Of a stretch of DNA of 59,450 nt, positions 1-59,450 are shown piece by piece. The stretch lies in contig CAZNYQ010000004.1 of NCBI GenBank assembly GCA_964577395.1, forward strand, positions 1 through 59,450, in the 5' to 3' direction. The notes under the pieces are model-generated. The model did not search any database, was not told the DNA's origin, and worked only from the letters and a program-made list of their open reading frames with translations. The position numbers were made by a program, and so were the translations under genes. This DNA comes from an uncultured Candidatus Saccharibacteria bacterium (GTDB lineage: Bacteria > Patescibacteriota > Minisyncoccia > JBAYJV01). Positions within the stretch are counted from its first letter, which is position 1. Each line of letters starts with the position of its first letter.

Positions 1-1
1 T

Positions 2-31
2 AAAAACCGCTAGTCCTCCTAGCGGTTTTTT
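2..31. terminator. Bidirectional intrinsic terminator-like hairpin
   Basis: AAAAACCGCTAG (2-13) / CTAGCGGTTTTT (19-30) perfect inverted repeat with T tracts on both strands. Confidence 0.75.
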
Positions 32-155
32 CTATATGTTTGAAGAACAAATTTAGTCTAGAACCCCCTCGTCGAGGTCCGAAACAAGGGAGTGTATTAA
101 AAAGATACAATCCACTTATGCTCCCCGACAAAGGGAGTTCGTAGACATGTTGGCA
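32..155 (-). ncRNA. Candidate structured small RNA (rod-like)
   Basis: Minus-strand TTGACA-16-TATCAT upstream; closing helix GUCUA(C)GAACUCCC/GGGGGUUC-UAGAC spanning 56-146, G-U pairs favour the minus strand; terminator at 2-31. Confidence 0.4.
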
Positions 156-161
156 ATAATT

Positions 162-189
162 ATGATAACTAAAGATTATTATTTGTCAA
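162..189 (-). promoter_or_regulatory. sigma70-like promoter
   Basis: TTGACA (189-184), 16-nt spacer, TATCAT (167-162). Confidence 0.5.
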
Positions 190-250
190 GTTTTTATCAA
201 AAAAGAAGAGGGATAATTATCTAAATTATCCCTCTCTCACAGATTCTTCT

Positions 251-590
251 TCAGTCGTCTACAATTTGTTTCACCAGATCAACTGGAGTGGGAAAATCTG
301 CAGACAAACACAGTTTTTCTCCTATTATCTCTATTATCTTATCCCTACGCAGTAGGAGTTTTCCTTGCCTCATTAAAGACTCAAGAAGTAAAACAGTTCT
401 CTGTATCGTCCACGACACATAATATGTCCCCTTTCCAGTTCGAGTAGCAATGAAATCAACGATTTCTTCTCTCTCTGTCTGTGTGCACATGTAGTGAATC
501 CTCCCTTGTTTCGGATTAGCGCAAGGTGGCGAAAATGACAAACGCGCTTCCTCAAACAAGTGAAGAATCTGTTTTTTCTCTATGCTACAT
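251..590 (-). pseudogene. Hypothetical protein; SD-led ATG (590) is 1 nt out of frame with the 102-aa ORF 251..559
   Basis: GAGGGGTGA-TAA-ATG-TAG; removing one base gives MSIEKKQILHLFEEARL... continuous with the ORF; own promoter at 616-643. Confidence 0.4.
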
Positions 591-615
591 TTATCACCCC
601 CTCTTTATCTTTTTT

Positions 616-643
616 ATTATACACTATTTCACTTTAGAGTCAA
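616..643 (-). promoter_or_regulatory. sigma70-like promoter
   Basis: TTGACT (643-638), 16-nt spacer, TATAAT (621-616). Confidence 0.6.
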
Positions 644-716
644 GCTATATTGTGGATAAGTTGCGTAAAACTATGAATAATATTATTATGAAATGAGACT
701 TTAAATTTATTAAAAA

Positions 717-2594
717 ATGCAGATTCTTAAAGTTATTCCTACAACTAAGATTCCTATGCCTAGAAATCAACTGCTAACATATTTTTCTTCTAAAGATGTT
801 CAAGCTGGCAGTTTGGTTAAAATAAACTTACGCAATAGAAATATTTTGGCTTTAGTTATGCAAGCAGACCATTTAAAAGCAACGAAAATGAATGTCCGGC
901 AAGCTAATTTTTCTTTAAAAAAAATTCAAGAAATTGTTTCTAATAAAGAAATGATTAGAAAGGAATTAAGGAATTTAATCTTATGGACAGGAATGTATTA
1001 TTGGGAACCCTTGGGATTATTAACTAAAAGAATTCTACCAACCCAATCTCTTAAAAAATGGCAGCAATTAGATAGCTATAAAAATTCTTTAAAACCTAAA
1101 AAAATTAGAAAATATTTCTATAACAATTTAAACAAAAAACAACTTACAAAAATATTGAGTAATTTAGATAAAAAAGAGCAAGTTCTTTTTCTCTATCCTG
1201 AGATAAGTAAATTGAAAGAAGCTTTTAATTTTTTTAAAGAAAATTTTAACAAAGAAATAGCTCTTTTTCACAGTAATTTAAAAACAAGAGAAAAATGGTT
1301 TAATTGGAAATTAATTTATGAAGGTAGAGCTCAAATTATTTTAGCTACGCGCCAAGGAGTTTTTTTACCTTTTTTAAATCTTACTAAAATTATTATTAAT
1401 GAAGAAGACAGCTCTTCATATAAATCTTGGGATCAGCATCCTAAAATTAATGCTAAACATGTTGCTTTTAAATTAGCAGAGATATACGGAGCTCAGCTTA
1501 TCTTAATTTCACAAGCCTTGTCTCTTGAAACTTATTGGAAACTTAAAGCAAAACATTATCAACAAAAAACTACTCTATTTAAACCTAATTTTAATAAATG
1601 TCGCGTAATAGATATGCGACAAAAGCTAGAAAGCAACAATTTTCAATATATTTCCCAGGAATTACAAAAATTTATTTCTCAAGCTCTTAAAAAAAAGAAA
1701 AAAATCTTGCTTATTCAAAATAGAAAAGGTTCGGCCACTTATGTATTTTGCAAAGATTGCGGTTTTTTCTATAAATGTCCTAATTGCGATACTTCATTGA
1801 CTTATCACGAAGATAAGCAAAAACTTGTTTGTCACCTATGTGGTCATGAAGAAAACTTGCCTGATGTTTGCGCTAAGTGCCATGGAGCTAATTTAAAATA
1901 CGCTGGATATGGCACTCAAAGATTAAAAAAAGAAATTAAAACACTTTTTCCGACGACTCAAGCTCTTTTGCTTGATAATGACATAGCACCTACCCATGAA
2001 GATAAAGAAAAAATCTATGAAGAATTTTTAAAAAATCCTCAAAAGAATATTTTAGTAGCAACTAAAACTATTCTAAGCTTACCACTTAAAAAAATCTTTT
2101 TAGTGGCTTTTTTAAACATTGATCTTATTAAAAACTTTCCTAATTTTTCTATTAATGAAACAACAGTACAATTAATAAAAAATATTACTAATCAATCTTA
2201 TCATACTTTAATTCAAACTTATGATATTGAAGATGAAATTTTACAATTGGTAAAAAATAATGATTATGATACAATATATCAAAATGAGCTTGCGAAAAGG
2301 AAAAGTTCTTCTTATCCACCCTTTTGGCAAATCATTAAATTAACTTATCGCCACAGAAAGGAAAAAGTAAGCCAGCAACAAGCCAGTTTGCTTTTTAATA
2401 AATTAGATAAAATTAATAAAAGTAAATTTACCATTCTTTTAGGACCATTACCTTCAAATCATCCTAAGATCAAGAATTATTATTACAATATTATTGTTTT
2501 AAAAATTAAAAGAGGTCATTTAAAAGAAAGAAATAAATTTTTAAAATTAGTTCCAGCTTCTTGGGACATTAATATTGATCCTTTAGAGATATAA
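717..2594 (+). CDS. priA: Primosomal protein N' (PriA), helicase motifs degenerate
   Basis: N-terminal 3'-DNA-binding-like region, ATRQGVFLP, EEDSSSYK, RKGS followed by four CxxC pairs, C-terminal YPPF motif. Confidence 0.88.
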   Translation: MQILKVIPTTKIPMPRNQLLTYFSSKDVQAGSLVKINLRNRNILALVMQADHLKATKMNVRQANFSLKKIQEIVSNKEMIRKELRNLILWTGMYYWEPLGLLTKRILPTQSLKKWQQLDSYKNSLKPKKIRKYFYNNLNKKQLTKILSNLDKKEQVLFLYPEISKLKEAFNFFKENFNKEIALFHSNLKTREKWFNWKLIYEGRAQIILATRQGVFLPFLNLTKIIINEEDSSSYKSWDQHPKINAKHVAFKLAEIYGAQLILISQALSLETYWKLKAKHYQQKTTLFKPNFNKCRVIDMRQKLESNNFQYISQELQKFISQALKKKKKILLIQNRKGSATYVFCKDCGFFYKCPNCDTSLTYHEDKQKLVCHLCGHEENLPDVCAKCHGANLKYAGYGTQRLKKEIKTLFPTTQALLLDNDIAPTHEDKEKIYEEFLKNPQKNILVATKTILSLPLKKIFLVAFLNIDLIKNFPNFSINETTVQLIKNITNQSYHTLIQTYDIEDEILQLVKNNDYDTIYQNELAKRKSSSYPPFWQIIKLTYRHRKEKVSQQQASLLFNKLDKINKSKFTILLGPLPSNHPKIKNYYYNIIVLKIKRGHLKERNKFLKLVPASWDINIDPLEI

Positions 2595-2602
2595 ATAAAT
2601 TT

Positions 2603-3046
2603 ATGACTAAAGATATTGTTACCCAACCTAACCCAATTTTAAGAAAAAAATCACAAGAAATTAAAGATTTTAGAGCTCCAGAAGTTAAAAAAACTATCCA
2701 AGATTTAAAAGACAGTTTAAAAGATTGCCAAGAAGGTCTTGGCTTAGCTGCTCCTCAAATAGGAGTTAATTTGAGAATTTTTGCTTTGGATTGGGAAGGT
2801 GAAATTAAAATTTTCATAAATCCTAAAATCACTCACCTTTCAAAGAAAAAAAGTCTTCTTACAGAAGGTTGCCTAAGTGTTCCTAATAAAATTGGCAAAA
2901 TTGCTAGAGCTAATAAAGTTATTATGAAATATTATGATGAAGAAGGTAAAAAGCATAAAATGACAGCTAAGGGTTTATTAGCGCAAGCTTTTCAGCACGA
3001 GACAGATCATTTAGATGGCATTCTCTATATCGACAAGGCAGAATAA
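2603..3046 (+). CDS. def: Peptide deformylase
   Basis: GLAAPQIG, EGCLS, QHETDHLDG motifs. Confidence 0.97.
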   Translation: MTKDIVTQPNPILRKKSQEIKDFRAPEVKKTIQDLKDSLKDCQEGLGLAAPQIGVNLRIFALDWEGEIKIFINPKITHLSKKKSLLTEGCLSVPNKIGKIARANKVIMKYYDEEGKKHKMTAKGLLAQAFQHETDHLDGILYIDKAE

Positions 3047-3064
3047 AATATTAAAAAGAAGGCG

Positions 3065-3334
3065 TTACTTAACGCCTTCTTCACACTTCTCTTGAGGTGC
3101 CCCCTGGAGGTAACCTCGAAAATTTACTGTCTTGCCATTTTTTTCATAAATCTTATCGACCAGAACTTCAATTTCATAAGGGACTGGTCTTTTTATTTTA
3201 CAGATAGGGCAATATCCACTATCTGCTAATTGAAAATCGATAGCACGTCCTATCTTAAAATAATCTTCATAAATACACCTCCGGCAAACTCTCAGAAAGA
3301 TTTTATTACCTTCTTGAATATCTTGCATTTGCAT
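3065..3334 (-). CDS. Small hypothetical protein with two CxxC motifs (possible zinc ribbon)
   Basis: CRRC and CPIC; GGAGGG SD before ATG 3334; TTGACT-17-TATCAT promoter (3387-3359); hairpin terminator overlapping the stop. Confidence 0.6.
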   Translation of the reverse strand: MQMQDIQEGNKIFLRVCRRCIYEDYFKIGRAIDFQLADSGYCPICKIKRPVPYEIEVLVDKIYEKNGKTVNFRGYLQGAPQEKCEEGVK

Positions 3335-3438
3335 TTCGCCCTCCAATATACCTAATATATGATAATATAAAAACAATATAAAGTCAAGAGGTAAACTGGA
3401 AAATTAAAAATAGAGCGTTAAATACTCTATTTTTAAAT

Positions 3439-3882
3439 TTAAGAAAGCTTTTTTTGAACAATTTCTTTTACTTCTTTTCCATCAGCTTTTCCTTTGGCTG
3501 TTGCCATTACTTTTCCCATAACCTTGCCCTTGTCTTGGAGAGTTTGCGCGCCTGTTTCTTGAATAGCCTTGTCAATAATTTTCATAAGCTCTTCTGCTGT
3601 TAGTTGTTCGGGAAGATAATTTTGTAATATTTTAAGTTCTTTTTTTTCATTTTCCGCCTTATCAGGTCGATTACCTTTTAAATATAATTCAATAGCATCT
3701 TTTCTTTTTTTTGCTTCGTGAGACAAAACTTGTATGATTCTTTCTTCCGTTAACTCTTGTTCTTTTCCTATCTTAATTTGTTCGTTTTGCAAAGCTGCCA
3801 AAAGACCTCTTAAAACTAAGACTTTCGTTGTCTCTTTACTTTTAAGAGCATTTTTAAGATCTTCGTTTATTTTTTTAAGCAC
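3439..3882 (-). CDS. GatB/YqeY domain protein
   Basis: LRGLLAAL, KKRKDAIELY, ELKILQNYLPEQL, GKVMG pattern; follows rpsU as is usual. Confidence 0.92.
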   Translation of the reverse strand: MLKKINEDLKNALKSKETTKVLVLRGLLAALQNEQIKIGKEQELTEERIIQVLSHEAKKRKDAIELYLKGNRPDKAENEKKELKILQNYLPEQLTAEELMKIIDKAIQETGAQTLQDKGKVMGKVMATAKGKADGKEVKEIVQKKLS

Positions 3883-3908
3883 GGTAGGTTTTAAAGTCAG
3901 AGATTAAG

Positions 3909-4187
3909 CTATTTTTTTTCTTGAAGCTCTTTTCTAATTCTTTCAGGATCTATCTTTTTACCCTTGCTAATTTCTCCAAGTTTAAGCAAACGATGTCTTA
4001 ATTCGCTTACCTTATTGCCCCATAAAGCAGCTTCTTTCCTCTCACGCTTACTTTTGGGATTTTTATGATATCTATTTCTACGAGCTTCATATAAGATACC
4101 GCTCTTTTTGACATTACCTGAAAAACGTCGAATGAGAGAACTAGTATTCTCATTATCTTGACGAGTAACTTTAACCACTAAAAACAC
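3909..4187 (-). CDS. rpsU: 30S ribosomal protein S21 (start may be GTG 4178)
   Basis: VKVTRQDNENTSSLIRRF...KKSGILYEARRNRYHKNPKS; basic; synteny with yqeY-like gene. Confidence 0.8.
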   Translation of the reverse strand: MFLVVKVTRQDNENTSSLIRRFSGNVKKSGILYEARRNRYHKNPKSKRERKEAALWGNKVSELRHRLLKLGEISKGKKIDPERIRKELQEKK

Positions 4188-4238
4188 CTCCTTTAAATGG
4201 TATATTACATTTTAAATTATGAATTAACATAAATATAT

Positions 4239-5603
4239 TTATTTTTTCTTTCTTTTTTTAGAATGCTTAGGTTGAATTTTTTTCTTTTTTCTTTCAGTTT
4301 GTGCTTTTTTTCTTAATGTTTTTTGTCTTTTTAAGGCATCTTTTAAATGTTGAGGTAGTTTTTTAATTTCAACGATTTCCTGTGTTCCACTGAGATCATC
4401 TTTTACAATAACACAATCTTCTAAAGCTTCTTTTTGCGTCACCATAATTAGAAGATCAGACTTTTCTCTTCTAGCTATTTTCTTTTGAGGGTTTAATTTA
4501 TGTTTTGAAAAAGCTTCCCTTATATTAAATCCTTTATCTCTTAATTCTTCCATTAACTTAAGAGCTCTTTTTTGACCAAAATCTCCTAAATGAGCAATAA
4601 AGATTTTTTCCTTTTCTGGCTTAGCGGGGATTATATTAGTTGCTTTCATATAATTAATCAACCTCTCAATACCAAAAGCTGCTCCCGTAGCTGGAATATC
4701 ATTGCCTCCCATAGCCTTGATTAAATAATCATAACGCCCACCTCCACCCAGAGCTTCCTTATTAGCGTATTCTTTGTTATTGGGAAGAATTTCATAAACT
4801 GCTCCGTTGTAATAATCAAGCCCTCTAACAAGAAAAGGACTAAAGACATAGGGTATTTCTAAAAAGTCAAGAAATTCTAATAATCTTTCAAAGTCTTCCC
4901 GGCAATCATCGCACAAAGCATCGATAATTTGAGGGGCTTCATGGGCTATCTGCTGGCATCTTTCATCTTTAATATCAAATATTCTTAAAGGATTCGCACG
5001 GACTTTTTTACGATATTGGGCAGGCAGTTTATTGATTTGTTGTTTTAAATAACTTTTAAGATCTTTTAAATAATCAGGACGACAATCTTGGCATCCAATA
5101 CTATTAATATGCACAGTTAAATCTGAAATTTTTAATTCTTTAAAAATAATAAAAGCCATTTGAATAAGCTGAGCATCTATAATAGGAGCCTTACTTCCAA
5201 TTACTTCAAAGCCAAATTGATGAAATTGGCGTTGACGATTGTGCTGTGGATTTTCATGGCGTAACATCGGACCAATATAGAAAAGTTTAACAGGATGCTG
5301 GCGATTTTTCATACCATTTTCGATATAAGCTCTTACAACTGGAGCTGTTCCTTCAGTTCTTAAAGTTAGCTTGTCGCCTCCCTTAGTTTTAAAAGAAAAC
5401 ATTTCTTTTTCAACTATGTCAGAAGACGCTCCAATACTTTTAACAAAAAGATCGGTGTCTTCTATCATGGGAGTGTCAATCCTTTGAAAATTATAATAAT
5501 AGGAAACCTTTTTTAATGTTTCCCGTATAGCATCCCAATAGATTTGATCTTCAGGCAAAATATCAGTTGTTCCCTTAGGACGGGTATATTTTGGTCTAGG
5601 CAT
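4239..5603 (-). CDS. hisS: Histidyl-tRNA synthetase
   Basis: PKGTTD, LRTEGTAP, RQRQFHQFGFE, LVRGLDYY, GGGRYD motifs. Confidence 0.97.
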   Translation of the reverse strand: MPRPKYTRPKGTTDILPEDQIYWDAIRETLKKVSYYYNFQRIDTPMIEDTDLFVKSIGASSDIVEKEMFSFKTKGGDKLTLRTEGTAPVVRAYIENGMKNRQHPVKLFYIGPMLRHENPQHNRQRQFHQFGFEVIGSKAPIIDAQLIQMAFIIFKELKISDLTVHINSIGCQDCRPDYLKDLKSYLKQQINKLPAQYRKKVRANPLRIFDIKDERCQQIAHEAPQIIDALCDDCREDFERLLEFLDFLEIPYVFSPFLVRGLDYYNGAVYEILPNNKEYANKEALGGGGRYDYLIKAMGGNDIPATGAAFGIERLINYMKATNIIPAKPEKEKIFIAHLGDFGQKRALKLMEELRDKGFNIREAFSKHKLNPQKKIARREKSDLLIMVTQKEALEDCVIVKDDLSGTQEIVEIKKLPQHLKDALKRQKTLRKKAQTERKKKKIQPKHSKKRKKK

Positions 5604-5608
5604 AAAAA

Positions 5609-6166
5609 TTAATTAATATTATAGCTAGGCGCAGCAAAGGCTGTCGCTTGATCAAGAGGCCAAACTCTTAAAAGAGCTCTGCCTATAATATATTCTTCTT
5701 CTAGAGGCCCCCAACGTCTTGAATCAAAGCTATGAAGACGATTATCGCCTAAGACATAATACTCATCATCTTTTAAAGTAACGTTAATATCTCTTAAATC
5801 AGGTGCATTAGCTAAGTAATCATTTTCTTTTAAGGTAAATCCTTGAGGGTTTTCTTTATTATAGATAACAAAATCTCCATTGTTTATTGTAATAGTTTCT
5901 CCGGGCATTCCTATAATACGTTTAATATAGAATTGTTTAGTATTTTGAGGAAAACGAAAAATTATCACTTCTCCTCTCTTAGGAGCTCTTATATGATAAG
6001 AAATCTCATCAATTAAAAGATAATCTTTATCATGGAAATTAGGCTCCATACTAGAGCCTTTTACAAAGAAGGGTTGAATTACATAGTATCTTATAGGTAT
6101 AATGATAATGAGAGAAATTAGAACTATCTGTAAAAATTCCCAAATAGCCTTAACAGTTTTTAACAT
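5609..6166 (-). CDS. lepB: Signal peptidase I
   Basis: N-terminal TM, GSSMEPNF (Ser), YIKRIIG (Lys), GDNRLHSFDSR. Confidence 0.96.
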   Translation of the reverse strand: MLKTVKAIWEFLQIVLISLIIIIPIRYYVIQPFFVKGSSMEPNFHDKDYLLIDEISYHIRAPKRGEVIIFRFPQNTKQFYIKRIIGMPGETITINNGDFVIYNKENPQGFTLKENDYLANAPDLRDINVTLKDDEYYVLGDNRLHSFDSRRWGPLEEEYIIGRALLRVWPLDQATAFAAPSYNIN

Positions 6167-6232
6167 AATTTTAAAAATAAAAGAATAAGATTAGACATAT
6201 TTTACCAAAAAAATCTTCTTATTTCAAATTCA

Positions 6233-7219
6233 ATGAAAGAATTTTTTAAAACTTCAAGTTTAGTCGTGATTTTCTTAACTCTCTTAGGGTTATTAATTTT
6301 TTTGCCTCAAAGCCGCGCTTTTGGCACTCAACATTTCCTTCCCTCTTCTTTGATTAATCTGGGACATGTTTTTCGCTTTACATTTGGAAGAAATACTGCT
6401 CTCCAGTCAGACCAAGATGGCTGGACTAATATTTTAGTTATGGGAATACCAGGAGAAGGCAATCCTGCTCCTGAATTAACAGATAGTATTATCTTAGCTT
6501 CTTTTAAGAATGACAAAATTGTTTTTTTATCTATTCCGCGCGATCTCTATGTTAAACCAACTAAAGATAGTTATTACAGAAAAATTAACTCTCTCTTATC
6601 AGCTAATTTTTCTCTCCAGCAGATTAAAGAAGTTATTTATGATATAACAGGACGGCGAGTTCATTATTGTATTACCGTTAATTTAGATTTAATTAAAGCA
6701 TTAACTAGAAAATTAGGTGGAATTAATATTTTAGTTAAAGAAGATATTGTAGACCCTACTTTTCCCGGACCTAATTACAGCTATGATCCTTTTTATTTAA
6801 AAAAGGGTTGGCGGCACTTAGATGCTGAAACAGCTGTAAAATATGTTAGGACACGTTATGATAGTGAAGGTGATTACGGAAGAATGAAAAGACAACAACA
6901 ATTCTTAGCAGCTATTAAGCAAAAAATTTCTAATCTAAACAGTTTTCAAAACTTTGATTTTATTCTTTCTCTCTACCAAGATTTTCAAGAACATATTAAA
7001 ACTGATATGACCATCAATGAGATTAAAAATCTTTGGCAGAAAAGTAAAGATACAGATCTTGCTAATGCTCAAGCAATTCGCTTAACAGCTTCTCAGCCCT
7101 CTCTTTTAAAGGAAAGTTTTGTAAGCACATTTCAGGGTAGAATGTTTGTTTTAGTACCCAGAGCTGGTCTTGGTAATTACACTCAAATTTCTAATTTTAT
7201 TAAACAATATTATGAATGA
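6233..7219 (+). CDS. LCP (LytR-CpsA-Psr) family cell-envelope phosphotransferase
   Basis: TDSIIL, SIPRDLY, KINS, YVRTR, DYGRMKRQQ motifs after an N-terminal TM. Confidence 0.92.
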   Translation: MKEFFKTSSLVVIFLTLLGLLIFLPQSRAFGTQHFLPSSLINLGHVFRFTFGRNTALQSDQDGWTNILVMGIPGEGNPAPELTDSIILASFKNDKIVFLSIPRDLYVKPTKDSYYRKINSLLSANFSLQQIKEVIYDITGRRVHYCITVNLDLIKALTRKLGGINILVKEDIVDPTFPGPNYSYDPFYLKKGWRHLDAETAVKYVRTRYDSEGDYGRMKRQQQFLAAIKQKISNLNSFQNFDFILSLYQDFQEHIKTDMTINEIKNLWQKSKDTDLANAQAIRLTASQPSLLKESFVSTFQGRMFVLVPRAGLGNYTQISNFIKQYYE

Positions 7220-7763
7220 TTTAAAAACAATTTTAATTTTTGGCTTAGGTAATCCAGGAGAAAAACATCACAATAGCCGTCATAATATAGGAAGAGAAAT
7301 AATTAATTTTTTGGTCAAAGAATTTAATACTTCTTTTGAACACAAAAAAAAGCTTAAAAGTTTCTTAGCCGAGGTAAACCAAAATTCTCACAAAATTCTT
7401 TTAGCAAAGACCGAAATGTTTATGAATGAAAGCGGCTATGCTGTCCGGCTTATTAAGGATTATTACAATATTTCTAATCAAAACATTTGGATTATTCAAG
7501 ATGATGTAGATATTGCTTTTGGAAATATCAAGACTTCTTTTGAAAGAAATGCAGCTGGCCATCACGGCATAGAATCAATTATTAAGCATTTAGGTAATAA
7601 TGAATTCCATCGTATCAGGATAGGAATTTGGAACCGACCTTTCTCAGAAAAGAAAAAAGAAATTACTCAAAGTTACGTTATGCAAAAATTTATCCCGGAA
7701 GAATTAGACAAAATATTAGATATAAAAAAAGAAGTAGCTCAAATAATTAAAGCTACTTTTTAA
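7212..7763 (+). CDS. pth: Peptidyl-tRNA hydrolase
   Basis: GLGNPG, RHNIG, FMNESG, DDVD, RIRIGI; start taken at ATG 7212. Confidence 0.94.
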   Translation: MNDLKTILIFGLGNPGEKHHNSRHNIGREIINFLVKEFNTSFEHKKKLKSFLAEVNQNSHKILLAKTEMFMNESGYAVRLIKDYYNISNQNIWIIQDDVDIAFGNIKTSFERNAAGHHGIESIIKHLGNNEFHRIRIGIWNRPFSEKKKEITQSYVMQKFIPEELDKILDIKKEVAQIIKATF

Positions 7764-7909
7764 AAATTCCTTACCTTGTCCTACCTACGAGCGTTAGGAA
7801 TATATGCAGTTGCATCTATCCCTAAACCTTACCGCTGATTACAGAGGTAGGAGGGATCACTCTGCAAATAGCACTCATAGGCAAGACAAGAAGAGGAATT
7901 TTTACTACT
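7762..7909 (-). ncRNA. Candidate 6S-RNA-like rod-shaped RNA
   Basis: Perfect promoter upstream; AAAAAUUCCU/AGGAAUUUUU plus a 19-bp helix CUUGUCUUGCCUAUGAGUG/CGCUCGUAGGUAGGACAAG, an internal bubble and an apical stem. Confidence 0.6.
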
Positions 7910-7915
7910 TTGTAT

Positions 7916-7944
7916 ATTATAATCTTTTAAGTTAAGTTTGTCAA
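7916..7944 (-). promoter_or_regulatory. Consensus sigma70 promoter
   Basis: TTGACA (7944-7939), 17-nt spacer, TATAAT (7921-7916). Confidence 0.8.
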
Positions 7945-7951
7945 TACTTAA

Positions 7952-9955
7952 ATGAAGACTATTTCACCGGTTTTAATATTAGCTAAGAAAGCAGAGATTT
8001 TTAATAAATCTCTTAATTTATCTTGGGATAAAACCAAGCTTGTTTTTAATAAACAAGAGATTATTCAATTAAGAAATTGGTTTGAGAAAAATATTTCTAA
8101 ACTAAAAAAAGCTTATCAAGTTAATATTTTTTGGAAAAACAATATCTTAATTTTAGAGAAAGATTTACATCTTCCTCCCCTAGAACTTTTAAAAAGATTA
8201 GAAGATTTTCATTATATTAAAAGTCGGCATATTAATTTGCCCGGTGAATATGCTCATAGGGGAGAAATTGTAGATATTTTTCCAATTAATCTATCTCAAC
8301 CTATCAGAATTGAATTTTTAGGGAATACTATTGAGAGAATATATTACTTAGAAAAAGAGGATCTTGATATTGAAACTTTTGATAAAAAATTAAAATTACC
8401 TAAGACAGCCTTAGATCATCTTACATCAGGAGACTATATTGTTCATCTTGATCACGGTATTGGTCGTTTTGCAGGCTTTTTAGTGCGCCAAAAAAAGAGA
8501 TATTATGAAATTCATTACAAAGGAGATGATGTTCTTTTGGTACCTGAAAATTTAAAAGAAAAACTATCTCCATATTTAGGATTTACCAAACCTTCTCTAA
8601 ATCGCTTAGGAAGTGGTAATTGGATAAAGACAAAGAAAAAAGTTAAAAAATATGCCTTAAAATTTGCCAAAGAACTTTTAGAAATTTATGCAAAAAGAGA
8701 AATTTCTCATCGTCTGCCCTACAATGAATTTCCTGATTTTGAAAGCAGGTTAGACGCCGCTTTTGAATATGAGTTAACTAAAGATCAAAAAAATGTTTGG
8801 AAAGAAATTAATAAAGATTTTGTTTCTTCTAAGCCAATGGATCGTCTCATATGCGGAGATGTTGGTTTTGGGAAAACAGAGATAGCCATGAGAACTGCTT
8901 TTAGAACAGCTTTAAATAATTATCAAACTGCTGTTATTTGCCCAACAACTATTTTGGCAGATCAGCATTTCTTGACTTTTTCAAGCAGATTAGAAAACTT
9001 TCCTGTTAAAACAGCGATTTTAACTCGTCTCGTTCCTAAGCATCGCCAAGGAAAAATTATCAAAGATTTAAAAAACGGCAAGATTGATATCTTAATTGGC
9101 ACGCATAGAATTTTATCCCAAGATGTCATATTTAAAAATTTAGGTCTTTTAATTATTGATGAAGAGCAAAGATTTGGAGTTAAGCAAAAAGAAAGACTCA
9201 AAAAAATGGAAGATAATATTAATATCTTAAGTCTTTCAGCTACTCCGATTCCTCGCACTCTTCACATGGCCCTCTCGCAATTAAAAGATATTAGTTTAAT
9301 TCAGACACCTCCTGTATATAAACTACCTATTAAAACTAAAATTGCCATTTTTAATGAAGCTCTTATCAAAAAAGCTATTCAGAAAGAAATTTCACGTCAA
9401 GGACAAGTATATTATTTACATAATCGCATAGGAACACTGATAGCTGTTAAACAAAAACTTCAAGAATTAATTCCTGAAGCCAGCTTCGCTGTTTTACATG
9501 GTAGAATGAGCGAAGCTAAGTTAATTAAAACAATTCATCAGTTTAGAGATAAAAAATATGATGTTTTAATTGCTACCTCAATTATTGAAAACGGACTTGA
9601 TTTAAAAAATGTTAATACTTTAATTATTGAAGATGCAACTAAATTAGGTTTATCACAAGCTCATCAAATACGAGGTAGGGTAGGTAGAGGCAATCTTCAG
9701 TCTTTCGCGTTTTTTCTTTATCCTCATCATAATTTAAACCATCAGACAAAAGAACGCTTAGTGGCTTTAGAAAAATTTTCATATTTAGGAGCAGGCTATC
9801 AAATAGCTAGTAAAGACTTAGAAATCAGAGGAGCTGGTAATCTTTTAGGAAGAGAACAATCAGGATCAATTAATAAGGTAGGCCTTAATCTATATTACCA
9901 AATATTAAATCAAGCCATTGAGTATCTCAAAAAGAATAAGAATTTGGATATTTAA
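7952..9955 (+). CDS. mfd: Transcription-repair coupling factor, shortened form
   Basis: GEYAHRGEIVDIFP, VHLDHGIGRF (CarD-like RID), GDVGFGKT, DEEQRFGV, SATPIPRTL, DLEIRGAGNLLG. Confidence 0.94.
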   Translation: MKTISPVLILAKKAEIFNKSLNLSWDKTKLVFNKQEIIQLRNWFEKNISKLKKAYQVNIFWKNNILILEKDLHLPPLELLKRLEDFHYIKSRHINLPGEYAHRGEIVDIFPINLSQPIRIEFLGNTIERIYYLEKEDLDIETFDKKLKLPKTALDHLTSGDYIVHLDHGIGRFAGFLVRQKKRYYEIHYKGDDVLLVPENLKEKLSPYLGFTKPSLNRLGSGNWIKTKKKVKKYALKFAKELLEIYAKREISHRLPYNEFPDFESRLDAAFEYELTKDQKNVWKEINKDFVSSKPMDRLICGDVGFGKTEIAMRTAFRTALNNYQTAVICPTTILADQHFLTFSSRLENFPVKTAILTRLVPKHRQGKIIKDLKNGKIDILIGTHRILSQDVIFKNLGLLIIDEEQRFGVKQKERLKKMEDNINILSLSATPIPRTLHMALSQLKDISLIQTPPVYKLPIKTKIAIFNEALIKKAIQKEISRQGQVYYLHNRIGTLIAVKQKLQELIPEASFAVLHGRMSEAKLIKTIHQFRDKKYDVLIATSIIENGLDLKNVNTLIIEDATKLGLSQAHQIRGRVGRGNLQSFAFFLYPHHNLNHQTKERLVALEKFSYLGAGYQIASKDLEIRGAGNLLGREQSGSINKVGLNLYYQILNQAIEYLKKNKNLDI

Positions 9956-9972
9956 TTGATTAATATTAAAAT

Positions 9973-10920
9973 ATGTTTTGGAAAGAATTAAAAAGACCTC
10001 TTCTCTGTTCAGCTCCTATGTCAGGAGTTACTGATGCTGTTTTTAGAAAAATTCTTACAAAAAATGGCAAACCAGCTGTTATTTTTACTGAATTTGTATC
10101 TTGTGATGGATTGTGTTCTCAAGGCAAAGAAAAACTTTTAAGACAACTTCAGTTTTCTAAAGAAGAAAAACCTATCGTAGCTCAACTTTTTGGATCGCAA
10201 CCCGATAATTTTTACACATCAGCGCGCTTAGTTAAGAATCTAGGTTTTGATGGGATTGATATCAATATGGGATGTCCAGATAGAAATGTGATTAAACAAA
10301 AAGCTGGCGCTTATTTAATCAAAACTCCTCGTATAGCTTCTCAAATTATCCAAGCTACTAAAAAAGGAGCTGGCGATTTACCTATTTCTGTGAAAACAAG
10401 GATTGGTTATGATAAAAATCAAATTAAGGAATGGGCAAGTTTTCTATTACAGCATAAACTAGCGGCGCTAACAATTCATGGAAGAACCAAACAGCAAGCT
10501 TATACAGGTAAGGTTAACTGGCAAGCTATTTACAGAACAAAAGAAATTGCAAAAAAGATATCTCCTGAAACTTTAATTATTGGCAATGGTGATATTAAAA
10601 CCTTAAAAGAAGCTTTTAAAAAAGCTCGGGAATATAAAATTGGTGGCATAATGGTAGGAAGAGCTTTATTAAATGATATCTTCTTTTTTAACCAAGATAA
10701 AAGTATCCAAAGTTTTTCTTCTCGAAAAAGAGCTGAATTACTAATTCAGCACGCTCAACTTTTTGAAGACACGTTTCCTCAAGCAAATTTTTCTAATTTG
10801 AAGAAATTCTTTAAAGGATATATTAGTGATTTTAAGTATTCTAGTAGCTTAAGAGAGAAATTAATGAAAGCAAATAACAGTCAAGAATTAAAGGAAATTG
10901 TGGACAACTTTTTTGAGTAA
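9973..10920 (+). CDS. dus: tRNA-dihydrouridine synthase
   Basis: APMSGVTD, QLFGS, DINMGCP, HGRT, NGDI, MVGRA motifs. Confidence 0.94.
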   Translation: MFWKELKRPLLCSAPMSGVTDAVFRKILTKNGKPAVIFTEFVSCDGLCSQGKEKLLRQLQFSKEEKPIVAQLFGSQPDNFYTSARLVKNLGFDGIDINMGCPDRNVIKQKAGAYLIKTPRIASQIIQATKKGAGDLPISVKTRIGYDKNQIKEWASFLLQHKLAALTIHGRTKQQAYTGKVNWQAIYRTKEIAKKISPETLIIGNGDIKTLKEAFKKAREYKIGGIMVGRALLNDIFFFNQDKSIQSFSSRKRAELLIQHAQLFEDTFPQANFSNLKKFFKGYISDFKYSSSLREKLMKANNSQELKEIVDNFFE

Positions 10921-10949
10921 AATTCATTTAAGAGATATAATATCTATAT

Positions 10950-11225
10950 ATGGATAAGATAAAAAATTTCTTTGGCTTTTACAAGATGGTTAGCACCAAG
11001 ATATTAATTTCAATATATATTATTGGTGCTCTAGCAATTATTGCCTTTGGAATTAATTTAATTACTCAAGGCGGTATTAATATTATAGCAGGTCTATTAG
11101 TTTTATTATTAGGTAGTTTGGTTTGGAGAATTATATGTGAGCTTTGGATATTACTTTTTAAAATGTATGATCTTTTAAAAAAAGTTAAAGAATATTTACA
11201 AAATTTAAGTGATAGTATTCATTAA
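10950..11225 (+). CDS. Small membrane protein, DUF4282-like
   Basis: Two TM helices and WRIICE..ILLFKM pattern. Confidence 0.65.
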   Translation: MDKIKNFFGFYKMVSTKILISIYIIGALAIIAFGINLITQGGINIIAGLLVLLLGSLVWRIICELWILLFKMYDLLKKVKEYLQNLSDSIH

Positions 11226-11268
11226 AAACCTCGTTAAAAAACGAATTTATCAAATTTATCGTTTTTAC

Positions 11269-11297
11269 TTGACAGAGGATATTTTTTTTCATAGAAT
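11269..11297 (+). promoter_or_regulatory. sigma70-like promoter
   Basis: TTGACA (11269-74), 17-nt spacer, TAGAAT (11292-97). Confidence 0.72.
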
Positions 11298-11303
11298 AGG
11301 AAT

Positions 11304-11540
11304 TAGTATCGTGGAGATAAGGAATAAAAACTTCTAAATCTCCTTTAGAGGGGAAGATATTATCAGGGCTTTAATAGGCCACTGCCAACCACAGCCCTTA
11401 CTGTAATGCTGTCTATATAAAAACAGAGGAGATATTACAGGTTAGAGTTTTCGACCTTGAGCTTTGCCTTCGAAACTCTAGGCAATATCTATCTTCCTAT
11501 CTCCGAGCCCGGTGAAGTTAGTTGCACCGGGCTCTTTAAT
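11304..11540 (+). ncRNA. Candidate multibranch structured RNA or long regulatory leader
   Basis: At least six helices of 6-11 bp between the promoter and a GC-rich terminal hairpin; no SD-led ORF inside. Confidence 0.55.
11505..11540 (+). terminator. Intrinsic terminator-like hairpin
   Basis: GAGCCCGGTG/CACCGGGCTC followed by TTTAATAT (short U tract). Confidence 0.6.
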
Positions 11541-11628
11541 ATATCTAGATATGTGGAAAAATGTCTCTTGACTTATCTTATTTATCTATGGCAATATAGA
11601 TATAAGTTCTTTTTAGGAGGTAGGAGAA

Positions 11629-12063
11629 ATGTTGATGGGAAAGCAAACTATCATATTAATTGATGGTGATAGGGTAGTCTTTTTTTATGAAGATTTTCCT
11701 ATAACTAAAGTATATAAATACTATTTAAGAGATAAAGACGATTCACAAAATATTATTTGCTATACTAAGAAAGGCAATAAAAAAATTCTGAAAGTTCGGG
11801 AAATGTATGATGATAGAGTTGCTTGGCTTTTCCGCTTAAGAAGAGCTCAAAGCCATAAAGCTCTTAAAAATATCCACAAGAATTTTTCTGAAGCAATTGT
11901 CTTACTTAAAAAACTAAATCCAAAACCTCAAGGAGAAGAGAATAATCGTCCCTTAAGAGAGGCAGCTAAAATTCTCTCACCCGATGATTATCTCATTGTT
12001 GTTCCCAGAGACCAGTTAAAGACACTGCTTAATCCTAGCGTATTAAAAAAAATCCCTGGTTAG
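11629..12063 (+). CDS. Hypothetical protein
   Basis: 144-aa ORF with double SD AGGAGGTAGGAG and a terminator overlapping its end. Confidence 0.7.
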   Translation: MLMGKQTIILIDGDRVVFFYEDFPITKVYKYYLRDKDDSQNIICYTKKGNKKILKVREMYDDRVAWLFRLRRAQSHKALKNIHKNFSEAIVLLKKLNPKPQGEENNRPLREAAKILSPDDYLIVVPRDQLKTLLNPSVLKKIPG

Positions 12064-12078
12064 TTTCAGGGATTTTTT
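12047..12078. terminator. Bidirectional terminator
   Basis: AAAAAATCCCTG/CAGGGATTTTTT between convergent genes. Confidence 0.75.
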
Positions 12079-12085
12079 ATTCTAT

Positions 12086-12508
12086 TTAAATACCTAAATT
12101 TTGTTGATCCAAAGCTTGATTAGCTAATTGATCCGCTTCCTTGTTTTGTTCTCTCGGAATTGCTTTAAATTCTAAAATTGCTTTATTCTTTAAAACAATT
12201 TTTTTGTTCCAAGCTTTTAAGAAAAGTCTTTGTAAAGACGGTTGAGTAATACGATAATCACCTTTCATTTGTTCAATCATTAATTTTGAGTCAGCATAGA
12301 AACAAATTTTTTGAGGATGGTATCGATTAACATGTTTCATTGCTTCTATGAGAGCTTCATATTCTGCTTCATTATTCGTTTTTTTTCCTAAGACTTGGTG
12401 TTTTTTCCAAATAACATTGCCTTGCTCATTTTTGAAGACGATACCTAAGGAAGCTGGTCCTGGATTACCACGTGAAGCTCCGTCTGTGTAAACATTTAAA
12501 ATTTCCAT
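12086..12508 (-). CDS. rnhA: Ribonuclease HI
   Basis: TDGASRGNPG, TNNEAEYEA, DSKL, NKEADQLAN motifs. Confidence 0.95.
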   Translation of the reverse strand: MEILNVYTDGASRGNPGPASLGIVFKNEQGNVIWKKHQVLGKKTNNEAEYEALIEAMKHVNRYHPQKICFYADSKLMIEQMKGDYRITQPSLQRLFLKAWNKKIVLKNKAILEFKAIPREQNKEADQLANQALDQQNLGI

Positions 12509-12529
12509 AAAAGTTACATATTATATAAA

Positions 12530-14284
12530 TTAAACTTTTTTCCAATCAATTATTCTAAGAGTTACTTTTTTATATCCTTGCCATTCATCAAAAAGTAAAC
12601 TAAAAGCAAAATCATATTTTTCTCCTATGACTAAAGGTTGACTTTTGAGAACATTTTCAAAAAGCAACGCTCTTAAATACATATCTTTTCCATCTTCAAT
12701 CTTCTTGATTCTAAGTAAGAGATGTTGGCCCTTTTTACCAATTTTACGTTGTTCTATTAAAAGAGCTTTTTTAACGGCAAAAAGAGGTTCAGGATTACCT
12801 TGCCCATAAGGAGCTAATTCATTTAAAATATTTTTTAGATCATATTTAATTTGAGAAAAGTTTAAGACAATATCAATGTCTAACTTAGGCTGAAGTTTCT
12901 TGTTTTTTAAAAAAACATGTGCTTGCTGAATTAAACATTTCTCAAATTTCTTAATGCAATTCTTTTTAATAGAAAAGCCTCCTGCTCCTTTATGACCTCC
13001 AAAAGTGTTTAAATATCGTTGGCATTTATCAAGCATTTTTACAATATTAACTTCTGGGATACTGCGACAAGATCCTCGAATTAGTTGATTTTCTTGGGTA
13101 TAGATAAAGCTTGGCAGATAAAACTTATCTGTTATTTTCCCTGATACTAAGCCTACTATTCCTAGAGGACACTCAGAATCTCCTTTGATAATAACTTTAT
13201 TATTAATATCCTTAGAAGAAATATTTTGAGTAATTTTTTTAGTTATCTTTCTTTGAAAACGTTGCCGCACTTGATTTTTTCTTGATAGCTTACGAGAGAT
13301 TTTTTGTGCTTCTTCAGGAGAAACAGTATTTAAAAGAAAAAATGCTGTATTAGCATGATCTATCCGACCAGCTGCATTTAATCTTGGTCCAATGATAAAA
13401 CCAATCGTATGAGCATCAATATTTTTAACGATGAAGCGATTTTTCTTTTTATCGATCCATTTAATGCGGGGATTTTTAATACCAGCATCAATTAGAAGTC
13501 TTTTTAAGCCTACTCTTTTTGTTTTAGCAAGTACCAATAATCCGTATTTAACTAACGTGCGATTCTCACCCTTAAGGATCATCATATCAGCTACTGTTGC
13601 AATAGCAACTAAATCAAGCAACCATTTCTCAGCTCCTTTATTAAATTTCTTAGGATAAGCATAAATTAAAGCTTCGGCTAATTTAAAGGCTACTCCTGCG
13701 CCTGATAAATTTTTATTAGGATAAGTATCATTTTTCTTTCGTGGATTGATTGTTACTAGAGCAGATGGAAGTTTTTTGGCTACTAAATGGTGATCTGTGA
13801 CAATAACATCCAATCCTATTTTCTTAGCAAAAGCTACTTCTTCAATGTCTGTTGTACCGCAATCAACAGTAATTACTAAACTTGCTCCTTTCTTTGCTAA
13901 TTCTTCTAAAGCTTTTTGACTTAAGCCATAACCATCCTTTTTTCTATCTGGCAAATATACAAAAGGATTTAATCCTAGTTTTTCAAAAGTTTGATTTAAG
14001 ATTGTTGAAGCGCAAATTCCATCAGCATCATAATCACCAAAAATAGCGATTTGCTCTTTATTGTAAATTGCTTTTTTAATTCGTCTAACAGCTGTTTTCA
14101 TGCCAGATAGTAAATAAGGATCGTGCAAATCTTTCTTATAATCAATTGAAAGAAAATCCTCAATTTCATCCTTGTTTCTAATATGACGATTATATAATAA
14201 ATTTAATAAAAGAGGCGGATAATCTTTAAATTGATTGATAAAAGATTGAGGAACTTTCTTTTTAATTTTCCATGTTTTATCCAT
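12530..14284 (-). CDS. recJ: Single-stranded DNA exonuclease RecJ
   Basis: GDYDADG, TVDCG, TDHH (DHH), GPRLNAAGR, GGHKGAGG. Confidence 0.96.
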   Translation of the reverse strand: MDKTWKIKKKVPQSFINQFKDYPPLLLNLLYNRHIRNKDEIEDFLSIDYKKDLHDPYLLSGMKTAVRRIKKAIYNKEQIAIFGDYDADGICASTILNQTFEKLGLNPFVYLPDRKKDGYGLSQKALEELAKKGASLVITVDCGTTDIEEVAFAKKIGLDVIVTDHHLVAKKLPSALVTINPRKKNDTYPNKNLSGAGVAFKLAEALIYAYPKKFNKGAEKWLLDLVAIATVADMMILKGENRTLVKYGLLVLAKTKRVGLKRLLIDAGIKNPRIKWIDKKKNRFIVKNIDAHTIGFIIGPRLNAAGRIDHANTAFFLLNTVSPEEAQKISRKLSRKNQVRQRFQRKITKKITQNISSKDINNKVIIKGDSECPLGIVGLVSGKITDKFYLPSFIYTQENQLIRGSCRSIPEVNIVKMLDKCQRYLNTFGGHKGAGGFSIKKNCIKKFEKCLIQQAHVFLKNKKLQPKLDIDIVLNFSQIKYDLKNILNELAPYGQGNPEPLFAVKKALLIEQRKIGKKGQHLLLRIKKIEDGKDMYLRALLFENVLKSQPLVIGEKYDFAFSLLFDEWQGYKKVTLRIIDWKKV

Positions 14285-14359
14285 AAAATATTAATAAAAA
14301 TCATTACTCTTAAACAACTTAATATAGCTGATAAGAGTTAATAAGTAAATGAAGCTGGC

Positions 14360-16291
14360 TTAAAAAACATCGGCTTCTTTTTTTTCAGAAAAGTACCAAT
14401 TTAAAATATCATAGGCAGCTGGAGCAGCAATAGCTGATCCACCACCTCCTTTTTCTATTAAAACGACTAGAACAATTTCAGGATTTTCATAGGGAGCAAA
14501 GGTTGCAAACCAAGCATGGCTTTCAGAGCCATCACCTATTTGAGCTGTTCCGGTTTTAGCAGCTGCTGTAATCGATAATCTTTGTAATATTTGAGCAGAA
14601 CCTGATAAAACTGCTTCTCTTAATCCGCGCCGAACTAAATCGATGTTTTCTTCTTGAAAATTAGATTGGGTAATAATTTCAGGCTTTAAAAAGTTAAATT
14701 TTCCTTGATCAACTTCCTGTGCTCCCAGAAGGAGTCTTGGTTGGTATAAAATTCCTTTATTAGCAAAAAAACTATAAATTTGAGCTATTTGAAGAGGAGT
14801 GAGAGATATATCACCTTGACCAATTGAAGCGTGGTAAGTATCTCCAATATACCAAGCTTCGTTTTTAGCTTGTTTTTTCCACTGAGGATCAGGTATTAAT
14901 CCCATGGCTTCATCTGGTAGATCAATTCCAGTTAATTTGTTGAGAAATATTTTATTTACATAAGCTTTGATTTTATCAATTCCTAAACCTTCAAAATCTT
15001 CATACCCTCCTCCGATAATATAAAAATAGACATTACAGGACTGAGCAATTGCTTTAATTAAATTAACTCTTCCATGAGTCTTCCAATCTCTAAAAAGATA
15101 ACTAACATTTGGATTATATTGATTAACAATTCTTAAAAAACCTTTGCAAGTAAAATATGTTTGAGGGTTCACTATACCTTCTTCTAGAGCGGCTAAAGCA
15201 ACTAAAGGTTTAAAAGTAGAACCAGGCGGATAGATTCCTTTGATAACACGATTAAAAAAAGGACGTTCTTCTGCATTTATTAATCCTTGAAATTCTTTCT
15301 GGCCAACACCTTGAGCTAAATTAGAATTATTAAAGCTTGGTAAACTTACCATAGCTAATACATCTCCATTAGAAGGATTTAAGGCTACGGCTGCTGCTGC
15401 ACTTAAATCTTTTTTTTCTAAAGTATCTTTCAAAACAGTAAATATTTTTTGTTGTAAATTAGCATCTATGGTTGTTAAAATATTTAAACCATCACTTGCT
15501 TCTCTCTGAGAGAGTGGCCTGATTTCTTCTCTAATTGGCGAAACCTCAACATTTTTAATACCTAATTGACCTCTAAGGATTTTTTCATATTGTTTTTCAA
15601 GACCAGCTTTGCCAATGATATCATCTAAAAGATAGCTACTTCCTTCTTGTTTAAGCTCTAATTGTGTTATTCTACCAGTATATCCCAAAAGGTGAGCAAA
15701 AGCTTCATCATTAAGATAATCTCTTGTTTCATAAATTTTTAAAGCAAGAAAGGGCCATTTATCTTTTTGACTTTTAAATTTAAAAACTTGTTGATCAGTT
15801 AAATTTTTCTTCAAAACAATTTCTTCATTAAATGATTTTTCTTGAAAATCTTGTATTTTTTTTAATAAATCTTCTTTAGAAATATTAATTAATTCGCTAA
15901 GAAAATTATAGGTTTTCTCAATATCTTGATCAAGAATATTGTTTTCAATGATAAGGTTATATAGCGGAACATTGTAAACTAATTGAACTTTATTTCTGTC
16001 ATAGATAATACCTCGATGAGGTCTAACCCATTCTATTTGAGAACGATTCTTTTCAGCTAATGTCCTATAATAATCTGCTCCCTTAACTTGTAAAAATATA
16101 ATTCTGCCAATGACCACAAGGAAAAAGATACTTATTAGAATGAAAGGTAAATAAACAAGAATATTTTTAACAGGCAATGGTATTCTATCCTGTGATTCAA
16201 AAGGCATGTTTTCCTGTACCTCAACTAAGACATCTTCAAAGTCTAGATGACGATCTTTTAACTTCTTCTTTTTTTTAAATAAATTAGACAC
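14360..16291 (-). CDS. mrdA: Penicillin-binding protein 2
   Basis: GSTFK (SxxK), SCN, KTGT motifs; N-terminal TM; located in the mre operon. Confidence 0.94.
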   Translation of the reverse strand: MSNLFKKKKKLKDRHLDFEDVLVEVQENMPFESQDRIPLPVKNILVYLPFILISIFFLVVIGRIIFLQVKGADYYRTLAEKNRSQIEWVRPHRGIIYDRNKVQLVYNVPLYNLIIENNILDQDIEKTYNFLSELINISKEDLLKKIQDFQEKSFNEEIVLKKNLTDQQVFKFKSQKDKWPFLALKIYETRDYLNDEAFAHLLGYTGRITQLELKQEGSSYLLDDIIGKAGLEKQYEKILRGQLGIKNVEVSPIREEIRPLSQREASDGLNILTTIDANLQQKIFTVLKDTLEKKDLSAAAAVALNPSNGDVLAMVSLPSFNNSNLAQGVGQKEFQGLINAEERPFFNRVIKGIYPPGSTFKPLVALAALEEGIVNPQTYFTCKGFLRIVNQYNPNVSYLFRDWKTHGRVNLIKAIAQSCNVYFYIIGGGYEDFEGLGIDKIKAYVNKIFLNKLTGIDLPDEAMGLIPDPQWKKQAKNEAWYIGDTYHASIGQGDISLTPLQIAQIYSFFANKGILYQPRLLLGAQEVDQGKFNFLKPEIITQSNFQEENIDLVRRGLREAVLSGSAQILQRLSITAAAKTGTAQIGDGSESHAWFATFAPYENPEIVLVVLIEKGGGGSAIAAPAAYDILNWYFSEKKEADVF

Positions 16292-16757
16292 TAAAGTTTA
16301 AAATTCTCTTTCTGAAAATAAAAGCAATTAAGAAAACTAAGAAAATATTAATTAATATCTGTTCTCCTAAAATAGTCCAATTATTTAAAATTCCTAATAA
16401 ATAAAAATATATATTCTCTAAAATTTTAAAAATTAAAAAACTTACCAATCCCATAATTAAAAGAGAAGTCATTCCAAAAGAACGCCAAAAATTCTTCCTG
16501 ACAAAATATATTAAAAAACAAAAGATTAAATATAATAAAGTTTTTGTACCTAAAGGAGTGCCAATAAAAAGATCCGTTAATAAGCCACCTATCATGACTA
16601 AAGAATAAAGCTGCCATGGAGCAACTGGCTTAAGGGCCCAGAAAAAAAGCATTATTAAAACAAAATCAAAATAAATATCCAATTTAAAGGAACTTAAAAG
16701 TCCAAATTTAAGGATAAGAGCTGTTATAAGGATCAGAAATCTTTTTAAGAAATTCAT
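16284..16757 (-). CDS. mreD: Rod shape-determining protein MreD
   Basis: Multi-TM, GGLLTDLF motif, between mreC and mrdA. Confidence 0.78.
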   Translation of the reverse strand: MNFLKRFLILITALILKFGLLSSFKLDIYFDFVLIMLFFWALKPVAPWQLYSLVMIGGLLTDLFIGTPLGTKTLLYLIFCFLIYFVRKNFWRSFGMTSLLIMGLVSFLIFKILENIYFYLLGILNNWTILGEQILINIFLVFLIAFIFRKRILNFSV

Positions 16758-16765
16758 ATATTAAA

Positions 16766-17563
16766 CTATTTTGAAATGACTAATACTTTTTCTATTGTTT
16801 CGATATCGATAAAAGATTTTAAAGTTATGATTTTAGAAATTTCTACTGGCTTAGTAGAAATTTCTATTGCTTGACCTACTAAAAAATTAGGAGGAAAAAC
16901 TCCATTAATGCCTGATGTTAAAAAATTTTCTTTTTCCTGAGGATGATCTTCATAATTAATAATTTCAACTTGCAAGATATTATTTTTGCCTGTTAAGAGT
17001 CCTTGAGCTTTACTCTCTTGTCCTTTAACGGCTACGGAAAAATCATCATTAAAAAGAGTGGTCACTTGAGATATTGTTTCAAATACTTCATTGACACGTC
17101 CTATTAAAAAATTATTAGGTAAGACGACAATGTCATTTTCTTGCATTTGATCTTTCTTACCTAAGTCAATTAAAAGAACTTGACCAGCTTCATTAGCTTT
17201 ACCAATTACTCTAGCAACTTTAAAATCATATGGATTAGCTTTTTTAAAATTGAGTGCATTTTTTAAAAATTCATTTTCTTCTTTTAGCTTATCCAACTCG
17301 GCCTGCAATCCCACTAAAATTGTTTTTTGTTTTTCAAAGGTATTGATTAAATCTATTTTTTTTTGAAATTCTAAAAAATTATATAAAGGCCGAGCTACCT
17401 TTACGTCTACTTGATGGCTTGCTTTTAAAAAAGGCGCTGTAATTCTTAAAACACCTGATTTGATATTATTTAAAATATCATTTTCATCTAAAATAAAAAT
17501 TGTGATTGTGAGAATTAAAAAAAGTATAAAAATACTTAAATTTTTTGATAAAAAATTTTTCAT
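16766..17563 (-). CDS. mreC: Rod shape-determining protein MreC
   Basis: TM, coiled coil LKEENEFLK, ARVIG, TSGINGVFPP. Confidence 0.9.
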   Translation of the reverse strand: MKNFLSKNLSIFILFLILTITIFILDENDILNNIKSGVLRITAPFLKASHQVDVKVARPLYNFLEFQKKIDLINTFEKQKTILVGLQAELDKLKEENEFLKNALNFKKANPYDFKVARVIGKANEAGQVLLIDLGKKDQMQENDIVVLPNNFLIGRVNEVFETISQVTTLFNDDFSVAVKGQESKAQGLLTGKNNILQVEIINYEDHPQEKENFLTSGINGVFPPNFLVGQAIEISTKPVEISKIITLKSFIDIETIEKVLVISK

Positions 17564-17566
17564 ATA

Positions 17567-18676
17567 CTAAGGTTCTAAAAGTAAATCACGATAATTTTCT
17601 AAATTTTCTAAAATGAAGCCTGCTCCTCTTGCTACAGCTGTTAAGGGATCTTCTGTAACATGAACTTGTACTTGTGTAGCTTGTTCTATGGCTATATCAA
17701 GACCTCTTAGGAGAGCTCCTCCACCTGTTAAGATAATGCCTCTTTTCATAATATCTGCCAATAATTCAGGCGGTGCTTTTTCTAAAACATTACGAACAGT
17801 TTTAATTAAATTTTTAACAGAACTATGAGTTGCTTTATATATATGCTGATCGTTAACAAGAATTTCACGAGGCAATCCATCAATTAAATCTCTCCCCCTT
17901 AAAAAACTTTCCAATCTGTCTTCTAGCTTAATTGCTGAACCTAAGGCAATTTTAACTTGCTCGGCTGATCGTTCACCAATCAAGAGATTTAGTTTATCAC
18001 GTGCAAAATTAACAATATCTTTGTTAAAACGATTCCCAGCAATGGTAATACTCTTTTGAGCTACAATGCCACCTAAAGAGATAACAGCAATTTCAGTCGT
18101 GCCTCCCCCAATATCTACTATAAATTGTCCAATTGCTTTTTTAACTGGTAGGCGTGCTCCAATACTAGCTGCAATTGGTTCATAAACTAAAGAAACTTCA
18201 CCAGCACCTGCATTTTTTACTGCATCTTGAGCAGATTTTTGTTCTACCTTGGTGGCCGACATAGGAATAGCAACAATTATTTTAGGGCGAGCTAGAAATC
18301 TTATTTTTTGTTGATTGACTTTTTGAATAAAATATTGAATCATTTTCTCAGTCGATTCAAAATCAGATATTACTCCATCAACTAAAGGTTCAATAGCCTG
18401 AATGTGGGGCGGTGTTTTCCCAAGCATTTCTTGAGCTTTTTTACCAACCGCTAAAACGCGACCTGTTTTTTTATTTAAAGCTACCACAGAAGGCTCTTTA
18501 AGGACAATTCCTCTCCCTGAAACATATACTAAGCTATTCACTGTTCCTAAATCAATTCCTATTAAAGGACTAAATTTTTGAAACCAGTTAGCTTTTTTAA
18601 TAATTCTATTTTTAAAAAGATTAATTTTTTTCATGCTTTTAGATATAATCATACTCCATAATTTGTTTTTTTTCAA
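17567..18676 (-). CDS. mreB: Rod shape-determining protein MreB (true start probably a downstream ATG)
   Basis: IDLGT, EPSVVA, VDIGGGTTE, LTGGGALL actin-like motifs. Confidence 0.96.
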   Translation of the reverse strand: MKKNKLWSMIISKSMKKINLFKNRIIKKANWFQKFSPLIGIDLGTVNSLVYVSGRGIVLKEPSVVALNKKTGRVLAVGKKAQEMLGKTPPHIQAIEPLVDGVISDFESTEKMIQYFIQKVNQQKIRFLARPKIIVAIPMSATKVEQKSAQDAVKNAGAGEVSLVYEPIAASIGARLPVKKAIGQFIVDIGGGTTEIAVISLGGIVAQKSITIAGNRFNKDIVNFARDKLNLLIGERSAEQVKIALGSAIKLEDRLESFLRGRDLIDGLPREILVNDQHIYKATHSSVKNLIKTVRNVLEKAPPELLADIMKRGIILTGGGALLRGLDIAIEQATQVQVHVTEDPLTAVARGAGFILENLENYRDLLLEP

Positions 18677-18725
18677 AAAAAAAGAAAAGCTAGTTAAACT
18701 AACTTTTCAAAATGTATTTTTTAAA

Positions 18726-18902
18726 TTAGCGATGAAATTGGCATTGAATCTCTGTGGTTGATCCTGCTTCAGCTTCTTCGATAGCTTTAATAGTGTTTTG
18801 GTAATAATAGAACATTATAACCGTTACAATAATTGTTGCTGCAATGAAGATAAACCAAAAGACAACACTATTTTGATTATTTTTAGGATTACTTTTTTGC
18901 AT
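18726..18902 (-). CDS. Small single-TM protein, 58 aa (not in ORF track)
   Basis: MQKSNPKNNQNSVVFWFIFIAATIIVTVIMFYYYQNTIKAIEEAEAGSTTEIQCQFHR; followed by a hairpin and T tract at about 18684-18708. Confidence 0.6.
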   Translation of the reverse strand: MQKSNPKNNQNSVVFWFIFIAATIIVTVIMFYYYQNTIKAIEEAEAGSTTEIQCQFHR

Positions 18903-18969
18903 ATATAAATATAAAAATACATTTCTAGGAATATTATATCATACCTATTTCAAATTGCTTGTTGATAAC

Positions 18970-19974
18970 TTAAGAACCATTAATTAAGGCTGGCTGATAA
19001 TCATCATTGATATACACTTCGTGGGGAATTAAATTAACCAATTTCTTATTCCTTACTTCAGCTATTAGAAGCATGCCTTTGCGAGTTTCTTGAGAAAACA
19101 TTTGATCAAAGACAAAATTACCTAAACTATAGAAAACAGATGTTCCGTCAATTTCTTCCATATTTCCAATAACATGAGAATGATGTCCTATAATCAAATC
19201 AGTTCCTGCTTTTGTAAGTGTTTGGGCTACTGTTTTTTGACGCATCGTAGGATTAGTTTCGTATTCGTTACCAAAATGAAGCGAGACAATAGTAAGATCG
19301 CATTCATCTTCATATTTTTCAACATCTTGAGCAGCTGCCTCAATCTCTAAAAATGCCATACCGCTATTTCCATTACTAGCTCCGAAAGAACGCGGACCTA
19401 AATCTGTATAAGCAAAAAAGCATAAAGAAGTATCTTTTAGCTCTTTTTTAAGAGGACTGTAAGCTTCTTGTTGATTAAAACCGCCTCCTACATAATCAAT
19501 GCCTGAAGCAGTTAATCTATTTAATGTATCTTCAAAAGCTGGTGCTGCCCAATCTCCCATATGATTATTAGCAACTGATAGAATATCAAAACCAGCATAT
19601 TCTAAACCTTGAATTGCTCTAGGATCCGCTCGAAAGGAATAAATAGAGCCTACATTCATACCTTTGTCAGAAATTCCACCTTCCAAATTACCAAAAGCGA
19701 TATCTACATTTTTTAATTTTTCAGCTGTTTCTAAAAAGGGCCATTTCCAATTTTCTTTTTCAGCCATTTTATCTCCCACTGCTCTTGATAACATAATATC
19801 TCCCACAAAAGCTAAGGTAATAGTTTGATCGGTATCATCAATTTCTAAAATTTCTTTTGTTTGATTAAAGATATTATCAATCTTCCAGTTATCTTGTTTG
19901 AAATATAAAAAAAGACCTCCTCCGAGGATAAAAAGAATAAATATGATGAAAAAAAGATTTTTAATTAATTTCAT
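18970..19974 (-). CDS. CapA family metallophosphatase-fold protein
   Basis: VGDIML, NLEG, ANNHMGD, HFGNEY, GHHSHV, YSLGNFVF. Confidence 0.92.
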   Translation of the reverse strand: MKLIKNLFFIIFILFILGGGLFLYFKQDNWKIDNIFNQTKEILEIDDTDQTITLAFVGDIMLSRAVGDKMAEKENWKWPFLETAEKLKNVDIAFGNLEGGISDKGMNVGSIYSFRADPRAIQGLEYAGFDILSVANNHMGDWAAPAFEDTLNRLTASGIDYVGGGFNQQEAYSPLKKELKDTSLCFFAYTDLGPRSFGASNGNSGMAFLEIEAAAQDVEKYEDECDLTIVSLHFGNEYETNPTMRQKTVAQTLTKAGTDLIIGHHSHVIGNMEEIDGTSVFYSLGNFVFDQMFSQETRKGMLLIAEVRNKKLVNLIPHEVYINDDYQPALINGS

Positions 19975-19981
19975 GTATATT

Positions 19982-20632
19982 CTATTCTAAGGAAAAACCC
20001 GTTGAGTAAGTCTCTAATTCAGTTTGATTAACAGGAGCAATTTTATTCCAATCATAACCTCTCCTATTAAAGGCTGCTGGTGTTTTAATCCAATGTTTAA
20101 GAGCATTTTTTAGATAGTAGACTTTATTATCTCCTGTTTGTCTAATAAGGTGATTAGATTCATACACTTCTATTTCTTCAGAACTTACTTCTAAAATATC
20201 TTCCCAATGATTACCGTATGATTCGAAAACCGCTGCACTAGGAATATGTCTTATCATGCCTGATTCAGTTAAGTAATACACCTTTGGGTCATCTGCTGCC
20301 CTTAGGAGCTTGACCCTAGGATAAGACAATAAATTACCCTCATTAACTACTTGCACATTTTGCCAATTAAAATGATAGACATTAAAAAGCTCAGCTGTTG
20401 GTATCCAGTGACGCTTATCATTAATAATTTCATATACTTTATATCCGTTCTGAGATCTTATAAGATGAGCGTTAACATATTGATTATTATTATCATCTTC
20501 AGTATCGTCTATATTGTTATCTATTATATTATCATCATTTGGGGGAGATGGAGGCATTTCTGCTAAGGATACCTTACTTAATAGAAAAATTGACATCAAG
20601 ATAAAAATTAAAGAAAAAAATCTTTTAATCAT
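19982..20632 (-). CDS. Secreted protein with three ~50-aa repeats
   Basis: Signal peptide, D/N-rich linker, three L[IL]R...KVY...[RH]W/HI...F...W repeats. Confidence 0.8.
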   Translation of the reverse strand: MIKRFFSLIFILMSIFLLSKVSLAEMPPSPPNDDNIIDNNIDDTEDDNNNQYVNAHLIRSQNGYKVYEIINDKRHWIPTAELFNVYHFNWQNVQVVNEGNLLSYPRVKLLRAADDPKVYYLTESGMIRHIPSAAVFESYGNHWEDILEVSSEEIEVYESNHLIRQTGDNKVYYLKNALKHWIKTPAAFNRRGYDWNKIAPVNQTELETYSTGFSLE

Positions 20633-20679
20633 ATGTTTAAAACACTAATTAAAATATTTTAACACATTTTTAAAAATTT

Positions 20680-21543
20680 TTAAGCAATTTCTTGAAAATA
20701 GTCTAGAAGAACTTTTGGAATATCTCTGCCTTTAGGTAATTTAGTATTCTTTAAAATTGAGTAATGAGGACGTATAGCCGGTCTTGAAAATTCTTGAGAG
20801 CTAACAGGAAATACCTTAGGTAAGGTAAAATTAGGAGTAATTTTTTGATAAGTTTCAAAAATCTTTTGAGCAAATTGATACCAATTTAAAGCTGGCTCAT
20901 TAGTAAAATGATAGATTCCTGAAACTAATTTATTCTCTATCATGTACTGAATTGTTTGAGCCAGGTCCTTGGTAAAGGTTGGCTTACCGTATTGATCATC
21001 TACTACCCGCAAGTCCTTTTTTTGATAAGCTAACTTTAACATTGTTTCAACAAAGTTTTTTCCATGAGGACCAAAAAGCCAAGATATTCTAAGAATATAG
21101 AAATTTAATCCCCGAGAAGCTTCTTTTAGAAGAAGCTTCTCTCCTAAAAGCTTTGATTTTCCATAAATATTAAGAGGGTTTAAGGGAACATCTGATTCAA
21201 TATAACCCTCTTTTTTATTTGATCCAAAGACATAATCCGTGCTTATATGAATCAAAAAAGCTCCTGTTTCAAGAGCAGCTTGAGCAAGATATTGAACAGC
21301 TTGTCCATTAATCTTCATAGCCAAGAAAGTTTCTTTTTCTGCTTTATCTACGTCTGTATAGGCAGCAGTATTAATAATAATTTCTGGTTTTAAGTGAGTA
21401 ATTTTTTCTTTTACTTTTGCTTGATAAGTAATATCTATATCTTGCCTATCCCAGGCTGTTATATCATAATTATTATTTTTAAAATGTTCTACTAAATCTT
21501 GGCCAAGCATTCCTTGAGCTCCAATGATAAGAATTTTTGGCAT
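20680..21543 (-). CDS. rfbD: dTDP-4-dehydrorhamnose reductase
   Basis: GAQGMLG, AAYTDVDKAE, STDYVF, YGKSK, DDQYGKPT. Confidence 0.95.
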   Translation of the reverse strand: MPKILIIGAQGMLGQDLVEHFKNNNYDITAWDRQDIDITYQAKVKEKITHLKPEIIINTAAYTDVDKAEKETFLAMKINGQAVQYLAQAALETGAFLIHISTDYVFGSNKKEGYIESDVPLNPLNIYGKSKLLGEKLLLKEASRGLNFYILRISWLFGPHGKNFVETMLKLAYQKKDLRVVDDQYGKPTFTKDLAQTIQYMIENKLVSGIYHFTNEPALNWYQFAQKIFETYQKITPNFTLPKVFPVSSQEFSRPAIRPHYSILKNTKLPKGRDIPKVLLDYFQEIA

Positions 21544-21545
21544 AA

Positions 21546-24206
21546 TTAACTTTTTTGAATATTAATCTTGTTATTTTTAATACCTACTTTTAATTTTTCA
21601 TTTTTCTTTATTTTGTCAGCAATAACCATTTCAGCTATTTTATCAAGAATATAATGTTGAATAGTTCTTTTAAGAGGACGAGCTCCGTAATCTGGGTTAA
21701 AACCTTTTTCAGCTAAGAATTTTTTAGCTGCTTGATTAATGCTTAATTTAATGCCTTGACGCGCTAAATGTTGAGCTGTTTTTTTAATTTCCAAATCAAC
21801 AATTTTTTCAAGCTCTTTTTTGCGTAAATATTCAAAAACAATAATTTCATCAATTCTGTTAAGAAACTCTGGTTTAAATTGCTTACGAATTTCTTCCATG
21901 ACTTGTTGCTTCATGGCATTGTAGTCCTGATGACTTTTCTCTTTTTTCTTATCTTCAAAACCAATCGGAGCATAGTTTTGAATAACATCATTGCCAATAT
22001 TTGAAGTCATAATAATAATAGTATTTTTAAAATCAACTGTTCTGCCCTTAGCATCTGTTAGGCGACCATCATCTAAAATTTGCAAAAAAAGATTAAAAAC
22101 TTCTGGATGCGCCTTTTCAATTTCATCAAATAAGACAACTGAATAAGGACGTCGTCTTACTCTCTCTGTTAATTGACCACCTTCTTCATAGCCTACATAA
22201 CCTGGTGGAGAACCAATTAGACGAGCTGTTGAATGCTTTTCCATGTATTCAGACATATCAACTCTAACCATCGCTCTTTCATCATTAAAAATAAATTCGG
22301 CTAAAGATTTAACTAATTCAGTTTTACCAACACCAGTTGGACCAACAAAGATAAAAGTTCCAATTGGTTTGTTAGCCGGAACAATATCTGCTCGAGAACG
22401 ACGAATAGCGCTAGCAACAGATTGAATAGCTCTTTTTTGATTAACAAGACGACGAGAAATAATTTCTTCCATCTTAAGCAATTTCTCTTGTTCGCTTTTA
22501 AGCATTTTTTGAACAGGGATACCTGTCCAAAGAGAAACAATTTTAGCAATATCTTCTTCATCAACTTCTTTTTTAAGAACAGAACGGGTCTTTTGAAGTT
22601 TTTTAAGCTCGTTTTCTTTTTTACGAAGTTCTTTCTTTTTTTGAGGAATTTGACTATATTTCAACTCTGCTACTCTCTCTAAATCAGAGTTTCTTTCGGC
22701 AATCTCTGCTTGAGTCTTTAATTTATCGATTTCTTTTTTAATTTTTCCAATTATGCTAATTAGATCTTTTTCCCCGCGCCATTTAGCAATTAACTTATTG
22801 CTCTTTTCTTTAATTTCGCTAATTTCCTTTTTAACTTTTTTAAGTCTTTTTTTAGATTCTTCGTCTTTTTCTCTTGAAAGCGCTTTTTTTTCAATTTCCA
22901 ATTTCATAATTTTACGCTTCATTAAATCAACTTCTTCAGGCATACTGTCAATTTCCATTCTCATGGCTGAAGCAGCTTCATCCATGAGATCAACTGCCTT
23001 GTCAGGCAAAAAGCGATCATTAATATATCGATGGGATAAATGAGCAGCTGCTATTAAAGCTTTATCGGTAATTCTAATACCATGATGGACTTCATATTTA
23101 TCTTTAATACCTCTTAAGATGGCAATAGTATCTTCTGTGGAAGGTTCTTTAATATATACTTGCTGGAAGCGTCTTTCAAGCGCTGGGTCTTTTTCGATAT
23201 ATCGTTGATATTCTTTTAGAGTAGTTGCTCCAATAGCGTGTAATTCTCCTCTAGCTAAGGCTGGTTTTAACATATTAGAAGCATCCATTGCTCCCTCTGC
23301 TTGACCAGCTCCCACTAAGGTATGCATTTCATCAATAAAAAGAATAACTTTACCAGCGGCATTTTTAACTTCACCTAAAAGTGCCTTGAGGCGTTTTTCA
23401 AATTCACCTCTAAAACGAGAACCTGCAATCATACTGCCTAAGTCTAATCCGACGATCCTTTTATCTTTTAAAATATCAGGAACATCTCTAGAGACAATAC
23501 GTTGCGCTAAACCTTCGACAATAGCTGTTTTTCCTACGCCTGCTTCACCAATTAAAACAGGGTTATTCTTTTTGCGGCGCGTCAAAACTTGCATAACTCT
23601 TCTAATTTCTTCTTCTCTGCCAATAATGGGATCTAATTTCTCTTCTTTTGCTAATTGTGTTAAATCTCTGCCATAATTTTTTAAAGCCTGATATTGTGTT
23701 TCTGGCTCAGCATCAACTACTCTGTTGGTACCTCGAATATCTTTTAAGATTTCTAAAAGATTATCATAATTAACTTCTTTAGTATCTTTATCTTTTGAAG
23801 TTTGTGATCTTTTTAAAGCATCTGAAATAATTCCACCCTCTTGCACTAAACCTAAAAGCAAGTGCTCAATACTAATATATTCATCTCCCATATTCTTTGC
23901 TTCTCTGGTAGCTCTCTCAAAAACACGAGCCATGTTTTGGCTTAAATAAAGATGATTTAAAGGAGCATTAGCAACAATGCGTGGTAAAACATCCAAAGAT
24001 TTAGTTAGGATTTTTTTAAGTTCATCATGATTAACTCCAAGTCGAGTTAGTAAAGTTTCTGTTAATCCTTCTCTTTCTTGAAGCAAAGCTAATAAAAGAT
24101 GTAAAACATCTACTTGGGGATGACCATAGTTACGAGCAATATTTTGAGCTTTCTGCAAGGCTTGGCGAGATCTAGTAGTTAAATTGTTAAAATCCATATT
24201 ATTCAT
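21546..24206 (-). CDS. clpB: ATP-dependent chaperone ClpB
   Basis: Clp-N repeats, GEAGVGKT, middle coiled coil, [17 protein letters not shown]. Confidence 0.97.
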
Positions 24207-24389
24207 ATTTAGATACTAATAATAATTTTATTATAACAAATCTTAATTTTTCTTCAAAAATAGTTTAATTTAAGATTTTAAATTCTAACATAAATCTTTT
24301 TAAAAAGCAAACTAATTTATATAGAATTCTGTAAAACATTGACAAAAACTTACATAAGAGTTATATTTAAATAAATAAAGGAGGTAATT

Positions 24390-24926
24390 ATGTTACAGAA
24401 TTCAAGAAGTATACGTATTGTAGGTTATGCAGGTATATTATTAGGAATTGCGCTTTTCTTTTACATGGCGCTTAGCGCAATTGGCATAGTTACAGGTTCA
24501 GTTTTTCTAATTTTACTTTCTGTACTCGGTGTATCGACAATATATTGTTCCTTTCCAATTTTGAGAATAATTAAGCCAGAGCATTGCGACGACATGATAG
24601 AAGAGGTTGTGCTCCTATCTTATTTGCCAAAAGCAGTATATGAAAAAGATGCTGTTTTGGTAGGTATTCACAGAGTACCTGATTGGGAATATAAAATAAT
24701 GATGCTTCCTTTAGCACATTTTGTTAAAAGAGATCGTGAAGCCATAAAAAAGAATTTTTCCTTGGATACAAATGCTCCATTGGCAATTACTAGGCTATAC
24801 ATCCAAAAACAAGAAACTCAACGAGGACCATTCTTGGAACTTGTTGAAGATGGAAAAGAAATCTTCTTAAGCCAATTTAATTCAGATGACAAAGAAGATG
24901 AAAGCCAAGAAACGGAAGTTCTGTAA
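24390..24926 (+). CDS. Hypothetical membrane protein (two N-terminal TM helices)
   Basis: TTGACA-17-TATATT promoter (24339-24367), AAGGAGGT SD, terminator 24934-24969. Confidence 0.72.
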   Translation: MLQNSRSIRIVGYAGILLGIALFFYMALSAIGIVTGSVFLILLSVLGVSTIYCSFPILRIIKPEHCDDMIEEVVLLSYLPKAVYEKDAVLVGIHRVPDWEYKIMMLPLAHFVKRDREAIKKNFSLDTNAPLAITRLYIQKQETQRGPFLELVEDGKEIFLSQFNSDDKEDESQETEVL

Positions 24927-24933
24927 GAACAAC

Positions 24934-24969
24934 AAAAGTCCCGCTTATCAGTTAAGTTGGGACTTTTTT
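24934..24969. terminator. Bidirectional terminator
   Basis: AAAAGTCCC/GGGACTTTTTT between convergent genes. Confidence 0.7.
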
Positions 24970-24972
24970 AAT

Positions 24973-26610
24973 TTAATTAGTTTTTTTGTCTTTTTTTTGC
25001 CCTTTTGTGTAATATTTTTTATATGGCAATTCTACATAAAAAGTTGTCCCCATATTCTCTCCTTCGCTTTTAGCATAAACTTTACCCTCATGAGCTTCTA
25101 CAATTTTATGACATATATATAATCCAATTCCCATACCACCAGCATGATATTTTTCACCACCCTTACCGCGACGAAACTTTTCATAAATAGCATCAATTTC
25201 TTCTTTTATCATCCCAACGCCCGTATCTTTAAATTTAAAAGTTATTTTATTGTCTTGAATCTCATTAGTAATTTCTAACCCTCCCTTTTCGGTATATTTA
25301 ATAGCATTATCGATGATATTTACAAAAACTTGCCTCATCTTATGAGGATCAGCATAAATAACAGGAACTTTTTGTAACTTAGCCTCTATTTTTAAATTCT
25401 TTTTATGAGCATTAACTTTTGCTTCGTTAATAACAGATTCAAGAATATCTTTTAAATCATCCACTTGACGAAATTCAAACTGGAGCTTGCCTCTTTCAAT
25501 ACGAGAAAGATTTAAGAGGTCATTAACTAGGCCAATTAAGCGTTCATTAGATGTATATACTCGGTTTAGAACTTCTTTCTTAGTTTTATCAAGCTTTCCG
25601 TAGCTACCATCTAAAATCATTGAAACATAGCCCTTAATGGCTGATAAAGGAGTTCTTAATTGATGAGAGGCAATTGAAATAAATTCAGATTTTGCTTTAT
25701 CAAGTTCTTTTAATTTAATATTGGCTTTTTGAAGTTTCTTAGCTAATTTTTCAGTTTCTTGACGTGCTTCGATCTCTTGTAAAACAGATTTAACGAGAAA
25801 TATACCAAAAACAATGGCACTCAAGAAAAGAGCTAAATTTAATACAAGTTGTTGTTTGTTTTCGAAGGTAAAAACATTAACTAATAGAATTAAAAGTAAA
25901 AGTCCCGTGAAGATTTCAGCTGTTAAAACTCTAATCTGAAGTAAATGATGGCGCAAGATTGCATATGTACTCGATACAATGAAAAATAGAACTGTTAAAG
26001 CTGAAAAATTAGCTACTCTTTCAATGCCCAAAAAAGGAAATAAAATTGTCCCAAAAAGCGCTAAGACGCTAGAAGAAATTGTACCAATTAAAATATATTT
26101 AATTTGTAACTTAACAACATCACTTTTATTTTTACGATAGCTTTGAATAAGTTTTACAAGCGCCCAAATAAGAAAAATAATAAAATAGGCTGTTAAAAGA
26201 AGGTGCAAGGGACCATGAATAATTTCCCTTGTTCCATCTTCTAAAATTTTAACTGACCTTACGTTCCAACTTGTTGGAGAAAAAATTAAGAAAATTAAAG
26301 AAGGCAAGGTAATAATAACTTTCTTAATATTACTCAAGGCAACTCTTTGAGGAAAAATATAGGTAAAATATAAAAAGATAGCCGGAATAGCTGCTATCCA
26401 GACAATTGCCGTCTGAGCCCAGAAGATTACCCCAACAAGCGTAAAAGACAAATCAATGAACAAAGAAGAGGTCAACCAAAAAGCAATGAAAAAAATCAAG
26501 GCTGCAAAGACTTGATTAATAGAAGAAGAACGATTATTCGCTAAAACCATTAATCCTAAAGCATAAACTGATATAAGAATGACGATGGCAATAATAAAAA
26601 TAATGCCCAT
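24973..26610 (-). CDS. Sensor histidine kinase with ~7-TM N-terminal domain (paralog 1)
   Basis: Multi-TM N-terminus, SHQLRTPL H-box, NIIDNAIKY N-box, DTGVG and GMGIGL G-boxes. Confidence 0.93.
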   Translation of the reverse strand: MGIIFIIAIVILISVYALGLMVLANNRSSSINQVFAALIFFIAFWLTSSLFIDLSFTLVGVIFWAQTAIVWIAAIPAIFLYFTYIFPQRVALSNIKKVIITLPSLIFLIFSPTSWNVRSVKILEDGTREIIHGPLHLLLTAYFIIFLIWALVKLIQSYRKNKSDVVKLQIKYILIGTISSSVLALFGTILFPFLGIERVANFSALTVLFFIVSSTYAILRHHLLQIRVLTAEIFTGLLLLILLVNVFTFENKQQLVLNLALFLSAIVFGIFLVKSVLQEIEARQETEKLAKKLQKANIKLKELDKAKSEFISIASHQLRTPLSAIKGYVSMILDGSYGKLDKTKKEVLNRVYTSNERLIGLVNDLLNLSRIERGKLQFEFRQVDDLKDILESVINEAKVNAHKKNLKIEAKLQKVPVIYADPHKMRQVFVNIIDNAIKYTEKGGLEITNEIQDNKITFKFKDTGVGMIKEEIDAIYEKFRRGKGGEKYHAGGMGIGLYICHKIVEAHEGKVYAKSEGENMGTTFYVELPYKKYYTKGQKKDKKTN

Positions 26611-26615
26611 AAATT

Positions 26616-28211
26616 TTAATTAAAAAAATGAAGTGGTAATTTAATGTAAAAAGTTGATCCTTTATTTAATCCCTCGCTTTCAGCCCATATTTTACCTCCG
26701 TGGGCTTGGATAATCTTATGAGCTACATATAATCCAATACCAGTTCCGTCTGGATGAATTTCAGCGCTTGAAGAGCCTCTTTGAAATTTTTTATAAATCG
26801 CTCCTAAATCTTCCTGACGCATACCAATTCCGGTATCTTCAACAGAAATAGTAGCATTTTCATCATCAATTTTTGTTCTAACGATAATTTTTCCCCGAGG
26901 AGTATACTTAATAGCATTATCAATAACATTTGTTAAAGCTTGCCTTAATTTATTAACATCTAAATTCATAAGAGGCAGATCTACTTTATGATACTTCAAC
27001 TTTAAGCCCCGTCTTTGAGCAATTACTTGAAATTCACCCACAACAGAATTAATTAAATCACTTAATTGAGCTTTCTTAAAATTAAATTCTAATTTACCTC
27101 TTTCAATACGAGATAGATTTAACAAATCATTAACTAATTTAATTAAACGTTCATTAGCTAAATAAATTTTATTTAAAGCTTCTTTTTCTTCGCTATCTTG
27201 AATTTCATCTAAGAGCATTGCTGCATAACCTTTAATAGCTGATAAAGGTGTTCTTAATTGATGAGAAGCAATTGAAATGAATTCAGATTTAATTTGATCT
27301 AACTTTTTTAAATGTTTATTAGCTTTTTTAAGTTCCTCGGCTAAATTGCTAATTCTCTCCTTCTGTTCTATTTCATTAATAACTGATCTGATGAGTGTTC
27401 CGCTAAAGATAAGACCTAGGATAAAAACGCTTAAATTTAAAAGAAAACGCCAAAAGTTATTGAAATAAAATATATTTAAGAAAAGAATTGAGATAAGAAA
27501 AAGAGATAAAACTTGGGCAACAATTAGCTTTATTTTAAGTAATTGATATTTAACAATTGCATAAGCAACCGCTGCTACAAAGAAGATAGTGCCAGCTTGG
27601 GCAACCCAATTAAATTTGAAAATAAACCCCCAGGGTAAAATAAGGTTAGTAATCAAACCAAGAGATACTGGCGTAAAAGTAGCAAAGATAACCCATCTTA
27701 ATTGTTTCTTTTGAAGGAAATTACTTTTTTTAAGTCTTTTTAAAAAGTTGAAAAAAGTCCATCCAAAATATATAAAATAAAAAATAAAATAAAAAACATA
27801 ACCAGTTCCGAAATAAATTGCTTTCTCTCCTGTTTTATTTAAAACAATATGATCAATAATAAAACCAGGAATTAAAGCCGAACCAGCTATGATTAAAGGA
27901 GGCACCCACAAGAAAAAATGTTGTTTAGGAGTTAATTTGAACTCTTTTTTTTGAAAAGCTATTGAAAAAAATAATAAACTAGGAGCTATAAAAACTGGGA
28001 AGAAATAAAGAATACGACACCACCAAATTGTCGCTAAAGGATTTGAAGTCCAGCGATAAACAATCATAGAGATTGTCCAAAGAAAAATACTGAAAGTTAA
28101 AAGACTAAAAGCAATATTAACAGGATTCTTTTTTCTTTGAAAATAAATATAGAAACCTAAGCCGAAATTAAAAATAGCGGCAATAGTTAAAGCAATATTG
28201 ATTAAATCCAT
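26616..28211 (-). CDS. Sensor histidine kinase with ~7-TM N-terminal domain (paralog 2)
   Basis: Multi-TM N-terminus, SHQLRTPL, NVIDNAIKY, DTGIG, GTGIGL. Confidence 0.93.
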   Translation of the reverse strand: MDLINIALTIAAIFNFGLGFYIYFQRKKNPVNIAFSLLTFSIFLWTISMIVYRWTSNPLATIWWCRILYFFPVFIAPSLLFFSIAFQKKEFKLTPKQHFFLWVPPLIIAGSALIPGFIIDHIVLNKTGEKAIYFGTGYVFYFIFYFIYFGWTFFNFLKRLKKSNFLQKKQLRWVIFATFTPVSLGLITNLILPWGFIFKFNWVAQAGTIFFVAAVAYAIVKYQLLKIKLIVAQVLSLFLISILFLNIFYFNNFWRFLLNLSVFILGLIFSGTLIRSVINEIEQKERISNLAEELKKANKHLKKLDQIKSEFISIASHQLRTPLSAIKGYAAMLLDEIQDSEEKEALNKIYLANERLIKLVNDLLNLSRIERGKLEFNFKKAQLSDLINSVVGEFQVIAQRRGLKLKYHKVDLPLMNLDVNKLRQALTNVIDNAIKYTPRGKIIVRTKIDDENATISVEDTGIGMRQEDLGAIYKKFQRGSSSAEIHPDGTGIGLYVAHKIIQAHGGKIWAESEGLNKGSTFYIKLPLHFFN

Positions 28212-28280
28212 AAAACTTAGAAACTATGCTTAAAATGTTTTCTAAGCATATTTTAACTTTTTTTTAAATTTTACGCAAAA

Positions 28281-28308
28281 AGAAAACAGGGGATAAATCT
28301 ATCCCCTG
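28281..28308 (-). terminator. Intrinsic terminator overlapping the stop of the reductase-like gene
   Basis: CAGGGGATA/TATCCCCTG followed by TTTTCTTTTT on the minus strand. Confidence 0.7.
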
Positions 28309-29525
28309 CGACGAATATTGTAAATTTCAATATCTGAAACGTATTTTCCTTTCTCCCTAAAAGGCGCGAAACTAATACCTAATTCTTGGGCTTTATGAGC
28401 TAATTGACTAATTATTTTAATTGTTTGTATATAACCAGAAGTTTCATAAAATCCAGCCTCAAGAACAACCACTCCTTCAGCTGCGCAAGTTACAACATCT
28501 TGGTCACCTATCTGACTAATAGGAAAAGTGTATTTAATTCCAGGCACATCTGCCATTACACTTAAAACAACTGTATCTTTTTGATCAAGATTAGCTGTCA
28601 CATTTGAAGGATGAGTATCATCGATAACGATTGTGCCTTTTGAAAGCATTGTTTTCTTTAAGAGAACTTGAGGAGCTGCTGTGGCAACAATCACTATATC
28701 TTTTCCTTGAGATTGCTTAATATCTTGACTAATTCTTATGCCGGGAAACTGTTCTTTAACACTTTCTAATTTTTCTCTATTAATATCAATTACTGTGATA
28801 TTTTGCTCTAAATCACGATACATTAACCAATAGAGAATATTTAATCCCATACTACCAGCTCCACCCACTAAGGCAATTTGATAATCCTCAAGTCTTTCCT
28901 GGGCAATTTCAGCAACTCTCTTAATCATTTCTGAAATTAAATATGGAGTTAGATAATTGCCAGTTAAGAAAGGTCCTTGAACACCTTTTTTTGTTAGACA
29001 CTTAATCATTCTACCTGTTAAGGCTCCTAAAATAATCGGGAAGTCTAATTTTTGCTGTAAGGCTAATAAGATCTTTGTCATTTCTTCCCGTCTAGCCTGT
29101 AAAATTTTCATTTTAGGCCGGTAGGATTGTCTTTTTTCTTTCTCAAGAGGCGGCAGCCAGTAATCTGGCGCAAGAGGCAAGGTTATTACAGGAATACTGT
29201 ACTTTGATCTTACTTGAATTGTGTCTAAAACTAAAGGCCATAATGCTTCCAAGGCTTCTTCTTTAGAATAGGATCCTAATAATGCTTGGTTCTTAAAAAA
29301 AGAACAACGGTTGAAAACGTCCTCTTGATTACGCGGATGAACTATCATAACAGCATCTATGGATCCATCAAATTGATTAATGATTTTATCTGGTTGATTG
29401 TTTTCAGCAGCTTTGATTAATGCAAGATCTTTAAGAGTTTTTTGAACAGAAAGACAATCTTCTGAAGATATCCTTTCGTTTTGTAAAATATTTAACAATA
29501 ACAATTCTAATTCTTGTCTATTCAT
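28299..29525 (-). CDS. NAD(P)-binding oxidoreductase resembling the fatty acyl-ACP reductase (AAR) family
   Basis: MIVHP, LGALT, LTGNYLT, Rossmann IALVGGAGSMG, IDDTHPSNV, VTCAAEG; order matches AAR motifs recalled from memory. Confidence 0.65.
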   Translation of the reverse strand: MNRQELELLLLNILQNERISSEDCLSVQKTLKDLALIKAAENNQPDKIINQFDGSIDAVMIVHPRNQEDVFNRCSFFKNQALLGSYSKEEALEALWPLVLDTIQVRSKYSIPVITLPLAPDYWLPPLEKEKRQSYRPKMKILQARREEMTKILLALQQKLDFPIILGALTGRMIKCLTKKGVQGPFLTGNYLTPYLISEMIKRVAEIAQERLEDYQIALVGGAGSMGLNILYWLMYRDLEQNITVIDINREKLESVKEQFPGIRISQDIKQSQGKDIVIVATAAPQVLLKKTMLSKGTIVIDDTHPSNVTANLDQKDTVVLSVMADVPGIKYTFPISQIGDQDVVTCAAEGVVVLEAGFYETSGYIQTIKIISQLAHKAQELGISFAPFREKGKYVSDIEIYNIRRRG

Positions 29526-29864
29526 TAATTCCCCCTTTAATGAATGATCTTATTTTGAAGAACTGATTTTGAAGTGCTTGTACTTTTTATACCTTATAAT
29601 TTATAAAAAAGCAAAGTATCTTTAAAAATGTAAATAATGGACCTGCATTTTTATATAAAAAATATTATACTAAGATTGTTTGGTTTTTACCTCCTTTGTC
29701 GCATCTTTATCTTAAGAAATAGGTCTTATATAATCTTTCAGGAGTTACAATCTCTCCTTAAAACCTGTCCAAAGACCTATTTAAAAGATTTTTAGTACTC
29801 TTTTTCATTGAAATTTCTTTAAAAAATGCTATTGTTATAATATCATAAGCTTGAGGAGGAAAGC

Positions 29865-30320
29865 ATGGAAGCAACAGTTATTTTAAAAATATCGGCTCTG
29901 TCTGTTTTTATAATCATTGCCATTGATTATTTCAAGCTATGGCAAAGATTTAAAAACTTTCTAGATAAAATAAGGCAAACTGCAATAAAACATGGTATCT
30001 CACCAATAGTTTTTCTTATTATTTGGTTCGCAACAACTATTATCCGATATTTCACAAGTTGGTATGGAGCCCACTTAGCTTTAAAAAACCATAACGGTAT
30101 GAATACCGGATGTGTCATTGGAAATCGCTTAGCTGCCTTTGCTATTCCTGCGTACATTCTATGGGCAACGCGCAAGAAACATTTCCAATGGTGGGTTTAT
30201 GCCATATATATAAGTTTATGGATCTTTGGAGGGGTATTAGAAATTATTGCCCCTAAATGGTTTCTGTATTTCAAGGATGGATTATGGAAGTTGTTCTTAG
30301 ACATTCTAGGAATACATTAA
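29865..30320 (+). CDS. Hypothetical membrane protein
   Basis: 3-4 TM segments, GAGGAGG SD, hairpin terminator at 30319-30351. Confidence 0.7.
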   Translation: MEATVILKISALSVFIIIAIDYFKLWQRFKNFLDKIRQTAIKHGISPIVFLIIWFATTIIRYFTSWYGAHLALKNHNGMNTGCVIGNRLAAFAIPAYILWATRKKHFQWWVYAIYISLWIFGGVLEIIAPKWFLYFKDGLWKLFLDILGIH

Positions 30321-30405
30321 AAAGGTTGGTAAAAAGTTTATCAACCTTTTTTAATATTTGCCTTAATGGAACTTTATGAATAAAATATTACCTAACTAAC
30401 TTTTT

Positions 30406-31278
30406 ATGAAAAAAGATCTAAAATATTTAAATGCTTTTAATCAATCAGATTTTTTAGGTGCCCAAAGTTTTAAAAAAATTAAAAAATATTTTAAGTCTTA
30501 TGAAAAAGCGTGGTTTGCTAATTTAAATGAATTCAAAAAAATTAATTTTTCAGAGAATATTATTTCAGAAATCAAAAAAATTCGCCTTAAGGTAAATCCT
30601 GATAAAGAAATACAAAAAATAATAAAATATCATATCCAAATTCTTACTCCTCAAGATAAATTATATCCTCCTTTGCTTAAAAACATTGCCGTACCTCCCC
30701 AAATTCTTTATACTTTAGGCAATCAAAGTATTTTATCGCAACCTTGCTTAGCTGTGGTGGGAAGCCGTCATCATTCAATCTATGGGAAAAAAGTAGTTGA
30801 AAAAATTATTCCTGCATTAGTTGAGAAAAGAATAGCAATTGTTGCTGGACTAGCCCTAGGAATCGACAGTTTAGGACACCAGGCAACTCTACGAAAAAAT
30901 GGCAAAACAATTGCTGTTTTGGGATCAGGCTTAGCACGAATCTATCCAACTTCAAATCGTTTCTTAGCTAAGCAAATTCTTGAAAAAGATGGTTTATTAA
31001 TTTCAGAATTTCCTTTAACAAGCTCACCTTTAAAAAAACATTTTCCTATGAGAAATAGAATTATTAGTGGGTTATCCTTAGGAACAGTTGTTATAGAAGC
31101 AGCCGAAAGAAGTGGTAGTTTAATTACGGCTAACTTTGCTCTTGAACAAGGAAGAGATGTTTTTGCTGTTCCAGGAAACATTTTTTCACAATATTCGCAA
31201 GGAGCAAATATGCTTATTCAACAAGGGGCTAAATTAGTCAGCCAACCAAAGGATATTTTAGAAGAACTTGATATTTAA
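30406..31278 (+). CDS. dprA: DNA-processing protein DprA
   Basis: AVVGSR, GLALGID, VLGSG, FPMRNRIISGL, SGSLITA. Confidence 0.96.
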   Translation: MKKDLKYLNAFNQSDFLGAQSFKKIKKYFKSYEKAWFANLNEFKKINFSENIISEIKKIRLKVNPDKEIQKIIKYHIQILTPQDKLYPPLLKNIAVPPQILYTLGNQSILSQPCLAVVGSRHHSIYGKKVVEKIIPALVEKRIAIVAGLALGIDSLGHQATLRKNGKTIAVLGSGLARIYPTSNRFLAKQILEKDGLLISEFPLTSSPLKKHFPMRNRIISGLSLGTVVIEAAERSGSLITANFALEQGRDVFAVPGNIFSQYSQGANMLIQQGAKLVSQPKDILEELDI

Positions 31279-31327
31279 AGAATAAAAGTGTATAAACTAA
31301 ACAAAGTTAATTCTTAATATATATATT

Positions 31328-33541
31328 ATGAAATTAGTTATCGTAGAATCACCTACTAAGGCTAAAACTATTAAAAGATTCTTAGGTAAAAATTACAAAG
31401 TAATGTCTTCCTATGGACATATTAGAGATTTGCCTAAAAATGATTTAGGTATAGATGAAAAAAAGTTTAAACTTTCCTATGCTATTCCGCCTAAAGCCTT
31501 AAAAACAGTTAATAATCTTCAAAAAGAAGCCCGAAAAGCAGATGAGATTATTCTAGCTACTGATGAAGATCGAGAAGGAGAAGCTATTGCATGGCATATT
31601 AAAAAAGCATTGAAATTAAAAAAAGGGACAGATATACAAAGAATTGTCTTTCATGAAATTACTAAAAAAGCTATCTTAGATGCCTTAAAAAATTCTCGTA
31701 AGATTAATATGCAATTAGTAGATGCGCAACAAGCAAGACGTGTTTTAGATAGATTGGTGGGATATAAGCTATCTCCTTTATTATGGAGTAAAATTGCTTG
31801 GGGATTATCTGCTGGAAGGGTTCAATCAGTAGCTGTTAAACTAATTTGCGAAAGGGAAAAAGAAATTAAAAATTTTAAACCAGTTGAGTATTGGAAAATT
31901 TTTACTACGCTTTTAAACTCTCAAAAGGAATCCTTTGAGGCTGATTTAACAAAAAAGAAGAGCAAAAAAATAGAAAAACTAACTATTAAAGAAGAAAAAG
32001 AAGCTTTGCAAATTAAGAGAGATTTAGAAAAAGCAACTTATATTATTAAGAACTTACAAAAAAAACAAATTCTTAAAAATCCTTATCCTCCCTATACTAC
32101 TAGCTCACTTCAACAAGACGCTGCTAATCGCTTATATTTTTCAACTAAGAAAACTATGTTTTTAGCACAACGTCTTTATGAGGGCGCTAAACTAGACAAG
32201 AAAAAGAGTGTTGGTCTCATTACGTATATGCGTACAGATTCATTAAACTTGTCTAATAATTTTCTTAATCAAGCCCAGAAGTATTTAAAAGAAAAGTTAC
32301 AAGAAAAAAATATTACTGGTCCAAGACGCTTTAAAACTAAATCTAAGGGAGCTCAAGAAGCTCACGAAGCTATCCGTCCTACCGATGTTTTACAAACTCC
32401 TCAAGCTATAAAAAAACATCTTGATAAAGATATGTTTCGGCTCTATGAACTGATTTGGCAAAGAGCTGTTGCCAGTCAAATGAATCCTGCTGTTTTTGAA
32501 TCTACTAAAGCAGTTATTAAAACAAAAGATAATCAATATGAACTAACAGCTCAAGGAAAGATTAAAAAAAGCCCTGGTTTCACTAAAATTTACCCCTTAA
32601 AAGATCAAGACAACCTCTTGCCTGAATTAAAAGAAAACGAAGATTTGGAATTAAAAAAAGTTACCGCTGATCAAAAATTTACCAATCCCCCAGCCCGTTA
32701 TACAGAAGCTAAGTTAGTTAAAACTTTAGAGAAATATGGTATCGGGAGACCTTCAACCTATGCTCCCATTATCTCAACAATTCAAAAAAGGAAATATGTT
32801 GAGAAAAATGATGATAAAAAATTTGTTCCAACTGAAATAGGAAGTTTAATTAATGATTTCTTGCAAAAGCATTTTTCTCAAATTGTGGATTATGATTTTA
32901 CCGCTAATATGGAGGAAGATCTCGATAAAATTGCTTTAGGTAAAAAAGAATGGCAACCAATTATTAAAGATTTTTACACGCCTTTTTCTAAAAAAATTCA
33001 ACTAAAAAAAGAAAAAGTTAAGAATAAAGAAGAAAAACGCAAAAAATTAAAACGTAAATGTCCTTTATGTGGCCATCCATTAGTAGAAAAATTCTCTCGC
33101 TATGGTCGTTTTATTGCTTGCTCGAATTATCCAGATTGTAAATACACCGAAAATCTTAATGGCAAGAATAAGAAAGATAATAAACCAAAGTACAGTGATA
33201 AGAAATGTCCTTTATGCGGTGGCAGACTTGTCTATCGCCATGGTAAGTACGGTCAATTTCTAGGTTGCGAAAACTATCCTAAATGCCGCTATATTGAAAA
33301 TTCTCAAGCTAAAACTGGCATTTCTTGCCCTAAATGTTCTAAGGGTGAGCTTGTTCAAAAAAGAACTAAAAAAGGTAGAATTTTTTATGCTTGCGATCAA
33401 TACCCCGAATGTAAATTTGCCATATGGGGCAAACCTATTAAAGAAAAATGCCCTAAGTGTGGTTCTCTACTTATGAAAACTGGCAAAGATGGAAAAGTCA
33501 TTAAATGCTCTAATAAACTCTGTGATTATAAAAAGAAATAA
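31328..33541 (+). CDS. topA: DNA topoisomerase I
   Basis: VESPTK, ATDEDREGE, SAGRVQS, TYMRTDS, GIGRPSTY, four C-terminal zinc ribbons. Confidence 0.97.
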   Translation: MKLVIVESPTKAKTIKRFLGKNYKVMSSYGHIRDLPKNDLGIDEKKFKLSYAIPPKALKTVNNLQKEARKADEIILATDEDREGEAIAWHIKKALKLKKGTDIQRIVFHEITKKAILDALKNSRKINMQLVDAQQARRVLDRLVGYKLSPLLWSKIAWGLSAGRVQSVAVKLICEREKEIKNFKPVEYWKIFTTLLNSQKESFEADLTKKKSKKIEKLTIKEEKEALQIKRDLEKATYIIKNLQKKQILKNPYPPYTTSSLQQDAANRLYFSTKKTMFLAQRLYEGAKLDKKKSVGLITYMRTDSLNLSNNFLNQAQKYLKEKLQEKNITGPRRFKTKSKGAQEAHEAIRPTDVLQTPQAIKKHLDKDMFRLYELIWQRAVASQMNPAVFESTKAVIKTKDNQYELTAQGKIKKSPGFTKIYPLKDQDNLLPELKENEDLELKKVTADQKFTNPPARYTEAKLVKTLEKYGIGRPSTYAPIISTIQKRKYVEKNDDKKFVPTEIGSLINDFLQKHFSQIVDYDFTANMEEDLDKIALGKKEWQPIIKDFYTPFSKKIQLKKEKVKNKEEKRKKLKRKCPLCGHPLVEKFSRYGRFIACSNYPDCKYTENLNGKNKKDNKPKYSDKKCPLCGGRLVYRHGKYGQFLGCENYPKCRYIENSQAKTGISCPKCSKGELVQKRTKKGRIFYACDQYPECKFAIWGKPIKEKCPKCGSLLMKTGKDGKVIKCSNKLCDYKKK

Positions 33542-33667
33542 TTTTAATTGAAATTATAAAATATTTTAAACTGCATCCTATTTTAAATATTATTTGCTCC
33601 TTTATGTTTTTTTGATAAAATATGAATAAAGAGAGCATTTTAATTTTAAATATTTTAAAAACATATT

Positions 33668-34582
33668 ATGAAAACAATTTCTCATCAAAATACAACCTGG
33701 CTCCAGGTTCAAAAACCAAAAGAAAAAGATTTAAAAAAATTAAAAGAAAAATTTGGGTTTCATTCAATTACTCTGCAAGAGCTTAAAAAACCTTCTGTGC
33801 GCGCTAAAGTTGAAAGATACAAAGACTATATCTTTATGGTTGTTCATTTTCCTATCTACAATAAAAAAGAAAAAACTGTTGTGCGTGGTGAAATTGATTT
33901 TTTAATTAACAAAAACACTTTAGCTTTAACAATTATTCATTATAGGAAAATTCAGGCCCTAGAAGAAGTTCTAGAACATTTTAAGCAAGATGAACAATTA
34001 AAGAAAAAATATTTTAAAGATCCTGTTAAATTACTTTACTATATCTTAAGTGCTAATTATAAGTTTTCTTTAAGGCAATTAGAGCATGTTAGAAAAAACA
34101 TTGATCAAGTAGAAGGAGATATTTATAAAAATAAAGAGAAGGAAATGTTAAAAGAAATTGCCTATCTTCTAAGAAATATTACAAATTTCAAAAGAATTAT
34201 GAAGTTTCATGAAAATATTTTAAATTCTTTAAGGAAAGAAATTATTAAATTATTTGGAAGAAAGTACAACCCCTATTTAGCAAATTTAGAAGGACAATTT
34301 CGTAATGTTGATAATGTCTTGGAAAATCATGTTGAAACGATTAAAATCCTCTATGACACTAACCAAAGCCTCTTTACGGCTAAAACCAATGAGGCTATCA
34401 AAGTTTTAACCGTCATCGCTGTTTTTACCTTTCCTCTAACATTGTTAGCAACAATCTTTGCTTGGGATACCCGTGTTTTGCCTATCGTTGGCATGCCCCA
34501 TGATTTTTGGATTCTGGTAACTAGTTTTGTAGTCATTGCTCTTTCTATGTATGCTATTTTTAAACATATGAAGTGGATTTAA
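33668..34582 (+). CDS. CorA-family divalent cation transporter, non-canonical signature
   Basis: Soluble N-terminal funnel domain, TNEAIKVLTV, two C-terminal TM helices; the GMN position reads AWD. Confidence 0.85.
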   Translation: MKTISHQNTTWLQVQKPKEKDLKKLKEKFGFHSITLQELKKPSVRAKVERYKDYIFMVVHFPIYNKKEKTVVRGEIDFLINKNTLALTIIHYRKIQALEEVLEHFKQDEQLKKKYFKDPVKLLYYILSANYKFSLRQLEHVRKNIDQVEGDIYKNKEKEMLKEIAYLLRNITNFKRIMKFHENILNSLRKEIIKLFGRKYNPYLANLEGQFRNVDNVLENHVETIKILYDTNQSLFTAKTNEAIKVLTVIAVFTFPLTLLATIFAWDTRVLPIVGMPHDFWILVTSFVVIALSMYAIFKHMKWI

Positions 34583-34586
34583 ATAA

Positions 34587-36038
34587 ATGAAACTATTTAA
34601 TACTTTTTCTCGTAAAAAAGAAAAGTTTGTTCCTTTGGAAAACAAACTTGTTAAAATGTATACTTGTGGGCCTACTGTCTATGATTACGCTCATATCGGT
34701 AATTTCAGAAGTTATCTAGCGGCTGATTTTTTAAGAAGAACTTTAGAATATTTAGGTTATACTGTTCAACAAGTTAAAAATATTACAGATGTTGGTCATT
34801 TAACACAAGATGACATTGATGAGGGAGAAGATAAAATTCAAAAAGCAGCTCAAAAAGGCCATAAAACGCCTCAAGCAATTGCTCGCTTTTACGAAAAAGC
34901 TTTTAGGGAAGATGAAGCTAAATTAAATATTAAAAAAGCAGCTGTTTATCCTCGCGCTACTGAAAATGTGCCTGATATGATTCGCGCTGTTCAAAAACTG
35001 CTTCAAAAAGGTTTTGCTTATCAATCAGAGGGAGCAGTTTTTTTTGATGTTAAAAAATTTAAAGATTACGGTAAATTATCTGGCAATACTTTAGATAAAT
35101 TAGACACTGGTCATCGTGTTAAATGCGAAAGATTTAAAAAAAATCCTTATGATTTTTACTTATGGCGCCCTGCCGATAAAGACCATTTAATGAAATGGTT
35201 ATCTCCTTGGGGAGAAGGTTATCCCGGCTGGCATATTGAGTGTAGCGTTATGAGTCGTAAATATTTAGAAACTGATACCCTAGATATTCATTCAGGCGGA
35301 GAGGATAATATTTTTCCTCATCATGAGAATGAAATTGCTCAGTCAGAAGCTTTAACTGGCCAAAAGTTTGTTAATTATTGGTTCCACTCAGGATATCTTT
35401 TAGTTGAAGGAGAAAAAATGGCTAAATCAAAAGGCAATTTCTATACCTTACGGGATTTAGAGAAAAAGGGGTACGATCCTTTAGCTTTTCGGATGCTGGC
35501 TTTTACCTCTCATTATCGTTCTCCGATGGATTTTTCTTTCAAGGCTCTTCATCAAGCAAGCGAAAATATGCGAACAATTAAGAATTTTATCTGGCGCTTA
35601 CAAGAGAAAAACATATCTTCAACAGAAGTTACCCAGAAGCCATCTTTCGAGAATGAAGAGCTAATAAAAATTAAGGAAAATTTCCAAAAAGCTTTTCAGC
35701 GAGCTTTAGGAGATGATTTAAATACACCTCAAGCTTTTTCTCTCTTAATGGATTTTATTAAAACAATAAATACTTATCTTGATAATGAACAAATTAGCCA
35801 ACAGTTTGTTCAAGATATTTTAAATTTAATGAAAAAATTGGATGATATGATTTTTGCTTGTCATTTAAGCCAGCAAGAAATTATTCCTAAAGAAATTCAA
35901 GAAATGGCTCAAAAACGTCAATTATTAAAAAAAACCGGTGATTATGATAAAGCAGATAATTTAAGAGAAGAAATTGAAAAACGGGGATATAAAATCCATG
36001 ATAATGGAAAACAATATTTCATTCGTAAAAATATTTAA
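34587..36038 (+). CDS. cysS: Cysteinyl-tRNA synthetase
   Basis: CGPTVY, HIGN, PGWHIECS, HHENEIAQ, KMAKS. Confidence 0.97.
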   Translation: MKLFNTFSRKKEKFVPLENKLVKMYTCGPTVYDYAHIGNFRSYLAADFLRRTLEYLGYTVQQVKNITDVGHLTQDDIDEGEDKIQKAAQKGHKTPQAIARFYEKAFREDEAKLNIKKAAVYPRATENVPDMIRAVQKLLQKGFAYQSEGAVFFDVKKFKDYGKLSGNTLDKLDTGHRVKCERFKKNPYDFYLWRPADKDHLMKWLSPWGEGYPGWHIECSVMSRKYLETDTLDIHSGGEDNIFPHHENEIAQSEALTGQKFVNYWFHSGYLLVEGEKMAKSKGNFYTLRDLEKKGYDPLAFRMLAFTSHYRSPMDFSFKALHQASENMRTIKNFIWRLQEKNISSTEVTQKPSFENEELIKIKENFQKAFQRALGDDLNTPQAFSLLMDFIKTINTYLDNEQISQQFVQDILNLMKKLDDMIFACHLSQQEIIPKEIQEMAQKRQLLKKTGDYDKADNLREEIEKRGYKIHDNGKQYFIRKNI

Positions 36039-36040
36039 AT

Positions 36041-36901
36041 ATGAAAATTGGTATTGATATTGGAGGAACTACCACAACAATTATTCTCTTGAAGGGTCAG
36101 CAAGTCGTCGATAAAATTAAAGAAAAATCCCCTCAGGGTAATTGGGAAGAATATCTTATTAGTTTAATTAAAAAAATTAAACAAAATAATTCTGTCACAA
36201 GTATTGGTATGGCTATTCCCGGAGCTTTAAATGAAAATAAAGATACTCTAGAGGCAACACCTAATACTAAAGGTATTGTAGGAATTAATTTTAAAAAACT
36301 TTTAAATGAAGAATTTGGTAGCAAAGTATTGTTAGAAAATGATGCTAATTGCTTTACTTTAGCTGAAGCTAAACAAGGTGCTGGTCAAGGTTATAAAAAC
36401 ATCCTAGGCTTAACACTAGGAACAGGCTTAGGAAGCGGCTTAATTTTAAATAACAAGCTGTTTCACGGAAGTTTTGGAACAGCCCCAGAAGCAGGCCATA
36501 TGATTGTTAAGGCGGGCGGTGCTAAGTGTGGTTGCGGATCACGGGGTTGTTTTGAACAATATGCATCAAGCCGCTTTTTCCTTAATCAATTTTCTCAAAA
36601 TCCTATTACTGCTTTTAAGAAAGCAAGAGAAAAAGATCCTCAAGCTTTAAAAGCCTGGCAATATTTCGGTTATTGGTTGGGTTTGGGAATTGGTAACTTA
36701 GTTAACATTATTGAACCTGAAATAGTTATTTTAGGAGGAGAAATGACACATGCTTGGGATTTCTTTATTCAAGAAACTCAAAAAGCCGCTCAAGAACATA
36801 TTTATTCACCTTTAGCGAAGAAAGGAGTTAAAATTATTCGTTCTCAAGTAGGCTACCTAGCTGGTGCTATTGGCGCTGCCCTCTTAAGTGAAGAAAGTTA
36901 A
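36041..36901 (+). CDS. ROK family protein (sugar kinase-like)
   Basis: DIGGT, ENDAN, GTGLG, EAGH, CGCGSRGCFE. Confidence 0.93.
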   Translation: MKIGIDIGGTTTTIILLKGQQVVDKIKEKSPQGNWEEYLISLIKKIKQNNSVTSIGMAIPGALNENKDTLEATPNTKGIVGINFKKLLNEEFGSKVLLENDANCFTLAEAKQGAGQGYKNILGLTLGTGLGSGLILNNKLFHGSFGTAPEAGHMIVKAGGAKCGCGSRGCFEQYASSRFFLNQFSQNPITAFKKAREKDPQALKAWQYFGYWLGLGIGNLVNIIEPEIVILGGEMTHAWDFFIQETQKAAQEHIYSPLAKKGVKIIRSQVGYLAGAIGAALLSEES

Positions 36902-36955
36902 ATATTTTTAAAACAAAAAAGATATTTCAAAAATATCTTTTTTTGATTATCTTTG

Positions 36956-37672
36956 TTAATTCTCTAATTGTTTGCCTATAAGAATTTTGAATGTCTCAAA
37001 ATCATGAGCCCCTATTAAAGGTTCTTGATTAATAAGAAAAGCAGGTGTGCCAAAATTATCTATTTTAACTTCTTGAATTGATTGGTTGATTTCTTCAAAA
37101 TCTTTAACAATTGTTTCGGCAAATTTTTCACTTTCAAGACATTCATTAAAAATCTCTGTATCAGCTTCTAATTCTTTTGCATATCCTTTAAGATGTTCTA
37201 GTTGAATTTTAGTAGCATTTTCAAAAATCTTCATGTAATAATCATAATAATCTAGGCCTTGATCATAAAAACATAAAGCTGCTTCAGCTACCTTTTTAGC
37301 TTCCGGATGATAAGGGAGAGGAAAATCTCTGAAAACAATTTTCGCTTTTCCTTTATCAACATATTTTTCTTTCAGCTGGGGCATAACTTGAAGAGCAAAA
37401 TCTTTACAAAAAGGACATTGATAATCATTAATAGCAATAATTGTTACAGGTGCGTCTTTGTCTCCTATAAAAGGATAATTATCATCCTCAAGTTCAAAAT
37501 TTTGAATATCTTTTTCTTGAGGAGGCAAAGGCAAGCTATTGATTAAATTAGCTTCTTCTTTTTCGGCTTGATAATTGCCAAGATATAAGACACCCAATCC
37601 TAAAAGAACACCCAAGACAATTAGCATGACAGCTATAATATATTTATTTTTTTCTTTCATGTTATTTTTCAT
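36956..37672 (-). CDS. DsbA-like thioredoxin-fold protein
   Basis: N-terminal TM, DYQCPFC, FRDFPL, GTPAF. Confidence 0.9.
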   Translation of the reverse strand: MKNNMKEKNKYIIAVMLIVLGVLLGLGVLYLGNYQAEKEEANLINSLPLPPQEKDIQNFELEDDNYPFIGDKDAPVTIIAINDYQCPFCKDFALQVMPQLKEKYVDKGKAKIVFRDFPLPYHPEAKKVAEAALCFYDQGLDYYDYYMKIFENATKIQLEHLKGYAKELEADTEIFNECLESEKFAETIVKDFEEINQSIQEVKIDNFGTPAFLINQEPLIGAHDFETFKILIGKQLEN

Positions 37673-37714
37673 TTTATCAAAAATTTATTAAAAGGCAAAA
37701 ATGCTTAAAAGGGG

Positions 37715-37742
37715 TTGACAAGAAATCTTTTTGCCCTATAAT
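37715..37742 (+). promoter_or_regulatory. Consensus sigma70 promoter
   Basis: TTGACA (37715-20), 16-nt spacer, TATAAT (37737-42). Confidence 0.72.
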
Positions 37743-37748
37743 GTAAAG

Positions 37749-37900
37749 TACACTTCTTACCAGCTTTTTTATCTAGATGGATCTTCTCGTACCTTCCATC
37801 ACGGATAAGAGAGGAGAGACTGTTCTTATCTCCACTAGATTTGGACTTCCTCCTCACAAGAAGCGTCCAGGGGAGCTACTTAGGTAGTTCCCCGTTTTCT
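37749..37900 (+). ncRNA. Candidate small RNA: three-way junction with complementary loops, then a hairpin and terminator
   Basis: P1 37771-76/37835-40, P2 37777-81/37795-99, P3 37804-10/37824-30, P4 37843-49/37860-68, terminator 37870-37900; no same-strand gene follows. Confidence 0.6.
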
Positions 37901-37958
37901 TATTTACAAAAAACGGCTTAAAACCGTTTTTTAAATTTATATATATATTTACAACAAT

Positions 37959-37987
37959 AAAAAAGGCTTGTCTCTAGACAAGCCTTT
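37959..37987 (-). terminator. Terminator of the 37999..38589 gene
   Basis: AAAGGCTTGTCT/AGACAAGCCTTT with a T tract on the minus strand. Confidence 0.7.
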
Positions 37988-37998
37988 ATCTAGTAATG

Positions 37999-38589
37999 TT
38001 AAAGAACAAGTTCAATAAACAATACAAAAGGAGCTATCGTAAAGATTATGAAACTTATAAGAGTTCCTGATACAAAAATATTAATTCTATCATTTAACCA
38101 TGAGGGATTATCTACAGAATAGCTTCTCAAGTCTAAAAAATTTTCTCCCGAGATATCTTCAAAACAGAACAACAATGCCCCACACTGTACAAATGTTGTT
38201 ACAGAAAATACTGCTATGCTTGTTAGTAAAGTCAAGGTAAGACTATTGAAGGGTTGAATCTTGAAGAATGTAACTGCCCCCACAAGAGCACCAAATAAAA
38301 CTCCCATCACCAGCTTTGCTGCATCTTGAGGCTCTTCATCAAAATCATTTTTTTGGTAAAGCAGATAAAACCAACCAAGAAAACCATTGCAAATTCCTAT
38401 TAACAGAAGAATTGTTCCTATAACAATTTTCTCTGTTAAGCTATTCAAATTAGTAAATTCAATCATAAGAGATAGAAATAACGATGCAAATACAAAATAT
38501 AAATTTACCTTCTGAATAATTTTTGAAAAAACTCTTGAAGCTTTGCTAATTTCCTGTCTTCTTTGTGCCTCATTTGGATATGTTTCCAT
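37999..38589 (-). CDS. Hypothetical multi-TM protein
   Basis: About 5 TM helices; TTGACA-17-TAGTAT promoter (38646-38618); AAGGAGG SD; own terminator. Confidence 0.72.
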   Translation of the reverse strand: METYPNEAQRRQEISKASRVFSKIIQKVNLYFVFASLFLSLMIEFTNLNSLTEKIVIGTILLLIGICNGFLGWFYLLYQKNDFDEEPQDAAKLVMGVLFGALVGAVTFFKIQPFNSLTLTLLTSIAVFSVTTFVQCGALLFCFEDISGENFLDLRSYSVDNPSWLNDRINIFVSGTLISFIIFTIAPFVLFIELVL

Positions 38590-38669
38590 ACTTCCTCCTT
38601 AACTTTGAGTTATTTATATACTATTATAAAAATATAGTTTTGTCAACTATATTTCTTTTTTTGTATTTT

Positions 38670-39179
38670 TTAAGTATGCCTATCAGCTACAGTAGAAGCA
38701 CAATAGGATTCTGGTTTATAGCGAGCGATGAAACCATTGCCTTCGATCATGCCCACAATTTCACGAATCATATTTTTAGTAGGACCATCTTTTCCTATAT
38801 CAACATGAATCTCAAAACTATAATCTAATTTTTGTTTAGTAAGTGCTTTCTTTAGTCTAGCAATAAATTGTTGGCCTAAATCTAAGGCCATGGAAGCTTC
38901 TTGATAAATTCTCGGACGGAGTTCTTTACCAACATCTTGATAATGTCTTTGATAAAAATATCGTGCTCCTTTACCTATTCTATGAACCAATATGACGTTT
39001 ACAAAAACAGTCGTTTCTCGATAAAGCTTAGAATCACACCCTACGATAACTGAATATTTATCATTAGGTTCTGCTTCCATGTAATCAACCAAATCATAGA
39101 TAAGAGTATTAAAAGTTAAACAACCTTTTGTAGGGCTGATAAAATCTTTTTTTAATATAGTTGATAATTCTTTCGTCAT
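38670..39179 (-). CDS. Ribonuclease H-like YkuK family protein
   Basis: VIVGCDS, RIYQEA, EIHVDIG..G.T, KPESYCASTVADRH. Confidence 0.85.
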   Translation of the reverse strand: MTKELSTILKKDFISPTKGCLTFNTLIYDLVDYMEAEPNDKYSVIVGCDSKLYRETTVFVNVILVHRIGKGARYFYQRHYQDVGKELRPRIYQEASMALDLGQQFIARLKKALTKQKLDYSFEIHVDIGKDGPTKNMIREIVGMIEGNGFIARYKPESYCASTVADRHT

Positions 39180-39244
39180 ATATTTTTAAGATACCGCATT
39201 TATTAAAAAAAATCAAAAAAAGACTCTTTTTTCTAAAAGAGTCT

Positions 39245-39598
39245 TTAAATAAATATTTGATCTATTAATATATGGTTAAAAAGAGACAGGAAAGAAAAAA
39301 CCCAAAAACTTTTACTTTGAATATTTAGCATTTCTAAATGCGGCAAGATGAGACCAATCAAGGCAGAAATGTAAAAGACAAAACATGTATGGAGATTAAT
39401 CCAATCATTCCTTAGAAATCTTACAATATCCGGTCCTATAAAAGCCAAGAGAAAAAACCAAACAAAAAGATATTTTTCTCTTTTTTCAAAAGCTTGAGTT
39501 TTTTGCCTAATTAAAAACCAAATAATTGCTCCTATTAAAGCCACTCCTGAACTTAAAAAAAGCTCTAATGAACTCTGATTTCCAACTATTTCAATCAT
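39245..39598 (-). CDS. Hypothetical membrane protein immediately downstream of tRNA-Gln
   Basis: 3-4 TM; AAGGAGGT SD; terminator hairpin 39219-39246. Confidence 0.65.
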   Translation of the reverse strand: MIEIVGNQSSLELFLSSGVALIGAIIWFLIRQKTQAFEKREKYLFVWFFLLAFIGPDIVRFLRNDWINLHTCFVFYISALIGLILPHLEMLNIQSKSFWVFSFLSLFNHILIDQIFI

Positions 39599-39616
39599 TT
39601 AAACCTCCTTAATATA

Positions 39617-39687
39617 TTGCCGAGCTAGGATTCGAACCCAGATAACAGCCTCCAGAGGGCTGCGTCCTACCGTTAGACGACTCGGCA
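39617..39687 (-). tRNA. tRNA-Gln (CTG), CCA not encoded
   Basis: TGCCGAG/CTCGGCA acceptor, CAGCC-CTCTGGA-GGCTG anticodon arm, GTTCGAATC T loop. Confidence 0.95.
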
Positions 39688-39694
39688 GAAAAGT

Positions 39695-40321
39695 CTACAT
39701 ATCCTTAAAAGTATCTATAAGCTTTTCATGAGGTAGCTGCATTAAAGCTTTGACAAAATTATCATACATATCAAGTCGGTAATCAAATTCTTGCTGATTC
39801 ATAACGGCATATTTAATTTCATGACCTAATTCTGCTTCAACGTTTTTAATAACTCGTACTAAATTAATTCTTTTAATATCATCTGATACAACCAAAAGAT
39901 CAACACGCGCATTATCGACATTCATAAAAACTCCTGTTATAAGAGCAAGCTTAATTCTACCAGCTTTTTTAAGTTCATGAATAAGTTTGTCTTTGACTTC
40001 AGGAGTTGATTTAAGAATCAAAGATTTCAATTCATTATAAAATTGAAAAAGTGGGTTAGCTTGATAGACTCTTCTTTCTCTCCCTATTTTCTTGTTTTTT
40101 TCTTCATCTTTATCTTCAACTCCTAGACGAGTTAATTTAGAAGAAAGTAGATTAATCTTCCTTAATTTTCTTAATTGGTATCTAGTAGAGCTAGGATCCG
40201 AATGAATCCTTTTGATTACCTCATCTAATGTAAATCCTTGTTGAGGATTTCTTAAAAAAAGCCTTAAAAGCTTAACTTTAATTTTAGAGTCAAAAAGACC
40301 TTCTAAGATACTATCATTCAT
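39695..40321 (-). CDS. Winged-HTH protein fused to a degenerate nucleotidyltransferase-like domain
   Basis: LFDSKIKVKLLRLF wHTH start; TGVF...RVDLLVV resembles the minimal NTase GS..DxD motif. Confidence 0.7.
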   Translation of the reverse strand: MNDSILEGLFDSKIKVKLLRLFLRNPQQGFTLDEVIKRIHSDPSSTRYQLRKLRKINLLSSKLTRLGVEDKDEEKNKKIGRERRVYQANPLFQFYNELKSLILKSTPEVKDKLIHELKKAGRIKLALITGVFMNVDNARVDLLVVSDDIKRINLVRVIKNVEAELGHEIKYAVMNQQEFDYRLDMYDNFVKALMQLPHEKLIDTFKDM

Positions 40322-40339
40322 ATTTTTAATTTAAATATT

Positions 40340-40394
40340 TTAAAGTTAATTTTTAACTTTAAACAATTCTACACCTTTAAAAAATCTTTGTCAA
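40340..40394 (-). promoter_or_regulatory. sigma70 promoter with a palindromic operator-like site over the predicted start point
   Basis: TTGACA (40394-89), 17-nt spacer, TAGAAT (40371-66); TTAAAGTTAA-ttt-TTAACTTTAA at 40340-40362. Confidence 0.6.
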
Positions 40395-40447
40395 AAAAAA
40401 TAGATATTTTTTATACTTTTTAAAAACCTGTGATATAATAATTATGT

Positions 40448-42352
40448 ATGAGTAAATTATTCCCCCAAACATCTGAAATTATTTTCAACAATCCCACTAA
40501 CCCTCTTAGCTTCTGTGAATCTTTTGTCTATGAACCGAGTAATATAGAAGAGGAAAATTTAGGATATCTATATATTGTTGGTCAAGTTATTACTTATCAA
40601 CAGAATAGATCTCAAGCTGCTTATCTTTTAAATTTAATCGCAACCGAAACTTCCCGTAATTTCTTTAAAAAAATAAAAAAATCTCCTAAAGAAGCTTTAG
40701 AAAATACCTTGACTCACATTAATCAGATTATTAATAAATCAGCGCAAGATAACAAATTAAGCTGGCTAAAAGATATTAATTTAACTGTCCTACTTTTTAA
40801 TCCTAAAAATCAGCTATTATCTTTCTCCTCTACTGGAAAAATAGAACTTCTTCTTTGGAGAAAAGGAAAATTAGTGGATATTGGAAAAGATTTTACATCT
40901 GAATTTTCTCAAACAGAACAAGCTAAGCTGTTCGAAAATGTAGCTAATGGAAGGATGAATCCTCAAGACCGTCTTTTAGTAAGCGCTCCTCCTTTATCAG
41001 ATATGCTTAGCTTACAAAAAATTAAAAACGCTCTTGATAAATCACAATATCAACCTAATTCAGCTTTTAAAAATATTTTAAATATTAAAGAAGACAATGA
41101 TTTGGCTTTAGTTTTTTTAACAACTTCTTCTCAACCGACTAAAGCCGACCCTAGAGAAAAAACAAAACCTGAAGATGAAAAAACTTCTCAACCAATTAAT
41201 GAAATTTCAATTAAAGAAAAAAGCAAGAAAAATCTTCAATTAAATCAATATGTATTAAAAATTAAAAACATTTCTCTTAAGATTTTTAAAGTCTTACGTA
41301 AAGTAAGTCTAGCAACTTTCCAAATCTCGAAACAATCATTTGATAAAATTAATAAAGAAAAATTACTTGCTTTAAAAAATCTTAAAAACAAAGATAAAAA
41401 AATTAATAGAAAAGATCTTTTAGTAAAAATTAAAAGAATATTTAAAAAAATTCCTAAAAAATATCTATATATCCTTGTAGGCATTCTTTTATTAGCCTTA
41501 TTGCTAACCTTTCTTCTATCTTGGGATCAAAAATCAATTGAAGAAATACCCGAAACTTTTTCAACAACAGATCAAATTGTTAAAGAACCACTTCAGTTAG
41601 TTGACCTCAAGAAAAGAACCCTTTCCTTTAACGGAAAAAATATGTTTGCTCAAGAAGGTAATTTAATATTTTTTGATGAAACTTCTTTATTCAAGTTTAA
41701 TTTAGCACAAAAAACAGGCACTTTTATCTTTCCTCCGCTTGAAAAAGACGAAAAACTTCTTTATCAAGCAGCTTTAGAAGATAATTTTGTTTATATATCT
41801 TCTAATCAAAGAATCGCTATTTTTGACCCGGTTGAAGAAACATTTAATCTAGAAAAGCTCACTGGCATAGAAGAAGAAAAGATTTTAGACTTAGCTACTT
41901 ATGGTAATAATATATATTTACTTTGTAAAAGCGGTAAAATTTTTAAATATGCTAACTTAAACTTTTCTCAAGCCATAACTTGGCTTGAGAAACATGAAGA
42001 TTTTGGCGAACAATTTATTTCTTTTGCAATTGATGGTTCTATATATATCCTTGAAAAAGGAGGTTTAATATATAAATATATGCGAGGAGAACAGGTAGAG
42101 GATTTTCTAATTACGATTAAGGGAGAGATAAAACAAAGCGATAAAATTATTACTTCACCAGATTTTAAAAATATATATATTATGGCAAGTTTTCAAAATA
42201 AAATACATATTTTTAATAGAGAAACCCAAATTCTTATAAAATCACTAACGAACCCAGAATGGCAGAATATGACTAATATATATATAGATAAAGACGAAAA
42301 AAATATTTATCTCTTAGCTGATTCTAAAACATATAAAATAAAAATACCTTAA
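40448..42352 (+). CDS. Membrane-anchored protein: N-terminal phosphatase-like (PP2C-like) fold, central TM, C-terminal beta-propeller-like repeats
   Basis: One central TM; repeated FAIDGSIYIL / IYIDKDEKNIYLL-type strands; fold calls are tentative. Confidence 0.55.
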   Translation: MSKLFPQTSEIIFNNPTNPLSFCESFVYEPSNIEEENLGYLYIVGQVITYQQNRSQAAYLLNLIATETSRNFFKKIKKSPKEALENTLTHINQIINKSAQDNKLSWLKDINLTVLLFNPKNQLLSFSSTGKIELLLWRKGKLVDIGKDFTSEFSQTEQAKLFENVANGRMNPQDRLLVSAPPLSDMLSLQKIKNALDKSQYQPNSAFKNILNIKEDNDLALVFLTTSSQPTKADPREKTKPEDEKTSQPINEISIKEKSKKNLQLNQYVLKIKNISLKIFKVLRKVSLATFQISKQSFDKINKEKLLALKNLKNKDKKINRKDLLVKIKRIFKKIPKKYLYILVGILLLALLLTFLLSWDQKSIEEIPETFSTTDQIVKEPLQLVDLKKRTLSFNGKNMFAQEGNLIFFDETSLFKFNLAQKTGTFIFPPLEKDEKLLYQAALEDNFVYISSNQRIAIFDPVEETFNLEKLTGIEEEKILDLATYGNNIYLLCKSGKIFKYANLNFSQAITWLEKHEDFGEQFISFAIDGSIYILEKGGLIYKYMRGEQVEDFLITIKGEIKQSDKIITSPDFKNIYIMASFQNKIHIFNRETQILIKSLTNPEWQNMTNIYIDKDEKNIYLLADSKTYKIKIP

Positions 42353-42368
42353 TTTAAAAATATTTACT

Positions 42369-42404
42369 AAAAAAGGACGGTAGAAAATATAACCGTCCTT
42401 TTTT
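42369..42404. terminator. Bidirectional terminator
   Basis: AAAAAAGGACGGT/ACCGTCCTTTTTT between convergent genes. Confidence 0.78.
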
Positions 42405-42420
42405 AATATTTTCCTTAATT

Positions 42421-42876
42421 TTATTTCATTTTAACCGTTGCACCAGCTTCTTCAAGCTTCTTCTTGATTTCTTCCGCTTCTTCAGGATTAAGGCTATCTT
42501 TAACGGTCTGAGGAGCTCCATCAACTAATTCTTTTGCTTCTTTAAGACCTTTGCCTGTAATTTCTTTAATAGCTTTAATAACCTGTATTTTAGAAGCACC
42601 AGCACTCTCCAGTACTAGATCAACAGTGGACTTTTCTTCTGCCTGACCATTGCCATTTTGAGCGCCTACGCCAGCAGCGGGTGCTACTGCCATAGCTCCA
42701 GAAACTCCAAATTTATCCTCTAAAACCTTAACTAATTCAGAGAGCTCTAAAACACTCATTTTTTCAATTTGCTCAACAAGTTCCTTAAATTTACTGGGAA
42801 CTGTTACTTTTTTTTCTTCTTTCTTATCTTCTGCTTGAGGAGCTTCTTTTTTAGAAGTATCTTTTTTGTCAGCCAT
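42421..42876 (-). CDS. rplL: 50S ribosomal protein L7/L12
   Basis: [46 protein letters not shown]. Confidence 0.97.
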
Positions 42877-42906
42877 GTTTTAAATATATTTTAACAAATT
42901 AATAAA

Positions 42907-43431
42907 TTATTCTTTTGATTGTTTAATTGCGTTAAGAGTCATTACTAATTTACGTTGATTGCCAGATAAAACATTCACTAAACCAGTTAAGCTGCCCTGT
43001 AACGCGCCGACCAATCGGGCTCTTAACATTTCTATGCTTGGTAAATTAGCTAATTCAATAATTTTATCTTTAGAAAAAAACTTGCCCTCTAGAAAACCAC
43101 CAAGAATAAGATTCTCTTTATCATGATCTTGAGCAAATTTATGAACACTTTTAGCAAGCGCTATGCCATCATCACCCCAAGATAAAGCTAATTGACCTTC
43201 TGTGTTTTTAATATCAGCTCCTTCTAGGTTAGCTGTATGAAGAGCTTTATCTATAAGGCGTTTTTTAACAGCTTTATGCTCCATCTTTTGTTCAACTAAA
43301 GCCATCCTTAATTCATTATCTTCTTTTGATTTCAATCCTTTAAAATTAGTCACCAAAAAAGTAGGTTTTTCTTTCATTCTAGTAGCTAATTCTTTAGTAA
43401 GCTGTATTTTATCTTCTTTTTTTAATTTCAT
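42907..43431 (-). CDS. rplJ: 50S ribosomal protein L10
   Basis: FKGL, LILGGFLEG, LANLPS.EMLRARLVG; upstream of rplL. Confidence 0.94.
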   Translation of the reverse strand: MKLKKEDKIQLTKELATRMKEKPTFLVTNFKGLKSKEDNELRMALVEQKMEHKAVKKRLIDKALHTANLEGADIKNTEGQLALSWGDDGIALAKSVHKFAQDHDKENLILGGFLEGKFFSKDKIIELANLPSIEMLRARLVGALQGSLTGLVNVLSGNQRKLVMTLNAIKQSKE

Positions 43432-43458
43432 AAATTTAAATTAAATTTAAAATGCGGT

Positions 43459-43537
43459 CCAAAGACCGCCAAAAGAAGAAAGAAACATCTTTTTCCTGCG
43501 TTGGATATTTAAGCTTTAAGCCCCAAACGGTCTTTGG
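43459..43537 (-). promoter_or_regulatory. L10 leader-like autoregulatory RNA
   Basis: CCAAAGACCG/CGGTCTTTGG closing helix with an AGACCG-UUUGG...UUAAA...CCAAC-GCAG core directly upstream of rplJ. Confidence 0.75.
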
Positions 43538-43751
43538 AAATATATATAATTTTAGTTATTTACTTTTTTAATTCTTTAATGTTCTTAGCTAAACTACCAT
43601 ATTACTTATCAATAATATCCACTTTTTTATCAAAATATTCTGTTAAAATATTTAAATATTCTTTTATATCTTTTTTAGTAATTTCTATAGTAAAAATAGA
43701 TATTTTTAAGCTAAGTATACTTATTATAAACAGAAATAGGTACTTGTCAAA

Positions 43752-45161
43752 TTAAAATTCAAAAATCTTATCAGTTAAAATAGTTTCATTAATATTTTCT
43801 TTTAATCCATTTTCTCCAATGAACTCTATTTTAACGGGCAAGGCACCAATACCAGCTTGCCTCTGGATAAGAAGTTTATAAGGCTTCTTTTCTATATGTT
43901 GAGGTAGGGTGTAGTCTAAAACTACTTGATGGTGGTTACCAACTGGAACCTTTACTAAACCAGCCATAATAGTTTTATTAAATTCTTCTCCGTATTGCGG
44001 TTCAGTGCTTAATCCTTTAATATTATTAAACCAACTACCTTGCGGAACATAAACTCGTAACCAGTCATTATAATCTCGCGTTAACCAGCTTTTCTCTTGA
44101 GCAGTATGGTGATAATTAATAATTAATTTAGCCGTAGGCATTTCTTGAGAAAAATCAATGAAATAATTTAAATTACGTCTAATAAAATAATCAGCTTTAA
44201 AAGAATTAACGTTTGAGTCAACAACCATAAAGCAGTCTTGTTCAAAATTCCTTATCCTACCATCCCAATTCATTTTTTGAATATTCTTTTGAAGTCCATT
44301 GTCTTTAAAATACAATAGAATATCCTTTTGATTAAGATGTTCTTGTGCTAAATCAAGCATACCAAATAATTGAAAAGGATTTTCTTGAATAACTTTTTCA
44401 ATTAAAATTTGTGCAATATCTTTTAAGATATTCTTTCTATCAAAACGTTGAATGCCTTGCTTGCGATAATCAATTTCAATATGTTGTTCTAATGTTAAAA
44501 GAAAATTATCTTTATGGATTACTAAATCATATTCAGGTAAATCCAAAGGACCATAAATTTCTAAAAGTGATTCTAAAACTGCCGGTGTAATGGCAATAAC
44601 ACCATCAAAGGTTTCTTGACCTCCCTGCAAATTATATAATTCAATCATTTTATTGGCTGATGTTGGAAAATCAGGCGACCAATTTCCGTCTCTAAATTGC
44701 CAGTTTTCAACCCAAAGGTATTTATTAATAGGCATAGGAGGGGCTATATTTGTAGGTTGAGACAATTCAAGGTCAAAGAAAGCTGTGTCATAGAATTCAA
44801 ATTCTTCTAATTGGGCTTTAGTAACTTTGACAGTGGCAAAACTTGAAATAAATCCCCCAGTCGGTCTTAATTCTAAATTATTTTGAAAAAGCACTAAATA
44901 GCTCATTTCTTTATCAAAGCCAGCTATCTTTCTTGCTAAATTTAATAAATTAACTTCGTTGTTTATCTGGTCATTATCTTCTAAGGTTTTCTCTGAATTT
45001 TGATTTTCTAAATATTTAATTTTAAGCTCTTTCCCTTGATAATTTCTTTGAAATATTAAAAAACCAACTCCTATAATTATAAGGCCTAAAATAATGATTA
45101 AAGTTATTAAATATGTTTTATTCATATTCAAAATTTTAATAAATTTTACCCTATTTGTCAA
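43752..45161 (-). CDS. DUF4012-like membrane-anchored extracellular protein
   Basis: YLVLFQNNLELRPTGGFI, RDGNWSPDFP, DGVIA, VDSNVNSFKAD. Confidence 0.85.
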   Translation of the reverse strand: MTNRVKFIKILNMNKTYLITLIIILGLIIIGVGFLIFQRNYQGKELKIKYLENQNSEKTLEDNDQINNEVNLLNLARKIAGFDKEMSYLVLFQNNLELRPTGGFISSFATVKVTKAQLEEFEFYDTAFFDLELSQPTNIAPPMPINKYLWVENWQFRDGNWSPDFPTSANKMIELYNLQGGQETFDGVIAITPAVLESLLEIYGPLDLPEYDLVIHKDNFLLTLEQHIEIDYRKQGIQRFDRKNILKDIAQILIEKVIQENPFQLFGMLDLAQEHLNQKDILLYFKDNGLQKNIQKMNWDGRIRNFEQDCFMVVDSNVNSFKADYFIRRNLNYFIDFSQEMPTAKLIINYHHTAQEKSWLTRDYNDWLRVYVPQGSWFNNIKGLSTEPQYGEEFNKTIMAGLVKVPVGNHHQVVLDYTLPQHIEKKPYKLLIQRQAGIGALPVKIEFIGENGLKENINETILTDKIFEF

Positions 45162-45191
45162 TAAAAAGCCGCAGAAATACTGCGGCTTAAA

Positions 45192-45428
45192 CTATGATTT
45201 TACGTTGAAAAGTTCCTCCTTATCCTTTTGTGAGATAAACTGCTGAAGTTTTTTAAGCAATTCTTTGTCATGATAATATCCCATAGGAGAAAAAAAACAA
45301 TCAAGAGCTATTTTCACTACTTCTTTAGTAGGTATTTCCAAGATAAAAGCTAGGCGATCTATCTTAGCTTTTTGTTCGCTAGAAATTAAAACTCTTAACC
45401 CTTCAACCTTAGTACTATTTTCTGACAT
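45192..45428 (-). CDS. Small ribbon-helix-helix-like DNA-binding protein
   Basis: GLRVLIS strand plus two helices; TTGACA-17-TAATAT promoter (45490-45462), AAAGGAGG SD, hairpin near 45165-45188. Confidence 0.55.
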   Translation of the reverse strand: MSENSTKVEGLRVLISSEQKAKIDRLAFILEIPTKEVVKIALDCFFSPMGYYHDKELLKKLQQFISQKDKEELFNVKS

Positions 45429-45572
45429 TTTTCCTCCTTTTAAGCAATCTTGATTATTCTCATATTATCATTTAAACAATAAATTGTCAACTATTAATTG
45501 GTAGGAAAGACCTTTTTTGTTTTTTAAGATAAAATAAAGTATAATGATATATTAAATTAATTTAAAAAAATT

Positions 45573-46115
45573 ATGTTAAAAAATATCTTTTTTCTAATTA
45601 TTGGATTTTTAATAGGTGTTTTTATAGTCTCTAGCTTGTCTTGGAGAGATATTCAATGGGATAACCTTAAAGACAATCCTTGGCAAGAAATTATGAGATT
45701 GCGAGCTATTATTTCAGAGAAAACACCCGAAGATACTCATTCAGCTTACGTTACAAAAATAGTTGATGGAGATACTGTTATTATAGAAGGAGGCAAACAA
45801 GTAAGATTATTAGGAGTTGATGCTGCTGAAAAAGGAGAAACTTGCTATCAAGAAGCTAAAGATTATTTAGAAGACCTTGTTTTAAAAAAAGAAGTAACTT
45901 TAATCTCTGACGCTAATGATAAGGATCAGTACGGTAGGTTATTGCGTTATTTACAAATTGACGGTAAGAATATTAATATTGCTTTAGCAAAGCAAGGGAT
46001 GGTTTCGCTTCTTCTAATGCCAGAAGTAACAATTTATAGAGCAGATTTAGTAGTTGCCGAACAATATGCTAAAAATAATAAATTAGGTTGTCTTTGGGAA
46101 GAGACAGAAGAATAG
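45573..46115 (+). CDS. Thermonuclease (SNase-like) family protein
   Basis: IVDGDT, VRLLGVDA.E, DQYGRLLRY, N-terminal TM. Confidence 0.92.
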   Translation: MLKNIFFLIIGFLIGVFIVSSLSWRDIQWDNLKDNPWQEIMRLRAIISEKTPEDTHSAYVTKIVDGDTVIIEGGKQVRLLGVDAAEKGETCYQEAKDYLEDLVLKKEVTLISDANDKDQYGRLLRYLQIDGKNINIALAKQGMVSLLLMPEVTIYRADLVVAEQYAKNNKLGCLWEETEE

Positions 46116-46177
46116 AAATTATTAATTATTATTTAAATAAAAAAAGCGCAGATATTCTGTTATCTGCGCTTATTTCT

Positions 46178-46705
46178 TTATATGTTAAATTCTGCATTGG
46201 CTTCTCTATAAAAAGCCAATATAATTCTTAAGGCTTCTTTATTTAAATCATTCGTTCTTAAGGTTGCTAAAGAGTTTAACATTCCAGCAGCATTTTCTTG
46301 TCCTATTTTTGAAATAATCTCTTTAATAACCGCTACCTTTAATTCTATAATATCCATATCCTTATGTTCTTCCATGTTTTGAATAATGCTTTCTTCGCTA
46401 AAAGGCCATTTATAAAAAGCTGCATGGTAAAAAGGCGCAATAGCAAAGAAGAGAAGGTTAAAAACTATCGAAAGTTTTACCGATACCATAATTCTCTCAA
46501 TGTCTGAAACATAAAGATAAACCTTAAGGTTTTTACGCACAAAATCTTCATATATCCTAGGAAAAGCTTCCTTAAAATTATCAATAAAAATGAGGAGAGA
46601 AGCTTTATCGCTCATCACCTTATCAAAATAGTCTATATCATTTTGATCTATAGAAAGAACTTCTAAAGATTTTTTCAATTTTCCTGTTGGTTCTTTTGAA
46701 GACAT
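46178..46705 (-). CDS. Hypothetical protein
   Basis: 175-aa ORF, AAGGAGGG SD, hairpin AGCGCAGATA/TATCTGCGCT just downstream. Confidence 0.7.
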   Translation of the reverse strand: MSSKEPTGKLKKSLEVLSIDQNDIDYFDKVMSDKASLLIFIDNFKEAFPRIYEDFVRKNLKVYLYVSDIERIMVSVKLSIVFNLLFFAIAPFYHAAFYKWPFSEESIIQNMEEHKDMDIIELKVAVIKEIISKIGQENAAGMLNSLATLRTNDLNKEALRIILAFYREANAEFNI

Positions 46706-46990
46706 CGGCCCTCCTTACCCTATATTTCTAAGGTTCAAGACTTTCATAAACAGCCAAAATAGTTGCTAACACCAAGGTCTCTAGATCTTTATTATTAATC
46801 TTAACCAAGACAAGAAATATCTTTATCTTGTCATATAATTCTTTCTCTGATTTTGTAACTTCGTTTAATCTTCTAAACGAATCGTTATCATATGTATTTC
46901 TCCTTTGTCATAATTAACCTTGTTCTATCATATTTAAGCGAAAAAAACAAGTTTTTTGGTTTAAAAAGTTAACTATGGTAAAATATAAGT

Positions 46991-48061
46991 ATGAATGAAA
47001 TATTTTTAGCTGTTTTAATTATTGTTGGATTAGTAGCTTTCGGGCTAATAACTTTTTATTTAACAAAAAAATATTTCAGCCAAACTTCTCATCAAAATAT
47101 TGAAAAATTAAGCGACCGCATGTTTTCTCAACTAAATGAAATAACGCGCCAAGTTAATGATAGATTAAGAGAAAACACAGCTTCTCTGCAACAGCAAAGG
47201 CAAGATTTAAATTCTCGCTTAGATAATACTCAAAAAATAGTTAATTCAGTCACTAATAAATTAGCTACCTTAGAAGAATCTTCCAAAAGAATCTTTGAAG
47301 TTGGTAAGGATATTACGTCTCTTCAAGATATTCTAAAAGCTCCTAAATTAAGAGGCGGTTTAGGCGAATATGTCTTAGCAGATATCTTAAAACAAATCTT
47401 ACCTCAAGATAATTATGCTCTCCAATACGAGTTTAGAAATCATGAAAAAGTAGATGCAATCATTAAGCTTAAAAATATGCTTATCCCAATTGATGCAAAG
47501 TTTCCACTTGAGAATTTTGAAAAAATTATTAAAACAACTAATGAAAAAATTCAAAAAAAAGCGCATAAACAATTTTTGCGAGATGTCAAAAAACATATTG
47601 AGGCAATTTCAAATAAATATATCCGTCCTGATGAGGGAACATCAGATTTTGCTTTAATGTATGTCCCAGCAGAAAATATTTACTATGAAATCATTTTAAA
47701 AGAAAAAGGCGATAAAAACATTACTAATTTCGCCCTTGCCCGTAAGGTAATTCCTGTTTCTCCTAATAGCTTCTATGCTTATCTGCAAGCTATTTTAATC
47801 GGCTTAAAAGGACTTCAAATTGAAAAAGGAGCTCAAGGAATTTTAGCTAATTTAGGTAAATTAAAGCTTGATTTTAATCAATTTGGAGAAGACTTTGGAG
47901 TTTTAGGAAAACATTTATCATACGCTAATAATGTTTATGAAAAATCTCAAAAAAAATTAGAGAAGTTTAGTGATAAATTAGAAGAAATAGAATCCCCTGC
48001 TCCTCCAAAAATATTAAGTAATAAAAAAAGAGCCTCTCAAGAAAAGAAAAATATTAATTAA
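46991..48061 (+). CDS. rmuC: DNA recombination protein RmuC
   Basis: N-terminal TM, coiled coil, RGGLGE, PIDAKFP, FALMYVPAE. Confidence 0.94.
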   Translation: MNEIFLAVLIIVGLVAFGLITFYLTKKYFSQTSHQNIEKLSDRMFSQLNEITRQVNDRLRENTASLQQQRQDLNSRLDNTQKIVNSVTNKLATLEESSKRIFEVGKDITSLQDILKAPKLRGGLGEYVLADILKQILPQDNYALQYEFRNHEKVDAIIKLKNMLIPIDAKFPLENFEKIIKTTNEKIQKKAHKQFLRDVKKHIEAISNKYIRPDEGTSDFALMYVPAENIYYEIILKEKGDKNITNFALARKVIPVSPNSFYAYLQAILIGLKGLQIEKGAQGILANLGKLKLDFNQFGEDFGVLGKHLSYANNVYEKSQKKLEKFSDKLEEIESPAPPKILSNKKRASQEKKNIN

Positions 48062-48069
48062 AAAATATT

Positions 48070-48591
48070 TTAATCAATTCCTTGAAGCTGTATATAGTTA
48101 TCATGAGCATAGAGAATCTTGCTTTTGATTTTTTGAGGATTAGAAACTGTTTTGAAAAGAAAATTACGAGTTGAGCCAGCTGTTTCAACATGAACATTAC
48201 CAAAATTAAAAAAAGTTTGTATTATTCCGCTAATATCAACAGATACATCTTGAACTCTATCAAGCTTAAATTCAGAAATTTCCCTTTTAAAAAGCCCTTT
48301 TTGTTCAATATCAATAATCCTTTCACTTGTTATAATCCAAGCATCCAGCCAATAATCTGAGAATCTTACAAAAAGAGCTAGCCAAAGACCTTGAAAAAAC
48401 AAGATAGCCAACCAAAAAAGAATTTTATTGCCATAACTAGCAAAAAAATCAGGTACAAGGTTTTTTAAAGCAATGCCAGCTCCTAAAAGAAAGATTCCTA
48501 TAAAAGATAACACAAAAACATCACGCAATAAGACAAGCCAATGGCGACGATAGACTGCTAAAACATTTTCATTGTAATTAAGTCTTAACAT
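48070..48591 (-). CDS. PH-domain (bPH_2-like) membrane protein
   Basis: YRRHW, two TM, WIITSERII, RVQDV, FGNVHVETAG. Confidence 0.82.
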   Translation of the reverse strand: MLRLNYNENVLAVYRRHWLVLLRDVFVLSFIGIFLLGAGIALKNLVPDFFASYGNKILFWLAILFFQGLWLALFVRFSDYWLDAWIITSERIIDIEQKGLFKREISEFKLDRVQDVSVDISGIIQTFFNFGNVHVETAGSTRNFLFKTVSNPQKIKSKILYAHDNYIQLQGID

Positions 48592-48594
48592 AGT

Positions 48595-48846
48595 TTAGCG
48601 AAGAAAAGAGTGAGATTGAAAACTTTCTGAAATATTTTGTGAAATTTCTTTCCAAGGAATCCAAGCAAAAGAAACAATATTTAAAATAAAAAAGACAAGC
48701 GAGACTGTTAAAAAGATAGTCATCGCTTTTTTTGTAAACTTACCACTTAAGTTATAGTGCTTAAAATGATAAACAACTGCTACCGTAACAGCAAAATAAA
48801 TAACAAGAATAATAATTAAGAAAAGTAAAGCTAAATAACCAATCAT
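48595..48846 (-). CDS. Small two-TM hypothetical protein
   Basis: Two hydrophobic helices; tight operon spacing. Confidence 0.7.
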   Translation of the reverse strand: MIGYLALLFLIIILVIYFAVTVAVVYHFKHYNLSGKFTKKAMTIFLTVSLVFFILNIVSFAWIPWKEISQNISESFQSHSFLR

Positions 48847-48905
48847 TTTAAAAATATTTTAAAACTAATATATTTATTATATATCAATAATTAAGAAAAG
48901 AAAAA

Positions 48906-50150
48906 TTATTCATGCCTAATAGCTTCAATGGGATCTAAGCGAGCTGCCTTACGAGCTGGATAAATTCCAAAAAGCACACCAACTAAAATAGAAATAAAAA
49001 AGGCAATAAAAAAACCGCCGATGGGAAAGCTTAAAGGCCATTCTAATCCTACTGTCTGAGCACCTACTTTTACTATTAAAGTTAAAGAGAAGGCTAAAAA
49101 AATACCTAATAATCCCCCAAAACTTGTTAATAAAGTAGATTCAACTAAAAATTGTCTTAAAATGTCATTATCATTTGCTCCAATAGCTTTGCGAAGGCCT
49201 ACCTCGCGAATTCTCTCTGATAAAGATACTAGCATAATATTCATAATGCCAATACCACCAACTAATAAAGAAATGCTAGCTAAAAAAATTAAGAGAAAGT
49301 TTAGGGCTTCAGTAACATCTTGGGCAATTTCCAAAGCTTCGTCAAGTGACATAATTAAAAAATCATCTTTGGTAGGATCATTAATGCGATGACGTCTTCT
49401 TAAGAGAGCTTCAAGCCGAGAAACTGCTAATTCCATATTTGTGCCTGGTTTAACTTGTATTATGCCTTCATTAATATAATCAATCCCTAAAAGAAGTTTT
49501 TGGCCTGTTGTAACAGGCAACATTACCATGGTATCTAAATTAAAGCCTGAAACCTGACCTCTTGAAGCTAAAACACCAATAACTTTAAAGCTATGATCTT
49601 GTATCTTAACTTTTTTCCCAAGAGCTTCTTGGTCACCAAAAAGATTTTCCTTAATTTCACTACCTAAAACTAAGACTTTTGCAACACCTTTTTGCTCACT
49701 ATAATTAAAAAATCTGCCTTTTTTAAGTTTGCTTTGTTGATCAATATCAATATATTGATAGCCAGAAGCAAAAAGAAAAGCGCTTGTTTCTTCGCCTTGA
49801 TAAGTTGCCCAAGCTTGTCCAGATGCAAAACCAGCTTGACCAGTTACAAAACTAAAATCTTCAGCAGCTTCTAAATCTGCTGTTTTAAGAGTTGTCACTT
49901 TAACGCCTTGTACCATAGAAGCAGCTGTACCAAATGTTCCCTTACCAGGAATTTTAGTTGTTATATCAATAATATCTGTCCCAAAAGAAGTTACTTGAGA
50001 TAAAACAAAACTTTTAACTCCCTTACCGAAAGTAATAATCAAGCTAACCGATAAAATGCCAATAATAATCCCCAAGGACGACAAAACTGTCCTCATTTTA
50101 TGACGCTTGAAATTGGATAAAGCTATATGAATGGCTGCACGAAGTGACAT
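48906..50150 (-). CDS. MacB/FtsX-like ABC transporter permease
   Basis: RTVLSSLGIIIG, VGGIGIMNIM, ERIREVGLRKAIGA, YPARKAA.LDPIEA. Confidence 0.94.
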   Translation of the reverse strand: MSLRAAIHIALSNFKRHKMRTVLSSLGIIIGILSVSLIITFGKGVKSFVLSQVTSFGTDIIDITTKIPGKGTFGTAASMVQGVKVTTLKTADLEAAEDFSFVTGQAGFASGQAWATYQGEETSAFLFASGYQYIDIDQQSKLKKGRFFNYSEQKGVAKVLVLGSEIKENLFGDQEALGKKVKIQDHSFKVIGVLASRGQVSGFNLDTMVMLPVTTGQKLLLGIDYINEGIIQVKPGTNMELAVSRLEALLRRRHRINDPTKDDFLIMSLDEALEIAQDVTEALNFLLIFLASISLLVGGIGIMNIMLVSLSERIREVGLRKAIGANDNDILRQFLVESTLLTSFGGLLGIFLAFSLTLIVKVGAQTVGLEWPLSFPIGGFFIAFFISILVGVLFGIYPARKAARLDPIEAIRHE

Positions 50151-50157
50151 TTTTTTA

Positions 50158-51396
50158 TTATTCGTATCTTAAGGCTTCAATAGGATCTAAGTGAGCTGCC
50201 TTACGAGCTGGGTAGAGTCCAAAAATCATTCCTATCATCATAGCAACCCCAGCTGCTAAAATAATTTGAGAAAAAGAAATGATAAAATACCATTCAAGAT
50301 TAGTAAATAAACGAATGGCATAGGAAATACCCCATCCTAATAAAAGACCACTTGCTACTCCTATTAAGCCAGCTAATAAAGCAATAAGAGTACTTTCTGC
50401 TAAAAATTGGATTAAAATATTATTATCTGTTGCTCCTAAGGCTTTGCGAAGACCTACCTCACGAATTCTCTCCGATAAAGACACTAACATAATATTCATA
50501 ATTCCGATACCGCCCACTATAAGAGAAATAGCTACAACTAAAATTAAAAAAGACTGAATCGCCCCTGTAACTTGTTTTAAAATAGATAAAAGTTGTGCCA
50601 TTGTCCTAACACTAAAATCATCTTTATCAGGATCGGTAATACGGTGACGAAAACGGAGTAAAGTTTCTATTTCTTTTTCAACTAATTTTTCATTAGCACC
50701 GCTTTGCATACGAGCTCGAATAAAAGCAACATGATTAATCCCAACAAGACTTTTTTGAGCTGTTGTCACAGGAACAAAAACTTGGCTATCAAAGTTACCA
50801 AATAAATACGAACCTCTCTTTTTAAAAAGACCAATTACTTCAAAATTAACATTTTTAATTCTAATTCTTTTACCAAGAGGATTTGCACCATTAAATAACT
50901 CTTGTGCTACTTCATGGCCTAAAACGGCTACTTTAGCATAGCGATTAATCTGATTTTGAGAAAAAAAATAGCCCTGTTCAAGACTTGTATCCTCTACGTT
51001 AATATAGTCAGCTGAAACACCGGCAATATCAAAATTTTGGCTCTGATTGCTGAATGTTACTGGATAATTACCCGAAACATATGAACTAACTGCTTCAATG
51101 TAGGGAAGTTTTCTAATAGCTTGGGCATCTTCATTTGTTAGAGTGGTAATATTAACTCCCATCAGAGCAATCGGAGGCCCTTCTTCTTCTGATTTGCCGG
51201 GTAAAATACCAATTAAATTAGTGCCTACTTTAGTAACTTGCGAAATAATTAACTGCTGTGCTCCCGTTCCAATAGCAGTTACTAAAATGACCGAGGCAAT
51301 GCCGATAATAATACCTAGCATTGTTAAAAAAGAACGTGTTTTGTTGGCAAAAATATCCTTAAGAGAACTTTTTAAAATTGTAACTAAAAGATTCAT
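50158..51396 (-). CDS. MacB/FtsX-like ABC transporter permease (paralog)
   Basis: RSFLTMLGIIIG, VGGIGIMNIM, ERIREVGLRKALGA. Confidence 0.94.
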   Translation of the reverse strand: MNLLVTILKSSLKDIFANKTRSFLTMLGIIIGIASVILVTAIGTGAQQLIISQVTKVGTNLIGILPGKSEEEGPPIALMGVNITTLTNEDAQAIRKLPYIEAVSSYVSGNYPVTFSNQSQNFDIAGVSADYINVEDTSLEQGYFFSQNQINRYAKVAVLGHEVAQELFNGANPLGKRIRIKNVNFEVIGLFKKRGSYLFGNFDSQVFVPVTTAQKSLVGINHVAFIRARMQSGANEKLVEKEIETLLRFRHRITDPDKDDFSVRTMAQLLSILKQVTGAIQSFLILVVAISLIVGGIGIMNIMLVSLSERIREVGLRKALGATDNNILIQFLAESTLIALLAGLIGVASGLLLGWGISYAIRLFTNLEWYFIISFSQIILAAGVAMMIGMIFGLYPARKAAHLDPIEALRYE

Positions 51397-51401
51397 ACAA
51401 T

Positions 51402-52073
51402 TTAAATATTTTCTTCAATAATGCCTTTTTTTAAATGAAGGCGACGTTGAGCATGATGAGCAATATCCTTAGAATGAGTAACTAAAATAATAGTATTGCC
51501 TTCTTTATTTAAACTGTTAAAAATCTTCATCACTGGTTCTGTGTGCTTATATCCTAAATTACCTGTTGGCTCATCAGCTAGAATGAGGGTTGGTTGGTTA
51601 ATCAAAGCTCTTGCAATAGCAACGCGTTGCGATTCTCCGCCTGATAATTGACTAGGATGATTCTTAAGACGGTGCGATAAACCGACTTTGTCAATTAATT
51701 CATGAGCTCTTTCTAAGGCTTCTGAACGTGTTATTTCTTTATTATATATTGTTGGTAAAAGTACGTTTTCTAAAACTGATGTTCGTGGTAAGAGATTGTA
51801 TCTTTGAAAAACAAAACCAATTTTATTATTTCTTAAATTAGCTAATTCATCTTTTGAAAGTTGACTAGTTGCCTTTTTTTCAATTGAATATTCTCCTTTA
51901 GTTGGTTGATCAAGTAATCCTATAATATTTAAAAGGGTTGATTTACCTGAGCCTGAGGCTCCTTCAATGGCAACATACTCACCATCTTTAATACAAAAAT
52001 TAACTCCTTTAAGAACGGGAGTTACAACTGAATCTGTGTGATATTCTTTAAAAATTCCTTGCGCTTCAATCAT
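51402..52073 (-). CDS. ABC transporter ATP-binding protein
   Basis: GASGSGKST, LSGGESQR, LADEPTG, VTH. Confidence 0.96.
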   Translation of the reverse strand: MIEAQGIFKEYHTDSVVTPVLKGVNFCIKDGEYVAIEGASGSGKSTLLNIIGLLDQPTKGEYSIEKKATSQLSKDELANLRNNKIGFVFQRYNLLPRTSVLENVLLPTIYNKEITRSEALERAHELIDKVGLSHRLKNHPSQLSGGESQRVAIARALINQPTLILADEPTGNLGYKHTEPVMKIFNSLNKEGNTIILVTHSKDIAHHAQRRLHLKKGIIEENI

Positions 52074-52076
52074 TAA

Positions 52077-53768
52077 TTAATCTTCTATAAAAGTAATAAC
52101 TTGTTCATTTTCTTGAAGGCCTTTTTTAATTTCTACCCTTGTTTCTCCTTCAAGTCCTAGAGAAACTTCTCTTTTTTCAATTTTGTTATTTGCTTTCATA
52201 ACTCGAACATAATTCTTATCTTCTTCTTGTTTAATAGCTACATAAGGAACCGTTAAAACACCTTTTGCTTGTCCTGTAATAATATCTAAATTAGCTGTTA
52301 GGCCTGATTTTAATTTTTGAGGATAACTATCAAGCAAAACCTCAATTCTATAATATATAACACCTTCTTTGACAATTTCTGCAGGATAAATTTTAGAAAC
52401 TTTAGCTAAATATTGTTCTCCTGGGTAAGCATCAAAATCAACTTCAATCTTATCTTTAATTTTAATTTTGCCTATGTCAACTTCAGAAACGTCCGCTTCT
52501 ATTTTAAAATTATCATTAGGCATCATTGTAACAGCTACTTGACCTGGTTTAGCTGTTTCTCCCTCTTCTAATTCTACTTTCGTAATAGTACCTGCCAAGG
52601 GAGCCTTTAAGGTCATTCTCTTAAGTAACATTCTTGCTTGAGCAACATCAGCAGAGAATGAACTAGCTTGAGCTTGATTAAGGGCAAGTTCTTTCTGGGT
52701 CTGGTCTATGGTGGCTTCTGTTTGAGAAATAGTTTCTTCTCTTTGAGCTTCAACATATTCTAAATTACTTTGAGCAGCATCAACAGAAGCTTGAGCACTA
52801 TCTAATTGTGATTGAGCTGTGTTAAGGCTAGAAGTATTAGTAATTTTTTGAGATTCAATTGCCTGTTCGGCGGTAATCAAATCATTTATAGCAGCTTCGA
52901 CGTTAGTCTTCTGAGTATCAATAGCTGTTCTGTCAGTATCGCTCACGGTTGATTTATATGGAGGAGTCTCAAAACCTTCTTGACGAATATAGCTTAAAGT
53001 TTCCTTAATAAGTCCTAAAGAATCTCTTAAAGAAATTAAAGCTGTTAAAGTTTTCTCGGGGTCTTCTGTTAATTGAGCTTCGGTGATAAGAGTATTTGTA
53101 TTATTAAGATCTGTATAAGCTATATCACGCTTACTTTTAATTTTAGCTCCTATTTGATTTACGCTAGAAAAATAGCTATTTCTAATATTATCAATCTTTA
53201 AAAGAGCTTCATCGCCCACTAAAAAATTAGAAGCTAAATCACTGCGAGCATCTTCATAAGATTCTTTAAGATCGTTATGAGTCTCTCTCTGGACATCTTC
53301 CAAATTCTGTTTCTTAGCAGTTAAATTAGTTTCAGCTGTTATTAAGTCGCTCTCTGCTTTTTGAATGCTTTGTTGAGTGCGTGCCTTAACTTTTTCAAGA
53401 TTTTTTATTGCATTAGTTAACTGAATTTCTGAAAGGTTAATTTGATATTGAGCTTTAGTTAAATTAGCTTGGGCTTTTTGAAGATTAATGCTTTCTTCTT
53501 CATTATCCAAATAAATTAAAGGGGTTTCTGCTTCAACCACATCTCCAACTTCAACCACAACTTCTTCTATCTTGCCTTGCCTATCAACCTCTAAATCAAT
53601 CCTTTTTAAAGGAATTAAGCTACCAGTAACACTAATCTTTTCCGTAATATCTTCTTTAACTACTTCAGCTAAGGATATTTCAGGTTCTTGCTTATTAAAA
53701 ACTTGAAAAAGAATTAAAACCAAAAAGATAAAAACAATACTGCTTATAATAATAACTTTTTTCTTCAT
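52077..53768 (-). CDS. MacA/HlyD-like membrane fusion protein with a long coiled coil
   Basis: N-terminal TM, LKAPLAGTI, ADVSEVDIG, LKSGLTA. Confidence 0.9.
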   Translation of the reverse strand: MKKKVIIISSIVFIFLVLILFQVFNKQEPEISLAEVVKEDITEKISVTGSLIPLKRIDLEVDRQGKIEEVVVEVGDVVEAETPLIYLDNEEESINLQKAQANLTKAQYQINLSEIQLTNAIKNLEKVKARTQQSIQKAESDLITAETNLTAKKQNLEDVQRETHNDLKESYEDARSDLASNFLVGDEALLKIDNIRNSYFSSVNQIGAKIKSKRDIAYTDLNNTNTLITEAQLTEDPEKTLTALISLRDSLGLIKETLSYIRQEGFETPPYKSTVSDTDRTAIDTQKTNVEAAINDLITAEQAIESQKITNTSSLNTAQSQLDSAQASVDAAQSNLEYVEAQREETISQTEATIDQTQKELALNQAQASSFSADVAQARMLLKRMTLKAPLAGTITKVELEEGETAKPGQVAVTMMPNDNFKIEADVSEVDIGKIKIKDKIEVDFDAYPGEQYLAKVSKIYPAEIVKEGVIYYRIEVLLDSYPQKLKSGLTANLDIITGQAKGVLTVPYVAIKQEEDKNYVRVMKANNKIEKREVSLGLEGETRVEIKKGLQENEQVITFIED

Positions 53769-53880
53769 AAAATAAATTTAATTATAAAATTTAAAATAAA
53801 GTTTTTTTAATTATACTAAAAATCACGAAAAATAAAAGGATTATAAGCATAAAATCTACATTATTAAGTAATTTTTAATA

Positions 53881-53911
53881 AAAAATCCTCAAGTCTCTAG
53901 ACCTGAGGATT
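53881..53911 (-). terminator. Terminator at the left edge of the accessory island
   Basis: AATCCTCA/TGAGGATT with a T tract on the minus strand. Confidence 0.68.
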
Positions 53912-53920
53912 CTCTTGTGC

Positions 53921-54262
53921 CTATTGCCAATCAAACTCCTCGGCAAAACGGTCTTTTATAATACCTGTAATGTGAGGAAGACTATGTTCTTCTTCTTTCT
54001 TTCTTCTCTCTCTTACCAATTGAGCGGGACTCATAGAGAGAATTCTTTCATTGTTAAACTCATCTTCAAAATTCTCTAAACCAAAGTGTTTTAAAATATC
54101 TATGCAGTCTTGTCTAATAAAATGTATATCATACCATAGAGTGCCATCTTTTTCACGAAGAAGTATCCAGCCTGAAGAGGAAATCCATTCTGCAGCTTGA
54201 GGCATCCCCTGTTCATCATACCTAAGCTTAATAGGATAATACTGCACTCCAACTTTAGACAT
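53921..54262 (-). CDS. Hypothetical protein (ORF track start 54298; SD favours ATG 54262)
   Basis: AAAGGAG SD before MSKVGVQY; directly downstream of the HD gene. Confidence 0.7.
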   Translation of the reverse strand: MSKVGVQYYPIKLRYDEQGMPQAAEWISSSGWILLREKDGTLWYDIHFIRQDCIDILKHFGLENFEDEFNNERILSMSPAQLVRERRKKEEEHSLPHITGIIKDRFAEEFDWQ

Positions 54263-54278
54263 CTTAACATCTCCTTTT

Positions 54279-54713
54279 TTAAAATATTTTTCTCTCAAGG
54301 TACTGCAAGGCTTTTATATAGAGACCTTTTCTTCCTGACAGCTTCTTGCATTCTTCGTTATTACTCCTAGCAATGTTTCTTAAATTATCTTTAATATCTG
54401 CAATTTTAACTTGAGTAGCCAACTGATTACAAGAAAGACGTCCTATATATCGCTCATATCTTTCGTTATCCTTACGAGTCAATGAATCAACAGCATTTGC
54501 TATAACATAACCAAATGAATTTTTAATATCATTAAATGTAACATCCGTATCTTCTATTATGTCGTGGAGAAGAGCTATCGTCTGAAGGTCATCATCTTGA
54601 AATTCACTAGCCACTCTAATAGGATGAAGAATATAGGGCTCTCCATTACAACAAAGTTGCCGTTGTTCATGTTTTTCTATAGCCAAAACCAATGCCATGG
54701 TTTTTCTATTCAC
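54279..54713 (-). CDS. HD-domain protein of the RelA/SpoT small alarmone hydrolase (Mesh1-like) type
   Basis: H..Q...NGEPYILHPIRVA, ALLHDIIEDT, LT, VKIADIKDNL; TTGACA-17-TATTTT promoter and AAAGGAGGT SD. Confidence 0.85.
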   Translation of the reverse strand: MNRKTMALVLAIEKHEQRQLCCNGEPYILHPIRVASEFQDDDLQTIALLHDIIEDTDVTFNDIKNSFGYVIANAVDSLTRKDNERYERYIGRLSCNQLATQVKIADIKDNLRNIARSNNEECKKLSGRKGLYIKALQYLERKIF

Positions 54714-54843
54714 TTTGACCTCCTTTATGTATTAAGCCTTATTTAAAAAATAGCAAATATATACCTATATGTCAATACTAATATTAAATTAGTGGACACT
54801 TAAAGAACGCTAATTTAAAAACTAATCTTATAGAAAAAGCAGC

Positions 54844-54873
54844 GAAGGAAGCAATAATCTTATTACTTCCTTC
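54844..54873 (-). terminator. Terminator of the 54885..55313 gene
   Basis: GAAGGAAG...CTTCCTTC hairpin followed by GCTGCTTTTTCT on the minus strand. Confidence 0.6.
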
Positions 54874-54884
54874 TTAATATTAAT

Positions 54885-55313
54885 TTATCCTAAAATATAG
54901 CGACTTATACGTGAAAGAGGTATAACATCCGTTTTCCTAACATATATCTTATTCTCTCCGCTGTTTTCAAGAGTAAGGTATTCTTCCTCCTCGGGATTCC
55001 AGCTCCATTTTTTTAGACAGTTCTTAGCAACTTCAGGTATTGTTATACTATCAAGCAATCCCACTTGGGAAATTATCGCCCCTCTGACAAGGCGACCATT
55101 ATCAAGGTACTTTATAACAGCGTTAAATCTGCGTTTGCTAGGACTCAATTTAACATAAGGTAAACTAACCAGTTCTTGTTTTAAACTTAGACAAATTTCT
55201 TTACCTGGTATTTGTTTCCCTTCAGCAATAAAGGCAATTTCACAATCATGTTTCAATAAATTATTCTCACTAATAGGTATACCGTGGACATCAACTCCTA
55301 TTAAGTTCTCCAT
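54885..55313 (-). CDS. Hypothetical protein, paralog of 56469..56906
   Basis: AAAGGAGG SD; collinear shared motifs HD.EI..IAEG, GKE, D.GRL, SQ.GLL, W.WN, YVR..DV.PLSR. Confidence 0.8.
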   Translation of the reverse strand: MENLIGVDVHGIPISENNLLKHDCEIAFIAEGKQIPGKEICLSLKQELVSLPYVKLSPSKRRFNAVIKYLDNGRLVRGAIISQVGLLDSITIPEVAKNCLKKWSWNPEEEEYLTLENSGENKIYVRKTDVIPLSRISRYILG

Positions 55314-55733
55314 GCCTTTCCTCCTTTAGTAAATTTTCATCTTTTATTCTATATTATTAGTTATTGTTTATCAAATACTATATAATCCACAACTAAAAAT
55401 TTACATGAGAAAAATTATTAATGAAAGCTGAAAAATAATTTTTTATGCTAAGAAAATGTCCAAGTTCTTGCTTAAACATTGATCTATATAACACAATTCA
55501 TTAACAGGCTAGGATATATACTTAACGCTAACTTGTTTTCTTCTTTAGTAAATTATAGAATATTCTTTCTTTTTAGGCTAATACATGATCTTTCATCTTT
55601 CCTCCTTTTAGTCTTAATATTTGATACTTCTTAAAATAAAGACTTAAATTAATTAAGAACTAATACTTTTTGACTAAGTCTTTATTCTAATCATTAGAGA
55701 ATAAAGCTGTTAAATCTTATTTCTTTCTTTAAT

Positions 55734-55765
55734 AAAAAAATAGCCCACAAGTTTATTGTGGGCTA
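55734..55765 (-). terminator. Terminator downstream of the ArsR-like gene
   Basis: TAGCCCACAA/TTGTGGGCTA with a T tract on the minus strand. Confidence 0.72.
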
Positions 55766-55851
55766 TGCTCTTATTCTTTTCTTATTGTTTGTAAGAACCG
55801 TTATTTTGAATATAGATGAAATAAGTATTACTCATACCCTAAGTTGTAAAT

Positions 55852-56175
55852 TTAGGTGCCCTTCAAGAATTCTATTATAGACATTTCAAGAATACTAGAA
55901 GTTTTGTACTGTGCCCGAAAAGTACTGGTTTCATGCGGGTCATCCTGGGGAGCTAAGTCCGTGATTCTACAAACTAAGCCAACCTCGCAAAGTATCTTCA
56001 AATGTTTAGATAGCTTCTCAACGTCCCAGCTATCAAGAAGCTTCAGAAGTTCGCTAAACGACATTGCTTTATCTTGGTTTTCAAGCATAACAGATAAAAT
56101 TTTTCTACGTTCATCGCTATCCAGAGCATTTGCTGCTATACGATAAAAACCACGATTTTTAGTTATCTCGTTCAT
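55852..56175 (-). CDS. ArsR-like winged-HTH transcriptional regulator
   Basis: NALDSDERRKIL..., SFSELL, LSKHLKILCEVGLV; module promoter and AAAGGAGG SD. Confidence 0.8.
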   Translation of the reverse strand: MNEITKNRGFYRIAANALDSDERRKILSVMLENQDKAMSFSELLKLLDSWDVEKLSKHLKILCEVGLVCRITDLAPQDDPHETSTFRAQYKTSSILEMSIIEFLKGT

Positions 56176-56179
56176 TTTT

Positions 56180-56300
56180 CCTCCTTTAGAATTATCTACA
56201 TACTATATTATCTTTCATATTTTGTCAAGTAAGTTTGACCCACCATAAAAGAGGTATAACAAAAACCTCATAAATAGAGGTTTAGGGAAAAGGATGTTAA
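56180..56300 (-). repeat. Terminator-promoter-RBS module, copy A
   Basis: Aligns by eye with 56914-57040 and 59234-59350; TTGACA (56228-23), 17 nt, TAGTAT (56205-56200). Confidence 0.85.
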
Positions 56301-56318
56301 CGGGAGCGGGTTCGAACC
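56292..56318 (-). other. Degenerate copy of the tRNA-His 3' end (att-like remnant)
   Basis: GGTTCGA-acccgc-TCCCGTTAACATCC versus tRNA GGTTCGA-g-TCCCGTTAGCACCC. Confidence 0.7.
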
Positions 56319-56424
56319 TGTTTGATGAGGCTAATTAGAAAAAATTTATTTAGAAATAAAGTGAGGTTCTTAGGTTTTAGGATTGTGAGTAGACGATGAG
56401 TTATTTATATTCTTCATAAATTAT

Positions 56425-56457
56425 AAAAGAAAAACCCGAGTGACTATCGTAACCCGG
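56425..56457 (-). terminator. Terminator of the 56469..56906 gene
   Basis: CCCGGG...CTCGGG followed by TTTTCTTTT on the minus strand. Confidence 0.65.
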
Positions 56458-56468
56458 GCAATAAACCA

Positions 56469-56906
56469 TTATTTAGGCGATTCGATGAGTAAACCTTGTA
56501 AGCGTGAAAGGGGCACAACATCTTCTCCCCTGACATATACGCAATCTCCTTCATTGTTTTTCAGGACAAGATAATCATCTTTACTAAAATTCCAGCCCCA
56601 GTGCCCTAGACATGTCTTCACGATTTCTGGCGCAACTAAATCCCCAAGAAGTCCCCTTTGGGAAACTCTTACATCGTAAAGTAAACGACCGTGATCAAAA
56701 GCTCCAACTACAACATTGAATTTACTACGACTTGAACTAAGCTCGGCAGGATAAAAGAACATTAACTCTTTTTCTCCCCTGAGACGAACTTCTTTACCCA
56801 ATGCGTTTCTTCCTTCAGCAATTAGCAAGATTTCGTAATCATGACTTAGTAGTTCTTCTTCTGGGACAACTTTTCCATATTCATCAATGCCCATTAATCC
56901 TTTCAT
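56469..56906 (-). CDS. Hypothetical protein, paralog of 54885..55313
   Basis: AAAGGAGGT SD; same collinear motifs as its paralog. Confidence 0.8.
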   Translation of the reverse strand: MKGLMGIDEYGKVVPEEELLSHDYEILLIAEGRNALGKEVRLRGEKELMFFYPAELSSSRSKFNVVVGAFDHGRLLYDVRVSQRGLLGDLVAPEIVKTCLGHWGWNFSKDDYLVLKNNEGDCVYVRGEDVVPLSRLQGLLIESPK

Positions 56907-56913
56907 CTTATCT

Positions 56914-57040
56914 ACCTCCTTTAGAATTACTTATATAATATATTATCTTCTATATTATGTCAAGCAAGTTCAAGCTAACACAAAAAGAGATATAACAAAA
57001 GCCTCATGAATAAAGGCTTAGAAAAAAGGGTGCTAACGGG
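56914..57040 (-). repeat. Terminator-promoter-RBS module, copy B (abuts tRNA-His 3' end)
   Basis: TTGACA (56963-58), 17 nt, TATTAT (56940-35); hairpin AAGCCT/AGGCTT. Confidence 0.85.
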
Positions 57041-57099
57041 ACTCGAACCCGTATCGCTAGGACCACAACCTAGTGCTCTGCCCTTGAGCTATAGCCACC
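57028..57099 (-). tRNA. tRNA-His (GTG) with G-1, CCA not encoded, acceptor 3' strand one C short
   Basis: GGTGGCTA TA GCTC..GAGC, CTAGG-TTGTGGT-CCTAG anticodon arm, ACGGG-TTCGAGT-CCCGT T arm, 3' TAGCACCC. Confidence 0.9.
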
Positions 57100-57251
57100 A
57101 TATTAAAAAATATACTTTATGTTCATTTTTTTAACCAATTACTTTCATAAATAAAAGTTACCAAAAAAACTAATTACTCATTGTAGGTTAAAGCTTGCTA
57201 TGGTAAAATATTATAATCCTAAATTATGAATAATGAAGGGGGGTGAATACT

Positions 57252-57833
57252 TTGAAAATCATCAAAAATAATATTAAACCATTAAGTTTTTTTCTTCTAG
57301 GTTTTTTTATCGCTACAGGGATAGCTCTATCTTTTGTTCCTAATTTAACCACAGCACAGCAGTCCGACTGTCAAATGACACAAGAAAATGTTGAAAATCT
57401 TTATCAAGCTATTTTCCATCGCGATATGGACACCGACGCTGAAGATTATATTGGACATCAATTTAGTTTTGTTGTCCAACAAATGCAACAATCTCAGGAA
57501 CAAACAAAATACAATGCTCTATATAAGTCTATGAAATCCTTAGAAGAAGCTCAAAGAGAACCTGGAGAAATTAGTGAAGAAAATCAACAGATATATAAAG
57601 ATTACATTGATCAATCAGCAGCTATTATTAATGAGTGGGCAAAGACTCTTCCGGAACAAGCATCTGAAGATAAAGTTATTGGCCCAGAACAAGCTCGAGA
57701 AGCAATTCAAAATGCTTATCAAAACATGAATCAGATAGCTCAGCAAGCTTGTGAACAGGGATTATTGCAAGCGCAAAGACAAATAGGCAAGCCTTCTGAC
57801 TTGCCAACTCCTTCTAATAAAAAAGGGCAATAA
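57252..57833 (+). CDS. Secreted Gln-rich hypothetical protein (ORF track start 57243)
   Basis: GGGGGGTGA SD before TTG 57252; signal peptide; LYQAIFHRDMD segment loosely DUF4214-like; terminator 57853-57886. Confidence 0.72.
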   Translation: MKIIKNNIKPLSFFLLGFFIATGIALSFVPNLTTAQQSDCQMTQENVENLYQAIFHRDMDTDAEDYIGHQFSFVVQQMQQSQEQTKYNALYKSMKSLEEAQREPGEISEENQQIYKDYIDQSAAIINEWAKTLPEQASEDKVIGPEQAREAIQNAYQNMNQIAQQACEQGLLQAQRQIGKPSDLPTPSNKKGQ

Positions 57834-58129
57834 AATTAAGCAACGATAAATTAAAAAAGGCCTATCTAAACAGATAGGACTTTTTTATTTCTTTTAATCG
57901 CCAATAAATATTGTAAGCTTTTTAACAGTTCTTTTAAAAACTCGTTAATAAAAGCAGGTTTTAAGAAAAGGGTTAGGAGCATAATATTATTATAACTTTA
58001 CTAGAGAAATATGATGAGTTTAGCAAGCTAATCAATGGTTTAAAGGAAATCAACGAATTGCAAAAAAGTTTTGCATAAAAATTTTTAGCATGGTTATTTC
58101 AATAAAATAAAATATCCCCAAATTAGGGG

Positions 58130-58157
58130 TTGACAGGAATTTATTATTTGTTAGAAT
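58130..58157 (+). promoter_or_regulatory. sigma70 promoter with extended -10
   Basis: TTGACA (58130-35), 16 nt, TG-T-TAGAAT (58149-57). Confidence 0.65.
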
Positions 58158-58163
58158 AGATAA

Positions 58164-58209
58164 TGTGATAGCACTCTGGGGTGTCTTCGGACAGCTCCAG
58201 ATTTTTTTT
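58164..58209 (+). ncRNA. Candidate ~45-nt RNA consisting mostly of a cUUCGg terminator hairpin
   Basis: TCTGGGGTGTC-TTCG-GACAGCTCCAGA then T8, starting ~18 nt after the -10 box. Confidence 0.45.
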
Positions 58210-58717
58210 ATTGAGAAATTTGTTTCTTCAGCTTACGAATATCTATATATTTAGCTCTTTCTAATAGTTCTTTAGCAATTCTTCCTCGTGTAGACATAAC
58301 AATAATTCTTTTTTTCTTATCCTTAATTCTATCTATTGGAGCAGAAAAATCACTATCGCCTGACATTAGTACAGCTGTAGTATACTTATTAGATAATTCA
58401 ACCATCTCAAGTGCTAATTCCATATCTAGGTTTCCCTTATATTTTTGTAAATGTTTAGATACACGAATTTTCTTAATTGCTTTTGTTCTTAAGATATAGC
58501 CATTGATATCAAGCATATCCAAAAATTTTCTTTCTCGCTTCCTGTCTTCATTGTAAGCAATATAAACGAAGCATTTAACATTCGTACCACATTCTTTTCT
58601 AAAATATTTAATTAATTTTTCATAAGAAATTCTCCAGCCTAAGTTTCTTTGAGAATAAAAAAGATTCGCCGCATCAATAAAAACATAAACCCTGCCTTTT
58701 ATAAGTTCTTTAAGCAT
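58208..58717 (-). CDS. NYN (LabA/DUF88, PIN-like) domain ribonuclease
   Basis: FIDAAN, KGNLDMELA, LMSGDSDF, catalytic Asp pattern intact. Confidence 0.92.
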   Translation of the reverse strand: MLKELIKGRVYVFIDAANLFYSQRNLGWRISYEKLIKYFRKECGTNVKCFVYIAYNEDRKRERKFLDMLDINGYILRTKAIKKIRVSKHLQKYKGNLDMELALEMVELSNKYTTAVLMSGDSDFSAPIDRIKDKKKRIIVMSTRGRIAKELLERAKYIDIRKLKKQISQ

Positions 58718-58890
58718 ATTAGCTTATTTTATCATAAAACCATCGTTGAAAAAGTATTTTAAACAATTCTATCATAGAACCCGCAAGTGCGAACGGCCCT
58801 ACTTGTCCATCTCTAACTTTAGCGAGAGAGAACCTGTTTGAACAGATTGATTATACAAAGCTTTTCTGAATACCCGTGGAGTTTTAGATT

Positions 58891-59109
58891 TTAAAAGTAA
58901 AATAATCTCAATAATACAAAAAAAGAGGATTGACTTAAATCAATCCTCTGATCTATTTCACCATAGATACAGCAAATAATTCCAGGAATAGCTAGAAAAG
59001 AAAACCAAGGATTACAAACTATCGAAAGACTAACAGCGACCGCTAGAAATAGGGCACCAAAATAGAGAATTAGACCCCTTGCTTCTTCGATAAAGTTTCG
59101 CGTGGTCAT
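58891..59109 (-). CDS. Small two-TM hypothetical protein
   Basis: 72 aa, hydrophobic; ATGA overlap with the upstream 40-aa ORF. Confidence 0.6.
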   Translation of the reverse strand: MTTRNFIEEARGLILYFGALFLAVAVSLSIVCNPWFSFLAIPGIICCIYGEIDQRIDLSQSSFFVLLRLFYF

Positions 59110-59228
59110 CCCTTTCTATCTCCCTTATCTACTTTATTTTCTTCTTCGGGCAGTCCTCCTATAGCAACACAAAAAAATCCAATGACCAAAAAACCAATCC
59201 ATATACATAGCAATGTGTATTCGCTCAT
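59106..59228 (-). CDS. 40-aa single-TM peptide (not in ORF track)
   Basis: MSEYTLLCIWIGFLVIGFFCVAIGGLPEEENKVDKGDRKG; AAAGGGGGT SD; module promoter; TGA overlaps the next ATG. Confidence 0.62.
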   Translation of the reverse strand: MSEYTLLCIWIGFLVIGFFCVAIGGLPEEENKVDKGDRKG

Positions 59229-59233
59229 ATCTA

Positions 59234-59350
59234 CCCCCTTTGCCTAGAACTATCAATATCATATATCATTTTCTATACTCTATCAAGCAGTTTCGAGCTA
59301 CCACGAAAGAGGTATAACAAAAACCTCGTAAATAGAGGTTTAGAAAAAAG
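59234..59350 (-). repeat. Terminator-promoter-RBS module, copy C
   Basis: GAAAGAGGTATAACAAAAACCTCGTAAATAGAGGTTTAGAAAAAAG nearly identical to copy A; TTGATA (59286-81), 17 nt, TATGAT (59263-58). Confidence 0.85.
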
Positions 59351-59450
59351 TGTCGTTTATGCGACAATGCTAGGACTTTTCTATGTATCTAATTAGTATT
59401 TTGAAGACTTCTTTCTTTCCATTCATTTAATGTTTCGTATTTCCGTCCGC

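What the first reader, a model, noticed from the sequence alone, without database searches (positions are those of the whole stretch)
54844..59350. tRNA-His-anchored array: one terminator-promoter-RBS module reused three times ahead of different genes
Seen: a ~120-nt block recurs at 56180-56300, 56914-57040 and 59234-59350. Read on the minus strand it is hairpin+U tract, a conserved GTTATA(C/T)CTCTTT spacer, TTGA(C/T)A-17-TAnnAT, then TTCTA..AAGG(A/G)GG and a start codon. The hairpin shows a compensatory change (AAACCU/AGGUUU versus AAGCCU/AGGCUU). Copy B follows tRNA-His, copy A follows a degenerate tRNA-His 3' end, and copy C has at most a trace (GCTAGGAC). The genes driven are unrelated: ArsR-like regulator, 145-aa orphan, and a 40-aa TM peptide operon. 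No integrase is in the window. Established: tRNA 3' ends are att sites and are duplicated on integration. Inference: repeated capture of genes at tRNA-His in which the att remnant travels with a ready-made expression platform, giving an integron-like stack without an integron.
Basis: partly seen in the sequence, partly recalled or inferred. Interest (0 to 1): 0.72.

Follow-up and report, generated by a model that had tools for sequence, protein, structure and literature searches.

The report
tRNA-His-anchored self-expressing gene-cassette array
Behind the histidine tRNA gene of an ultra-small (Saccharibacteria-type, CPR) bacterium lies a row of unrelated small genes, each preceded by a copy of the same "stop, then start" signal block; relatives hold different genes at the same spot, so this is a gene-swapping hot spot whose insertion mechanism is still unknown.

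Summary
Three 78-81% identical copies of a block made of terminator hairpin, sigma-70-type promoter and Shine-Dalgarno site lie on the minus strand ahead of three unrelated genes.

- Copy A extends about 260 nt, and the window holds two further decayed boundaries.
- The window's tRNA-His is a damaged duplicate. The intact gene lies 3.7 kb beyond the window end.

Four other lineages have an array in the same place. The syntenic frame is ECF sigma, an EF-Tu-domain-2-like gene, tRNA-His, the array, then bPH_2 and RmuC. These arrays carry up to 13 module copies and almost entirely different ORFan genes.

Two cassettes are far more alike between lineages (dS 0.18 and 0.34) than the flanking core genes (dS saturated). 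Cassettes therefore move between lineages. The hairpin shows covariation, as expected of a working terminator.

No recombinase gene lies within about 67 kb, and nothing matched viral or phage collections. The youngest repeats (86, 152 and about 175 nt) have different extents. That fits homology-driven or "long target duplication" insertion somewhat better than one fixed att site, but the mechanism is unresolved.

I found no description of such arrays in the searchable literature.

The parts
59394..59450 (-). 3' end of the 152-aa membrane-protein cassette gene; the gene starts outside the window
   Evidence: L007:7026-7484 maps onto the window end. This tail belongs to a 152-nt, 99% identical repeat (L007 6753-6904 and 7404-7555).
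59223..59393 (-). Boundary C. Type II element 59380-59350, terminator hairpin 59341-59321, box GTTATACCTCTTT, promoter TTGATA 59286-59281 / TATGAT 59263-59258, SD 59240-59234
   Evidence: The type II element is shared with L022:640-670.
58891..59228 (-). Cassette with 40-aa and 72-aa membrane peptides; its terminator lies at 58924-58949
   Evidence: no Pfam match. Singleton clusters in the 15-billion-protein collection.
58760..58915 (-). Boundary E. Decayed type I left arm (..TTTGTATAATCAATCT..CAAACAGGTTC) carrying the 34-nt insert variant, then the NYN promoter TTCGCA-16-TAGAAT (58793-58766)
   Evidence: Alignment with L022 and L020 boundaries. Weak nhmmer hit at L007:8051-8119. Promoter scan.
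58208..58717 (-). NYN-domain nuclease cassette
   Evidence: Pfam NYN, 1.2e-27. PADLOC HEC-09 and NYN.
57930..58081 (-). Boundary D. A conserved ~120-nt element (57977-58081), then remnant-like CTCCTAACCC, a T-rich linker and a decayed hairpin
   Evidence: 78-83% identical to L028:8337-8441, L028:9795-9909 and L022:3732-3857.
57243..57833 (+). 196-aa secreted or membrane ORFan, the only array gene on the opposite strand
57027..57099 (-). tRNA-His copy 2, a displaced duplicate with a 1-nt deletion in the 3' acceptor strand (TAGCACCC)
   Evidence: ARAGORN. Rfam gives 52.6 bits, against 68.2 bits for the intact copy at L007:6027-6098. Alignment. The two copies form an 86-nt repeat at 97.7%.
56902..57026 (-). 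Boundary B. Terminator hairpin 57019-56999, box, promoter TTGACA 56963-56958 / TATTAT 56940-56935, SD 56921-56915
   Evidence: The tRNA plus this module is 88.5% identical to the genuine tRNA-His plus module of L020.
56469..56906 (-). 145-aa ORFan cassette, with a terminator at 56458-56435. It belongs to an array-specific protein family.
   Evidence: Paralogue at 54885-55313 (42% identity). Homologues in the arrays of L020, L022 and L028.
56168..56431 (-). Boundary A. Type I left arm (CTCACAATCCTAAAAC..), tRNA-His-3'-like core 56321-56292, hairpin 56283-56263, box, promoter TTGACA 56228-56223 / TAGTAT 56205-56200, SD 56186-56180
   Evidence: 76% identical over 223 nt to L020:8948-9170. Alignment. 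Core versus tRNA-His, z = 4.8.
55852..56175 (-). 107-aa winged-helix (HTH_20/ArsR-like) cassette; terminator at 55766-55740
   Evidence: Pfam HTH_20, 9e-7. Terminator scan.
54885..55374 (-). Promoter-only module relic (TTGATA-17-TAGAAT, 55374-55346) and the 142-aa paralogue of the 145-aa ORFan. The terminator lies just outside this range, at 54873-54844.
   Evidence: (family D2)

Best explanation
What it is (shown). The interval between tRNA-His and the conserved bPH_2/RmuC genes is a hypervariable array. It holds one- or two-gene cassettes, almost all co-oriented with the tRNA.

Each boundary is a composite module. Its parts, in order, are:
1. A remnant: the tRNA itself, a tRNA-His-3'-like core preceded by a ~100-nt conserved 'left arm' (type I), or a 31-nt type II element.
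2. A T-rich linker.
3. An intrinsic-terminator hairpin.
4. A conserved ~30-nt box (GTTATAcCyCTTTTGTGGTrGsTCGAAC).
5. A consensus sigma-70-type promoter.
6. A short leader with a strong SD.

How the module works (inferred from sequence; covariation supports the hairpin). It insulates and expresses. The hairpin stops transcription coming from the tRNA or the previous cassette, and the promoter plus SD start the next gene. Any gene placed behind a module is therefore expressed on its own.

How the array grows (inferred, about 45%). DNA from related arrays is taken up, and a DprA gene is present. It recombines through the conserved tRNA or module sequences, either by Campbell-type integration or by the 'insertion with long target duplication' route. 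Each insertion duplicates the target, so module copies multiply and unrelated genes inherit the same expression platform. Later gene conversion and decay blur the copies. No dedicated recombinase is needed in this reading. An original seeding by tRNA-targeting integrative elements is not excluded.
For: The module is real and functional-looking:
- Three copies are in the window.
- The hairpin is kept through compensatory changes in 14 copies from 4 lineages. 94.9% of cells pair, 3 of 7 pairs change on both sides, and 0 of 500 shuffles reach this.
- The -35 and -10 boxes with a 17-nt spacer are conserved in most copies.

The array is locus-specific and variable:
- The same synteny frame holds in the window lineage, L020, L026, L028 and L022.
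- L020 has 9 module hits and L022 has 13.
- Of 11, 14 and 19 genes, only four families are shared.
- All window cassette proteins but one are singletons among 15 billion proteins.

Cassettes are exchanged between lineages:
- The 187-aa cassette with its promoter is 92.5% identical in nucleotides between L007 and L020 (dS 0.18). Five flanking core genes give dS of at least 1.5 or saturated. The cassette also sits at a different rank in the two arrays.
- The ORFan cassette compared between L028 and L022 has dS 0.34, against saturation for bPH_2.
- Cassette GC is 35-41% in a 31-32% GC host.

The process does not look site-specific:
- The youngest repeats differ in content and extent: 86 nt (the whole tRNA plus 12 nt upstream, 97.7%), 152 nt (a gene tail, 99%), and about 175 nt in L022 (from a terminator to a -10 box, about 98%, between paralogues only 49% identical).
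- L028 boundaries are mosaics of different L022 boundaries.
- No recombinase Pfam is on record in the window plus 7.5 kb, or in the 17-21-kb loci of the relatives.
- DprA lies at window 30406-31278.

Precedent. Long-target-duplication insertions with repeats of 46-423 bp and no mobility genes occur mostly in naturally competent species (PMC2853133).
Against: - Anchoring at a tRNA 3' end, with T-arm- and acceptor-like remnants, is the classical signature of integrase att sites.
- The ~100-nt left arm and the core are 80-90% conserved between lineages whose core genes are 65-70% identical. That suggests protein-binding constraint, like an attP arm.
- In L022, remnant type and hairpin type assort independently, with the break at the end of the core.
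- Module copies within one genome are only 70-85% identical, a poor substrate for RecA.
- No empty-site or occupied-site pair among close strains, and no circular intermediate, could be examined. Only assembled contigs of four runs were available, and they show one fixed arrangement.
Confidence: 0.45

Rival explanations
1. Tandem accretion by a site-specific recombinase acting in trans. Each cassette was a small circular element carrying an attP-like site: left arm, tRNA-His-like core, then a right arm made of hairpin, box and promoter. Integration at the 3' end of tRNA-His pushes older cassettes outward. Every internal boundary then looks like a regenerated attP, and the tRNA-proximal junction looks like attL. 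The integrase is encoded elsewhere in the genome or on a helper element.
For: - The genuine tRNA-His of L020 is followed directly by the right arm, while internal boundaries add the left arm and the core.
- The type I core matches the tRNA-His 3' end with z = 8.7 in L020.
- The boundary length of about 250-330 nt resembles a lambda-type attP (my own knowledge).
- The left arm is conserved across lineages.
- Left and right halves assort independently at the core in L022.
- The left breakpoint of the exchanged 187-aa cassette lies 13 nt after the tRNA end.
- Successive integrations that leave partial tRNAs are documented for tycheposons (10.1101/2020.12.28.424599).
Against: - No recombinase in about 67 kb of the window lineage or in four relatives' loci.
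- No module, core or left arm in viral contigs or phages.
- The most recent duplications are not bounded by the core.
- A full-length tRNA copy with 12 nt of upstream sequence was duplicated, which a T-loop or anticodon-loop crossover does not produce.
- Homology runs through the SD right up to the start codon.
Confidence: 0.33
2. Purely local history. One old tRNA-His-plus-intergenic segment was tandemly duplicated several times in each lineage, and the genes between the copies diverged or were replaced. Nothing is or was mobile.
For: - L022 module copies cluster together in a tree.
- Paralogous ORFans lie inside arrays.
- Recent local duplications exist.
- The arrangement is identical in four sequencing runs and several assemblies.
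Against: - Gene content is almost completely different between lineages at a syntenic site.
- Two cassettes have dS 0.18 and 0.34 against saturated core genes.
- Cassette GC exceeds the host core by 4-10 points.
- Module copies from different genomes intermix. L020_9908 pairs with L019_792, and the best match of window copy B is L020_9074.
Confidence: 0.07
3. Shared regulon promoter. The copies resemble each other because one regulator, for example the array's own winged-helix protein, binds the box and promoter. Selection rather than common descent keeps them alike.
For: - The ~30-nt box upstream of -35 and the promoter spacer are conserved beyond what a generic promoter needs.
- Winged-helix genes recur in the arrays.
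Against: - Similarity also covers the tRNA remnant, the linker and the hairpin loop, and in relatives a 100-nt left arm. It ends at the start codon.
- Near-identical repeats of 86-175 nt show actual duplication.
- Regulation could be an added layer, but it does not explain the origin.
Confidence: 0.03

Closest known systems
tRNA-anchored genomic islands built by successive integrations, e.g. Prochlorococcus tycheposons (Hackl et al., bioRxiv 10.1101/2020.12.28.424599)
   Same: - A variable island beside a tRNA in a streamlined genome.
- Partial tRNA copies between units.
- Newer units apparently push older ones outward.
- Decayed remnants are scattered through the island.
   Different: - Tycheposons carry their own tyrosine recombinase and replication genes and are kilobases long. 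Here the units are one or two ORFan genes and no recombinase is nearby.
- The repeated junction is 120-330 nt and includes a terminator, promoter and SD. It is not a ~40-nt att site.
- No excised form was seen.
Integrons and integrase-less attC clusters (CALINs)
   Same: - A one-way stack of small, mostly single-gene cassettes of unknown function.
- Repeated boundary elements.
- Strong turnover between relatives.
   Different: - No IntI.
- The boundary hairpin is a terminator with a U tract, not a long imperfect attC palindrome.
- Every cassette has its own promoter and SD instead of a common Pc.
- The array is anchored at a tRNA gene rather than at attI.
Insertion with long target duplication (Nobusato et al. 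2000; Furuta et al. 2010, PMC2853133)
   Same: - Genes are inserted between long direct repeats of the target (46-423 bp there; 86, 152 and ~175 nt here).
- No mobility gene is present.
- Such insertions occur mostly in naturally competent bacteria.
   Different: - It was described for single restriction-modification units at scattered sites. It was not described as an iterated process at one tRNA that builds a long array.
- The duplicated target there does not supply an expression platform.
Earlier notes of this scan on Saccharibacteria arrays at tRNA-Trp, -Asn, -Asp and -fMet (AI notes, unverified)
   Same: Single-gene cassettes stacked behind a tRNA, with tRNA-3'-like boundary repeats and no recombinase in sight.
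   Different: - A different tRNA and a different boundary sequence.
- Here the boundary demonstrably includes a covarying terminator and a consensus promoter with SD.
- Here there is dS evidence for cassette exchange.

Membership tests
Integron | IntI-type tyrosine recombinase gene adjacent to the array | tested here: not met
   No Phage_integrase or other recombinase Pfam is on record for any gene in the 59-kb window, in the 7.5 kb beyond it, or in the L020, L022 and L028 loci.
Integron | attC sites (57-141-nt imperfect palindromes with R''/L''-L'/R' boxes) at cassette 3' ends | tested here: inconclusive
   No attC model was available. The only conserved hairpin has 7 bp with a U tract, which is terminator-like. 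The core has a 5-bp inverted repeat ACCAA/TTGGT, but the element is only about 31 nt.
Integron | Promoterless cassettes read from a common Pc promoter | tested here: not met
   Each cassette has its own TTGACA-17-TAnnAT promoter and SD, and is preceded by a terminator.
tRNA-targeting integrative elements in tandem (tycheposon or CIME-type accretion) | Location at the 3' end of a tRNA gene, with direct repeats of the tRNA 3' segment at unit ends | tested here: met
   tRNA-His heads the array in the window lineage, L020, L026 and L028. Type I cores match the tRNA-His 3' end (z = 8.7 and 4.8). Type II elements match only weakly.
tRNA-targeting integrative elements in tandem (tycheposon or CIME-type accretion) | An integrase gene (intact or fragmentary) in or beside the units | tested here: not met
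   None was found. The only mobility-like trace is a weak IS481-type HTH fragment at L020:12712-12987 (E = 0.001-0.014, below the Pfam cut-offs). A candidate 'split gene tail' has no full-length relatives among 1.84 billion proteins.
tRNA-targeting integrative elements in tandem (tycheposon or CIME-type accretion) | Excised circular form, or presence/absence polymorphism with a fixed junction | not testable with these tools
   Only assembled contigs of four runs were available. Depth is uniform and there are no credible joints. No raw reads or RNA runs could be listed.
Insertion with long target duplication | Insert flanked by direct repeats longer than 30 bp that are single-copy at the empty site, with no mobility genes | tested here: inconclusive
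   Long near-identical flanking repeats of 86, 152 and about 175 nt exist, without mobility genes. L020 has two extra cassettes between tRNA-His and the 187-aa gene compared with L007 and L026. No closely related empty-site genome was available.
Intrinsic (Rho-independent) terminator | GC-containing stem followed by a U tract, with the stem kept by compensatory changes | tested here: met
   94.9% of cells pair, 14 cells carry double changes, and 0 of 500 shuffles reach this. Function was not tested experimentally.
Sigma-70-type promoter with SD-led leader | -35 TTGACA, a 17-nt spacer, -10 TAnnAT, and an SD 6-9 nt before the start codon | tested here: met
   10-11 of 12 consensus matches in all three window copies. 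The elements are conserved in the aligned copies of four lineages. Transcription starts are not mapped, because no RNA runs were available.

The most novel reading that the evidence does not exclude
Saccharibacteria and their relatives may have a dedicated gene-capture platform analogous to an integron but unrelated to it. In this reading a tRNA gene is the entry site. The cassette boundary is a composite element made of a tRNA-3' mimic, a terminator and a promoter with SD. It serves both as the recombination substrate and as an insulated expression unit. The recombination partner would be a recombinase encoded elsewhere, or the competence/RecA machinery. The tRNA-His array would then be one of several such platforms per genome; this scan's unverified notes report others at tRNA-Trp, -Asn, -Asp and -fMet. 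These platforms would be the main route by which these reduced genomes sample ORFan, defence and toxin-antitoxin genes.
Probability: 0.3. Interest if true: 0.85.

Novelty: new variant of a known kind. Interest (0 to 1): 0.66.

Why it matters
CPR/Patescibacteria have tiny genomes, few recognised mobile elements and very many ORFan genes. How they gain and test new genes is an open question.

Here a defined locus turns over single self-expressed genes between lineages that are only 65-70% identical in their core genes. Its boundaries are sequence-defined, and it has two dated exchange events. That makes the question concrete:
- The boundary module can be searched for genome-wide.
- Its terminator and promoter can be assayed.
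- Cassette capture can be tested in the few transformable Saccharibacteria.

If the module is also the recombination substrate, it would be a new gene-capture design. It would also be a ready-made insulated expression cassette for engineering these organisms.

Tried and rejected
- Mobile-DNA search. Three DNA patterns (module, type I core, left arm) were run against viral contigs, plus a 261-nt BLASTN against phages and the 187-aa protein against viral contigs. All were empty. The ORFan alignment was too divergent for a locus search.
- Rfam. Only the tRNAs match. The module, left arm and remnants match no family.
- The idea that the box between hairpin and -35 is a collapsed second tRNA-His. 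Its local alignment score is no better than shuffles (z about 0.3) and no better than against tRNA-Gln, so the idea is rejected.
- A reverse-strand ORF through the type I unit. It is open in two L001 copies but interrupted by stops in L018, so I treat the unit as non-coding.
- The idea that the conserved ~120-nt element (window 57977-58081) is the cut-off tail of a gene split by integration. A profile search of 1.84 billion proteins found only one 41-aa ORF, and Pfam and PHROGs gave nothing, so the idea is not supported.
- RNA structure for the long (insert-bearing) type I remnant. RNAalifold gives -6.6 kcal/mol and no covariation.
- Excision or circles. Logan contigs of four runs show uniform depth, and the only two 'joints' are low-depth with 20-21-nt sides, so I do not credit them. 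No RNA runs were available.
- Six of the eleven metagenome pattern hits and three of the four genome pattern hits are chance matches, with no nhmmer signal.

Full report
OBSERVATION

On the minus strand the window holds three copies of a ~120-nt block. The repeat finder family D1 places them at 56187-56292, 56922-57027 and 59245-59350.
- BLASTN identities are 81.1% (A/B, 127 nt), 78.3% (A/C, 106 nt) and 77.7% (B/C, 130 nt).
- The shared 22-mer GAGGYTTTTGTTATAYCTCTTT occurs three times, against 0.01 expected by chance.
- Each copy reads in this order: T-rich linker, 7-bp hairpin with T tract, GTTATAYCTCTTT box, TTGAYA-17-TAnnAT, short leader, AAGGRGG, start codon.
- ARAGORN finds tRNA-His at 57027-57099(-), directly before copy B.
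- The three genes behind the copies are unrelated: 40-aa plus 72-aa membrane peptides, a 145-aa ORFan, and a 107-aa HTH_20/ArsR-like protein.

The description is therefore correct.

Contigs of the same population (L005-L008) run past the window end.
- They show a second tRNA-His 3.7 kb further on (L007:6027-6098). Its acceptor stem is intact and it scores 68.2 bits in Rfam.
- The window's copy has TAGCACCC instead of TAGCCACCC and scores 52.6 bits.
- The two copies share 86 nt at 97.7%, including 12 nt upstream of the gene. The window's "anchor" is thus a displaced duplicate that is starting to decay.
- Between the two tRNAs lie a 187-aa gene, a 152-aa membrane gene, copy C with its peptides, an NYN nuclease gene and a reverse-strand 196-aa gene.

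Copy A is longer than 120 nt.
- It aligns over 223 nt (76%) with a boundary of another genome.
- It includes a ~100-nt "left arm" (CTCACAATCCTAAAAC...) ahead of the tRNA-like core.

The window holds further relics.
- Two more decayed boundaries lie at 58760-58915, before the NYN gene, and at about 57930-57980.
- A promoter-only relic stands before the 142-aa paralogue (family D2).

RELATIVES

One pattern scan each of the genome and metagenome collections and exact-protein look-ups gave four further lineages.
- L020 is part of a 768-kb contig. Its order is ECF sigma, ADK, an 86-aa EF-Tu-domain-2-like gene, tRNA-His, then an array with 9 module hits in 8 kb. The genuine tRNA there is followed directly by the hairpin, box and promoter.
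- L022 is a MAG titled "uncultured Candidatus Saccharibacteria". It has 13 module hits and 19 co-oriented genes over 13.9 kb, ending at bPH_2 as in the window.
- L026 and L028 have the same left frame, and L028 also has the same right frame: bPH_2, RmuC, DUF4012.

Gene content is almost wholly different. Only four families recur:
- the 145-aa ORFan family;
- NYN;
- a winged-helix-like N-terminal domain;
- the 187-aa protein.

All window cassette proteins except the 187-aa one are singleton clusters in a 15-billion-protein collection. It is not met.

CASSETTES MOVE BETWEEN LINEAGES

Core genes flanking the array are 54-69% identical in nucleotides between L007 and L020, with dS of 1.5 to saturated.
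- The 187-aa gene together with its upstream hairpin and promoter is 92.5% identical (dS 0.18).
- It sits first after the tRNA in L007 and L026 but third in L020.
- An ORFan cassette is 84% identical between L028 and L022 (dS 0.34), while the neighbouring bPH_2 gene is saturated.
- Cassette genes have 35-41% GC in a 31-32% GC host.
- In a tree of right arms the L022 copies cluster together, a sign of concerted evolution or local amplification. Window, L020 and L019 copies intermix.

FUNCTION OF THE MODULE

The hairpin is kept through different sequences: ACCTC/GAGGT, GCCC/GGGC and GCCAC/GTGGC.
- In 14 copies, 94.9% of cells pair and 3 of 7 pairs change on both sides.
- No shuffle and no slid register reaches this.

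With its U tract the hairpin is an intrinsic terminator by sequence criteria. The promoter hexamers, the spacer length and the SD are conserved across lineages. I infer an insulating expression unit. Transcript ends could not be checked, because no RNA runs were listed.

REMNANT CLASSES
- Type I consists of the left arm plus the core AGGTTCGAACCCGyTCCCGTTGGTCACCC. It matches the tRNA-His 3' end well above shuffles (z = 8.7 in L020, 4.8 for window copy A).
- Type I recurs 5 times in L020, at least 3 times in L022, and once each in L019 and the window.
- A variant carries a 34-nt insert at the centre of the GGTTC|GAACC palindrome. L022 and window boundary E share it.
- Type II (AAAAGTCCTAGCmTTGTCGCATAAmCsACmC) is shared by window copy C and L022, but its tRNA ancestry is weak (z = 2.9).

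MECHANISM

No recombinase Pfam is on record for any gene in the window, in the 7.5 kb beyond it, or in the relatives' loci. The only trace is a sub-threshold IS481-like HTH fragment in L020. Viral and phage collections hold none of the elements.

Three points favour a site-specific, attP-like reading:
- the tRNA anchor;
- the conserved arms;
- the independent assortment of remnant type and hairpin type at the core in L022.

Four points favour a recombinase-free reading:
- The three youngest duplications differ in content and limits: the 86-nt whole tRNA, a 152-nt gene tail, and a 175-nt stretch from terminator to -10 box lying between ORFan paralogues that are only 49% identical.
- L028 boundaries are mosaics of L022 boundaries.
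- Homology reaches the start codon.
- A DprA gene is present.

This matches "insertion with long target duplication", known from competent bacteria (PMC2853133). An unverified note of this scan reports another such case elsewhere in this genome.

I rank homology- or target-duplication-driven accretion at about 0.45 and a trans-acting integrase at about 0.33. A mixed history is likely.

Assembled contigs of four public runs show one fixed arrangement with uniform depth. The array is therefore stable within this population. One older assembly (L005) lacks the type II element at both copies of the 152-nt repeat. This is either a strain variant or an assembly artefact.

COMPARISON WITH KNOWN SYSTEMS AND NOVELTY

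The closest described systems are these:
- tRNA-seeded islands built by successive integrations, such as tycheposons;
- integrons and CALINs;
- long-target-duplication insertions.

The array fails the integron tests: there is no IntI, each cassette has its own promoter, and the hairpin is terminator-like. It lacks the integrase expected of tycheposon-type elements. Full-text searches found no paper describing such arrays in Saccharibacteria or Patescibacteria. Earlier unverified notes of this scan report analogous arrays at other tRNAs in Saccharibacteria.

I class it as a new variant of a known kind. It is a tRNA-anchored variable island, made here of single self-expressing cassettes with a composite terminator-promoter boundary.

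LIMITS
- The taxon is inferred from a relative's record title and from notes on the same genome.
- No raw reads, RNA data or close-strain comparisons were available.
- Promoter and terminator activity are inferred from sequence only.

Noticed in passing
window 57027-57099; L007:6027-6098 (outside the window): The window's tRNA-His is a duplicate with a 1-nt deletion in the 3' acceptor strand (Rfam 52.6 bits). The intact gene (68.2 bits) lies 3.7 kb beyond the window end. This answers a separate first-stage note on an 'odd' tRNA-His.
   Followed up: yes
L007:6753-6904 and 7404-7555 (the second copy reaches window 59352-59450): A 152-nt, 99% identical direct repeat made of the C-terminal coding end and tail of the 152-aa membrane gene. 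One copy replaces the original 3' end of the 187-aa gene. The 152-aa gene also has an internal duplication (the motif KRGRWIKSL occurs twice).
   Followed up: partly
L005:6958/6959 and 7573/7574, compared with L007:6867-6902 and 7518-7573: An older assembly of the same population lacks the type II element at both repeat copies. At copy C it also lacks the 5' arm of the terminator hairpin. This is either a strain variant or an assembly artefact. The four Logan runs support the window version.
   Followed up: partly
window 57977-58081; L028:8337-8441 and 9795-9909; L022:3732-3857: A ~120-nt element, 78-83% conserved in three lineages, that always abuts a boundary. On the reverse strand it reads ..HNIIITLLEKYDEFSKLIkGLKEIn.LQKSFg. 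It is an intact 41-aa ORF in only one copy and has no relatives among 1.84 billion proteins. In L022 it sits just upstream of a HicB-like antitoxin gene.
   Followed up: partly
window 58104-58135 (-); L020:12014-12046: TGTCAAyCCCTAATTTGGGGATATTTTATTTT is conserved between two lineages. It lies downstream of the NYN gene in the window, and downstream of an NYN 3' relic that follows a Fic gene in L020.
   Followed up: no
L022:6165-6250, 8783-8870, 9818-9905; window 58775-58860: A type I remnant variant with a 34-nt insert exactly at the centre of the GGTTC|GAACC palindrome. A possible stem GGTyCTCC/GGAyGGAC has no covariation support (-6.6 kcal/mol).
   Followed up: partly
window 55590-55713 (-): A promoter-like site (TTAACA-18-TAGAAT) with a strong SD and a 7-codon mini-ORF. 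The SD and start region is 90% identical to that of the HTH gene (repeat family D8). It is probably the stump of a lost cassette.
   Followed up: no
L020:12712-12987 (-): A 91-aa ORF inside the L020 array with weak, sub-threshold matches to HTH_28 and to the IS481 transposase leucine zipper. It is the only mobility-like trace in any array examined.
   Followed up: partly
L020:10976-11908; L022:3930-4187; window 58208-58717: The few cassettes with recognisable domains are defence- or toxin-antitoxin-like: Fic (PADLOC PDC-S04/SoFic), a HicB-like antitoxin, and an NYN nuclease (HEC-09).
   Followed up: partly
window 30406-31278: A DprA (DNA_processg_A) gene, consistent with natural competence in this lineage.
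   Followed up: no
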